The notes below the pieces were generated by a model, which saw nothing but the letters and a program-made list of their open reading frames with translations, searched no databases and was not told the DNA's origin. Both the position numbers and the translations under genes were made by a program. A stretch of 64,000 bases of DNA from Eukaryota sp. TZLM1-RC. Its lineage: Eukaryota; Protista; Metamonada: BaSk clade. The stretch lies in contig JAUPSS010000001.1 in assembly GCA_040285825.1 (NCBI GenBank), positions 3,410,001 to 3,474,000 on the forward strand, written 5' to 3'. Below, piece by piece: positions 1-64,000 of the stretch; position 1 is the stretch's first letter, and each line of letters starts with the position of its first letter.

Positions 1-200
1 TTCACGAAACTGTTGAAAGAAAATGGGAAGAAGTAGTGTTGTTGTTACTGATTAAATATCTTGCTAGACAGATGAGGAATTTACATGATGACGTGGCACT
101 TGTTCAAAAACAAGTATTTCTATTAATAAAGCTCTTTTCTCTCTTTACTTCTTTGGTATTTCTGCCTAACGGCATCATAAAGAAGACAATTCTTTTATTA

Positions 201-277
201 TAGGTGGTTCAAAACTGGTTCAGTTCAGTTCAGTTCAGGTTCCAAATTTATTTGTGAACTGAACTTGGACAGCCCTA
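201..277. repeat. Short (GTTCA)n repeats with inverted TGAAC copies ending in CAGCCCTA; possible remnant end of a DNA transposon (hAT-like)
   Basis: GTTCA x4 at ~218-237 and TGAAC x2 at ~255-264. The minus strand starts TAGGGCTG, resembling hAT TIRs. No partner TIR or TSD identified. Confidence 0.25.
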
Positions 278-681
278 CTTTGGAACGTCCAGAAAATATT
301 ATTTTATTCAAATAAAATTGTAAACAAAGCTAAAAATCAATCTCCTCAAACTCCACATCTACTATAGAACACTCACCTACAGCATTTTCTTCATAAAATT
401 TTCCTAGTGATAACAACGAGCTAGAAACAAGGCTATATATTCCCTTAAAATTAGAAAATACAATTCTGTTTCGTTTTTCGTGGTTTAAGAAAATAACAAT
501 GAAGACATTTGATGTCTTTTTGTGGCGGTGGCGAATTTAATTGACCATAATTAATAGACTAACTCGGTTCTTTTATAACAGAAACAAAGGCAAGAAAATA
601 AGCAGATCAGTATTTTGTAGAGATAATCTTGGTACATTGGTTTTAGTCTCATTAGTTATGAGTTCATTTATAATACTTATT

Positions 682-1620
682 TTATTGAACTTGCACACTT
701 AACAAAAAAAACTCATATCTGAAGGGATGAAATTCATTGAACCAGATTTCCTCTATATTATTTTGATCTGCTTGATGTCTAGCTAAAGCTTCTCTAATTC
801 GATTGAAGAACCGAGAAAATCTATGAATAATGGAAAATTGAATTCGAGAGCGCCACAATGAGATATCAAATCTTTTCATTGTTTTTTCTTGCATTATTTT
901 TTGAAAATCATTCAAAAAACTTCCTGCTTCTAGTGATAGTCTTCCGTTTATCGAAAATGGGAAAGCAACAAAAACAAGAGGTCTACTTTTATCAGTTTTA
1001 GACTCATTCGATATCTTTGTCATATGTTCTATATTTTCCTTTAGCTTTAAATTCAAGAGCACTTACAGGATTAAGTTTTCTTCTTTGACTGAAGAACGAT
1101 AAGTTATCAATTTCGAACAATTGAGAGCATGACGCAAAGTGAGCTGTGGTGAATTCGAACAAATACATTTTTCTTTTGATAATAATAAAAGTGATATTTA
1201 TTGAACATGCACTTAACCTAACACTTAATTAAATTAATCCATAACTAATGGGACGACTATCATTGAACCAAGATAATAATTGATTAATGAGGATATTCAA
1301 ACATAATCTCATTTATATTACAACCGCTTCATTATTAGCACACAGCCCAAATCTTCGTGGTACAATAGTCACAAAAAGTGAAGAATTTGATGACTGATTT
1401 TCACAAACACCTTTTTCCAATAACAATGAGTGGAGATCTTGATTTAAAAAAGCCGAGCCGAGCTGCATATATTTCTATAAAGATCAATTTCATACAGTCC
1501 AGTCAATCGTTTTTGTAGTGTTCAAAGAGTGTATTTTAAATTTAAATAATTCTATTCTGGAATATTGTCATTGAATGATTGGGGAAAGCATTGAGTCTAT
1601 TTTTCTACATCGATTTTTGA
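682..1620 (-). pseudogene. Degenerate 3' fragment of CRE-type non-LTR retrotransposon, family D
   Basis: ORF 682-1062 (FPFSINGRLS...WRSRIQF...REALAR) and 1080-1480 are homologous to the family D RLE region at 48175-49027; stops and deletions present. Confidence 0.85.
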
Positions 1621-1720
1621 AATTTCTTCATATAATCCAAAAATAGTAGAACTTTGTGTTGTCATTAATAAAACATTCATAGTTCATTTTATTAAGTGTT
1701 GTAGTTCAATAAAAATCTCT

Positions 1721-1902
1721 ATGTGGTTCCATCACTGCCATCATATTCAATGAAGCCTTTCAATCTCTATTCCACTTACTTTCCCATGATTTACACATGG
1801 TAAGCCCTTGACGATTAGACATCTGATGCGTCTTTCATGCCTTTTGGTTTCTACCTTGGATGCCCATCGGAACCCTTCATCTACCTTCTCCGATTTCTTG
1901 CA
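1721..1902 (-). pseudogene. Fanzor family-2 remnant (C-terminal zinc finger / RuvC-III region)
   Basis: Clear nucleotide homology to 12380-12560 (ccatgatttacacatggtaagccc..gacgattagacatctga); minus strand encodes the WNRD motif region. Confidence 0.8.
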
Positions 1903-2927
1903 TTAGACTGTTCTTGTTGTCTAGCTTACATTTCAAAACTTCCAAATCCTAATGGACAAATTCCACTGCAATATTAAATCCATCTTGTTGTTTGAATAGT
2001 AGTTGGTTTAAGTCGATAATTGAAATGTATCTTCACTGCTACAGCAAGCGTCAATTGGCTTATAAATAATGTCAGAATTGTTCATGTTGTCACATCATGG
2101 TGACGTTGCATATGCTTCCATTTGTCACCCTTTTTTCAGTTGATAAGCATCTTGCTTGCTGATGGTGAACTAGTAAAGAAAAATTAATCAAATGGTGACG
2201 TTGTTTTTGAGCTATGGATTATGTCTTCAGGTCATAATTCACAGACTCCCATGAAATTCGGTTTAATTGTTTGTCTTTTGTTAAAGATCAAATTCCTTGA
2301 TTCTTTGAGTGCCTAAATGGGTAGTTTGATTGACTATTATTTTGATTCTTCTTTAGATCTACAACTGTTTGAACTAAGCAAAAGCAGATCTTATGTTCTC
2401 ATTCATAGATTGAAGTACAAAAGTCGAACAAAGCACCCATTAACACAATGTATTAACTGAACTTTACTTGCAGTGTTAATTGAAACATTGTCAAATGTTC
2501 AATGGAAATTAAGCAAGTCTGCGGAGAAGTTTTGTGCATAAATTAGGAATTTTTTTGTCTTTTTTGTCATTTAAATTTCGATTGGATAGTTTAAATCTCA
2601 GAACTTTGTGGAAGCAGACTTGTTGTTTTTGTCAGCAATTTGCTATTTAGTCACATGATGAAGAACATCTGTGGAAAGCACTGTCTTGTTTGTGCATAAT
2701 ATATTGATTTCGAAAGTTGATGCAGTGCAAAGTCAGTAATTGTTGGAGGAAGACTTATTGTTTATCATTTTAGTTTAATAATACAGAATATTGAGAATAG
2801 TTCTGAATTACACGTACCTAAATAACTTTAACTTTATCAATTTAATATTTAAATTAGCAACAAAACCCCAGACATAATGAAAAAATATTATACAAATCTC
2901 AACAACCATTAAACAATAAATCAAATT

Positions 2928-3462
2928 CTACTCTGGCCTGGTGGCAAAATCATCAATTACTCCAGCATTGATCAACACTCTTTCCAATTGAGGGGTGCTA
3001 AAGTCATCATTGTTTCCCAACCTCTCAAAGCCCACCATTCTGTCCTTCGCCACTCCATCAAAGAAGAAAACGGTACAAGGGAGAACCTTGATGTTCAGCT
3101 TGGTCACAAAGAATGGAGCTTTGGAGGCTTCAATCTTGATGAATTTTGCTTCAATGTGCTGCTGAGCAAGAACATCTAGATGATAGTCTAGGATCTCACA
3201 ACGTTTAAACTCAGGGTGGTAGAAGTGAACAACAACCCGAGTGGAAGAAGTGACTTCCTTGAGAAATTGACCCTCGTCTATTTCTCGAAGGCTACCATGA
3301 CCTGAAGAGAGCATGTTTTGGATGCGTCTATGTCTTGAGTAAGAAGATAAAAGCAGAAGCGTACTGGTTTTTCATTTCAGCCATGCGGCGTTCACGGATG
3401 ACAGAGAGTTCCTCGTCGTCAGAGAAGTCGGATAAGTCAGAGTAATCACGGTCAGAATCCAT
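2928..3462 (-). CDS. TXNDC9: Phosducin-like protein 3 / thioredoxin domain-containing protein 9 (2 exons)
   Basis: GHGSLREI...VVVHFYH..F.RC.I.D.HL..LA..H.E.KF.KI...KAPF.V.KL.IKVLP...GFE.LG motifs. Removing a 31-nt intron (3334-3364) joins the upstream exon MDSDRDYSDLSDFSDDEELSVIRERRMAEMKNQ in frame. Confidence 0.9.
3334..3364 (-). other. 31-nt spliceosomal intron
   Basis: GTACGC...TTACTCAAG; removal restores the frame of the phosducin-like gene. Confidence 0.85.
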
Positions 3463-3659
3463 TCTCAAAGATAATGTCTAGAAAATGAGTGAGTTGAATT
3501 GTTTTAATAAATTTGATTTATTCTAAAAGATACAGTCTAAAAATCAATATCTTCAAGATTTGTATTGAGTTGAAATTGATGGTCCACTTTTTCATCAACT
3601 GACAATTCAAAATTTCTGAAAATATGACGAAAAATGTCTTCCTTTCGAACGAAAGTTCA

Positions 3660-4314
3660 TTTATTCCAACGAGAAACTAAACAGCAAAATTAAAATTGTA
3701 AATCTTCATATCACAAATCAGCCAAAAACAATTGACTGGAAGTTTTTCCTTCATAAAAGCGACAAAGAGATAATAAAGCAGAAGATAATAAGGGAACAAC
3801 AGCCTTAACAGTTGAAAATACAATTCTGTTCTGCCAAAATATTTTGTCAAAAAATCTTCCTGTATGGAGTTTTACAATTTCAACAAAATCATCCAAGAGA
3901 GATAAAGCAGGTGGTCCAAGCATACCATGTACGGAAAAAACAAATGGACAAAGGTCATAATGAGTGTGAGTTTCAGCATTCAATGAAACCAACTTTGCTG
4001 TATATTTATCAATTCTAGAATTTTCGGCAACAGACAACGGACTCTTGTGTTTTGATTGAGCTAATGATATAAACGAATTACACACATCAGTTGATCTCAC
4101 ATCAGTAATGATAGTCGTCCTTTCAAGACCTTCCAGCATTAAATCAATTCTATTTCGACCAAAAGAATTCAAAGTATCTTCATCAACCAAACGAAAGAGT
4201 AAAGGTTTTAAAAAGTAAACAATTCTGTGTGACTTTGTCATACAATAGTGTTGATCCCCAACTGCATCATGGATTTTTGATCGGAAAGTAATAGAGAGTT
4301 TACAATTAAACAGG
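3660..4314 (-). mobile_element. 3' fragment of CRE-type LINE, family H (RLE domain)
   Basis: HDAV.DQ, R.DL..D..D, PFVFSVHG, FWQNRIVF motifs in ORF 3711-4358; C-terminus LFLADL. The first residues of that ORF come from the adjacent family A tail. Confidence 0.8.
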
Positions 4315-7300
4315 TTTTTTTGTATTAACAATTTTATTAAAAACTTGTAAATCAACATTTAAGTAATCCATCTCTCCCAAAACAAAAACACTAGATGCAA
4401 CTCTCTTATAGTGAGATCCAAGAGAAACAAAGCATCAGAAACCATCTTCAACATCCCCTTAAAAATAGAAAACACGATTCTATTTTGCCAAAACAATCTG
4501 TTGAAATTTCTGTTAGTTGTTCTCTTTACAATAATTTCAAAATCTGCCAAAAAACGCATAGCCGTTGGAGCAAGTGAACCAAAAAGAGAAAATACAAATG
4601 AATACAAATTTTATTTTGCATGCTTGCTGTTGACTGGACATTTTGGACAAAGGTTCATTGTATTTTTTGATTTTGAAATTTTCAGCATTTGAAAGAGGAT
4701 TATGAATTTCAGAATTAGCAAGCCTCTCATTTGAAGCATTACAAGGATCAACAGACATTACATCCAATAAAATGAAGGTTTTATCTAATCCAGGTAATAT
4801 GGCATTACGTATATTATTCTTATGAAAATCATCGTCAGTATCAAACAAATTTGACAACAGAGGTTCCAAAAAGGATTCAATTTTATGAGACTTACACATA
4901 CAATATAATTGGTCTCTTACAGCATCATGAACCTTGCTTCTAAAAATAATAAAATGTTTACAATTTAACAAATGAGTAATTGTAATTTTTCGAGAACATT
5001 TATAAATTAAATTATGAGGTAAATTATTAGTCCAGATACAGGAACGAAATCTCTTATTCAAAGTCCAAGCAGAATCAGTTAGGAGAGTTTCATAAACTTG
5101 AGGAATTGTTGTTACTAAGGCAGAAGAAGTACTGTCACATATATCTTGTAAAAGATTTGCAAAAGCGGGATTCTTTTTCTTGACCAAGCCAAGTCTAGCA
5201 TCAAAATCCAAGCTTTCAAAAATCTTTGACAATTTTTGTTGAAGCTTTTTACAGCAAAACTGTAAATTAAAAAGAGATCGGTTTGGAATTTCTTGAATTG
5301 ATTGGGGAAAACATTTGGTCCAAATTTGTGGCGGCAATTTTTCAAGTTCACAAGATAACTCATACAAATAAGGACTGCAATTGGGAACTAACAGATGAGA
5401 ATCATCAGGAAATCTACGAGAAAATTCATAAATAAAATTCTTGCATCCACCCAAAAATGCTGATTGACACAAAATGGAAGATTTAGTAAATCCAATACCA
5501 CCCAAATTTGCTGAAGAAAATAAGTGATTTTTCAACATTCCAGGTTCTACATCCAATAAATCAGCAGAAATTCGGTTGTCAATGAATTAAAGGAACGACA
5601 AAAATCAAATGCTATGGAAGGAGCACAAGATCTCAAAAAGTGGGTTATTTTCCCAATAAAACAAATTTTATGCATGAAAAATTTAATATGTTTTTCTAAA
5701 TCTAAAGAAGAAATTGAATCAAGTCCAATTTTCATTTTCTCCAAAATAACTTGGAATTCATTCTGAATTTGAGGCACATTTCCAAACCAACAACCAAGGA
5801 ACTGGAAGGCATCACTACTATAATTAGTAACACGGACACCAAATCATATTTAGAAAATCAGATTTAATTACTTCAAAAATTGCTATTCGCTTTACAAAAT
5901 TAAAAGCACTTTTAGAGTCAAGATTAAAAATAAAGTTATTTTCCTCTGCATTAAAAAAAGTATCAGAGGCAAGAGCAGCAACATAAGCACCATCAATTGT
6001 TTTTATTCCAAATTGGTGAGGATTCAATAAGAAGTTTTGTCTTTGACACGATCAAAGACAAGTGATGCCAGCAAACGAGATAGAGATTCACCAACAGCAA
6101 TTGGGCGTATTCCATCATGTTTAATTCCATTACCAGGCTTTACTAAAGCAATCAAACGTGCAGCCAGTAATTCATATGGGGGATTAATTTTCAAAACAAT
6201 TAATTGTTGAATATAATGGGCAAGATCTGCAGCAATTTCAGGAGCTTTGGAGCACGCTGTTTTTAACAGATCAAAAGAAATTCCAGATGGGCCTGCAGTT
6301 TTTCCTTTAGGTAGTTTTTGAATAGCTTTGGAAACTTCAATTACAGAAATTGGATTTTCAATCCAAAAAGGACAAACATCAGGCTTGCTACACTTAAATC
6401 TTTTTTGAGGATGTAACTTTTGAAGTGTTTCAAGAGTTTTAGAATTTGTATCAGCCAAAGAAGAGGAAAACAAAAACTGTTTTGCTGCTCCATAACGACG
6501 ACGTAAGCAAAACTTTCGGATAACTTTTGATTTCCCAACTTTTCTTATTCCAAATTTTTTTTAAAACATTTTTTGCTTTTTTCTAGCAAAATATTTCCAG
6601 AAGAATGAAATATTCCACTTATTTTTTTTAATTTAGAAGTGAAAGTTCGCAGTTCCATTGAAAAGGGAATTGTATTGGCGGGGCTAATTTCTACTGGAAT
6701 CTGAATCGGAGGTCTAACAGTATCAGCAGCTTTACAATTGGTGCAAAACAAAAGTTTTCGATCATTATTTGAATCTTTAACATCTTTTCTGCAAAATGGA
6801 CAACAAAGATTATTGTTTTCAGAAGGGGAAGGAGAGTGAACCCCAGAAGCATTTGAATGAAGATCGTGAGAAACATTATTTTCAGCACAATTCAAATCGA
6901 CATCAACTAGACCGGAACTTTGATCAGAACTTTTTGCATTATGATAACTTGCTTGAACTTCTGCATTAGAGGGCTCATGAAAACAACTGTTGAGCACATG
7001 GTTAGCTGATTTTGATTTTAAAGCATTTTTCTTATTTTCTTTGCAAGTCCTGGAATTATAAACACTAATTCCACAAATTGAACATTTTGGTCTCGATTAA
7101 TTTTTTTAGAAATTAATTGTTTTGATTGATTGCATGTTTCATCAGAAATTGAAGAATGTTGTCGAATAGGAGAATGAAATGCAACAGTACTGGCTTCATA
7201 ATTGTTTTCGACATAGAGGATGTTTGCTGTTGTAAAAGGAGTTTGAATCGCACAAGAGAATGAATACTACGACGTGGAGTAGCTAAACTTGGTTTTGTGC

Positions 7301-7330
7301 AATACGTTGATTTCTCCAAATTTTCTAAAA
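4315..7330 (-). pseudogene. Near full-length degenerate CRE-type LINE, family A
   Basis: Decayed N-terminal knuckle (CSICGISVYNSRTC, ~7040-7090), CPFC, GK.AGPSG, RPIAVGESL, LD.K.AFN, C-terminal CCHC/RLE. Many frameshifts and a deletion of the QGDP/YMDD region. Confidence 0.9.
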
Positions 7331-9201
7331 AATTTGAAGAAAATTTTTTAGGTAAAAATGAAGAAGGAAAAGGAATGTGTAGTTAAACAGATGATTTGGA
7401 GAAATTTTTGATCAACATTTGCAAATCAAATTATGAGGCAAGTTATCGGGTCAAGTGAAACATCGAAGGTGAATTGTACTAAAAAATTGTGATATCATTA
7501 AAGGACGTAAAATGTCAGATGGAAAGAATGATGATTGTTTTAGTTCTGTTTTCTCATTTTTCGAAAAGAGCACCATTTGCCACATTTTGTGTTATGCTGC
7601 TAAAATTACAAGAATTGTACATAGGGTTCTGGTTTTGGCTTATAGTTTAAGAACAAGGTCCCTCACAAGAATAATACCATTTGGCCATTAAATATTTTCG
7701 TCCCTATGTTCCATTCATGCCCTGTCATCAACCAAATGTCCCCCAAATAGTTCTTTTTTTAGTTCACAACAATAAGCCTTTGAACAGGTGTCACATTTTC
7801 GAAAAAGCAAAATCAATGAAGGAATCAATGGAACCAGTACAAAACGTGTTATTGAGTGTTATTGGTACAATTTCAATTGGCTTGCAGTATATGGTTGAAA
7901 TTGAATTCTTTCTCCTGATTTTTTCTTCAGGAACAGAGAGAATTTTGATAATAAAATTATGTTGTTCCCAAAACATCATTCACTATAATATTCTTGATTT
8001 AAAACAGATTTCAACTTGTGATGTGAACAGTATATTTTGTGCTGAGAGAACACTCGCTTAAAATCAAGATAATCCTTATTGAACATATTGTCTTCTTGAC
8101 ACAACATTCACACTGTTGCTGTTCGTTGACATTTATAAATGTTGAACATTTATTAGTGCCACGGCAATCACAAACAAATGTGTAAAAATATGTTGTGTGG
8201 ATTTGTTTAACAAAAAGTTTTGCTCGGAACTGCCAAACACATTATTATAGCTGATACATTTAACAAATTTTGTTAAATATAAGATTTTTATATTTACAAA
8301 AATGAAACCAAATAGACAATTTGAACAAAATAAATTACAGATGACTCAAGAAGGAAGATAGTTTTGTTTTGTGAGTTCACATCACGATGGACCAATTTTT
8401 GGATAGTAGACATACATTACAAAATACGAAATATCAGAGTCTTGAATTGTTATTGTCAAACTTAGATTTTTTGGTTGTTTTAGCAAGAACATTAGTTGTT
8501 AGTAGCTGTATTTCATTGCTAAAAAGATTACATATTCCAAAGTCTACAAAGAAAACAATATGTACAGAATTGTTATTTCAAGCTCACGAATGCTCGTACC
8601 GTGGCTTCAAAGTGTTGCAAGCTCAGTATTTCACATTCATTATTAATAGGAAAGATTGTTTTTTTTTGTTTTAATAAGACGTACTATCTGAAAAAAACCC
8701 TGCCACAGTTCAATGTTACATAAATCGTTTATGTAATAGAAAATAAATTAATAATAAATAGATAATAGAGCGAAAAAGATCCACCGGAAGGGCCTCTCTG
8801 ATGTTGATCTACTCTGATGTATAAGAATTGCCCTAATCACCATCTAATTGTAGTGTTTATTGTGTAGAGGACAAGTTTAATGCTTTAGTTAAGAGTGATT
8901 TAGTTTAACGAAAGCAACCAACAACGTATCACTTATTTACTTTTTATTTTAATCAATTTTAATAAATTTTATATTTAAATAGAATTCAATGTTCTGCTGA
9001 TGATTGTTTGCTTTTGGATTTCATGTCATCAACCGCCAATTTTATTAATTTCAAAAGATCTTAGTGAAATTTTCTGTTAAATCTGTTTTTTCAATGGTGA
9101 ATTTTTCATTTTTAAAGCACAAGTTTTCTCTTACTTAGTTTTTTATTTTATAATATTTATCTTTATTTATTTATTTTTAAAATCTTTATCAACACCAAAT
9201 C

Positions 9202-10653
9202 TCACTCCTCCAGCTCAGCAGCCACTAAATCATGTATAATACGAGCTCTTCCGGTACTGGTTAACCACTCACTAAACACAGAGTGTACCGCACGTTCCAC
9301 CTTACCTTTTTCGTCTCCCTTCAAGTCCAAGGTCATGGCTCTAATTGATTGGAACAATTCTGCTCTAGACTTAATATCTGAAGCAAATGAAGAAGGAAGA
9401 GGTACTGGACATGTTGTGCAGAGCAAATTTTGAACATCTGCTGATTTCAAGTCTCCTGACAAGAGTGACGTGTCAATTGAGCTGTTTTTGAACTCCTCAA
9501 CGTCAGTATCAGAGAATGGCACAACAAAGGGTATATGAGTATCAGGCGGTTCTAACTTAAAGGAAGAAACGTCTCCTAGAGGCTCTTTCCAGTAATCTTT
9601 ATTTAAAATAGGTGACAGACTAATAGAGCTCATGTCAATCAAAAGTGATGGATAGAATGAATTAAATGGACCAAATATTAGTCGATGACAATTCATTGAA
9701 ACTACTGGATATAAATAACAATGTACATTTGAAACAATTTCACTTGAATTGTCAACCCTAATCAATCGACACGTCATCGACAACGATGATTTGATTGATG
9801 ATGTGATAGTTGCGTGTCGAACTGCTCCAACAAAAACAGTACATTGTTCACAATTAGAGATTACAATTGAGTCTATATGACCCATAATTACAATGAATAA
9901 ACGTCGACAATTAAAAATTGAAATATTACATCTTTTTAAATCTTTTTGTTTTAAAATGAGTGCCTTTTTTGAAAGATCAGAAAAAATTTGACATTGTTTG
10001 ACTGAGCTGGAAATTTGACCTAGTATGACGTCAGCCACGGCTTGAGGGTCAGATTTCAAAGTAACATTTTGAACTATATTATTGATGGTGATGGGATTTT
10101 CCTCAAATAATACATCAATTGAATCAGCAATCAGAGCAGCAGTTGGGGTAATTTCACAAGCAGCAAAGACTCTAAAAACTAACGAGAGCATTGAAGTGAG
10201 GTTAGAAGTGATAAAGCTATGTCGATAAGTATCAAGGTTACTTGGGGTAATGGCATCAGCTGTTATGGTTTCTATCGGTGAAGTACGGGCTTCACGGGAT
10301 GGCCAGGCTTCAGCACCCATGGCTCTGGCGGAGAGAATGTTGCCAGAGCGGTAGAAAGGTTGGATAGATAGGAGAAGGGCAAGAGGAGGAAGTGCAGCAG
10401 TGGTTTGGGTTATGAGAGAATCGGAAACTTCTGCAAAGGAGTAAAACATAGACTTAGCTAGGAGAGGTGTGATCGACAGAGAATCAGATAGAATGGTAGT
10501 CCAGTCTTCGATCGAGATGATAAATGAGCTTTGACAACATTTAAGTGACATTAGTTCAACAATAGTTCCCAGAGATCTCCATGAAGGAACCAGTTCTGGT
10601 GGAAGTTTAAACAAACAATGGTCAAAGATCGTGGGATTAATTGTGAGGGACAT
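9202..10653 (-). CDS. TBCCD1: TBCC domain-containing protein 1-like (C-CAP/cofactor C domain)
   Basis: ISNC..CTVFVGAV...C..I...N...PV....C....FGPFNS.YP beta-helix and C-terminal F..WL...G. First ATG at 10653 (the track starts at a TTG). Confidence 0.8.
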   Translation of the reverse strand: MSLTINPTIFDHCLFKLPPELVPSWRSLGTIVELMSLKCCQSSFIISIEDWTTILSDSLSITPLLAKSMFYSFAEVSDSLITQTTAALPPLALLLSIQPFYRSGNILSARAMGAEAWPSREARTSPIETITADAITPSNLDTYRHSFITSNLTSMLSLVFRVFAACEITPTAALIADSIDVLFEENPITINNIVQNVTLKSDPQAVADVILGQISSSVKQCQIFSDLSKKALILKQKDLKRCNISIFNCRRLFIVIMGHIDSIVISNCEQCTVFVGAVRHATITSSIKSSLSMTCRLIRVDNSSEIVSNVHCYLYPVVSMNCHRLIFGPFNSFYPSLLIDMSSISLSPILNKDYWKEPLGDVSSFKLEPPDTHIPFVVPFSDTDVEEFKNSSIDTSLLSGDLKSADVQNLLCTTCPVPLPSSFASDIKSRAELFQSIRAMTLDLKGDEKGKVERAVHSVFSEWLTSTGRARIIHDLVAAELEE

Positions 10654-10721
10654 GGTCAAAGGGATATAACAATAGAATGAGTTTCTGTTGGCAAAAGAAG
10701 AGAAAACTCAATTGGATAAAG

Positions 10722-11020
10722 ATCTACTTACTACTCAGTGATTTAATTACACATGTAAAATTTGGAACAGTGGACAGAACCAAGATTCTATGGATACAAA
10801 TGATGTATCTGGATCTGACACCTGTGTGCGTAGGTTTCAGACTAGGCAGTGAGTACTTGTGACAGTGGTTACTACAGGGTTTCAGAAAACCTTCCAGTAT
10901 TTGTAGTGGTCACTGTTTGTGCCAGAAGGGATAGTTCTTAGTAGACAGTTGTTTATCAGTCTACTTCAACCAGTAGGCAGCTACTTCGGTAGTATTGATC
11001 ATTGATCAAAGCTAATTTGG
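10722..11020 (+). ncRNA. Unannotated structured RNA candidate
   Basis: Six or more consecutive hairpins. These include a 17-bp stem with 5 G-U pairs (10861-10877/10901-10917), AGTAGAC/GTCTACT and a C(UUCG)G tetraloop (10980-10993). No ORF of note. Boundaries approximate. Confidence 0.65.
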
Positions 11021-11213
11021 CAAGACATAAACACTTTCCAACAACTGAACATTGATTTATTTAGAAGAAAAATATAAACTTTCAAAACAGGAAAAAATAA
11101 AGCCAAAAGAAACTTATTGAGTTCCAATAAAGATTAATAAATTAATTAAATCCAAATATAAGTCAAAAAAACTAAACAGCTGATTCAATGAACATTAAGC
11201 TAAAACATAATAA

Positions 11214-12233
11214 TCACCTCTTTCTTCGTTTCATTTGAGCACTCATTTGCCTTCTTTGGTAGACCACATCATCCAGATCTGAGCCTCTGGCAAACGAAAA
11301 CATAAGATTGGAAAATGCTGCAGTAGAGTGTTCTTGTTCAACCGGTTGTCTGTCCCTTGATGGCTTACCTGCTTGACGGACACGGGAAGGGTGTACAAAG
11401 TGTTGGGATTGTGGTTTGTACTTGGTTGGAGGTCTACATGCGAGTTTTGATGAACTTGTCAACCAATTGAGAGCATCTTTTGGGTCAAGGCTGCTCTGAA
11501 TAGGGAGAAGTGGCTCGTCATCAGAACAATCATTTTGATTGTCATTTTGATTGGTGGTTTGATTGTTATCTTTTGTTTTATCCATATCATAATGGACATC
11601 TCCTGTCGGCCGAACAAGATCTTCGAGAACTTTCATCATTGAGCTCTGTTCTTGCTCTGTAACTTTAACATCATTGTTGACAAATGCTTCTTCGGGGGAA
11701 CTTGCTTCATCTTCGTGAGTTTGATCGAAGTCATTACTTAGAATTTGCTGTAAATTTTTAGTGGAAGGTCTGAAACGTGGAACATCTCTTGCATCGAATT
11801 TAATTAAATTTCCCTTCAAGTCACGAATTTTCCATATTTTTGATCTATACCACTCACGAAGTCTATAGACTTCTTTCCGCTGTAACCTGGCAGTTAGCTT
11901 CTTCACCTCAGGTTCCTCATCAATAGTGGGAGTCTCAGTAGAAAACAACCGGGTTGAAAAGTCTGAATTTTGACGTTTTTCAACACGGATGAGGTTTCCC
12001 TTCCATCTAGTGTTGTTGAAGGAAATGATTTTGAGGAATGTTTCCTCCGAAACTGAATCAAAGTCTACAAAAGCAATTCGAGACGGAAACTTGTAGGCAT
12101 GAGGACATGGGTTATTCTTTGTGATGATTCTGACAGCAGATGGAGAAGCTAAAGATTGAAACAATGTTTGTATATCGGCTTCCGAAACAGACTCTGAGAG
12201 ATTTCCAATGTAAAAAGATAAAGGATTGGTCAT
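11214..12233 (-). CDS. N-terminal RRM RNA-binding protein (possibly NOL8/Nop8-like)
   Basis: RNP2 FYIGNL, RNP1-like IAFVDF and 'N.T.WKG..IRVE'; low-complexity C-terminus with a basic tail. Confidence 0.75.
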   Translation of the reverse strand: MTNPLSFYIGNLSESVSEADIQTLFQSLASPSAVRIITKNNPCPHAYKFPSRIAFVDFDSVSEETFLKIISFNNTRWKGNLIRVEKRQNSDFSTRLFSTETPTIDEEPEVKKLTARLQRKEVYRLREWYRSKIWKIRDLKGNLIKFDARDVPRFRPSTKNLQQILSNDFDQTHEDEASSPEEAFVNNDVKVTEQEQSSMMKVLEDLVRPTGDVHYDMDKTKDNNQTTNQNDNQNDCSDDEPLLPIQSSLDPKDALNWLTSSSKLACRPPTKYKPQSQHFVHPSRVRQAGKPSRDRQPVEQEHSTAAFSNLMFSFARGSDLDDVVYQRRQMSAQMKRRKR

Positions 12234-12318
12234 TCGTAACAGAGGTTGTCTATAACAATGAAAGAAGTGTCCTAGTTACACTGATGATGAACTGAGTTGG
12301 CAAGTGGAATATTTTCTC

Positions 12319-12976
12319 CTAAGTACCATCATCAACCTTGACTCTTTGTAGGTATACCGGTCTATCTTCACCTTTTGCATGTGCTTCCATCACTACCAAC
12401 ATATTCAGGGAAGCATTTCGATCTCTATTCCACATACTTTACCATGATTTACACATGGTAAGCCCGTGACGATTAGACATCTGAAGCGTCTTCCATGGCT
12501 TGTGATTTCTTCCTTGGATGTCCATCGGAACCCTTCAACTGTTTTCTCCGATTTCTTACAATTGAAACAACAACTGGTTCGAAACTCATCAATTCAAAAG
12601 TCCTTATAACCATGCTTTTTAAATAAAATTCTCAAACCTTTTCCGGTTCTTTGAATTTCATGTGTTTTTGTTGTTCCCTGTCTCCGATTCCGATAACTAC
12701 TTGGCCTGGTTCACTAATTACTGAATTGAATCTCTGAATCATTTTCGCCTCAGATCTTGTGCGATTAATCTCAGTCCACCATCTTAGTTTCCTAAATATC
12801 TTTTGATCATAGACTTCACCAACAATACAATTCACAAAATTCTTTTGTTTAAAATACTCCATAAATCTATCAAATCTACAGCTTTTGGAATTGAATTTGG
12901 ATAAAGTTGCTTCCCATTCTGCTACAGATTTAGTTTTCTGTTCATTGTTACTCAAATTTAATGAGTAATCAATCAT
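12319..12976 (-). pseudogene. Fanzor1-like RNA-guided nuclease, family 2, C-terminal half, disrupted
   Basis: ORF 12632-12976 (SKFNSKSC.F..F.EY...K...FRKLRW...IN....E.K......IGD.EQ..HMKFKEP) continues across frameshifts as GKGLR.LF.K.GY...IDEFRTSCCFNC ... HGL..C ... WNRDRNASLNM ... RPVYLQR, with stop TAG at 12319. Confidence 0.88.
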
Positions 12977-14112
12977 ATGGGGAATATTGATATCTTGAGG
13001 TACTTTCCTCTTAATAAACTTATTGTTCTTTCAGTCATTTGATTAATTATACAGCTGTTTAAATCCATTCTTTGTTGTTGCTCTTCAGATGGTTCATAAT
13101 TGGATAGATCAATCACTCTACCAGTAGAGTTACTTATTGTGATTAGAGTGTCATTCCATATGCCGTCTCTTATTCTTTTAAATTCAGAACTTTTCGACTC
13201 AATATTTGGTTGATTTTGAGCATTCACAAAATGGACATATTTATCTCTCTCGTTTGTTTGAATGAATCATTCCAGTAGCTAAATTGGCAAACAATAGAGT
13301 AGATCAGATTTACCTAAATCACCAGCATCAAGGGTCCTCTCTTGAAATTGAGAAGGATTAATGCTGGGGTCATCAATATATTTTTCTTATTCTTTCGAAT
13401 TCCTTCGCGTTTAACTTGTACTGTTTCAAATCTAGATTGAATGAATGATACCGAAGCGTGATAAACTGCACCATTATAGGGTAGAAGAATTGTGTAGAAG
13501 AAAGTGTTTTCTTCGTTGCCAGAAATGATCAATTGTGAGCAAAGATCCTTTCGATCATCTGCCTTGAAAAACAACAGGGCAGATGCGACGGCCAAGTAAG
13601 TATTTATGGATGTGACCGAATTAATGAGTGATTAATATAGTTGTTGATTGGATCAGTGATTTGTTCATCATCTAACCACATGTCCATGAAATTATCACTG
13701 TGTGGCCATCTACCTGATAAATTAATTCTTTTAAAAACTATAAATTTGTTAAATGAATTAAATTTGTATAATTTTGGTAATCATACTTACTAAAACAATA
13801 ATAGAATAATTGATCAAAAAGGTGATCAACCTCTGAATAATAAATACAAAATGAAATGCTCAATTCTATGAAGAGTTTGTGGGTAGAAACACTGATGTGT
13901 TCAAGACATACAGGTTCGTGTCCCAGACACGAGCAGCAAATTCAAATAAATAGTGTTTTCTAGAAATATTTATAAAGTTGGTTTTAATAAACAAAAATGT
14001 TAAATAATTAATTGAAAAACAATTTATAAAGTCTTCATGAGGGACAACTTGGATAAATTGAGCCTTTTCAACCAAAAAGGAGGAAGAGCAGGTAGTTCAT
14101 TTTCGTTTCGTC

Positions 14113-14685
14113 ATGTTCCCACAATTATGGACCACACTTCTTCTCTTTCTCTCCACCATCAATGCAGTCCGCCTGCACGGACGGGTTCGTGGTGTGGCCA
14201 ATCCATCTGCATCTGTGGTGTATTTAAATGGTGAAATATCCGCATTAGTTACTACATCAGGGAAGTTTTGGGTCGATCTTCCTTCGAATGATACTTTTAT
14301 TGCAGAGTGTACACATCCATCCTATATTTTTCCCTTCAAAAACATATACACAGATGAATTTGGTGTTTTCCAATCTTCATCCTTAACTAGAACACCAATA
14401 GTTCAACTCGTTTTCTCCCCAATCACATCCATAGACTTTGATGAACCCGCCCTTCATGACACTATCATATCATATCTGAAGAAGCCTCTAGTTATTTTTG
14501 TTTTGATCATCATTTTCGCAAACATTGGTCTCAAACTCATGACTAGGAACATGTCTGCTGAAGAGAGGCAAGAGTTGATGGGGAATACCCAGGGTTTGGA
14601 TCCAAATAACCCCCTTAGTCTGTTTCAAGCATTGAGGAGTACCCCTCAACAAGTTGAAGAATCAGGCGCTGATGCTGAGGATTGA
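14113..14685 (+). CDS. EMC7: ER membrane protein complex subunit 7
   Basis: Signal peptide, beta-sandwich (V.LNG......SG.F...LP...F.....HP.Y.F), single TM segment after KKP, and cytosolic tail. Confidence 0.75.
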   Translation: MFPQLWTTLLLFLSTINAVRLHGRVRGVANPSASVVYLNGEISALVTTSGKFWVDLPSNDTFIAECTHPSYIFPFKNIYTDEFGVFQSSSLTRTPIVQLVFSPITSIDFDEPALHDTIISYLKKPLVIFVLIIIFANIGLKLMTRNMSAEERQELMGNTQGLDPNNPLSLFQALRSTPQQVEESGADAED

Positions 14686-14959
14686 TGAATTTCTGGATTG
14701 ATTGACCTATTTTGCTTCAATAATATGGCGTATTTCAACTATGATTAGATTTTGCCTGTGAGTAATAAAGAAAACTAATTAAACTATCTAAAATGCAAAG
14801 ACATCAAAAAAGGAAGAAAATAAGGACATATATTGAAAAGAACCAAAGAGAAATACAAAAAGAACAAATCACTTTTACAGTCAGAACATTACGTTATTGT
14901 TATTGTAGGTATCATATGATGCCGTTAGAAAAACAACTTTTAATTAAAAAGAAGCACAA

Positions 14960-15126
14960 GCATCTCTGTCACGGAGGCTCCATTAAACAAACACTGTCAT
15001 TGAAAAATACTGATTCTGATAATAGATGTTTTATTTACTGTGATTGGATTTTAACTGAAATTGTTGGTGATTTTGTCTCCTGTAATGTTGCAAATGACAG
15101 TTTATTCCAAAGAAAAAAACTTAATT
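14960..15126 (+). pseudogene. Family D LINE fragment
   Basis: YCDWI...DFVSCNVAND matches 48540-48690. Confidence 0.75.
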
Positions 15127-15155
15127 AGAATTAGAAAACTTATTTATTAGTTGCA

Positions 15156-15342
15156 CAGTCAACCCTCTATAATTGCACACATTTTGTGTCGTCTCAAAGT
15201 ATGCAACTAGAAAGTGAGCATTTAAGTTAATACAAAGCAATAAATAATAAAAGAGTTTATTAAGGTCCTCTAATACAAAAACTAACTATTTTTTTTGAAA
15301 AAGTGAGCATTTGTAGAGGATGAAATTATAGAGGGTTGACTG
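15156..15342. mobile_element. 187-bp MITE, Tc1/mariner-pogo type
   Basis: Perfect 19-bp TIR CAGTCAACCCTCTATAATT (22 bp with one mismatch); flanked by CA on the left (likely mutated TA) and TA on the right. Confidence 0.85.
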
Positions 15343-15949
15343 TACTTAAATTCACAGCCACTTATGCTGATATGATATCAAATTAATAAGCTAATTAGGA
15401 ATCTATTGCATGTATGATGATGCGTTATGTTTTGGTTCACTTACCACCTTCGTCATTATCCTCGGAAATATTACTACCAAAATTTCAATTACCAGGTCAC
15501 ACGATTTTCAGCAAAAACCCTCAATTTATGATCAATGGATTTATTGAGCGAATAACTCATCTTTATTTGCAATGAAATCTGTACGAACTTTTTTGGAAAA
15601 TATTTCAATAATTTCTGAAAATCGTTATTTTCTTCAAACGTTGGCCTTTCATCATCTAAATTGATTTAGAACTTCTTCTCAATTTCTTTAATAGTTTATT
15701 GTTGAATTTACCTTCAGTTTGGACCCAAAATGAGGCAACATCCAGTGTGCATGGCATAACGAAGCCGAACTAATAATCGATTGTACCAATATATCTCTGT
15801 GCAGGAGGTGTACAGGAGGTCCAATAGTGACACTCAACATCTGGTCAAAGTTGCAAAACAATCCAAGAAATCAGATCATGATGTGTAGAGGAGGACAAAG
15901 TGATGACACGTCACAATGACAAGTAAAACATTTTATTCCTGGAACAGAC

Positions 15950-16800
15950 ATATGAATTTTGCCGCTCCTTTAACCACTCAAGAACAATTTTTTTGCATCT
16001 TTGATTGATGTTAATCCTGAACTAATTCGAAGTCATGTATTCTCATCATCTTATTTTGGTGGAATTAATTCCACTAAATTGTCTATTCTCTGTCAATCTG
16101 CTTTCTTTGGTGGAGGGAAAAATTTTGTTTTTGAATTCTACAAGCGATAATTATTTAAGAGACCTTAAAAATGCTCTTGATTGTTTGCTTTATGAAATCT
16201 GGAGTTAATGTTATCCCGACAATGTACAAAAAATACTACCTTGAACACTAGTTAATTTGAGGCATTGTGTGCAAAAATTGTGCAACAAAAATTAATTATT
16301 TTTGAAGGCTTGGATTTTTATGTTCGTCTTGGTTAGGTAACAACTTCGTCGTAACAACTCTCGTTTTTTCTAACAACTCTGTTAAATACAATTTCGTAAT
16401 GTTATTCAAAATGGAGTTAATATAACGAGGAAGGGCTTTCAATAACGAAATACAATTCTCTTTTTCCAAATCAAAAAACCAAATGTACGACCAGTTTCTT
16501 TGAGAAGATTTCCTTAATCATCTACAAAATGCAGACCTTCAATTCCAATGGTACCAAAAATTGAAATTTCAATTGGAACAAATTTGATGTTTCTGCCTCT
16601 TGTTCCATTGAGACTTTGTAGAAGGTTTTCGAATTTGGATTTTTTGGAAAGCTCTGCAAACTGTGAGTAAATGTTGAATGTCTAACTTGGCACTTCTTTT
16701 CCACGGAGATACGGTGGTACAATCGATAATTAACTCAGTTCCATCATAACATGTACAATGAATTCCACCTCGTCTTTGGCTCAAACTGAAAGTTATTCAT
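15950..16800. pseudogene. Highly decayed LINE fragments (RT C-terminal part on +, RLE part on -)
   Basis: cgaagtcatgtattc, ggtggagggaaaaattttg and WK..IVF-like remnants homologous to cluster elements. Confidence 0.6.
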
Positions 16801-17133
16801 CAAACAGAAATTCTAAACGAACTGGATGAATGATCACATTTTAATAGATTATAAAAATAATCACAAATAAATACAAGGATAATTGACATTTTTTGAGTGA
16901 ATTTAGAGCAGGAAATAAGGTTATCAAAAGAACCATAAACACCAAATTTACATTACAAATTTGATAACCATTGAGGAGGAGGTAGTTTAAGTCTAATTCA
17001 CATGATTGTTAATGATTCAATATCTGAGAGCAATAGTCAAAATCGGTGAGGAACTTCTGTTATCAAACAAGATGAACTATTTTGAAGTGAATTCATGCTA
17101 TACAAAGAAGACAAAAATAATTCCAAAGACGAA

Positions 17134-17805
17134 TCAGTTAGCAGAATCAGTTAAGAGAATGCCATAAACTTGAGGTTTTCTTGTTACTGAGGCAGAAGAA
17201 GTACTATCACACATATTTTGTAAAAGATTTGCAAAAGCGGGATTCCTTTTCTTGACCAAGCCAAGTCTAACATCAAAGTGAAAGCTTTCAAAAATCTTTG
17301 ACAATTTTTGTTGAAGCTTTTTACAGCAAAGCTGCAAGTTAAACAGAGATCGGTTTGGAATTTCTTGAATTGATTGGGGAAAACATTTTGTTTAGATTTG
17401 TGGTGGAAATCTATCGAGTTTACAAGATAACTCATTCAAATATGGACTGCAACTGGGAACTAGCAAACGAGAATCTTCAGGAAATCTACAAAAAAATTCA
17501 TAAATAAAATTCTTGCATATACCCAAAAATGCTGATTGACACAAAATAGAAGATTTTGTAAATACAATACCACCAAATTTTTCTGCCAAAAATAAGTGAT
17601 TTTTCAACATTTCTGGTTCCTTTATTTGAACTATTTTTATTGATCTAAAATAATATCTAATATTCAGTATCCTTCAAACAAGCGTCACTATTACTGAACC
17701 TACTCACAACATTTCGTTCATATTCTACACCAATAGCTAAAAGAGCTTCAGTATTAGCAAGCCTTTCATTTGAGACATTACAAGGATCAACAGACATTAC
17801 ATCCA
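17134..17805 (-). pseudogene. Family A and E LINE fragments
   Basis: 17134-17620 matches family A (SSILCQSAFLG...KKLQQKL); 17650-17750 matches the E 3' end; 17755-17805 matches the A RLE. Confidence 0.8.
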
Positions 17806-18124
17806 CCAGTTGTGAATTTAGGGAGTCCCTTTTGAATATTATAACGGATTGTATTTACAAACCATTTGTTATTCAAGCGGATGACGAAAATGTCCCGTCA
17901 TTCAATTGATGAGGTTTTTCTATTTGGTTAGTTCTAATTATTGCTGATTTTGCAGATCTGTTCGTGGAATAAAACCTATCCAGCCAAATCTTTTTGGCTG
18001 ATTTGGGATATGAAGATTTAGTATTTTAAATTTGTTGTTCAGTTTCTTGTTGGAATAAATTTACAAATTAATAAATAAATAAATTTAGGAAGGAACCCTT
18101 ATTTCATTCAAATCATCATTTATT

Positions 18125-18500
18125 ATGAACAATATCCCATCAAACGACGACTTCATGGAGTACGTCATGCTTAGGAGTAATGACGGTGAAGAGTTTGTTG
18201 TCCCTAAGCACATAGCGGAGATGTCAGGCCTCATTAAAAGGATGCTTTCTTCTGGTACCTTCAAGGAAGCTAGTAGTGTTGTCAGGGTTCCTAGCACTCC
18301 TGTGCTCAATGCAAAGACATTTATGTCCTAGGATTGTCTTCATCTGACCTTTGCTACATATGGACTGTTATCACTTCACTAGGGTAACATTTGTTCAAGG
18401 TTAGGGTACCATTGTCGAAATTCTTTCTTGTACATTATGTCTGCTTGTATATAAATTAAGTGAAATTTGTATATTATAATACAGTTCCATCCTTTGAAAT
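18125..18500 (+). CDS. ELOC: Elongin-C / SKP1-like protein, N-terminal exon or pseudogene
   Basis: YV.L.S.DG.EF.V....A..SG.IK.ML....F.E matches the Elongin C N-terminus. The ORF stops at 18331; a downstream VPSFEI-like piece at ~18483-18500 lies in a broken context. Confidence 0.55.
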
Positions 18501-18895
18501 CTAACTAAGTGGACTCGTCTCAAAGGACAAGAAGCAATGGAATTTTGATATTGTTGGTTGTTTGATAGCTCACTGCTCAAAATGAAAGGATGATGCATAA
18601 TTTAATACTTGGCTTATCTCCACCATTGATTTCACACCCTGAGCAGCAAGTTTCTTTATTATCACCAATGAGAATCAAATCTTTTGTTTCTTGCAGCTCT
18701 TGTTTCATGTTATAACCATCTACAATCCAAGCATCATTATTATAATTCACACAACCTTTTAGTATTGAAGATTGGTTTAAAACAACAACCAAACATTATT
18801 AACTTACAATGACAATTATTGAATTTTGCAGGATAGTGTTTGATGTGAAAAAACTTGTTGTCAATATTTATAAAAATCCATTCTATAAACACTAT

Positions 18896-20150
18896 TTATT
18901 TCCACAGTTTGGCTACTGATATACTCTTCTCCTTCTCTTTCTTCATAACCTTAACACACTGAGATTAAAACAATAAAATAAAAACATACTGCAAGGTCAA
19001 AGTCTTCTTGGCTGACAAAAAGACGAGCTTCTCTGAGAGCAAACATTCCAGCCTCAGTACAAACAGCTTTAAGTTCAGCTCCAGAAGAACCTGCCATTTG
19101 GTCAGCAATCTTCATGAGATTAATTCCTCTTGTAAGGTTCATCTTTCGGGAATGAATCTGTAATATCTGGAGTCGACTCTTATCATCAGGGTGGGGGAAC
19201 TCAATCTTTCTGTCAATTCTACCAGGTCTCAAGAGAGCAGGATCAAGAATGTCAATTCGGTTGGTGGCCATCAACACTTTAATGTTTTGTGTAGGTTCAA
19301 AACCATCTAGTTGGTTGAGAAGCTCCAGCATTGTGCGTTGAACTTCAGAGTCTCCCTTTGAAGAAGAAGATTCAGCTCGACTTCCACCAATACTATCAAT
19401 TTCGTCCATGAAAATGATGGCGGGCGCACATTGCCGAGCCATAACAAAGATTTCACGAACAAGACGAGAACCTTCACCAATGTATTTCTGTACTAATTCA
19501 GATCCAGAAACCCTAATAAATGTACATTTTGTGTGATGTGCAACTGCTCTGGCGAGTAAGGTTTTACCTGTTCCTGGAATTAGTAACAGCCAAGAGGTTA
19601 GCAACAAACCTGGAGGGCCATATAACAAGACACCCTTTGGCTGAGCTATGCCAAGAGCATCAAAGATTTCGGGATGTAGGATCGGAAGTTCAATGACCTC
19701 TTTAATCTCACGTATCTGGTCCTTGAGACCTCCAATAACGTCATAGGTGCTGTCTGGAACTTTTTCCACTCTCATCAGTGAAACTAAAGGATCTACCTTG
19801 GTTGGCAGGATCTTGTAAAGTTGATAGGAGTCAGATCGGAGAGCAACACGGCAGTTGGGAGTGAGCTGTGATATATCAAGATCCTTGGCGACTTCAACGA
19901 TGTATTTGCCTTCTGAACCAACCTTTACTAAGCATTTTTCCGGTCCCATCATGCGGACGACCTCTGCGACATATGATCCAGGTTCCTGAAGATGTTGCAG
20001 TTCCTCTCTAAGTAGACGAACTCTGTGATTGATCTGATTGCGTTGTGCTTCAAGACGACGAAGAGATTTACGAGCATCATTGACTGAAACTTCAAGTTGA
20101 GTCTCACGAGAACTAAGAAAGTGTGCCAGTGGTAAGACTTTAGTTGCCAT
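18896..20150 (-). CDS. PSMC5: 26S proteasome AAA ATPase Rpt6 (3 exons)
   Basis: [56 protein letters not shown]. Removing introns 19574-19609 and 18959-18989 restores GPPGTGKT and the terminal [20 protein letters not shown]. Confidence 0.97.
18959..18989 (-). other. 31-nt intron
   Basis: GTATGT...TTTAATCTCAG; removal restores the conserved Rpt6 C-terminus. Confidence 0.9.
19574..19609 (-). other. 36-nt in-frame intron within Walker A
   Basis: GTTTGT...TTACTAATTCCAG; explains the [12 protein letters not shown] insertion in GPPG|TGKT. Confidence 0.92.
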
Positions 20151-20299
20151 TGACTGAATGAAGTTTTCAAATTCGTTTTGGTTTTCGTTTTGTGCACATA
20201 ATTATAAAATCCTTTTTCACCACACCACTTCTTTCTCCAACACTATTCTTTTTACTAACACCTGAACGAACACTATAATAAAAGATGAATCGATAATAT

Positions 20300-21340
20300 T
20301 TTTTTTGGTTAATTTGTTTTATTTTGAAACGCAAACAAAACAACTAAACAAAAAACTAGAACTCAATATCCTCAATACACGCATCAACATCATCAAACTT
20401 CTTCAATGCGCGATTCTCATACTCTATTCCCAATTGCAACAGTGCTTTGGTTATCATTTCGGGAATTGCTTCAAGAATACTGAAAACAATAAAAGAATTC
20501 TCTATTATTATTTATTATTATTCTTATTATGCCAAAAATTGAAGTTCCATTTTTTTCCCCGCTCTTTCAAATAAACCACCTGATACTTGACATGCTCAAC
20601 ACGTCCTAGCTGAGATATGGGTTCATTGTACTTTTTGATTTTGCTCTTTTCAGCAAAGCAGAGCGGAGTTTCATCCTCATTGGCAAAATCAATTGCTGAA
20701 TCCTTACAAACATCAACAGTGACAACATCAACAACTGTTCTCACACCATCAGACCCTGGTGTAATTAAATCAGCACGGCGTTTCCCAAAAGTATTTTCAT
20801 CTTCATTTTCAGGTGACAACTTTCGCACAAGAAGTTCAACAAAAGCTTCAATGTGATGACTTTTGCACATTTCATACAGTTGGTCTCTAACAACATCGTG
20901 AAAAACTGAGCGACATGTAATATTAAATTCACAATTGAATAAATGATTCAGATTGATGAGCTGACCACAACGACAAATCAAATCATTTGGCACACTGCAT
21001 GACCACAAAAACACCTCATCCTTAGGGCAGTTGTCCATTGATAATCATTCAACAATAAACCATAGACATTTGGAATCTGGGAAATGAGACAACTTGAGCT
21101 ACTTTCCTTATTGATTAATTAAAAAGTTTGCAAAAACGGGATTCTTTTCTTTAGCCAAGCTAAGACGAACAGTGAAATCCAAGTTTTCAAAAACTTTTAA
21201 TATCTTTTTCTGCAATTTAGCATATGCAAATTTCAAGGAAATCAAACTCCTGGGTGGAATTTCTTGCATATCAGCAGGAAAGCTTTTGGACCATATGTGA
21301 GGAGAGATGCATTCAATTTCACTCTGCAAGGACACTAAAT
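20300..21340 (-). pseudogene. Degenerate 3' portion of CRE-type LINE, family F
   Basis: Homologous to 37311-37946 (HD.VRDQ, KRRADL, DVVTVDV, IEDIEF). Confidence 0.85.
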
Positions 21341-22279
21341 AGTCCTTAATCTGAATTCAAGGGGATAGGTTTCACTCACAGCAGCATGGACGTCTTCAGA
21401 CTTATCATCGTATCACACTACATAAATATGAAATTGGCCAAAATCAAGCTCTGCAAAAAAGTCATGTGGACTAACATTGCAAGTATCGTTAATGCAGTTT
21501 CAATTTGAGTTTATGGAGTTCAATTTTTGGAAGTGAGAACATCTTGTATGGAAAGAAAATGAGTAGAAAAAGTGTGAAGAGTTTGAAGTAGAGAGATAAG
21601 GTTATGATAAGTTTTTAGATGTCTAGTTTTAAGACAAGAAGGACAGCTGAAGGGGTGACGCCAGCAGAAGTTGTTGGAGCAGCTTGGGATGGACGATCTC
21701 CAATAGACTCGAGTTTAGACTCAAGAATAGCCAGTAGTGCCTCTGTAGACTGTTTTTTGATAGTCTATTTTATTGGATCCAATATTTTATAGTCAATGTG
21801 TGAGCGCACTGAATGAAACCTATAACCCCTTTAAAAGAAAAGCCAACAGTTCCACAAAGATTTATGGCGGTCTCAGATATAGTTGAACGAGGAGCAAAAG
21901 GTTTTTCGTCACAGAGGAAAAAAATGGGAAGGAAGAAACAAGTGTTGTGACTTCCCTTGGTTACATGTTTGAACTGAATAAAGGAATTAAAATGTGAAAC
22001 TTTACGAATTTTTTGAATCTACAAACACCCTTGAATAAACGAACAACTGCTTTGACTAACAACAATTTCATCAAATTTCACATCTGTTAACTATTTTTAG
22101 GAAACAAAATGCTTAAAGCAGGTCCACTATCCATTATAAAAGTGTCTATATATCAGTTTGTGCATGTTTTATTGTTTTGTGGATGTAAGGAGTTGAAAAT
22201 AACCCAAATCTCAAAAGTAACTGAAACTGAGATATCAATCATTACTGATTGTCTGCACCTTCCGTTTTCAGTAAGGTCT

Positions 22280-24088
22280 ATGCAGTCCACGACACGTGCC
22301 TGCTGCCTTCAAAAGGTTCTTTGAGCGGCCAGTGTGTGATTATATTGATGGACAGCTGACCAAGGTGACCACCATGGCTCACCTCGGCAGTTTGCTATCC
22401 AGAGTTTTTGCTATGCGCTTCCCTGAAAACAGTCATTTCCTGACCCAGCATCAATTCTCGATCCAGTGTCTTGACTTTGTGGCGGCCTCTGAGCCAGATG
22501 TCAGACATCCATTTAACAGACCTGGCAAAGGCCATGTGTATGAGAAGCTCCAGCGAATCTCTACATCATGGCCGTTTGCTGTCTTGTTGTTGTCAAAAAC
22601 ATGTCGTGTTCATGCACAACTCACCAGTGGGCCTCTACAACAACTAGTGGATGCAAAGTGCCGCCAGCTGCAAGGCAACTACCAGCAGCTTCTTGCTGAT
22701 GTACCTTTGTCGTGGAAGCTTAACTTCTTTCGCTCGAATGCAGTAGGTCATAACTGCCCTGCACCAGCCACTTATGCTGGCTTTGTTCTTCACAGCAGCA
22801 CGAACTTTCGTGAACCCCTTCCTTCTTGGTTCAACACACACCATACCATGGCTCTCACTCTGTTTAATTTCTTTTTTGGTGATCCTTAAAGGTACAACAT
22901 TCTTCTTTCTTCCCGAAGAGTGACTCCTAATCAAGAGAACAGTACCTACATCTTTCGTTGCGGCTTAACAATCCAAAACCACCTGGAGCAAGCCTTTGCA
23001 CATACTTTTAGACGACATAGACTCACCCCATCGTGTGTTTGAAGCCTGCTTTTGTCCCCTTTTACACATGGGTTCTCAACTACTTTATCTCCAAAAACAC
23101 ATCACAAACAATTTTGAAAAACCCTTATTTATTGTTTAGAACAAAAGCTAATGAATACACCATATCTTCTAATGGTGATAGTGTCCGTATAACTTTCAAA
23201 CCCCATCCAAAAGCAGCACGAGTGAGATTGTCCGGAGAAGCCTTGGCTGATAAGAGATCCAGAACCACTCGGAATAGAAAACATACCTTGCAAGCCAAGA
23301 TTGAACGGCCAAGACCTCGCCAGAAACCAAAAGCTACTGAGTGGCAGGCACCTGATGACGAAACGGAAATGGTGTTCTGGGTCATCGACCCCAACCACTC
23401 AAATCTATGTGGTTCCAGCATTGCAACACGTTCAGGGCCGACCGTATACAATATCTTCTTGGCACCAAAGCAACAAAAAATCAATCACTCCGCTTCACTG
23501 ACCCACTCATCAATAGATGTTTATGACGTGCAGAAATCGAACCATTATCTGCTTGAAATATCAACTATCGGTGACTATAAGGATTATGAAGGTAATAACG
23601 TAGGACGATCATTGCTAAAACAGCAATTATATCTGAGTGCTCGAAAAGCATTGATGAGAAACACATTTGACTTCTTTATAAGAAAACAAAAAATATTCAG
23701 CTCAATTATCAACAAAGTGAAAAAATTTGCCAACGGTCGAGAAGTAAAGGTGTGGTTTGGCAATGGAGGTGGTGGTACATCACGTCAAAAAGTGAAAACA
23801 GCACGCAAGGCGTTTCTCAAGTTGTTACAATGTTCATTTGCTAAGGTGAAGATCGCAGATGAATATATGACATCTGCAAAGGTGAACTGCTGCAAGATGC
23901 TACACCAAAAGATCTATCGAAAAGTTGACGGTGAAGTTAAAGTTCACAACGCCTATTTCAGTTGTCCGGAATGTAATCAAGTTTGGTCTAGAGACATTTC
24001 TGCATCCCTAAATCAGCTAGAAATTGCAATTAGTGAGCACTACTATAGAACAAGACCAGAAGCGTTGCAGAGACCACAAAGAAACTAG
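22280..24088 (+). pseudogene. Fanzor1 RNA-guided endonuclease, family 1 (~600 aa reconstructed; RuvC half intact, N-terminal half broken by a stop at 22887 and frameshifts)
   Basis: ORF 23033-24088 has WED-like ISSNGDSVRITF, RuvC-I VIDPN, VWFGNG, rearranged RuvC-II ADEYMTS, Zn-finger NCC...CPEC, RuvC-III WSRDISASLN and terminal RPEALQR. ORF 22296-22889 plausibly supplies the N-terminus. Confidence 0.9.
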
Positions 24089-24245
24089 CTTCAAAGCTAC
24101 GTATTGTTCTAGAGGAGAAATGGGCTCACTGAGATTGGTGGACAATTATTCAAGGATTCTAGAACGTCTGTGGTCGATCTCACCAAGAATGTAAGTTCTT
24201 GGATTAAGTTTGAATGATGCTTGACGAAAATATGCATTTCTGTTG
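24089..24245 (+). ncRNA. Putative Fanzor omega RNA (scaffold ~24089-24224 plus candidate guide)
   Basis: About 94% identical (8 mismatches in ~136 nt) to 35058-35193. Stems TGAGATTG/CGATCTCA and CCAAGAA/TTCTTGG, plus a pseudoknot-like ATTATTCAA/TTGAATGAT pairing. Position matches known Fanzor/TnpB omega RNAs. Confidence 0.7.
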
Positions 24246-24272
24246 AAAACCAACAGAAAGAAATTAATTTGA

Positions 24273-25724
24273 ATGCCTGCCACAAACGAGCTCACCTTTG
24301 CTCTCATCAGAGAGTTTTTGTCTCGTAACAGTTACACCGAAACCTTGTCCACTTTTCAAGATGAAGCAGCTACTTCTTCCAAAATAACACGGTCTCAACT
24401 CATCAAAAATCTTGGTCTTACTAAGTTATACGTAAAGAATAAACAGAAACCTCAACCTCTCCCCTCTCTCCTTCAGTGTCTTGTGGAAAATCTTGCCGAG
24501 AAGCATTCTGAGGTTACACCTGACTCCACCTCTCATCCAGTTGAAGTTTTAGGTGATGAGAGGATACGTCGTTTAAGCAAACCCCGACCTCCGTCAGCCG
24601 GTTTTCGTAATCAAAGTTCCAGGCAGAAGAAGAAAGTTAAAGCCAAATGCGAAGACGTTGTTGTTGAAGACCTTAGTTCTGTTCTAACTGTAACTCCATC
24701 AAATATCCAATCAAATATCCAATCAACACAACCCATCAACAATCATTTTGATACCCCTTTCGCATTGTCACTTTCTCTTACTGAAATTGATGGACTTACC
24801 AATGCTATCTTTGGCTCTCGTCCTGCATTTCTTTCTGAGTCTTGGTTCCAGGGTATTAAAAGGGTAAAAGATTTTGATCCAAATTTTAGTACAAATTACA
24901 GCAATCTTTCTGATTATTTATTGTATCAGGATGAAGGTGGTCCATGTGGAGTAATTTCTATTTTTCAAGGTTTCATTATTAATTTGATTAATACCAAAGA
25001 TTGTTCTTTGAATGTTTTTCCCACAGTATTTGCTGGTATTATTTACAATTGTGCTGTTAAAAAAGATGAATTAATTTTAATTTCAGTCAAATCAGAGCCC
25101 GATCCCCAACTTCGCAGGGTACTTCAAGGTTCTAAGAAACTGGTTTTCTCTTCAATTAGTGAGATGACTCAACATTTACAATCGCATTGGGAAACATTTG
25201 CCACCTACGCAGGGTATCTTTCCCTTCTCCTCTCTTGCGTTATCTCTCATGGATGCGAGGCAGTGATTGAAGAAGGGGGGCCAGGGAGAACTTCGTTGAT
25301 TACCAAATATGGATACTGTGCTCAAGAGATGATAAACCTCATGCTCACTGGAGTTGCATCAGGGCAGGTCTTTGACAACGTCAGAGATGTAGGTGGTGAG
25401 GAAATGAGAGGTGTGGAAACATGTCCCATTCTGGGGTTCCTTACTGTTTTCGAATACCACAACTATGTGGAAGTTGGTTCTTTTTACAAAAACCCTCAAA
25501 GTCCTATCTGGGTAATAATGGCAGAGAATCACTACTCGGTCTTTTGGAAGCATGGTGGAGATTATCTCTATTGGGACCCTCTTGGTCGTTTGAGCAATGT
25601 TGTCACTTGTCATGTTGACAAGTTAGTTGATCCCTTCTTTGACCCTCATGATGTTCCCCCCATTGAGTTAGCATTGAGGACGTTGTTTAAAGAACATTCG
25701 TTCACTTGGGATGGCTTGATGTAG
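24273..25724 (+). CDS. MINDY4: MINDY-family deubiquitinase, MINDY4/FAM188B-like
   Basis: N-terminal L.REFLSR motif, catalytic Q..GGPCG, GYCAQE..NL.LTG.A, P..PIWV....HYSV. Confidence 0.85.
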   Translation: MPATNELTFALIREFLSRNSYTETLSTFQDEAATSSKITRSQLIKNLGLTKLYVKNKQKPQPLPSLLQCLVENLAEKHSEVTPDSTSHPVEVLGDERIRRLSKPRPPSAGFRNQSSRQKKKVKAKCEDVVVEDLSSVLTVTPSNIQSNIQSTQPINNHFDTPFALSLSLTEIDGLTNAIFGSRPAFLSESWFQGIKRVKDFDPNFSTNYSNLSDYLLYQDEGGPCGVISIFQGFIINLINTKDCSLNVFPTVFAGIIYNCAVKKDELILISVKSEPDPQLRRVLQGSKKLVFSSISEMTQHLQSHWETFATYAGYLSLLLSCVISHGCEAVIEEGGPGRTSLITKYGYCAQEMINLMLTGVASGQVFDNVRDVGGEEMRGVETCPILGFLTVFEYHNYVEVGSFYKNPQSPIWVIMAENHYSVFWKHGGDYLYWDPLGRLSNVVTCHVDKLVDPFFDPHDVPPIELALRTLFKEHSFTWDGLM

Positions 25725-27524
25725 GGGTCAATAGAGTAAATTGTCTTTAAAGTGCACTCAAAATTGAGTTTTTTAACTAGATTCTGTTGTAATTCATTTT
25801 GAATCTATTTTGTTATTTTTAGTTTATCTTGAGTATTCTAATATTATTGAATACTTTTTCAGCAGTGTCGTGAATCTTAATTTTTACAAAACAATAACAA
25901 ATTCCATAATTAATAGATTTTTGATCATAAAAACTTTGTAAAACCAAGTATTAAACAACCAAGTAGTATTTCCAAAATGGTAACCATGTTTTTCTTGTTT
26001 GGTTATTTACAATTCAAAATTTTTACTAATCCTCAAGAGTGTCTAGTATTCAATATCCTCCAAACAAGCATCACCATTACTAAACCTACCAATATCATTT
26101 CGCTCATTTTCTACACCAATAGCTAAAAGAGCTACATAAATATGAGGAATTTGAGTAATTAAACACGAAGATGAACTGTTTTGAGCATCTAACAAAAAAT
26201 TTCCGATAGCGGGATTATCTTTTTTAACCGAGCCAAGACGAACATTAAAATCCAAGCCTTCAAAAATTATTGTTAATTTTTGTTGAAATTTTTTAACACA
26301 ATACCTCAAATAATTATTAATGACGTCAACGTCCCCTTTGTCAATTCCGATTAGTCTGGTTTTCGCTTTTTGGGTTGTTATCTCGAAAATATTGATGATG
26401 TCAAAAGCCAACTTTCGAATTTGTTGACTCGATTTGGAAATAAATTAGAATCAGTTCAAAATTTAAGTATTGAAAAACATTTGACATTCATTTTTCAAAA
26501 AGTTTGTTATTCTGGAAAGTTTACTCATATTTTGACATCAACACCACTTATCAATTTCTTTCGAATTTTGTCGAATTTTTAATGAACAAAGAACCAATTT
26601 TTTCAGCAAAATTATTAGAAATTGATGCATCTCAATTACGAAGTCACATTTTTGTGGTACAGATTTTGGTGCTGTTGAACATTTTTTAATTTATAACTTT
26701 CAAAAAACTAAACACAAAAATTAAAATCCTAAATCTTTATATTTTAGATTGTAGTTTTAAAAATAAATAAAATTACTAAAAAATTATAGGTTTTTAATGA
26801 AATTGCTTATATGGATGAAATTTCAATAATTGGTCCAATTGATTCATTGAGAACAATTGCTAGAATTGTTCAACAGCGCTATTATGAGATTGGTCTTTCT
26901 CTAAATATTTTCAAATGTTTATTGATTGGTAGGGAGCCTGCTGAATTTGTTTTGATGATCAAATTGTATCTTTTATCAACTATTTTGATTCAGGATTTTT
27001 GTTTTTAGGTTGTTTTTTAGGCAATTTTTGATGAAATTTGAAATCAACTTTCTTCTCTTATGGAAAATTTTGAAGAGGAACTGACTGTTCCTTCAGATTT
27101 AGATATTGGAAAAACATCTTAAATTTTTCTTTCTCAGAATTTGTTATTCAGGGGAATTTACTCATATTTTGCGTTCAACCTCACCATTTATATCTCTCGA
27201 ATTTTGCAGATTTTTCAATGAATTAAGAACACAATTGTTGGCTAATTTGCTTGACATTGATTCTTCTTTTTTACGTAGTCATATTTTTTTTTAAAAAAAA
27301 ACTGGAATATTTATTGAGATACAAATGACCACCTAGAATTCAATATCCTCCAAACAAGCGTCACTATTACTGAACCTACTCACAGCATTACGTTCATATT
27401 CTACACCAATAGCTAAAAGTGCCTTTGAAATCATTGTTGGAATAGACTTGAAAATGCAAAAAACCATACCATTAAATACCATTAAGTAGAAGGCCATAAA
27501 TGTTGGGAATTTGGGAGATTCATC

Positions 27525-30500
27525 ATTGTACCAGAAAAAAAACACAAAAACCACCATTACGTTCCTTACGTTCTGTTGCGCGTTCTATAAACAACTCCGT
27601 TTCTCGAAATTTGTTTTCTCCAGCTGAAACTCGAAAAAGTCAAAAGTCTATTTCTACTTGTCACTCACAAATTGACAAAATAGAAATAACAGAAAAAATA
27701 AAACCTTTACCATTAAAAGGTTCTAAAAAATGTTCGATTTGTGGTATCAGTGGTCATAATTCGAGAACGTGCCCTGAAAAACAAAAAAGAGAAATCGAAT
27801 TAAAATCTGCTCAACAAATTCTCGAATGTTCTGTTCCAGCTGATGCTGTTGAGAAATGTGCTGAAAATAATGTTTCTGACGATCAACATTTAAATGCTTC
27901 TAGTGCTCATTCTTCTTCCCCTTCTGAAAACAGTAATTTTTGTTGTCCATTTTGCAAAAAAGATGTTGCAGATTCAAAAAAATTTGAAAATTTTTAAAAA
28001 AGATTTTTTGCCTTTGTGTGATGCCCCTGATATTACGCCTGAAAAAGTGCAAAAAAGAAGACATACCTGTTCCAAATGTGGCAAGGTTGGTCATAACATT
28101 AGAAAATGTCCTGATGTTATTACCGAAAAAATGAGACTGAAAACCAATATTTCTATTGTTAATAGTTTGCAAACGCCATCCGAACTGATTCTTCCTCCTG
28201 TTCCCAATGTTTCTGCTGATGATGTTAATTATGATTTAAATATTGATCAAACTCATTTACTAAAAACTGTTGCTCCTGATCCTACGGATAATGTCTTGAA
28301 ACTCAATTGTCCTTTTTGCAAAAAGAATGAAAAAATGAGACTGAAAACCATTATTTCTATTGTTAATAGTGTGCAAACACCATCCGAACTGATTCCTCCT
28401 GTTCCCAATGTTTCTGCTGATGATGTTAATTATGATTTAAATATTGATCAAACTCATTTACCAAAAACTGTTGCTCCTGATCCTACGGATAATGTCTTGA
28501 AACTTAATTGTCCTTTTTGCAAAAAGTTCCTCTCTAATTCTTCTAATGGTCGCCCTCTGTTGTTTTGTTTTGACTGTCAAACAAGTGATTCTCTTCGTGC
28601 ACCTGTTCAAATTCCTGTAGAGGTGAGTCCTGACAGTTCTGTTCCTATGTCAATGGAAATGCGTTCTTTTTCTTCGCAATTGGAATTGAACAAATGGAAC
28701 ATAACAAGATTTTGGAAATTCTTTGCCAAAAAGAATAAGAAAAAAATTAATGACAAACCAAAACAGAGAAAAGCTAATTCATCTTTTCAAGCAAGAAAAT
28801 TGTTTTTGAGAGGTAGATATGGAAGCGGATTAAAAAATATTTTTTCGGGAAAACTGACTGATAACAATCTTGAAACTGTTGAAAAATTAAAATCCCTCCA
28901 TCCAACTGAAAATTTTTGCCCCAGTAAGCCTTCTGTTTGTCAATATTGGCTCGAAAATCCATTTCAGGCTCAAGAAGTATTGAATGCCGTTGCTAAATTA
29001 CCAAAAGGAAAAGCTGCTGGTCCTTCAGGCATTTCCTTTGATTTGTTGAAAACTGCCTGTAAAAATGCTCCTGAAATTTGTGAGGATCTTGCTTCCTATT
29101 TTCAAAATTTAATGTGTTTGAATTATGTTCCTCCGCATGAATTGACTGCTGCCCGTTTAGTTGCTTTAGTTAAACCTGGTAAAGGTGACAAACCTGATGG
29201 AGTTAGACCAATTGCTATTGGAGAGTCATTAACCAGATTGCTTTCTTCACTTATTTTTAACAGAATTTCTACTAAAGCAAGGGACTATTTGAAGCCTTTC
29301 CAATTTGGTACAAAAACTGTTGAAGGTGCTTCTGTTGCTTCAATGACTTCAGATGTTTTTTTCAATAGTCAACAACATCAATATAATTTCAATTTGGATT
29401 TCAAAAATGCTTTCAATTTTGTGAAACGTAATTGTATTTTTGATGTGCTTCTTCATGATTTTCCTGAACTTACTGCATATTTTTATTTATTTTATGGAAA
29501 AAAATCAGACTTAATTTTCGACTCCTTTACCCTTGAATCTTCTTCTGGTGTGAAACAAGGTGATCCTCTTGGCCCTTTGCTGTTTTGTTTGGCTATTCAT
29601 AATATTATTAAAATGACACAACAAGATTTCCCTGATTTGCGTATTGTTGCCTATATGGATGACATTTCTATTATTGGTTCTTTTGAAAGCATTTCTAGGG
29701 TTTCTGAAGACATTGCGGCGAAATACAAAGAAATTGGTTTAGCTTTGACCCCATCTAAATGTCTCTTGATTGGTAGAGAAAAACAATCTTTGATGATTGG
29801 TGGAGCTCGGATTCCTTTTATCAATTATGACCAACAAGCTTTTAAGTTTCTTGGATGTTGGCTTGGCAATTTGGATGAAATTTATTCCCAGTTAAACAAT
29901 TTATTGGAGAAGTTTGACAAGGATCTTAGTTTTATTGCTGAATGTGACATTGAGAAACACATCAAATTTTTTATTTTAAAAATTTGTTATTCTGGAAAAT
30001 TCACTCATATTTTAAGGTCAACTCCCCCGTCGGTATCTCTCAATTTTTGCAGATCTTTTAACAAACTTCGAGTCAAATTTTTTTCTTCTTTATTAGAAGT
30101 AAATGAATCTTGAATTCGAAGTCATGTATTTTGTTCAGCAGATTTGGGTGGAATTGGATTCACCAAATCTTCGATTCTGTGTAAAGCAGCATTTTTGGGA
30201 GGTGGTAAAAATTTTGTTTTTGAATTTTTCCAAAGGTTCCCTTTTGATGTTCATCTGATCAATGGTGAATCAAATTTTTACTTGAATCAACTGCAATTTG
30301 AATTAGAAAATTTGCCTAGTGATATCTGGATTCAGTGTTTTCCTCAAAAATGTTCAAGAAATTCCCACTCGATCACTTCCAAATTTACGTTTTTGCTTGA
30401 AAAAGCTTCAGCACCATCTGGTTAAATTATATGAAGGCTTGAATTATGAAGTAAGACTTGGCTTGGCCAAAACTAAAGATCCCGCTTTCGGTAATTTTTT

Positions 30501-31283
30501 AAAGGATATTCGTGATAGTTCAGCTGCTGCTTTAGTAACTCAAGTTCCCTCTGTTTATGGACTTTTGTTAAAAGACAATGAATGGCTTCTAAACATGCGT
30601 TTTCGTTGTTTTCTGTGGCCAAACAATTTGCCCAATCATTTAACTTGTAAATGTGGTAAACCTCTTTTGTTTACTCATCTTTTGAACTGTAAACATTTCA
30701 TTACGTTTAGAAGCAAAGTGCATAATAACGTCAGGGACCAAATTTATGTAATGTGCAAATCATATCGTGTAGATTCCTTTTTAGAACCGCTGTTATCAAA
30801 ATTAATTCTTGATGATCCCAATATTGATAGTACGCGTTACAACAGAGCTTCTATGGGTCTGACTAGAGGTGATCTAGTTGTTCCTGGTTTAAATGGTAGT
30901 TTTACTATTTTGGACGCCATGTCTATTGACCCTTGTAATTCCTCTAACGAACATTTCATTAACTCGGATGTAATTAATCCTCTTCTTGCAGGCGAAAAAT
31001 ATAAAATTGCTAAATATGCGAAACCCATTTCCTCGGTTAATGAAAATTCTCATGCCCAATATAATTTATATTTAATTTAATTTTAATTTATTTTCAAAAC
31101 CACAGTCTAAAAGTCAATATCTAATATAATTTATGTCCATTTGTTTTTTCTTTGCTTGGATCTCTAGGTAAGGCTGCTATGGCTTTCCTTGAGGATTTTG
31201 TTGTAGTTGTAAAGGAAAGAACTGGAAGAATTTTCAATCGTGTTTACTGGCAAAACAGGATTGTATTTTCTATTTTTAAGGGA
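27525..31283 (+). mobile_element. Chimeric LINE: family A-like 5' region fused to family B body
   Basis: CSICGISGHNSRTC region (27500-27997) joins B at a TCAAA microhomology (~27975). B ORF 27894-30113 is followed by 30144-31283; the 3' end is replaced by family C. Confidence 0.85.
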
Positions 31284-31284
31284 A

Positions 31285-32835
31285 TTTTTTTTAATTTAAT
31301 TTTAATTTATTTTCAAAACCACAGTCTAAAAGTCAATATCTTCAAAACAAGCTTCCACACCATCAAACCTTACAGCAGCAATGTTTTCATAATGTGCACT
31401 GACAGACATTAAAGCTTTCGAAATCATTTTAGGAATTGATTTGAAAATAGTAAAAACAATACGATTTAACCACAAGCGACGATCAAAACGCTTATTCATT
31501 CTTTTTTTCACAAGATTTTCAAAATTATCAATAAAATTCAAAGCAGTTTTTCCAAGACGACCATACAACGATATAGCAAATGGGCAAATTTGGTAATCTA
31601 CATGGCGAACATGTTTCAATTCTTTTAAAGGATTTGCATACTTTTTCCGTTTGTACAATTCGGAGTCATCAAGGGGGGATACTTCGGATGGAGCATTTTT
31701 CAAGGCATTTTTCTTGCAAACATCCACTGTTACGACATCAACAACATTCATGACATCATCAAACGAGGGCACAACAACATCAGCACGTCGTTTTCCATAT
31801 TCTGAATCTCTTACGCTTTCATTTATATCAAGAGACCTCAACAAAGGTTCTACAAAAGATTCAATATGATAGCAATTACACATTGCATGGATTTGATCTC
31901 TGACTGCATCATGCAACGTAGAACGATAGGAAATATATCTATTACAATTAAATAAATGTGATAATGTCAAACCAGCTCCACATTTACAAAACAAATCATT
32001 GGGCAAATTACAAGGCCATAAATAACAACGCATTCTCATAGCAGTGGTCCATTGGTCGTCATTCAAAAATAGACCATAAATCTGGGAATTTGATTTATCA
32101 AAACTGCAGATGAACTGTCCTTCAAATCAATCAAAAAATTGGCAAAAGCAGGATTTTCTTGCTTAGCCGTGCTAAGTCGAACAATAAAATCCTTGTTTTC
32201 AAAATTTTTCAAGAGATGTCGTTGGAGCTTTTTCAACGCAAATTTTAATGAATATAAACTTCTGTCTGGAATTTCTTGAATGGATATGGGGAAACATGAT
32301 TGCCATAAGTCGGGAGATAAACTGGATATTTCTTCTCTTAAGTTATCCAGGAATATGCTATTTGTATTTTCAAGAAGATTTTCGGCAAAAGGATATCTTC
32401 TAGAGAATTCAAATACAAAATTTTTCCACCACCAATAAATGCAGCTTTGGTCAAATATTTTGATGAATTGAATCCAACACCGCCAAGTTGAACATCAGAA
32501 AAAATATGATTTTTCAAAATTGATGGATCAACAGACATTAAATAAGCCAAAAATTGGGTACGTATTTTGTTAAATTGTCTACAAAAATTGTAAGTTAGGG
32601 ATGGAGGTAATGATCGCAGTAAATGAGTAATTTTTCCAGCATAACAAATTTTCAAAAGAAAAAACTTAAGATGTTTTTCCAATTCAAGAGTCTTTATGAC
32701 TTCTAGCTCTTTTTTAATTGAATTTAAATAATTTTCAAGGCTGTCAAGTGTCTTTTCGGCGGAACCTAAATAGCAACCCAGAAAGCAGAAACTAGTTGAA
32801 GTATAATCAATATATGGAACTTCGAGGGAATTAAT
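31285..32835 (-). mobile_element. 5'-truncated family C LINE
   Basis: ORFs 31326-32066 and 32338-32682; C-terminus ACFEDIDF; A-rich tail at ~31285-31300. Confidence 0.9.
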
Positions 32836-33452
32836 TATCTAAAAGATCTGCAAAAATTGAGAGATACGGATGGGGGAGTTGACCTTAAAATATGAGTGAA
32901 TTTTCCAGAATAACAAATTTTTAAAATAAAAAATTTGATGTGTTTCTCAATGTCACATTCAGCAATAAAACTAAGATCCTTGTCAAACTTCTCCAATAAA
33001 TTGTTTAACTGGGAATAAATTTCATCCAAATTGCCAAGCCAACATCCAAGAAACTTAAAAGCTTGTTGGTCATAATTGATAAAAGGAATCTGAGCTCCAC
33101 CAATCATCAAAGATTGATTTTCTCTACCAATCAAGAGACATTTAGATGGGTTCAAAGCTAAACCAATTTCTTTGTATTTCGCCGCAATGTCTTCAGAAAC
33201 CCTGGAAATGCTTTCAAAAGAACCAATAATAGAAATGTCATCCATATAGGCAACAATACGCAAATCAGGGAAATCTTGTTGTGTCATTTTAATAATATTA
33301 TGAATAGCCAAACAAAACAGCAAAGGGCCAAGAGGATCACCTTGTTTCACACCAGAAGAAGATTCAAGGGTAAAGGAGTCAAAAATTAAGTCTGATTTTT
33401 TTCCATAAAATAAATAAAAATATGCAGAAAGTTCAGGAAAATCATGAAGAAG

Positions 33453-35036
33453 CACATATAAAGGAACGAAATCTCATATTCAGAGTCCAAGCAGAATCGG
33501 ATAAGAGAGTACCATAAACTTGTGGAATTGTTGTTACTAAGGCAGAAGAAGTACTGTCACACATATCTTGTAAAAGATTTGCAAAAGCGGGATTCTTTTT
33601 CTTGGCCAAGCCAAGTCTAACATCAAAAACCAAGCTTTCAAAAATCTTTGACAATTTTTGTTGAAGCTTTTTACAGCAAAACTGCAAATTAAACAGAGAT
33701 CGGTTTGGAATTTCTTGAATTGATTGAGGAAAACATTTGGTCCAAATTTGTGGCGGTAATTTTTCAAGTTCACAAGATAACTCATACAAATAGGGACTAC
33801 AATTGGGGACTAACAGATGAGAATCATCAGGAAATCTACGAGAAAATTCATAAATAAAATTTTTGCCACCACCCAAGAATGCTGATTGACACAAAATTGA
33901 AGATTTAGTAAAACCAATACCACCCAAATTTGCTGAAGAAAATAAATGGCTTTTCAACATTCCTGGTTCTACATCCAATAAATCAGCAAAAAATTCTGTT
34001 CTCAATGAATTCAATGAACGACAAAAATCTAATGCTATGGAAGGAGCACAAGATCTCAAAATGTGGGTTATTCTCCCAGTGTAGCAAATTTTAAGCATGA
34101 AAAATTTAATATGCTTTTCTATATCTAAAGAAGAAATTGAATCAAGTTCAATTTTCATTTTTTCAAAATAACTTGCAATTCATTCTGAATTTGAGGCACA
34201 TTTCCTAACCAACAACCAAGGAACTTAAAAGCATCACTACTATAATTAGTAAAAGGGACAATAGAATCGTTTATCACAAGATCTTGAGCAGAAGAGCCAA
34301 TCAGAAGGCATTTGCTCGCATTAAGATATAGCCCAATATTTTCATATGAATCGGCAATTTCTTGAGCAACCAATTCTAGTAAATCAAATGAACCAATCAA
34401 GGATGTATCATACATATAAGCAACTATTTTTATAGAAGGGTATTTTTGCTTAATGATATTTAAAGTTTTGTGAATAGCTAAACAAAACAATAACGGGCCT
34501 AAAGGTTCACCTTGCTTCACACCAGAAGATGATTTAAGACCAAATGAATTAAAAATTAAATCTGATTCTTTCCCATAAAAATGGTAGAAAAAACTTGATA
34601 GCTCAGGAAAATCAGATTTAATAACTTCAAAAATTGCTTCTCACTTTACAGAATTAAAAGCATTTTTAAAGTCGAGATTAAAAATAAAATTATTTTCCTC
34701 TGCATTAAAAAAGGTATCAGAGGCAATAGCAGCAACAGAAGCACCATCAATTTTTTTGATTCCAAATTGATGAGGATTCAAAAATGTAGAGGCTTTGTCT
34801 TCGACGCGATCGAAGACAATTGATGCCAGCAAACAAGAAAGAGATTCACCAACAGCAATTGGGCGTATTCCATCAGGTTTGATTCCGTTTCCAGGCTTTA
34901 CTAAAGCAATCAGACGTGCAGCAAGTAATTCAAATGGAGGATTTATTTTCAAAACAATTAATTGTTGAAAATAGTGGGCTAGATCATCAGCAATTTCGGG
35001 AGCACTGGAACACGCTATTTTTAAGAGATCAAAATT
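33453..35036 (-). mobile_element. Family A LINE internal segment (RT)
   Basis: ORFs 33442-34158, 34155-34520 and 34641-35039; degenerate catalytic motif AYMYD. Confidence 0.9.
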
Positions 35037-36286
35037 CACTTGAAATGTCTACTTTCTTCAAGCATTATTCAAACTTATTCCAAGAACTTTCATTCTTGGT
35101 GAGATCGTCCACAGACGTTCTAGAATCCTCGAATAATTGGCCACCAATCTCAGTGAGCCCATTTCTCCTATAGAACAATATGTAGCTTTGAAGCTAGTTT
35201 CTTTGTGGTCTCTGAAACGCTTCTGGTCTTGTTCCATAGTAGCGCTCACTAATTACAATTTCTAGTTGATTAAGTGATGCAGAAATGTCTCTAGACCAAA
35301 CTTGATTACATTCCGGACAACTGAAATAGGCGTTGTGAACTTTAACTTCACCATCAACTTCTCGATAGATCTTTTGGTGTAGCATCTTGCAGCAGTTCAT
35401 CTTTGCAGATGTCGTATATTCATCTCTGATCTTCACATTAGCAAATGAACGTTGTAACCACTTGAGAAACGCCTTGCGTGGAGTTTTCACTTTTTGACGT
35501 GATGGACCACCACCTCCATTGCCAAACCACACCTTTACTTCTCGACCGTTTGCAAATTTTTTCACTTTGTTGATAATTGAGCTGAATCTTTTCTTTTTTT
35601 TAAAATTTAATTTTATTCTAAACCTATAAATCAACATCTAAAAAATCCATCTCTCCCAAAACAAAAACACTAGATGCAACTCTCTCATAGTGAGATCCAA
35701 GAGAAAGCAAAGCATCAGAAACCATCTTCAACATCCCCTTAAAAATAGAAAACACTATTCTATTTTGCCAAAACAATCTGTTGAAATTTCTGCCAGTTCT
35801 TCTCTTCACAATCATTTCAAAATCATCCAAAAAACGTAAAGCAGTTGGTGCAAGTGAACCAAAAAGGGAAAATACAAATGGATACAAATTGTATTTTGCA
35901 TGCTGTAGACTGGCCAATTTGGACAAAGGTTCATTGTATTTTTTGAATTTAAAATTTTCAGCATTTGAAAGGGGATTATGAATTTCAGAATTAACAAGCC
36001 TTTCATTTGAGGCATTACAAGGATCAACAGACATTACATCCAATAAAATAAAGCTTCCATAAAGCTGAATCTTTTCTGTTTTCTTATAAAGAAGTCAAAT
36101 GTGTTTTTCCTCAATGCTTTTCAAGCACTCAGATATAATTGCTGTTTTAGCAATGATCGTCTTACGTTATTACCTTCATAGTCCTTATAGTCACCGATAG
36201 TTGATATTTCAAGCAGATAATGGTTCAGTTTCTGCACGTCATAAACATCTATTGATGAGTGGGTCAGTGGAGTGGAGTGATTGATT
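35037..36286 (-). pseudogene. 5'-truncated Fanzor family-1 copy with omega-RNA region, interrupted by a LINE
   Basis: 35194-35594 and 36063-36286 match 23480-24088; 35037-35193 matches 24089-24247. Confidence 0.93.
35595..36062 (-). mobile_element. 5'-truncated family A LINE inserted into Fanzor, with 15-bp TSD
   Basis: AGCTGAATCTTTTCT at 35580-35594 and 36063-36077; A-tail at the 3' end. Confidence 0.92.
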
Positions 36287-36289
36287 GGA

Positions 36290-37090
36290 GCTACCTTTGT
36301 AAAGCTGCCTTTATTGGAGGTGGAAAGAATTTTATTTATGAATTTGTGAATCGTTTTCCTGAAAAAATTCATCTTATTGAAAATTGTGGCAGCTCTTATC
36401 TTATTTCTTTGCAACAGGAATTTGAAACTCTTTCACCCAATATTTGGGCTAAATGTTTCCCCTCTGATATTTGTTACGCTTTCCCATATTTTAAACTGTA
36501 AGTATTTTATAACTTGTCGCTCAATTGTTCATGACTCAGTTCGTGATCAATTATATGCCATGTGCAAAAGTTTCAATATAGAGGCATTTATTGAGCCACT
36601 AATACGTAAGCTGTTTTCAGATCAAACTGATGATTCCTTTGGTAAAAGAAGGGCAGATTGAGTAGCTCCAGGGATCGATGGTGTTCTCAATGTTGTGGAT
36701 GTTGTCTGGGTTGATGTTTGCAAAAATTCTGCTACTCGATTAGTGTATTCCGCTGATTCTTCGTTATCTAACGCCGAAAAAAGAAGATAAAAAAATATGA
36801 AGAACCTTTGGCACAGTTAGGTAGAGTGGAACATGTGAAATATCAGTTTGTGCCGTTTGCAATTTCTCTTTTTGGCAATATTGGACCTTCAGGGTTGCAC
36901 TTTTTGTAAAATTTTAAAAAAGTGTTACTGAATAGGTCTGGTAAAACAATGAACTCCACTTTCTGGTTAAATAGAATTGTTTTTTGCATTTTCAAGTCTA
37001 TTCCTACAATGATTTCAAAGGCACTTTTAGCTATCGGTGTAGAATATGAACGTAATGCTGTCAGTAGGTTCAGTAATAGTGACGCTTGTT
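36290..37090 (+). mobile_element. Family E LINE fragment with internal deletion
   Basis: Inverse match to 53230-54350. Confidence 0.85.
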
Positions 37091-37310
37091 TAGTAAAACT
37101 ACCATTTAAACCAGAAACAACTAGATCACCTCTAGTCAGACCCATAGAAGCTCTGTTGTAACGCGTACTATCAATATTGGGATCATCAAGAATTCAGCGG
37201 TTCCAAAAAGGAATCTACTCCATATGATTTGCACATTACATAAATTTGGTCCCTGACGTTATTATGCACTTTGCTTCTAAATGTAATGAAATGTTTGCAG
37301 TTCAAAAGAT

Positions 37311-37946
37311 TTTTTTTTGGTAAATTTTTTTTATAAATTGAAATTGATTTTCAACGCTAACAAAACATTAAACAAAAAACTAGAACTCAATATCCTCAAT
37401 ACACGCATCAACATCATCAAATCTTTTAAGCGCGCGATTTTCATACTCCATTCCTAATTGTAACAGTGATTTGGTCAACATTTCTGGAATTGCTTTAAGA
37501 ATACTGAAAACAATTCTATTGTGCCAGAAATTGAAGTTCAATTCTTTTCCTGCTCTTTCTTTTATTAAACTTCTGAAACCTTTATGAAATTTAATGCCAG
37601 ATATTCCAATGTTACCAAAAAGAGAAACAGCAAATGGAACCAACTGATACTTGACATGCTCAACACGTCCTAGCTGAGATAAGGGTTCACTGTACTTTTT
37701 GATTTTGCTCTTTTCAGCAAAGCAAAGTGGAGTTTCATCTCTTTTAGCAAAGTCAATTGCTGAGTCTTTACAAACATCAACAGTGACAACATCAACAACT
37801 TTAATAACACCATCAGACGCAGGGGTAATTAAATCAGCACGGCGTTTCCCAAAAGTATTTTCATCTTCATTTTCAGATGACAACCTTCGCACAAGTGGTT
37901 CAACAAAAGCTTCAATGTGATGACTTTTGCACATTGCGTATAGTTG
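37311..37946 (-). mobile_element. 5'-truncated family F LINE inserted into family B, with 11-bp TSD
   Basis: GTTCAAAAGAT at 37300-37310 and 37947-37957; C-terminus ACIEDIEF. Confidence 0.92.
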
Positions 37947-38051
37947 GTTCAAAAGATGAGTAAACAAAAGAGGTTTACCACATTTACAAGTTAAATTATT
38001 GGGCAAATTGTTTGGCCACAGAAAACAACGAAAACGCATGTTTAGAAGCCA

Positions 38052-39010
38052 TTTTTTTTAATTTAATTTTATTCAAAACCTATAAATCAACATCTAAAAA
38101 ATCCATCTCTCCCAAAACAAAAACACTAGATGCAACTCTCTCATAGTGAGATCCAAGAGAAAGCAAAGCATCAGAAACCATCTTCAACATCCCCTTAAAA
38201 ATAGAAAACACAATTCTATTTTGCCAAAACAATTTGTTGAAATTTCTCCCAGTTCTTCTCTTTACAATCATTTCAAAATCATCCAAAAAACGTAAAGCAG
38301 TTGGTGCAAGTGAACCAAAAAAGGAAAATACAAATGGATACAAATTGTATTTTGCATGCTGTAGACTGGCCAATTTGGACAAAGGTTCATTGTATTTTTT
38401 GAATTTAAAATTTTCAGCATTTGAAAGGGGATTATGAATTTCAGAATTAACAAGCCTTTCATTTGAGGCATTACAAGGATCAACAGACATTACATCCAAT
38501 AAAATGAAGCTTCCATCTAATCCAGGTAATATGACATCACCTCTATTATTCTTATGAAAATCATTTTCAGCATCAAACAGATTTGACAACAGAGGTTCCA
38601 AGAAGGATTCAATTCTATGAGATTTACACATATAATATAACTGGTCTCTTACAGCATCATGAACCTTGCTTCTAAAAGTAATAAAATGTTTACAATTTAA
38701 CAAATGAGTAGTTGTAATTTCTCGAGAACATTTACAAATTAAATTATGAGGTAAATTATCAGGCCAGATAAAGGAACGAAATCTCATATTCAGAGTCCAA
38801 GCAGAATCGGATTAGAGAGTACCATAAACTTGTGGAATTGTTGTTACTAAGGCAGAAGAAGTACTGTCACACATATCTTGTAAAAGATTTGCAAAAGCGG
38901 GATTCTGTTTCTTGGCCAAGCCAAGTCTAACATCAAAATCCAAGCTTTCAAAAATCTTGGACAATTTTTGTTGAAGCTTTTTACAGCAAAACTGTAAATT
39001 ATATAGAGAT
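38052..39010 (-). mobile_element. Family A 3' fragment
   Basis: ORF 38080-38787 ending GEMDFLDVDL; A-rich tail. Confidence 0.92.
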
Positions 39011-42000
39011 TTTTTTCCCAAGATTTATTTTATTTTTTTTCTAAAACTTTTTATTCAACAACAAATATGAAATACACAATTAAAACTCCACATCCTCAAA
39101 ACCTGCCTCTCCTACATCAAAACAATTAATCGCTAAAGATTCAGAAAATTTCCCAAAAGAAGATAGTGAATCAGAAATTAGTGTTACCATTCCCTTAAAA
39201 ATAGAAAATACAATCCTGTTTTGCCAGTAAACACGATTGAAAATTCTTCCAGTTCTTTCCTTTACAACTACAACAAAATCCTCCAGGAAAGCCATAGCAG
39301 CCTTACCTAGAGATCCAAGCAAAGAAAAAACAAATGGACATAAATTATATTGGGCATGAGAATTTTCATTAACCGAGGAAATGGGTTTCGCATATTTAGC
39401 AATTTTATATTTTTCGCCTGCAAGAAGAGGATTATTTACATCCGAGTTAATGAAATGTTCGTTAGAGGAATTACAAGGGTCAATAGACATGGCGTCCAAA
39501 ATAGTAAAACTACCATTTAAACCAGGAACAACTAGATCACCTCTAGTCAGACCCATAGAAGCTCTGTTGTAACGCGTACTATCAATATTGGGATCATCAA
39601 GAATTAATTTTGATAACAGCGGTTCTAAAAAGGAATCTACACGATATGATTTGCACATTACATAAATTTGGTCCCTGACGTTATTATGCACTTTGCTTCT
39701 AAACGTAATGAAATGTTTACAGTTCAAAAGATGAGTAAACAAAGAGGTTTACCACATTTACAAGTTAAATGATTGGGCAAATTGTTTGGCCACAGAAAAC
39801 AACGAAAACGCATGTTTAGAAGCCATTCATTGTCTTTTAACAAAAGTCCATAAACAGAGGGAACTTGAGTTACTAAAGCAGCAGCTGAACTATGACGAAT
39901 ATCCTTTAAAAAATTACCGAAAGCGGGATTTTTAGTTTTGGCCAAGCCAAGTCTTACTTCATAATCCAAGCCTTCATATAATTTAACCAGATGGTGCTGA
40001 AGCTTTTTCAAGCAAAAACGTAAATTTGGAAGTGATCGAGTGGGAATTTCTTGAACATTTTGAGGAAAACACTGAATCCAGATATCACTAGGCAAATTTT
40101 CTAATTCAAATTGCAGTTGATTCAAGTAAAATTTGATTCACCATTGATCAGATGAACATCAAAAGGGAACCTTTGGAAAAATTCAAAAACAAAATTTTTA
40201 CCACCTCCCAAAAATGCTGCTTTACACAGAATCGAAGATTTGGTGAATCCAATTCCACCCAAATCTGCTGAACAAAATACATGACTTCGAATTAAAGATT
40301 CATTTACTTCTAATAAAGAAGAAAAAAATTTGACTCGAAGTTTGTTAAAAGATCTGCAAAAATTGAGAGATACCGAAGGGGAGTTGACCTTAAAATATGA
40401 GTGAATTTTCCAGAATAACAAATTTTTAAAATAAAAAATTTGATGTGTTTCTCAATGTCACATTCAGCAATAAAACTAAGATCCTTGTCAAACTTCTCCA
40501 ATAAATTGTTTAACTGGGAATAAATTTCATCCAAATTGCCAAGCCAACATCCAAGAAACTTAAAAGCTTGATGGTCATAATTGATAAAAGGAATCTGAGC
40601 TCCACCAATCATCAAAGATTGTTTTTCTCTACCAATCAAGAGACATTTAGATGGGTTCAAAGCTAAACCAATTTCTTTGTATTTCGCCGCAATGTCTTCA
40701 GAAACCCTAGAAATGCTTTCAAAAGAACCAATAATAGAAATGTCATCCATATAGGCAACAATACGCAAATCAGGGAAATCTTGTTGTGTCATTTTAATAA
40801 TATTATGAATAGCCAAACAAAACAGCAAAGGGCCTAGAGGATCACCTTGTTTCACACCAGAAGAAGATTCAAGGGTAAAGGAGTCAAAAATTAAGTCTGA
40901 TTTTTTTCCATAAAATAAATAAAAATATGCAGTAAGTTCAGGAAAATCATGAAGAAGGACATCAAAAATACAATTACGTTTCACAGAATTGAAAGCATTT
41001 TTGAAATCCAAATTGAAAATATATTGATGCTGTTGACTATTGAAAAAAACATCTGAAGTCATTGAAGCAACAGAAGCACCTTCAACAGTTTTTATACCAA
41101 ATTGGAAAGGCTTCAAATAGTCCCTTGCTTTAGTAGAAATTCTGTTAAAAATAAGCGAAGAAAGCAATCTGGTTAATGACTCTCCAATAGCAATTGGTCT
41201 AACTCCATCAGGTTTGTCACCTTTACCAGGTTTAACTAAAGCAACTAAACGGGCAGCAGTCAATTCAGGCGGAGGAACATAATTTAAACACATTAAATTT
41301 TGAAAATAGGAAGCAAGATCCTCAACAATTTCAGGAGCATTTTTACAGGCAGTTTTTAACAAATCAAAGGAAATGCCTGAAGGACCAGCAGCTTTTCCTT
41401 TTGGTAATTTAGCAACGGCATTCAATACTTCGTGAGCCTGAAATGGATTTTCGAGCCAATATTGACAAATAGAAGGCTTACTGGGGCAAAAATGTTCAGT
41501 TGGATGGAGGGATTTCAATTTTTCAACAGTTTCGAGATTGGTATCAGCCAGTTTTCCCGAAAAAATATTTTTTAATCCGCTTCCATATCTACCTCTCAAA
41601 AACAATTTTTTTGCTTGAAAAGATGAATTAGCTTTTCTCTGTTTTGGTTTGTAATTAATTTTCTTCTTATTCTTTTTGGCAAAGAATTTCCAAAATCTTG
41701 TTATGTTCCATTTGTTTAATTTCAATTGCGAAGAAAAAGAACGCATTTCCATTGACAAAGGAACAGAACTGGCAGGACTCACCTCTACAGGAATTTGAAC
41801 AGGTGTACGAAGAGAATCACTTGTTTGACAGTCAAAACAAAACAATAGAGGGCGACCATTAGAAGAATTAGAGAGGAACTTTTTGCAAAAAGGACAACTA
41901 TGTTTCAAGACATTATCCGTAGGATCAGGAGCAACAGTTTTTGGTAAATGAGTTTGATCAATATTTAAATCATAATTAACATCATCAGCAGAAACATTGG

Positions 42001-42440
42001 GAACAGGAGGAAGATTTAGTTCGGATGGCGTTTGCAAACTATTAACAATAGAAATATTGGTTTTCAGTCTCATTTTTTCGGTAATAATATCAGGACATTT
42101 TCTAATGTTATGACCAACCTTGCCACATTTGGAACAGGTATGTCTTCTTTTTTGCACTTTTTCAGGCGTAATATCAGGGGCATCACACAAAGGCAAAAAG
42201 TCTTTTTTAAAAATTTTCAAATTTTTTTGAGAAGAATTTCGAGCATAGCTTGAAGGGTGGGGAGAGTGGAGAAGTGAAGGGGATGAGTTTGATCTGATGG
42301 GTAGAATCTTTGCTTGGGCATTCCAATCAGTATCAGAGTCACTGTCAGTCACTGGCATCGTTTTGGCAAAGACACAGTACGACTTTGACGCCGTGACAGA
42401 AAGTGAAATATGAGAGGGTTGACTAAGGGAGGGAGAAAAA
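39011..42440 (-). mobile_element. Full-length family B CRE-type LINE (~3.4 kb, single ORF of ~1090 aa when frameshifts are corrected)
   Basis: ATG at 42358 after an ~80-nt 5' UTR, whose 5' end matches 56449. Contains a CSKCGKVGHNIRKC knuckle, CPFC..CFDC, RT and RLE; stop at 39080 (AGFEDVEF). The frameshifts fall in homopolymer runs. Confidence 0.93.
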
Positions 42441-45400
42441 AATATTTATTTTATTTAAATTTAATTTTAATCTAAACCTATAAATCAACATCTAAAAAAT
42501 CCATCTCTCCCAAAACAAAAACACTAGATGCAACTCTCTCATAGTGAGATCCAAGAGAAAGCAAAGCATAAGAAACCATCTTCAACATCCCCTTAAAAAT
42601 AGAAAACACAATTCTATTTTGCCAAAACAATTTGTTGAAATTTCTCCCAGTTCTTCTCTTTACAATCATTTCAAAATCATCCAAAAAACGTAAAGCAGTT
42701 GGTGCAAGTGAACCAAAAAAGGAAAATACAAATGGATACAAATTGTATTTTGCATGCTGTAGACTGGCCAATTTGGACAAAGGTTCATTGTATTTTTTGA
42801 ATTTAAAATTTTCAGCATTTGAAAGGGGATTATGAATTTCAGAATTAACAAGCCTTTCATTTGAGGCATTACAAGGATCAACAGACATTACATCCAATAA
42901 AATGAAGCTTCCATCTAATCCAGGTAATATGACATCACCTCTATTATTCTTATGAAAATCATTTTCAGCATCAAACAGATTTGACAACAGAGGTTCCAAG
43001 AAGGATTCAATTCTATGAGATTTACCCATATAATATAACTGGTCTCTTACAGCATCATGAACCTTGCTTCTAAAAGTAATAAAATGTTTACAATTTAACA
43101 AATGAGTAGTTGTAATTTCTCGAGAACATTTACAAATTAAATTATGAGGTAAATTATCAGGCCAGATAAAGGAACGAAATCTCATATTCAGAGTCCAAGC
43201 AGAATCGGATTAGAGAGTACCATAAACTTGTGGAATTGTTGTTACTAAGGCAGAAGAAGTACTGTCACACATATCTTGTAAAAGATTTGCAAAAGCGGGA
43301 TTCTGTTTCTTGGCCAAGCCAAGTCTAACATCAAAATCCAAGCTTTCAAAAATCTTTGACAATTTTTGTTGAAGCTTTTTACAGCAAAACTGTAAATTAT
43401 ATAGAGATTTTTTTTTCCAAGATTTATTTTATTTTTTTTTCTAAAACTTTTTATTCAACAACAAATATGAAATACACAATTAAAACTCCACATCCTCAAA
43501 ACCTGCCTCCCCTACATCAAAACAATTAATCGCTAAAGATTCAGAAAATTTCCCAAAAGAAGATAGTGAATCAGAAATTAGTGTTACCATTCCCTTAAAA
43601 ATAGAAAATACAATCCTGTTTTGCCAGTAAACACGATTGAAAATTCTTCCAGTTCTTTCCTTTACAACTACAACAAAATCCTCAAGGAAAGCCATAGCAG
43701 CCTTACCTAGAGATCCAAGCAAAGAAAAAAACAAATGGACATAAATTATATTGGGCATGAGAATTTTCATTAACCGAGGAAATGGGTTTCGCATATTTAG
43801 CAATTTTATATTTTTCGCCTGCAAGAAGAGGATTATTTACATCCGAGTTAATGAAATGTTCGTTAGAGGAATTACAAGGGTCAATAGACATGGCGTCCAA
43901 AATAGTAAAACTACCATTTAAACCAGGAACAACTAGATCACCTCTAGTCAGACCCATAGAAGCTCTGTTGTAACGCGTACTATCAATATTGGGATCATCA
44001 AGAATTAATTTTGATAACAGCGGTTCTAAAAAGGAATCTACACGATATGATTTGCACATTACATAAATTTGGTCCCTGACGTTATTATGCACTTTGCTTC
44101 TAAACGTAATGAAATGTTTACAGTTCAAAAGATGAGTAAACAAAGAGGTTTACCACATTTACAAGTTAAATGATTGGGCAAATTGTTTGGCCACAGAAAA
44201 CAACGAAAACGCATGTTTAGAAGCCATTCATTGTCTTTTAACAAAAGTCCATAAACAGAGGGAACTTGAGTTACTAAAGCAGCAGCTGAACTATGACGAA
44301 TATCCTTTAAAAAATTACCGAAAGCGGGATTTTTAGTTTTGGCCAAGCCAAGTCTTACTTCATAATCCAAGCCTTCATATAATTTAACCTGATGGTGCTG
44401 AAGCTTTTTCAAGCAAAAACGTAAATTTGGAAGTGATCGAGTGGGAATTTCTTGAACATTTTGAGGAAAACACTGAATCCAGATATCACTAGGCAAATTT
44501 TCTAATTCAAATTGCAGTTGATTCAAGTAAAAATTTGATTCACCATTGATCAGATGAACATCAAAAGGGAACCTTTGGAAAAATTCAAAAACAAAATTTT
44601 TACCACCTCCCAAAAATGCTGCTTTACACAGAATCGAAGATTTGGTGAATCCAATTCCACCCAAATCTGCTGAACAAAATACATGACTTCGAATTAAAGA
44701 TTCATTTACTTCTAATAAAGAAGAAAAAAAATTTGACTCGAAGTTTGTTAAAAGATCTGCAAAAATTGAGAGATACCGAAGGGGGAGTTGACCTTAAAAT
44801 ATGAGTGAATTTTCCAGAATAACAAATTTTTAAAATAAAAAATTTGATGTGTTTCTCAATGTCACATTCAGCAATAAAACTAAGATCCTTGTCAAACTTC
44901 TCCAATAAATTGTTTAACTGGGAATAAATTTCATCCAAATTGCCAAGCCAACATCCAAGAAACTTAAAAAGCTTGATGGTCATAATTGATAAAAGGAATC
45001 TGAGCTCCACCAATCATCAAAGATTGTTTTTCTCTACCAATCAAGAGACATTTAGATGGGTTCAAAGCTAAACCAATTTCTTTGTATTTCGCCGCAATGT
45101 CTTCAGAAACCCTAGAAATGCTTTCAAAAGAACCAATAATAGAAATGTCATCCATATAGGCAACAATACGCAAATCAGGGAAATCTTGTTGTGTCATTTT
45201 AATAATATTATGAATAGCCAAACAAAACAGCAAAGGGCCTAGAGGATCACCTTGTTTCACACCAGAAGAAGATTCAAGGGTAAAGGAGTCAAAAATTAAG
45301 TCTGATTTTTTTCCATAAAATAAATAAAAATATGCAGTAAGTTCAGGAAAATCATGAAGAAGGACATCAAAAATACAATTACGTTTCACAGAATTGAAAG

Positions 45401-46055
45401 CATTTTTGAAATCCAAATTGAAAATATATTGATGCTGTTGACTATTGAAAAAACATCTGAAGTCATTGAAGCAACAGAAGCACCTTCAACAGTTTTTATA
45501 CCAAATTGGAAAGGCTTCAAATAGTCCCTTGCTTTAGTAGAAATTCTGTTAAAAATAAGCGAAGAAAGCAATCTGGTTAATGACTCTCCAATAGCAATTG
45601 GTCTAACTCCATCAGGTTTGTCACCTTTACCAGGTTTAACTAAAGCAACTAAACGGGCAGCAGTCAATTCAGGCGGAGGAACATAATTTAAACACATTAA
45701 ATTTTGAAAATAGGAAGCAAGATCCTCAACAATTTCAGGAGCATTTTTACAGGCAGTCTTTAACAAATCAAAGGAAATGCCTGAAGGACCAGCAGCTTTT
45801 CCTTTTGGTAATTTAGCAACGGCATTCAATACTTCGTGAGCCTGAAATGGATTTTCGAGCCAATATTGACAAATAGAAGGCTTACTGGGGCAAAAATGTT
45901 CAGTTGGATGGAGGGATTTCAATTTTTCAACAGTTTCGAGATTGGTATCAGCCAGTTTTCCCGAAAAAATATTTTTTAATCCGCTTCCATATCTACCTCT
46001 CAAAAACAATTTTTTTGCTTGAAAAGATGAATTAGCTTTTCTCTGTTTTGGTTTG
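42441..46055 (-). mobile_element. Second copy of the composite [family B + family A 3'] unit, 5'-truncated
   Basis: 42478-43408 is A; 43409-46055 is B; same B/A junction as at ~39010. Confidence 0.9.
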
Positions 46056-46141
46056 TATTGACCCCTACATCAAGCCATCCCAAGTGAACGAATGTTCTTT
46101 AAACAACGTCCTCAATGCTAACTCAATGGGGGGAACATCAT
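46056..46141 (-). other. 86-bp inverted copy of the MINDY4 3' end
   Basis: Reverse complement of 25648-25733. Confidence 0.95.
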
Positions 46142-48174
46142 CAGATTTTTCAATGAATTAAGAACACAATTGTTGGCTAATTTGCTTGACATTGATTCTT
46201 CTTTTTTACGTAGTCATATTTTTTTAAAAAAAACTGGAATATTTATTGAGATAAAAATGACCACCTAGAATTCAATATCCTCCAAACAAGCGTCACTATT
46301 ACTGAACCTACTCACAGCATTACGTTCATATTCTACACCAATAGCTAAAAGTGCCTTTGAAATCATTGTTGGAATAGACTTGAAAATGCAAAAAACCATA
46401 CCATTAAATACCATTAAGTAGAAGGCCATAAATGTTGGGAATTTGGGAGATTCATCATTGTACCAGAAAAAAAACACAAAAACCACCATTACGTTCCTTA
46501 CGTTCTGTTGCGCGTTCTATAAACAACTCCGTTTCTCGAAATTTGTTTTCTCCAGCTGAAACTCGAAAAAGTCAAAAGTCTATTTCTACTTGTCACTCAC
46601 AAATTGACAAAATAGAAATAACAGAAAAAATAAAACCTTTACCATTAAAAGGTTCTAAAAAATGTTCGATTTGTGGTATCAGTGGTCATAATTCGAGAAC
46701 GTGCCCTGAAAAACAAAAAAGAGAAATCGAATTAAAATCTGCTCAACAAATTCTCGAATGTTCTGTTCCAGCTGATGCTGTTGAGAAAGGTGCTGAAAAT
46801 AATGTTTCTGACGATCAACATTTAAATGCTTCTAGTGCTCATTCTTCTTCCCCTGCTGAAAACAGTAATTTTTGTTGTCCATTTTGCAAAATAGATGTTG
46901 TAGATTCAAAAAAATTTGAAAATTTTTAAAAAAGATTTTTTGCCTTTGTGTGATGCCCCTGATATTACGCCTGAAAAAGTGCAAAAAAGAAGACATACCT
47001 GTTCCAAATGTGGCAAGGTTGGTCATAACATTAGAAAATGTCCTGATGTTATTACCGAAAAAATGAGACTGAAAACCATTATTTCTATTGTTAATAGTGT
47101 GCAAACACCATCCGAACTGATTCCTCCTGTTCCCAATGTTTCTGCTGATGATGTTAATTATGATTTAAATATTGATCAAACTCATTTACCAAAAACTGTT
47201 GCTCCTGATCCTACGGATAATGTCTTGAAACTTAATTGTCCTTTTTGCAAAAAGTTCCTCTCTAATTCTTCTAATGGTCGCCCTCTCTTGTTTTGTTTTG
47301 ACTGTCAAACAAGTGATTCTCTTCGTGCACCTGTTCAAATTCCTGTAGAGGTGAGTCCTGCCAGTTCTGTTCCTATGTCAATGGAAATGCGTTCTTTTTC
47401 TTCGCAATTGGAATTGAACAAATGGAACATAACAAGATTTTGGAAATTCTTTGCCAAAAAGAATAAGAAAAAAAGTAATGACAAACCAAAACAGAGAAAA
47501 GCTAATTCATCTTTTCAAGCAAGAAAATTGTTTTTGAGAGGTAGATATGGAAGCGGATTAAAAAATATTTTTTCGGGAAAACTGACTGATAACAATCTTG
47601 AAACTGTTGAAAAATTAAAATCCCTCCATCCAACTGAAAATTTTTGCCCCAGTAAGCCTTCTGTTTGTCAATATTGGCTCGAAAATCCATTTCAGGCTCA
47701 AGAAGTATTGAATGCCGTTGCTAAATTACCAAAAGGAAAAGCTGCTGGTCCTTCAGGCATTTCCTTTGATTTGTTGAAAACTGCCTGTAAAAATGCTCCT
47801 GAAATTTGTGAGGATCTTGCTTCCTATTTTCAAAATTTAATGTGTTTGAATTATGTTCCTCCGCATGAATTGACTGCTGCCCGTTTAGTTGCTTTAGTTA
47901 AACCTGGTAAAGGTGACAAACCTGATGGAGTTAGACCAATTGCTATTGGAGAGTCATTAACCAGATTGCTTTCTTCACTTATTTTTAACAGAATTTCTAC
48001 TAAAGCAAGGGACTATTTGAAGCCTTTCCAATTTGGTACAAAAACTGTTGAAGGTGCTTCTGTTGCTTCAATGACTTCAGATGTTTTTTTCAATAGTCAA
48101 CAACAACAATATATTTTCAATTTGGATTTCAAAAATGCTTTCAATTCTGTGAAACGTAATTGTATTTTTGATGT
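46142..48174 (+). repeat. Direct duplicate of ~27207-29446 (lacking the 204-bp internal repeat)
   Basis: Same sequence of junctions (RT fragment / E 3' end / A-like 5' / B). Confidence 0.9.
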
Positions 48175-49086
48175 ATTATTTTTGAATAATATTTGCAGCT
48201 CGGCTGTTTTAAATCAAGATCTTCACTCATTGTTATTGGAAAAGGGTGTTTGTGAAAACAAGGTGTCAGATTCTTCACTTTTTGTAACCATTGTACCACG
48301 AAGATTTGGATTGTGTGCTACTAATGAAGCATTTGTAACAAAAATGAGATTATATTTGAACATCCCCATTAACCAATTATTATCAAAAGAAAAATGTATT
48401 TGTTCGAATTCACCTCAACTCACTTTGCGCCATGCTCTGAATTGCTCTAAATTGATAACTTGTCGTTCTTCATTACATGATGCTGTTAGAGACACTGTTT
48501 TCAATATGGCACAAACTGCAAGGATATCGTGTATCAAAGAGCCCCTGCTGAAAGAAACACTTTCTCTGAATAATTTTGGTTCTGATGATAGAGGTGATGT
48601 ATACTGTGATTGGATTGATAATTCTGAAGCTATTGTTGACTTTGTCTCATGTAATGTTGCAAACGATACTTTGGTTCACAGAAGAAAACTTAATCCTGTG
48701 GCTGCTCTGGATTTTAAAGCAAAAGAAAAACATAGAAAATATGATAAAGAAATTGAAGATGCAAATATCGATAGAAATACACAGCTGGTTTTTATTGCTT
48801 TTCCATTTTCGATAAATGGAAGATTATCAGTTGAAGCAGAAACTTTTTTGGATGACTTCCAAAAAATGGTGAAAGAAAAAACAATGAAAAGATTTGATAT
48901 TTTTTTATGGCGTTCACGGATTCAATTTGCCATTATTAATAGATTACCGCGGTTTTTCAATCGAATTAGAGAAGCTTTAGCTAGACAGCAAGCAAATCAA
49001 GATTTTGTAGAGGAAATCTTGGTTTAATGATAGTCGTCCCATTAGTTATGATTTAATTTAATCAAGTGTGCAAATTCAATAAATTA
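48175..49086 (+). mobile_element. 5'-truncated family D LINE inserted in frame into family B, with 11-bp TSD
   Basis: ATTTTTGATGT at 48164-48174 and 49087-49097; C-terminus DFVEEILV. Confidence 0.9.
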
Positions 49087-49710
49087 ATTTTTGATGTTAT
49101 TCTTCATGATTTTCCTGAACTTTCTGCATATTTTTATTTATTTTATGGAAAAAAATCAGACTTAATTTTTGACTCCTTTACCCTTGAATCTTCTTCTGGT
49201 GTGAAACAAGGTGATCCTCTTGGCCCTTTGCTGTTTTGTTTGGCTATTCATAATATTATTAAAATGACACAACAAGATTTCCCTGATTTGCGTATTGTTG
49301 CCTATATGGATGACATTTCTATTATTGGTTCTTTTGAAAGCATTTCCAGGGTTTCTGAAGACATTGCGGCGAAATACAAAGAAATTGGTTTAGCTTTGAA
49401 CCCATCTAAATGTCTCTTGATTGGTAGAGAAAATCAATCTTTGATGATTGGTGGAGCTCAGATTCCTTTTATCAATTATGACCAACAAGCTTTTAAGTTT
49501 CTTGGATGTTGGCTTGGCAATTTGGATGAAATTTATTCCCAGTTAAACAATTTATTGGAGAAGTTTGACAAGGATCTTAGTTTTATTGCTGAATGTGACA
49601 TTGAGAAACACATCAAATTTTTTATTTTAAAAATTTGTTATTCCGGAAAATTCACTCATATTTTAAGGTCAACTCCCCATCCGTATCTCTCAATTTTTGC
49701 AGATCTTTTA

Positions 49711-51266
49711 GATAATTAATTCCCTCGAAGTTCCATATATTGATTATACTTCAACTAGTTTCTGCTTTCTGGGTTGCTATTTAGGTTCCGCCGAAAAGAC
49801 ACTTGACAGCCTTGAAAATTATTTAAATTCAATTAAAAAGAGCTAGAAGTCATAAAGACTCTTGAATTGGAAAAACATCTTAAGTTTTTTCTTTTGAAAA
49901 TTTGTTATGCTGGAAAAATTACTCATTTACTGCGATCATTACCTCCATCCCTAACTTACAATTTTTGTAGACAATTTAACAAAATACGTACCCAATTTTT
50001 GGCTTATTTAATGTCTGTTGATCCATCAATTTTGAAAAATCATATTTTTTCTGATGTTCAACTTGGCGGTGTTGGATTCAATTCATCAAAATATTTGACC
50101 AAAGCTGCATTTATTGGTGGTGGAAAAAATTTTGTATTTGAATTCTCTAGAAGATATCCTTTTGCCGAAAATCTTCTTGAAAATACAAATAGCATATTCC
50201 TGGATAACTTAAGAGAAGAAATATCCAGTTTATCTCCCGACTTATGGCAATCATGTTTCCCCATATCCATTCAAGAAATTCCAGACAGAAGTTTATATTC
50301 ATTAAAATTTGCGTTGAAAAAGCTCCAACGACATCTCTTGAAAAATTTTGAAAACAAGGATTTTATTGTTCGACTTAGCACGGCTAAGAAAGAAAATCCT
50401 GCTTTTGCCAATTTTTTGATTGATTTGAAGGACAGTTCATCTGCAGTTTTGATAAATCAAATTCCCCAGATTTATGGTCTATTTTTGAATGACGACCAAT
50501 GGACCACTGCTATGAGAATGCGTTGTTATTTATGGCCTTGTAATTTGCCCAATGATTTGTTTTGTAAATGTGGAGCTGGTTTGACATTATCACATTTATT
50601 TAATTGTAATAGATATATTTCCTATCGTTCTACGTTGCATGATGCAGTCAGAGATCAAATCCATGCAATGTGTAATTCCTATCATATTGAATCTTTTGTA
50701 GAACCTTTGTTGAGGTCTCTTGATATAAATGAAAGCGTAAGAGATTCAGAATATGGAAAACGACGTGCTGATGTTGTTGTGCCCTCGTTTGATGATGTCA
50801 TGAATGTTGTTGATGTCGTAACAGTGGATGTTTGCAAGAAAAATGCCTTGAAAAATGCTCCATCCGAAGTATCCCCCCTTGATGACTCCGAATTGTACAA
50901 ACGGAAAAAGTATGCAAATCCTTTAAAAGAATTGAAACATGTTCGCCATGTAGATTACCAAATTTGCCCATTTGCTATATCGTTGTATGGTCGTCTTGGA
51001 AAAACTGCTTTGAATTTTATTGATGATTTTGAAAATCTTGTGAAAAAAAGAATGAATAAGCGTTTTGATCGTCGCTTGTGGCTAAATCGTATTGTTTTTA
51101 CTATTTTCAAATCAATTCCTAAAATGATTTCGAAAGCTTTAATGTCTGTCAGTGCACATTATGAAAACATTGCTGCTGTAAGGTTTGATGGTGTGGAAGC
51201 TTGTTTTGAAGATATTGACTTTTAGACTGTGGTTTTGAAAATAAATTAAAATTAAATTAAAAAAAA
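49711..51266 (+). mobile_element. 5'-truncated family C LINE inserted into family B, with 10-bp TSD
   Basis: AGATCTTTTA at 49701-49710 and 51267-51276; ORF 49867-51225. Confidence 0.92.
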
Positions 51267-51989
51267 AGATCTTTTAACAAACTTCGAGTCAATTGTTTTT
51301 TCTTCTATATTAGAAGTAAATGAATCTTTAATTCGAAGTCATGTATTTTGTTCAGCAGATTTGGGTGGAATTGGATTCACCAAATCTTCGATTCTGTGTA
51401 AAGCAGCAATTTTGGGAGGTGGTAAAAATTTTGTTTTTGAATTTTTCTAAAGGTTCCCTTTTGATGTTCATCTGATCAATGGTGAATCAAATTTTTACTT
51501 GAATCAACTGCAATTTGAATTAGAAAATTTGCCTAGTGATATCTGGATTCAGTGTTTTCCTCAAAATGTTCAAGAAATTCCCACTCGATCACTTCCAAAT
51601 TTACGTTTTTGCTTGAAAAAGCTTCAGCACCATCTGGTTAAATTATATGAAGGCTTGGATTATGAAGTAAGACTTGGCTTGGCCAAAACTAAAAATCCCG
51701 CTTTCGGTAATTTTTTAAAGGATATTCGTGATAGTTCAGCTGCTGCTTTAGTAACTCAAGTTCCCTCTGTTTATGGACTTTTGTTAAAAAACAATGAATG
51801 AGAAGAACTTTTTGCAAAAAGGACAATTATGTTTCAAGACATAATCCGTAGGATCAGGAGCAACAGTTTTTGGTAAATGAGTTTGATCAATATTTAAATC
51901 ATAATTAACATCATCAGCAGAAACATTGGGAACAGGAGGAAACAGTTCGGATGGTGTTTGAAAACTATTAACAATAGAAATATTGGTTT

Positions 51990-53180
51990 TTTTAACAAAA
52001 TTTTAATTTTATTCAAAACCTATAAATCAACATCTAAAAAATCCATCTCTCCCAGAACAAAAACACTAGATGCAACTCTCTCATAGTGAGATCCAAGAGA
52101 AAGCAAAGCATCAGAAACCATCTTCAACATCCCCTTAAAAATAGAAAACACAATTCTATTTTGCCAAAACAATCTGTTGAAAATTCTCCCAGTTGTTCTC
52201 TTTACAATCATTTCAAAATCATCCAAAAAACGTAAAGCAGTTGGTGCAAGTGAACCAAAAAGGGAAAATACAAATGGATACAAATTGTATTTTGCATGCT
52301 GTAGACTGGCCAATTTGGACAAAGGTTCATTGTATTTTTTGAATTTAAAATTTTCAGCATTTGAAAGGGGATTATTAATTTCAGAATTAACTAGCCTTAC
52401 ATTTGAAGCATTACAAGGATCAACAGATATTACATCCAATAAAATGAAACTTCCATCTAATCCAGGTAATATGACATCACCTCTATTATTCTTATGAAAA
52501 TCATCTTCAGCATCAAACAGATTTGACAACAGAGGTTCCAAGAAGGATTCAATTCTATGAGATTTACACATACAACATAACTGGTCTCTTACAGCATTAT
52601 GAACCTTGCTTCTGAAAGTAATAAAATGTTTACAATTTAACAAATGAGTAGTTGTAATTTCTCGAGAACATTTACAAATTAAATTGTGAGGTAAATTTTC
52701 AGGCCAGATAAAGGAACGAAATCTCATATTCAGAGTCCAAGCAGAATCGGTTAAGAGAGTACCATAAACTTGTGGAATTGTTGTTACTAAGGCAGAAGAA
52801 GTACTGTCACACATATCTTGTAAAATATTTGCAAAAGCGGGATTCTTTTTCTTGGCCAAGCCAAGTCTAACATCAAAATCCAAGCTTTCAAAAATCTTTG
52901 ACAATTTTTGTTGAAGCTTTTTACAGAAAAACTGTAAATTAAAAAGAGATCGGTTTGGAATTTCTTGAATTGATTGAGGAAAACATTTGGTCCAAATTTG
53001 TAGCGGCAATTTTTTAAGTTCACAAGACAACTCATACAAATAGGGACTGCAATTGGGGATTAACAGATGAGAATCATCAGGAAATCTACGAGAAAATTCA
53101 TAAATAAAATTTTTGCCACCACCCAAGAATGCTGATTGACACAAAATTGAAGAATTAGTAAATCCAATACCACCCAAATT
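51990..53180 (-). mobile_element. 5'-truncated family A LINE
   Basis: ORF 52020-53177. Confidence 0.9.
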
Positions 53181-55213
53181 TTTTTTAAAAAACTGGAATA
53201 TTTATTGAGATAAAAATAACCATCTAGAATTCAATATCCTCCAAACAAGCGTCACTATTACTGAACATACTCACAGCATTACGTTCATATTCTACACCGA
53301 TAGCTTAAAGTGCCTTTGAAATCATTGTAGGAATAGACTTGAAAATGCAAAAAACAATTCTATTTAACCGGAAAGTGGAGTTCATTGTTTTACCAGACCT
53401 ATTCAGTAACACTTTTTTTAAAATTTTCCAAAATGTGCAACCCTGAAGGTCCAATATTGCCAAAAAAAAGAAATTGCAAACGGCACAAACTGATATTTCA
53501 CATGTTCCACTACCTGACTGTGCCAAAGGTTCTTCATATTTTTTTATCTTCTTTTTTTTCGGCGTTAGATAACGGCGAATCAGCGGAATACACTAAAGGA
53601 GCAGCAGAATTTTTGCAAACATCAACTGAGACAACATCTACAACATTGAGAACACCATCGATCCCTGGAGCTACTAAATCTGCCCTTCTTTTACCAAAGG
53701 AATCATCAGTTTGATCTGAAGACAGCTTACGTACTAGTGGCTCAATAAATGCCTCTATATTGAAACTTTTGCACATGGCATATAATTGATCACGAACTGA
53801 GTCATGAACAATTGAGCGATAAGTTATAAAATACTTACAGTTTAAAATATGGGAAAGCGTAACAACACTCTTGCAGCGACAAATTAAATCATTTGGTAAT
53901 GAACAAGGCCATAGAAAACATCTCATTCTCATTGTAGTGGTCCATTGGTGATCATTAAGTAGAAGGCCATAAGTGTTGGGAATTTGGGAGATTAAGCAAC
54001 TTGAGCAACTGTCTTCAAGATCAATCAAAAAGTTTGCAAAAACGGGTTTTTTTCTTTAGCCAGGCTAAGACGTACAATATAATCCAAGTTTTCTGAAACT
54101 TTCAAGATTGTTTTCTGCAGTTTTGCAAAAGTCAGTGGTAAGGAGAGCAAGCTTCTTGGAGGAAGTTCCACAATATCGGAGGGGAAACATTTAGCCCAAA
54201 TATTGGGTGAAAGAGTTTCAATTCCCTGTTGCAAAGAAATAAGATAGGAGCTGCCACAATTTTCAATGAGATGAATTTTTTCAGGAAAACGATTCACAAA
54301 TTCATAAATAAAATTCTTTCCACCTCCAATAAAGGCAGCTTTACAAAGGTAGCTTGATTTATGAAGATCAACACCACCAAAATTTGTACCACAAAAAATG
54401 TGGCTTCGTAACTGAGATGCATCAATTTCCAATAATTTTGCTAAAAAATTGGTTCTTTGTTCATTAAAAATGCGACAAAACTCCAAAAAAATTGATGGTG
54501 ATGTTGATTTCAAAATATGAGTAAATTTTCCAGAATAACAGATTTTTAGGAAAAAGAATTTCAAATGTTTCTCAATATTTAAATTTTCTATTGATTCTAA
54601 TTCATTTCCAAATTGAGTCAACAGAGTCGAAAGTTGGTTTTTGACTTCATCAATATTTCCGAGATAACAACCCAAAAAACGAATACCAGACTGATCATAA
54701 TTGATAAAGGGGACATTGACATCATTAATGAAAAAATCAATTGGTTCATGGCCAATAATCAAACATTTGGAGATATTCAATGAGAGACCAATATCTTCAT
54801 AACGCTGTTGAATAAAAGTTGCTATTTGTTTCAGAATTGTAATAGGAGCAATTACAGAAATGTCATCCATATATGCCACAATATCTATTTCTGGGAATTT
54901 TTCTTTCAATTCGCACATTAATGGATGAGTTGCCAGACAAAAGAAAAAAGGACCAAGTGGATCACCTTGTTTTACACCTGAAGACGAAAGTAGGTCAAAG
55001 TTTTCATAGACCAATGTGGATGATTTTCCATAAAATGAATAGAAAACAGGCTCAACTTCGGGAAAATGCTTTCGCAGCAAAGGTAAAATGGAAGAACGAG
55101 ATACAGAATTGAAAGCATTCTTAAAATCTAAATTGAAGATGTAATTAGAATCACTAGAATTAAAAAACACATCCGACGAAAGAGCAGCAGAAGAAGCACC
55201 ATCAATTGTCTTG
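53181..55213 (-). mobile_element. 5'-truncated family E LINE
   Basis: ORFs 54025-55257 and 53534-54028; C-terminus ACLEDIEF at ~53224. Confidence 0.9.
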
Positions 55214-56436
55214 ATTTTTTTTAAATATAATTTTATTCTAAACCAATAAATCAACATCTAAAAAATCCATCTCTCCCAAAACAAAAACACTAGATGCAAC
55301 TCTCTCATAGTGAGATCCAAGAGAAAGCAAAGCATCAGAAACCATCTTCAACATCCCCTTAAAAATAGAAAACACAATTCTATTTTGCCAAAACAATCTG
55401 TTGAAATTTCTGCCAGTTCTTCTCTTTACATTCATTTCAAAATCATCCAAAAAACGTAAAGCAGTTGGTGCAAGTGAACCAAAAAGGGAAAATACAAATG
55501 GATACAAATTATATTTTGCATGCTGTAGACTGGCCAATTTGGACAAAGGTTCATTGTATTTTTTGAATTTAAAATTTTCAGCATTTGAAAGGGATTATGA
55601 ATTTCAGAATTAACAAGCCTTTCATTTGAGGCATTACAAGGATCAACAGACATTACATCCAATAAAATGAAGCTTCCATCTAATCCAGGTAATATGACAT
55701 CACCTCTATTATTCTTATGAAAATCATTTTCAGCATCAAACAGATTTGACAACATAGGTTCCAAGAAGGATTCAATTCTATGAGATTGACACATACAATA
55801 TAACTGGTCTCTTACAGCATCATGAACCTTGCTTCTAAAAGTAATAAAATGTTTACAATTTAACAAATGAGTAGTTGTAATTTCTCGGGAACATTTACAA
55901 ATTAAATTATGAGGTAAATTATCAGGCCAGATAAAGGAACGAAATCTCTTATTCAGAGTCCAAGCAGAATCGGATAAGAGAGTACCATAAACTTGTGGAA
56001 TTGTTGTTACTAAGGCAGAAGAAGTACTGTCACATATATCTTGTAAAAGATTTGCAAAAGCGGGATTCTTTTTCTTGGCCAAGCCAAGTCTAACATCAAA
56101 ATCCAAGCTTTCAAAAATCTTTGACAATTTTTGTTGAAGCTTTTTACAGCAAAACTGTAAATTAAATAGAGATCGGTTTGGAATTTCTTGAATTGATTGA
56201 GGAAAACTTTTGGTCCAAATTTGTGGCGGTAATTTTTCAAGTTCACAAGATAACTCATACAAATAGGGACTACAATTGGGGACTAACAGATGAGAATCAT
56301 CAGGAAATCTACGAGAAAATTCATAAATAAAATTTTTGCCACCACCCAAGAATGCTGATTGACACAAAATTGAAGATTTAGTAAAACCAATACCACCCAA
56401 ATTTGCTGAAGAAAATAAATGGCTTTTCAACATTCC
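55214..56436 (-). mobile_element. 5'-truncated family A LINE
   Basis: ORFs 55238-55546 and 55432-56433. Confidence 0.9.
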
Positions 56437-56448
56437 ATTTTCAACATT

Positions 56449-59400
56449 TTTTTTCTCCCTCCCTTAGTCAACCCTCTCATATTTCACTTTCTGTCACGGC
56501 GTCAAAGTCGTACTGTGTCTTTGCCAAAACGATGCCAGTGACTGACAGTGACTCTGATACTGATTGGAACGCCCAAGCAAAGATTCTACCCATCAGATCA
56601 AGCTCATCCCCTTCACTTCTCCACTCTCCCCACCCTTCAAGCTATGCTCGAAATTCTTCTCAAAAAATTTGAAAATTTTCAAAAAAGACTTTTTGCCTTT
56701 GTGTGATGCCCCTGATATTACGCCTGAAAAAGTGCAAAAAAGAAGACATACCTGTTCCAAATGTGGCAAGGTTGGTCATAACATTAGAAAATGTCCTGAT
56801 ATTATTACCGAAAAAATGAGACTGAAAACCAATATTTCTATTGTTAATAGTTTGCAAACGCCATCCGAACTAAATCTTCCTCCTGTTCCCAATGTTTCTG
56901 CTGATGATGTTAATTATGATTTAAATATTGATCAAACTCATTTACCAAAAACTGTTGCTCCTGATCCTACGGATAATGTCTTGAAACATAGTTGTCCTTT
57001 TTGCAAAAAGTTCCTCTCTAATTCTTCTAATGGTCGCCCTCTATTGTTTTGTTTTGACTGTCAAACAAGTGATTCTCTTCGTACACCTGTTAAAATTCCT
57101 GTAGAGGTGAGTCCTGCCAGTTCTGTTCCTTTGTCAATGGAAATGCGTTCTTTTTCTTCGCAATTGAAATTAAACAAATGGAACATAACAAGAATTTGGA
57201 AATTCTTTGCCAAAAAGTATAAGAAGAAAATTAATTACAAACCAAAACAGAGAAAAGCTAATTCATCTTTTCAAGCAAGAAAATTGTTTTTGAGAGGTAG
57301 ATATGGAAGCGGATTAAAAAATATTTTTTCGGGAAAACTGGCTGATACCAATCTCGAAATTGTTGAAAAATTGAAATCCCTCCATCCAACTGAACATTTT
57401 TGCCCCAGTAAGCCTTCTATTTGTCAATATTGGCTCGAAAATCCATTTCAGGCTCAAAAAGTATTGAATGCCGTTGCTAAATTACCAAAAGGAAAAGCTG
57501 CTGGTCCTTCAGGCATTTCCTTTGATTTGTTAAAAACTGCCTGTAAAAATGCTCCTGAAATTGTTGAGGATCTTGCTTCCTATTTTCAAAATTTAATGTG
57601 TTTAAATTATGTTCCTCCGCCTGAATTGACTGCTGCCCGTTTAGTTGCTTTAGTTAAACTTGGTAAAGGTGACAAACCTGATGGAGTTAGACCAATTGCT
57701 ATTGGAGAGTCATTAACCAGATTGCTTTCTTCGCTTATTTTTAACAGAATTTCTACTAAAGCAAGGGACTATTTGAAGCCTTTCCAATTTGGTATAAAAA
57801 CTGTTGAAGGTGCTTCTGTTGCTTCAATGACTTCAGATGTTTTTTTCAATAGTCAACAACATCAATATATTTTCAATTTGGATTTCAAAAATGCTTTCAA
57901 TTCTGTGAAACGTAATTGTATTTTTGATGTGCTTCTTCATGATTTTCCTGAACTTACTGCATATTTTTATTTATTTTATGGAAAAAAATCAGACTTAATT
58001 TTTGACTCCTTTACCCTTGAATCTTCTTCTGGTGTGAAACAAGGTGATCCTCTTGGCCCTTTGCTGTTTTGTTTGGCTATTCATAATATTATTAAAATGA
58101 CACAACAAGATTTCCCTGATTTGCGTATTGTTGCCTATATGGATGACATTTCTATTATTGGTTCTTTTGAAAGCATTTCTAGGGTTTCTGAAGACATTGC
58201 GGCGAAATACAAAGAAATTGGTTTAGCTTTGACCCCATCTAAATGTCTCTTGATTGGTAGAGAAAAACAATCTTTGATGATTGGTGGAGCTCAGATTCCT
58301 TTTATCAATTATGACCAACAAGCTTTTAAGTTTCTTGGATGTTGGCTTGGCAATTTGGATGAAATTTATTCCCAGTTAAACAATTTATTGGAGAAGTTTG
58401 ACAAGGATCTTAGTTTTATTGCTGAATGTGACATTGAGAAACACATCAAATTTTTTTATTTTAAAAATTTGTTATTCTGGAAAAATTCACTCATATTTTA
58501 AGGTCAACTCCCCTTCGGTATCTCTCAATTTTTGCAGATCTTTTAACAAACTTCGAGTCAAATTTTTTTCTTCTTTATTAGAAGTAAATGAATCTTTAAT
58601 TCGAAGTCATGTATTTTGTTCAGCAGATTTGGGTGGAATTGGATTCACCAAATCTTCGATTCTGTGTAAAGCAGCATTTTTGGGAGGTGGTAAAAATTTT
58701 GTTTTTGAATTTTTCCAAAGGTTCCCTTTTGATGTTCATCTGATCAATGGTGAATCAAATTTTTACTTGAATCAACTGCAATTTGAATTAGAAAATTTGC
58801 CTAGTGATATCTGGATTCAGTGTTTTCCTCAAAATGTTCAAGAAATTCCCACTCGATCACTTCCAAATTTACGTTTTTGCTTGAAAAAGCTTCAGCACCA
58901 TCTGGTTAAATTATATGAAGGCTTGAATTATGAAGTAAGACTTGGCTTGGCCAAAACTAAAAATCCCGCTTTCGGTAATTTTTTAAAGGATATTCGTGAT
59001 AGTTCAGCTGCTGCTTTAGTAACTCAAGTTCCCTCTGTTTATGGACTTTTGTTAAAAGACAATGAATTGCTTCTAAACATGCGTTTTCGTTGTTTTCTGT
59101 GGCCAAACAATTTGCCCAATCATTTAACTTGTAAATGTGGTAAACCTCTTTTGTTTACTCATCTTTTGAACTGTAAACATTTCATTACGTTTAGAAGCAA
59201 AGTGCATAATAACGTCAGGGACCAAATTTATGTAATGTGCAAATCATATCGTGTAGATTCCTTTTTAGAACCGCTGTTATCAAAATTAATTCTTGATGAT
59301 CCCAATATTGATAGTACGCGTTACAACAGAGCTTCTATGGGTCTGACTAGAGGTGATCTAGTTGTTCCTGGTTTAAATGGTAGTTTTACTATTTTGGACG

Positions 59401-59770
59401 CCATGTCTATTGACCCTTGTAATTCCTCTAACGAACATTTCATTAACTCGGATGTAATTAATCCTCTTCTTGCAGGCGAAAAATATAAAATTGCTAAATA
59501 TGCGAAACCCATTTCCTCGGTTAATGAAAATTCTCATGCCCAATATAATTTATATTTAATTTAATTTTAATTTATTTTCAAAACCACAGTCTAAAAAGTC
59601 AATATCTAATATAATTTATGTCCATTTGTTTTTTCTTTGCTTGGATCTCTAGGTAAGGCTGCTATGGCTTTCCTTGAGGATTTTGTTGTAGTTGTAAAGG
59701 AAAGAACTGGAAGAATTTTCAATCGTGTTTACTGGCAAAAACAGGATTGTATTTTCTATTTTTAAGGGAA
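56449..59770 (+). mobile_element. Family B LINE with intact 5' end; 3' end replaced by family C
   Basis: ATG at 56532 (MPVTDSDSD), ORFs 56564-58501 and 58398-59564; same micro-insertion and B/C junction as 31070-31285. Confidence 0.92.
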
Positions 59771-61737
59771 TTTTTTTAATTTAATTTTAATTTATTTTCA
59801 AAACCACAGTCTAAAAGTCAATATCTTCAAAACAAGCTTCCACACCATCAAACCTTACAGCAGCAATGTTTTCATAATGTGCACTGACAGACATTAAAGC
59901 TTTCGAAATCATTTTAGGAATTGATTTGAAAATAGTAAAAACAATACGATTTAACCACAAGCGACGATCAAAACGCTTATTCATTCTTTTTTTCACAAGA
60001 TTTTCAAAATCATCAATAAAATTCAAAGCAGTTTTTCCAAGACGACCATACAACGATATAGCAAATGGGCAAATTTGGTAATCTACATGGCGAACATGTT
60101 TCAATTCTTTTAAAGGATTTGCATACTTTTTCCGTTTGTACAATTCGGAGTCATCAAGGGGGGATACTTCGGATGGAGCATTTTTCAAGGCATTTTTCTT
60201 GCAAACATCCACTGTTACGACATCAACAACATTCATGACATCATCAAACGAGGGCACAACAACATCAGCACGTCGTTTTCCATATTCTGAATCTCTTACG
60301 CTTTCATTTATATCAAGAGACCTCAACAAAGGTTCTACAAAAAGATTCAATATGATAGGAATTACACATTGCATGGATTTGATCTCTGACTGCATCATGC
60401 AACGTAGAACGATAGGAAATATATCTATTACAATTAAATAAATGTGATAATGTCAAACCAGCTCCACATTTACAAAACAAATCATTGGGCAAATTACAAG
60501 GCCATAAATAACAACGCATTCTCATAGCAGTGGTCCATTGGTCGTCATTCAAAAATAGACCATAAATCTGGGGAATTTGATTTATCAAAACTGCAGATGA
60601 ACTGTCCTTCAAATCAATCAAAAAAATTGGCAAAAGCAGGATTTTCTTTCTTAGCCGTGCTAAGTCGAACAATAAAATCCTTGTTTTCAAAATTTTCAAG
60701 AGATGTCGTTGGAGCTTTTTCAACGCAAATTTTAATGAATATAAACTTCTGTCTGGAATTTCTTGAATGGATATGGGGAAACATGATTGCCATAAGTCGG
60801 GAGATAAACTGGATATTTCTTCTCTTAAGTTATCCAGGAATATGCTATTTGTATTTTCAAGAAGATTTTCGGCAAAGGATATCTTCTAGAGAATTCAAAT
60901 ACAAAATTTTTCCACCACCAATAAATGCAGCTTTGGTCAAATATTTTGATGAATTGAATCCAACACCGCCAAGTTGAACATCAGAAAAATATGATTTTTC
61001 AAAATTGATGGATCAACAGACATTAAATAAGCCAAAAATTGGGTACGTATTTTGTTAAATTGTCTACAAAAATTGTAAGTTAGGGATGGAGGTAATGATC
61101 GCAGTAAATGAGTAATTTTTCCAGCATAACAAATTTTCAAAAGAAAAAACTTAAGATGTTTTTCCAATTCAAGAGTCTTTATGACTTCTAGCTCTTTTTT
61201 AATTGAATTTAAATAATTTTCAAGGCTGTCAAGTGTCTTTTCGGCGGAACCTAAATAGCAACCCAGAAAGCAGAAACTAGTTTTACTCATTTACTGCGAT
61301 CATTACCTCCATCCCTAACTTACAATTTTTGTAGACAATTTAACAAAATACGTACCCAATTTTTGGCTTATTTAATGTCTGTTGATCCATCAATTTTGAA
61401 AAATCATATTTTTTCTGATGTTCAACTTGGCGGTGTTGGATTCAATTCATCAAAATATTTGACCAAAGCTGCATTTATTGGTGGTGGAAAAAATTTTGTA
61501 TTTGAATTCTCTAGAAGATATCCTTTTGCCGAAAATCTTCTTGAAAATACAAATAGCATATTCCTGGATAACTTAAGACAAGAAATATCCAGTTTATCTC
61601 CCGACTTATGGCAATCATGTTTCCCCATATCCATTCAAGAAATTCCAGACAGAAGTTTATATTCATTAAAATTTGCGTTGAAAAAGCTCCAACGACATCT
61701 TTTGAAAAATTTTGAAAGCAAGGATTTTATTGTTCGA
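59771..61737. mobile_element. Family C LINE (minus) followed by a fold-back inverted copy (plus, ~61284-61737)
   Basis: ~60668-61115 is inverted at ~61284-61737. Confidence 0.85.
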
Positions 61738-62049
61738 AACATATTATTTTGAAACAAATAGCAACTTTTATTCAACAGCGTTATGAAGATATTGGTCTCT
61801 CATTGAATATCTCCAAATGTTTGATTATTGGCTATGAACCAATTGAATTTTTCATTAATGATGTCAATTTCCCCTTTATCAATTATGAACAGTCTGGTTT
61901 TCGTTTTTTAGGTTGTTATCTCTGAAATATTGAAGAAGTCAAAGGCCAACTTTCGACTCTGTTGACTCAATTTGGAAATGAATTAGAATCAATAGAAAAT
62001 TTAAATATTGAGAAACATTTGAATTCTTTTTCCTAAAAGTTTGTTATTC

Positions 62050-64000
62050 TTTTTTTATTTTTTTATTAAAATAATTTTATTTATTTAAAGAATCAAATAA
62101 AAACAAAACAAACTAAAACACATAAGAAACTAAATTCTCCACGCCAACTCTTGATGAATCCTTATAAAGTTTAGACATCATTAAACTCAAGTACTTGGGA
62201 ACACTTCTGTACAAAGCGAAAATGATACGATTTTTCCATAAATTCTCTGCAAAATTCTTACCACTTGAACGACATAAATTACCAAAATCATTGATGAAAT
62301 TCAAGGCGGATTGTCCAATGTTGCCAAAAAATCGAAAAGGCAAAAGGAACAAACGAAAACTTCGAATAAAGGTTCTTATTTAAATCATTTAATATCTCAG
62401 TATATTTATCTCTCTTACGATCTTCAGCCTTGTTTAAATGACCATTAGTACTAAGTAAAACATCATCGCGATAAACAAAAAGCAAAGGGATCAACTGTAG
62501 TGAAATCAACAACAACTTGAGAGGAATCCACAAAAGGAGCAATTAAATCACCTCGACGTGAATTAAAAAGATTATCATCACTATAATGCTTCAACAAAGG
62601 TTCTACTTTGCAACTAAAATTGTAACACTTGAACATCTCATATGTCACATCACGAACGGCATTATGAAGAACTGACCTATATTGGAGAAATTTCTTACAG
62701 CTCACAATATGACGAAAATTGGCAGTAGGTTTTTTGTTACAAATACAATAAGAATTATCCAAAAGACCACTTGGATACATCCCTAATCTCAACCGCATGT
62801 TTTGTTTCCAAGCTTCATTTGTTAAGTGAAGACCAAATGGCCTTGGTTGCTGAGATATTAAACTAGTACAGTTCTGAATGTCTGATAAAAAGGCAGCAAA
62901 GACGGGATTATTAATCTTAGTCACACTAAGTCGTTTAGAAAAATCCAGGTCTTCAAAACCAATAAGAACAGACTTCTGTAATTTCACAACAGCAAGATGA
63001 AGGTTGGTGAAAGATCTCGAAGGCACAGCAGGCAAACTTGAAGGAAAACTCCTATTCCAAATATCAACAGGTAGTTCTTGCACCATTTTTCAAGAGAAAT
63101 TAATAACGGATGTGATTCATTTAAAGGAATATGATCAAAACGAAGTTTCCATTCAAAAAGAAAATTTTTCATACCACCAATAAAAGCACTTTTGCATAAA
63201 TACTCTGCTTTTGAAAACCAACTCCACCAAATTTAGGACTAAAAAAATGCATGATAAGGAATTTTAGATGGACAAACTTCTACTAAATTTCCTAAGAAAT
63301 TTGTTCTCAAAGTATTGAATTGACGTGCAAAATCATGAGAAATTGTGGGAGATAAAGAACGAAGAAGATGATTAATTTTTGATCCAAAACACACATTTAG
63401 GACCGAAAACGCTAAATGTTTGTCAATTTCTAGATCTTGAATAGCCAAAAGTTGCTCTTCGATTTTTTCCAAAATACCTGACAAAATCGATTTAACTTTT
63501 TCACTATTTCCAAAATAAGATCCAAGAAACCGAATAGCATCTTCCTCGTAATCAACGTATTTGATAAAAGTTTCATTAAATGCCACCTCCGCATGCTGAT
63601 TACCAATAATGAAACACTTGGGCAATTTAATGTCTAACCCTATTTGTTTGGCCAGAAAAACAAAATGTTGTAAAACCGTGTTGTAAAAAGAGACAAAGGG
63701 CCAATAAGTGATAAATCATCTGCATAAGCACAAATATGAATGTCAGGAAAATCCGACTTAAATTTTACCAAAACTGATTGCAGTGCTAGGCAAAGAAAAA
63801 TGGACCCAATGGATCCCCTTGTTTGACCCCTCTTGACGAAACAATATTCTCAGAATGAAAAATTAAGTTAGAGGGTGATCCATACATCAATTTAAAATAC
63901 GGCAAAAGTGAAGGATAGTGTAGTTCAAGTTCTTGCAAAATACTGGAGCGAAAAACGGAGTTGAAAGCATTTTTAAAATCAATGTTCAATAAATAATTTT
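62050..64000 (-). mobile_element. Family G CRE-type LINE (runs off the window)
   Basis: IDFKNAFNS, GVKQGDPLGP, AYADD, H.AVRD, RRGDL, DFTTVDP; C-terminus NLVSYVF; A-tail at ~62050-62065. Confidence 0.9.

Follow-up and report, generated by a model that had tools for sequence, protein, structure and literature searches.

The region from ~21.6 to 24.26 kb of the DNA stretch analysed here (64,000 nucleotides, hereafter the window) very likely holds a single dead copy of a Fanzor1 element that is non-autonomous and occurs in multiple copies in Skoliomonas litria, for which we also propose a working mechanism. Fanzor1 nucleases are eukaryotic RNA-guided relatives of TnpB and Cas12. Since the gene is multi-copy and some copies are intact, we regard the copy in the window as debris of a new divergent branch. 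In GenBank the copy is annotated as P9112_014418 of Skoliomonas litria TZLM1-RC (Metamonada), a soda-lake flagellate. The features of the element and of its second copy are listed in Table 1.

Table 1. Features of the Fanzor1 element and its second copy (positions in the window)
Feature	Position	Strand	Remarks
Weak left-end candidate	21559	+	adjoins low-complexity AAAGAAA 21552-21558, repeated at 24257-24263
5' region of repeated unit	21662-22234	+	common to paralogous contigs; no recognisable coding content
Initiator-like leader motif TCAATCATTACTGATTGTCTG	22235-22255	+	
Broken N-terminal (WED/REC) half	22287-23030	+	frame 0; tblastn of relatives (P0068 aa 8-247), L001 alignment
Extra C	22287	+	
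Lost start	~22289-22291	+	ACG replacing ATG
Extra G	22315	+	base absent from paralog contigs
Annotated intron, 30 nt	22861-22890	+	spans TAA
TAA stop	22887-22889	+	CAA in paralog L001
Frameshift, one T missing after C run	23026-23029	+	frame 0 to frame 2
Annotated intron, ~113 nt	23027-23139	+	spans frameshift
Open C-terminal ORF	23033-24088	+	351 aa, GTG start
Catalytic-D motif VIDPN	23381-23395		aa 117-121; D119 = 23387-23389
Glycine at canonical E site, within VWFGNGG	23750-23770	+	
Alternative-E motif ADEYMTS	23855-23875		aa 275-281; E277 = 23861-23863
Zinc-finger residues NCCKMLH / CPEC	23885-23905 / 23963-23974	+	
Last-D motif WSRDISAS	23984-24007		aa 318-325; D321 = 23993-23995
3' non-coding tail	24089-24256	+	candidate omega-RNA/reRNA scaffold, degenerate here
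Tail element ACGTATTG	24099-24106	+	
P1 hairpin	~24105-24167	+	
CTGTGG	24168-24173	+	
Hairpin CCAAGAAT/GTTCTTGG	24183-24202	+	
Conserved terminal block ATATGCATTTCTGTTGAAAACCAACAG	24230-24256	+	marks element right end
Potential guide-supplying flank	24257-24276	+	from TnpB/Fanzor biology; overlaps host MINDY-3/4 5' leader and ATG (24273)
Copy 2, 3' piece	35035-35599	-	equals copy 1 23683-24240/24247; without last ~9 nt of terminal block
LINE piece, 5'-truncated, inserted in copy 2	35600-36062	-	14-15 bp target duplication ((A)GAAAAGATTCAGCT)
Copy 2, 5' piece	36063-36286	-	equals copy 1 23479-23702; copy truncated at 5' side

The open frame covers the end of the WED domain, RuvC-I, RuvC-II and RuvC-III, and the TNB zinc finger. 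A preliminary description of this DNA had placed the ORF, the D/E/D motifs and the zinc finger correctly, and its assignment to a Fanzor1-type protein holds, as do the AT-rich protist as source and the length of ~600 aa, if one counts through the defects. The rearranged RuvC-II glutamate that it reported was likewise found: the alternative E277 is present and a glycine occupies the canonical site, an arrangement that fits the published Fanzor1 site (PMC10530073). This alternative glutamate and the last aspartate are invariant across 16 relatives. The WED motif is SNG in the window, where relatives have TDG, TNG or SDG. In the window ORF the Pfam profile PF07282 scored 24.8 bits (E 2.5e-5), slightly below its cut-off of 26.3, which was exceeded by the relatives P0004 (28.1 bits) and P0009 (30.7 bits). 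This profile, Cas12f1-like_TNB, was matched by all 16 relatives tested (E<=0.01).

A phmmer search with the ORF gave 61 matches, in which full-length relatives of 539-604 aa aligned at their residues ~250-590; the named relatives were all Skoliomonas hypothetical proteins. The same search against PDB sequences gave nothing relevant, and NCBIfam yielded no match. A profile that included distant matches reached SpuFz1 (2.6e-72), PpFz (4e-53) and GtFz (1e-52). A profile of Skoliomonas proteins only, compared with PDB sequences, had no match at E<=0.01, be it a Fanzor or a TnpB of solved structure, and only LaTranC at 0.028; Fanzor membership at the sequence level is therefore transitive, via unnamed metagenomic proteins. 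The AlphaFold model of the window ORF had SpuFz as its best structural match (E 4.6e-8), and so had the model of the relative P0068 (pLDDT 83.9; E 8e-14, TM 0.56-0.57), followed by PpFz and GtFz. The top seven fold matches of the P0068 model were SpuFz, PpFz and GtFz (TM 0.44-0.57); Fanzor2 and TnpB reached a TM of ~0.2. The HMM and structure comparison, which the preliminary description had proposed as a check, hence gave a full-length fold match with these three Fanzor1 proteins. By its predicted fold and the position of the rearranged glutamate the family is Fanzor1, and within this known class of elements it forms a new branch that is very divergent.

Domain order is alike in the Skoliomonas proteins and in SpuFz1 (Spizellomyces punctatus; PDB 8GKH, 9CEU-9CEZ), PpFz and GtFz, and the WED (T/S)(D/N)G motif is common to all of them. 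With SpuFz1 the family further shares the IDPN aspartate, the glycine at the canonical E, the DE(Y/F)xTS glutamate that immediately precedes the zinc finger, the RD aspartate and the organization as a single-gene, non-autonomous element of ~2-3 kb. On the contrary, identity to SpuFz1, PpFz and GtFz is merely ~14-20%, and the host is a metamonad, unlike that of SpuFz1. SPu-1 carries 33-bp TIRs and TA duplications (PMC3627910), whereas the Skoliomonas elements are without TIRs and show duplications of 7-13 bp. TnpB (IS200/IS605, IS607) and Fanzor2 have in common with the family the RuvC plus TNB core and the guide-RNA gene, putative here, at the 3' end of the element, and Cas12f and TnpB rank next after Fanzor1 in the fold search. 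However, TnpB and Fanzor2 comprise ~400 aa and lack the long helical REC of Fanzor1; most TnpBs use the canonical E where the Skoliomonas family uses the alternative one. TnpB/Fanzor2 scaffolds contain a pseudoknot, and the partner is TnpA. The Fanzor-type enzyme of this mobile gene probably cuts DNA, guided by RNA.

The nuclease locus had initially been described as having an intact RuvC triad. The gene as a whole is not intact: the C-terminal 351 aa alone are open, and the N-terminal WED/REC half, whose damage in copy 1 that description overlooked, lacks its ATG and contains frameshifts and a TAA stop, and consequently the window copy cannot yield a full protein. The T missing at ~23026-23029 is present in L001 and in the paralog contigs. 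As in the window, some of the read depth at X1 and X2 is without this T, which makes an assembly error unlikely. All sequencing runs that matched the locus were DNA contigs. A ciliate-type code (TAA = Q) was ruled out, since in the paralog L001, read with the standard code, the codon is CAA. All three subfamily copies examined (copy 1, copy 2 and L001) are broken and evolve almost neutrally, with a dN/dS between copies of 0.49-0.70.

The GenBank model of this gene (525 aa) starts at an ATG at 22374 and restores the frame by means of two tiny introns. If these were real, the gene would be functional, and indeed both have GT..AG ends, tiny introns are known in the host and the published gene models were RNA-seq-trained (PMC11316075). 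However, the supposed intron around the TAA aligns to coding residues of a relative (FNFFFGDP*R with FNHLVGDVVL of P0068), and the one around the frameshift encodes IVCLKPAFVPF...LLFR, which aligns with P0068, P0004 and P0011. The paralogs have CAA for the window TAA and retain the missing T, and the model omits ~28 N-terminal and ~48 internal conserved residues. P0068 has been patched likewise: following the (T/S)DG motif, its 29-nt "intron" codes for a conserved strand, VSLRIIFPQ. We therefore consider a functional spliced gene very unlikely and conclude that the GenBank model conceals the defects with two false introns. Several annotated relatives that appear "intact" are themselves patched by false introns. 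We also asked whether the C-terminal ORF could be expressed alone as a truncated RuvC/TNB protein with residual function. Its 351 codons keep all three catalytic residues and the zinc ligands, and the RuvC/TNB core is predicted with a pLDDT >90. Yet it starts with GTG, lacks a promoter or initiator motif of its own, and its first ~100 residues are poorly predicted. In solved Fanzor1 structures the RNA and the heteroduplex are held by the REC and WED halves, of which this ORF lacks the former entirely and the latter for the most part. A dN/dS of 0.5-0.7 and the stops in sister copies point to decay, and an open remnant of 351 codons is plausible for a young pseudogene. A truncated but working protein thus appears highly improbable, and we retain the reading as a dead copy.

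Uninterrupted ORFs were found at L006, L011 and L012, which lie in JAUPST01, and at L007, and one cluster holds seven full-length 592-aa copies. The sister isolate carries uninterrupted relatives of 592 and 604 aa, so that the suggested reconstruction of the gene from its copies is not needed. P0004 and P0081 are two such uninterrupted proteins of 592 aa, and the tail that goes with them measures 105 nt. Copy 2 consists of two pieces, the second of which (36286-36063) had previously been overlooked; its 3' piece adjoins a 5'-truncated LINE. A hAT transposase was considered as a partner and rejected, because the hAT gene of L001 sits within a 1.8-kb insertion that splits this paralog.

Comparison of relatives from three Skoliomonas genomes revealed that the 3' module ends with TATGCAT-N8-9-GAAAW-N-CACAG, at 24256 in the window. 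The terminal block is invariant in eight tails from the three genomes, and a search of both strands of 157 kb found its motif at Fanzor tails only. Copies diverge directly past the CAG or <=4 nt further; right-end breakpoints lie at 24249 (L001), 24247 (copy 2) and 24252 (paralog contig). The closing helix P2 is retained in nine sequences, with a compensatory change in one case (n=1), and the partners of the inner stem covary (CCC:GGG, UUUUUU:AAAAAA, UUCC:GGAA). RNAalifold recovered five pairs at -0.8 kcal/mol, and in none of the sequences taken singly did the terminal helix stand out significantly from shuffles (p 0.05-0.7). Folding energies were low in the tails of L002 (z -4.53), L012 (-3.88), L006 (-3.79) and L005 (-2.93), while the window tail equals its shuffles (z -0.20 for 24089-24250, -0.48 for 24107-24256; copy 2, z -1.13). 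A covariance model of the terminal domain (R1) recovered just its nine training tails; searching the window and the loci with it gave no new tail and missed copy 2, the solo tail of L007 and the L010-type variant. An Rfam search of 21500-25000 returned just a chance 7SK match (E 0.66).

These comparisons alter the earlier picture of the tail. The reported 94% identity of the first 136 nt after the stop with copy 2 was reproduced (8 mismatches), but tails are 89-91% identical between copies (159 nt) compared to 93-95% for the coding part. The tail is no better conserved than the gene, and the 94% consequently shows merely a recent duplicate. The three stems originally quoted can pair at their positions; they receive no support from folding energy or comparison, and two of them conflict with the P1 hairpin that is common to the window tail and relatives. 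The pseudoknot said to survive in copy 2 has two single-sided wobble changes there, none of them compensatory. What stands is a 3' module kept across relatives, although its layout differs from the quoted stems and it is degenerate in this copy. We conclude that the module is real and conserved, with a predicted three-stem fold in intact relatives like that of published Fanzor1 guide-RNA scaffolds. Fanzor1 reRNA has three stems, no pseudoknot and its terminal bases within a stem (PMC10711439), and the insect-virus Fanzor1 reRNAs (Yoon et al., 2023, PMC10711439) share with our prediction the three-stem scaffold, the absent pseudoknot and the paired last bases. Their scaffold includes the transposon end and the flank supplies the guide, and we propose the same here. 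The insect-virus reRNAs were seen by small-RNA sequencing, in TIR-bearing elements (PMC10711439), whereas the Skoliomonas RNA is a prediction.

At the left side, paralog DNA contigs align from 21662 onward, and their clipped ends still resemble 21633-21661. Small ORFs of the 5' region had no Pfam match. Close variants of the leader motif were found 10-40 nt upstream of the ATG in L002, L004, L009 and L010. The segment 22253-22284 (CTG...GTTTTCA...ATGCA), which looks like the right-end block in reverse complement, was considered as a TIR. Other subfamilies do not conserve it; the candidate was rejected because the leader is common to block-less subfamilies and paralog homology extends upstream. 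The initial observation that neither transposase nor TIR is visible holds. Unlike a cut-and-paste (DDE) DNA transposon, the Skoliomonas elements have no TIRs, and their target duplications are not of one fixed length.

While the 3' end of the elements is fixed, their 5' ends vary: L006 extends further 5' than L012, L001 begins just ~75 nt upstream of its ATG, and the left flank of L007 contains a solo tail. Target duplications measure 7 bp (L001), 8 bp (L004), 8-10 bp (L012) and 13 bp (L007). The fixed 3' end, 5' truncation and variable-length duplications correspond to the one-ended pattern known from Fanzor1 (PMC3627910). At 6 of 10 loci the right end is followed, after 1-45 nt, by a host ATG on the same strand. 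Left flanks end with TTTG, GTTA, TCTC, ATAC and ATGG. The elements CRe-1/2/3 of Chlamydomonas reinhardtii and MCi-2 of Mucor (Bao and Jurka, 2013, PMC3627910) are likewise non-autonomous, with intact 3' ends and frequent 5' truncation. Their duplications are also variable (7-19 bp; PMC3627910), and they too show foreign sequence at the 5' side and insertions immediately behind older copies (PMC3627910). They differ in that the 5' ~200 bp and the short 3' ends of CRe elements also occur in confirmed Helitron2 elements (PMC3627910), whereas no Helitron partner was seen here, and in that CRe duplications follow T-rich tetranucleotides (PMC3627910), whereas the Skoliomonas left flanks are T-rich in 1-2 of 5. 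Another difference from CRe elements is that the 8-bp duplication of the L004 unit encloses an exact LINE 3' end (L004 2687-2810). More speculatively, Skoliomonas Fanzor1 may be copied one-ended from its 3' end, without a DNA transposase, possibly by LINE reverse transcription with template jumps onto LINE RNAs. The LINE 3' end within the L004 unit and the 14-15 bp duplication made by the LINE in copy 2 speak for a LINE retrocopy. Counting against it, the elements end in neither an A-tail nor a LINE-like tail, and the copied part includes 0.6-1.5 kb upstream of the ATG.

These ends also bear on the role of the folded tail, which might not, or not only, be a guide scaffold. Instead, it could serve as an end signal for copying, be it a hairpin end like that of Helitron2, used in one-ended rolling-circle transposition, or a handle at the 3' end on which a reverse transcriptase acts. 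It could also be an outward promoter that would keep the downstream host gene alive. The fixed 3' and ragged 5' ends, the solo tail, the variable duplication lengths and the absent TIRs all speak for an end signal, as does the same pattern in the Chlamydomonas CRe elements, which is tied to Helitron2 (PMC3627910). The position shortly before host start codons also speaks for this alternative. However, the terminal block is absent from LINE copies in a LINE-rich window, no Rep/Hel gene was seen in ~160 kb, and in characterized TnpB/Fanzor systems the right-end region is the guide-RNA scaffold, the Fanzor1 transposon end included (PMC10711439). We regard this alternative as rather unlikely, and since the Fanzor1 transposon end forms part of the guide scaffold, the two roles are not exclusive.

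For a live copy we favor a scaffold. Such a copy would consist of a single gene of ~590-650 aa (WED-REC-RuvC-TNB, with catalytic D, alternative E and D), with transcription from a short leader of the initiator type. Downstream of the stop codon, the 75-170 nt up to the fixed right end would form the three-stem scaffold. Its 5' hairpin is P1; in the inner stem P3 the conserved UAUGCAU block makes up the 3' strand, and in the closing helix P2 the 3' strand is provided by the terminal five bases, CACAG. A transcript running on into the flank would acquire its guide there, and DNA matching the guide would be cut by the complex of protein and RNA. Expression of the RNA, use of the guide and cleavage are here extrapolated from relatives and published Fanzor1 work.

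A literature search found no paper linking "Fanzor" and "metamonad", and because the literature searched reports none in metamonads, the Skoliomonas family widens the range of Fanzor1. The window copy itself adds little to this, being a pseudogene annotated in GenBank as a spliced gene. The members of the family are compact (~590-650 aa and a tail of 75-170 nt), and the uninterrupted copies of the sister isolate are candidate editors. Fixed 3' and ragged 5' ends, variable duplications and sites before start codons bear on how Fanzor-only elements move and on the role of the nuclease therein. If LINE retrocopying is true, the nuclease gene and its guide scaffold would spread jointly, landing preferentially just upstream of host start codons, and one-ended copying could also account for the unexplained pattern described in Chlamydomonas in 2013.

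The window gene is genuine but dead; it is of a known kind and belongs to a divergent Fanzor1 family. Its ORF at 23033-24088 (351 aa) carries VIDPN, ADEYMTS and WSRDISAS together with a zinc finger (ligands NCC...CPEC), where the preliminary description had placed them. Pfam recovered only a Cas12f1-like TNB domain (E 2.5e-5). An exhaustive phmmer search returned 61 matches, the named ones all being hypothetical proteins from three Skoliomonas isolates, and aligned the ORF to residues ~250-590 of full-length relatives (539-604 aa). A profile including distant matches hit the solved Fanzor1 proteins at full length (SpuFz1 2.6e-72, PpFz 4e-53, GtFz 1e-52). No solved structure was reached with a Skoliomonas-only protein profile, and the proteins bridging the family to solved Fanzor1 are unnamed metagenomic sequences. 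The family is therefore very divergent, and its link to Fanzor1 by sequence is transitive. Foldseek with an AlphaFold model of the window ORF (pLDDT 74.5; RuvC/TNB core above 90) ranked SpuFz best, then Cas12f, PpFz and TnpB. The model of the Skoliomonas protein P0068 (pLDDT 83.9) matched SpuFz, PpFz and GtFz over its full length (TM 0.44-0.57), and Cas12f, TnpB and Fanzor2 scored far below them. Structure comparison with these predicted models closes the gap between the Skoliomonas family and Fanzor1. The DEYMTS glutamate lies directly N-terminal of the zinc finger and the canonical E position has VWFGNGG, which is the rearranged RuvC site known for Fanzors (PMC10530073), termed 'Ealt' in PMC10711439. 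On profile, structure and rearranged site we file the protein as Fanzor1, as had been proposed. The source record (GenBank JAUPSS010000001.1, 'Eukaryota sp. TZLM1-RC') belongs to Skoliomonas litria, an anaerobic free-living metamonad of soda lake origin (PMC11603281, PMC11316075). Our literature search found no report of a Fanzor in metamonads.

The nuclease gene itself is not intact. In tblastn with full-length relatives, 22287/22296-23030 read in frame 0 corresponds to their residues ~8-247, and frame 2 from 23027 on to residues 247-588; hence the entire ~600-aa protein is represented in this copy (copy 1), though broken by a lost ATG, frameshifts and a TAA. The base at 22315 is missing from paralog DNA contigs of public runs, and these contigs contain the extra T at ~23026-23029. 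A portion of the read depth in two runs, X1 and X2, lacks this T just as the window does, making an assembly error unlikely. Copy 1 is dead as a nuclease gene. GenBank annotates it as hypothetical protein P9112_014418 (P0072; 525 aa, window 22374-24088), starting at an internal ATG and cutting out the TAA and the frameshift by 30-nt and ~113-nt GT..AG 'introns'; both segments align with coding residues of relatives. P0068 is patched likewise, its 29-nt 'intron' encoding the conserved strand that follows the (T/S)DG motif. Such tiny annotated 'introns' in Skoliomonas Fanzor genes measure 22-113 nt, are GT..AG and mostly non-multiples of three. They look like gene-finder patches across frameshifts and stops, and the protein sets of these genomes therefore overstate the count of intact Fanzors. 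Uninterrupted ORFs occur in isolate TZLM3-RCL, namely P0004, P0078 and P0081 (592 aa; loci L006, L011, L012) and P0005 (604 aa; L007). Seven full-length 592-aa copies on different contigs fall into one 90% cluster.

All examined copies of the window subfamily are broken: copy 1, the second window copy (copy 2) and the closest paralog, L001, with dN/dS of 0.49-0.70 among them. L001 carries stops plus a hAT insertion. Copy 2 matches copy 1 at 23683-24247 and is interrupted by a LINE piece; since a target duplication flanks this LINE, the junction came from an ordinary LINE insertion rather than from template jumping. At its opposite end (35035) copy 2 does adjoin a 5'-truncated LINE, and about the last 9 nt of the Fanzor tail are gone. 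Just upstream of the copy 1 unit lies a LINE 3' fragment in opposite orientation (20508-21335, minus strand). Taken with the numerous LINE copies that start at 28 kb, it shows the region to be a dumping ground for debris of mobile elements beside intact host genes. DNA contigs of run X3, labelled as a different organism (B), contain pieces 95-97% identical to window 23292-23917 within the C-terminal half of copy 1; either the subfamily is common to isolates or species, or cultures were mixed.

Coordinates of Fanzor-associated features (window or locus positions)
Feature	Position	Strand	Details
Lost start, copy 1			ACG where ATG expected, vs paralog L001
Insertions, copy 1	22287; 22315		extra C; extra G, vs L001
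Stop, copy 1	22887-22889		TAA, was CAA, vs L001
Frameshift, copy 1	~23026-23029		T absent after C run, vs L001
Copy 2	36286-36063, 35599-35035	minus	5'-truncated
LINE insert in copy 2	35600-36062	minus	5'-truncated piece; target duplication 14-15 bp, (A)GAAAAGATTCAGCT
hAT-type insertion	L001 5007-6823		1.8 kb; BED-like finger, RNase-H-like fold, hAT dimerisation domain; splits closest paralog
Annotated tiny 'introns'	L005 4895-4923; L004 4696-4717; L008 3838-3865		L005 (P0068) encodes VSLRIIFPQ
Terminal block	window 24230-24256	+	from tail comparison of relatives
Right-end breakpoints	window 24249; 24247; 24252		L001; copy 2; paralog contig
Element, L004	2516-5907		target duplication AACTTTTC, 8 bp
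Element, L007	2398-4887		target duplication TACTTATTTGACT, 13 bp
Element, L012	2273-4884		target duplication AATGCCTA(AA), 8-10 bp
Element, L001	about 3976-7830		target duplication TACAAAT, 7 bp
Element, window	about 21559 to 24256		left end tentative; AAAGAAA, 7 bp, weak candidate duplication
Solo Fanzor-type tail	L007 about 2310-2375, left flank		hairpin plus ...TATGCTTCCGAGTTGGAATCCACAG; without adjacent ORF; 9 nt before 13-bp duplication of P0005 element
Leader motif TCAATCATTTCTGAYTGTYTG	window 22235-22255		also L002, L004, L009, L010; 10-40 nt before Fanzor ATG, several S. litria subfamilies
Right end/host ATG	window 24256/24273; L012 4884/4886; L006 5884/5890; L010 about 5069/5084; L004 5907/5936; L007 4887/4933

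The window tail is ~94% identical to copy 2, as described before (8 mismatches over the 136 nt that follow the stop). Identity between copies is 89-91% in the tail vs 93-95% in the coding part; the tail being conserved no better than coding sequence, the 94% reflects a recent duplicate and not selection on RNA. Although the three stems of the preliminary description are present at their coordinates, they do not make a good omega-RNA candidate: dinucleotide-shuffled sequences fold just as well as the tail (z -0.20 for 24089-24250, -0.48 for 24107-24256; copy 2 -1.13). Two of them (24130-37/24175-82 and 24145-53/24210-18) join bases in the loop of the 5' hairpin P1 to bases further downstream and so cut across the architecture that the tails share. 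The CCAAGAAT hairpin, the remaining one, does exist, but only in the window subfamily, and in L001 it is broken.

Comparison of relatives from all three Skoliomonas genomes revealed a conserved module that could not have been recognised from the window alone. AYGTATTG lies ~10-20 nt past the stop and is followed by a hairpin of subfamily-specific sequence; the tails end with the block TAT(G/T)CA(T/C)-N8-9-GAAA(A/T)-N-C(A/T)CAG. The full motif was confined to Fanzor tails (157 kb, both strands searched), and divergence between copies starts immediately after CAG (breakpoint pairs L002/L004 and L006/L012). Common to the relatives' tails are P1, a closing helix P2 and an inner stem P3. Nine sequences retain P2, in which CUGUG right after P1 pairs with terminal CACAG, and one compensatory change (U-A to A-U) occurs among them. 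The 3' strand of P3 is the UAUGCAU block plus following pyrimidines, and its partners covary across subfamilies (CCC:GGG, UUUUUU:AAAAAA, UUCC:GGAA). The relatives' tails are far more stably folded than shuffled sequences, with z scores of -4.53 (L002), -3.88 (L012), -3.79 (L006), -2.93 (L005), -1.76 (L007) and -1.18 (L009). RNAalifold kept only five pairs, the terminal helix was not significant against shuffles in any single sequence, and a covariance model of the tails found no further members. The support is suggestive, not decisive. The layout agrees with the Fanzor1 guide-RNA scaffold as published: three stems without a pseudoknot, with the terminal bases paired in a stem and the scaffold taking in the transposon end (PMC10711439). 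The 3' module shared across the family makes a good omega-RNA candidate.

Neither TIR nor transposase was found in the Fanzor elements, in agreement with the first reading of the window. Target duplications sit directly at element ends, and 5' ends vary within a subfamily, L006 extending further than L012; the L001 element starts only ~75 nt upstream of its ATG. A DDE transposase does not produce such a combination of constant 3' ends, ragged 5' ends and duplications of varying length. The same pattern was reported for CRe-1/2/3, the Chlamydomonas Fanzor1 families, in a 2013 paper that explained it by one-ended Helitron2 transposition (PMC3627910), and the Skoliomonas elements may move by such rolling-circle copying. 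Movement may also proceed through reverse transcription by a LINE enzyme; the L004 unit has an exact LINE 3' end inside its duplication. The pattern may, alternatively, stem from incomplete repair following nuclease cutting. Judging by the solo tail at L007 and by L001, where one element lies directly behind another's tail, new insertions seem to occur immediately after the right ends of older copies.

A non-coding 5' module of 354 nt is 90% identical between L007 (2511-2864) and L012 (2581-2935; also L006, L011), in subfamilies whose proteins are only ~36% identical. Either it was recently exchanged, or a separate element has become attached to both. The leader motif includes a TCATT initiator-like core, noted earlier at host genes.

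In six of ten loci the Fanzor right end lies 1-45 nt upstream of a same-strand host start codon, the genes behind being MINDY-3/4, RtcB, PDCD2_C, VPS51, CAF1A and an SF3b1-like ORF; at L012 the host ATG is inside the target duplication. This suggests that Fanzor elements target, or survive at, gene 5' ends, where the Fanzor tail may supply a promoter or read-through to the host gene.
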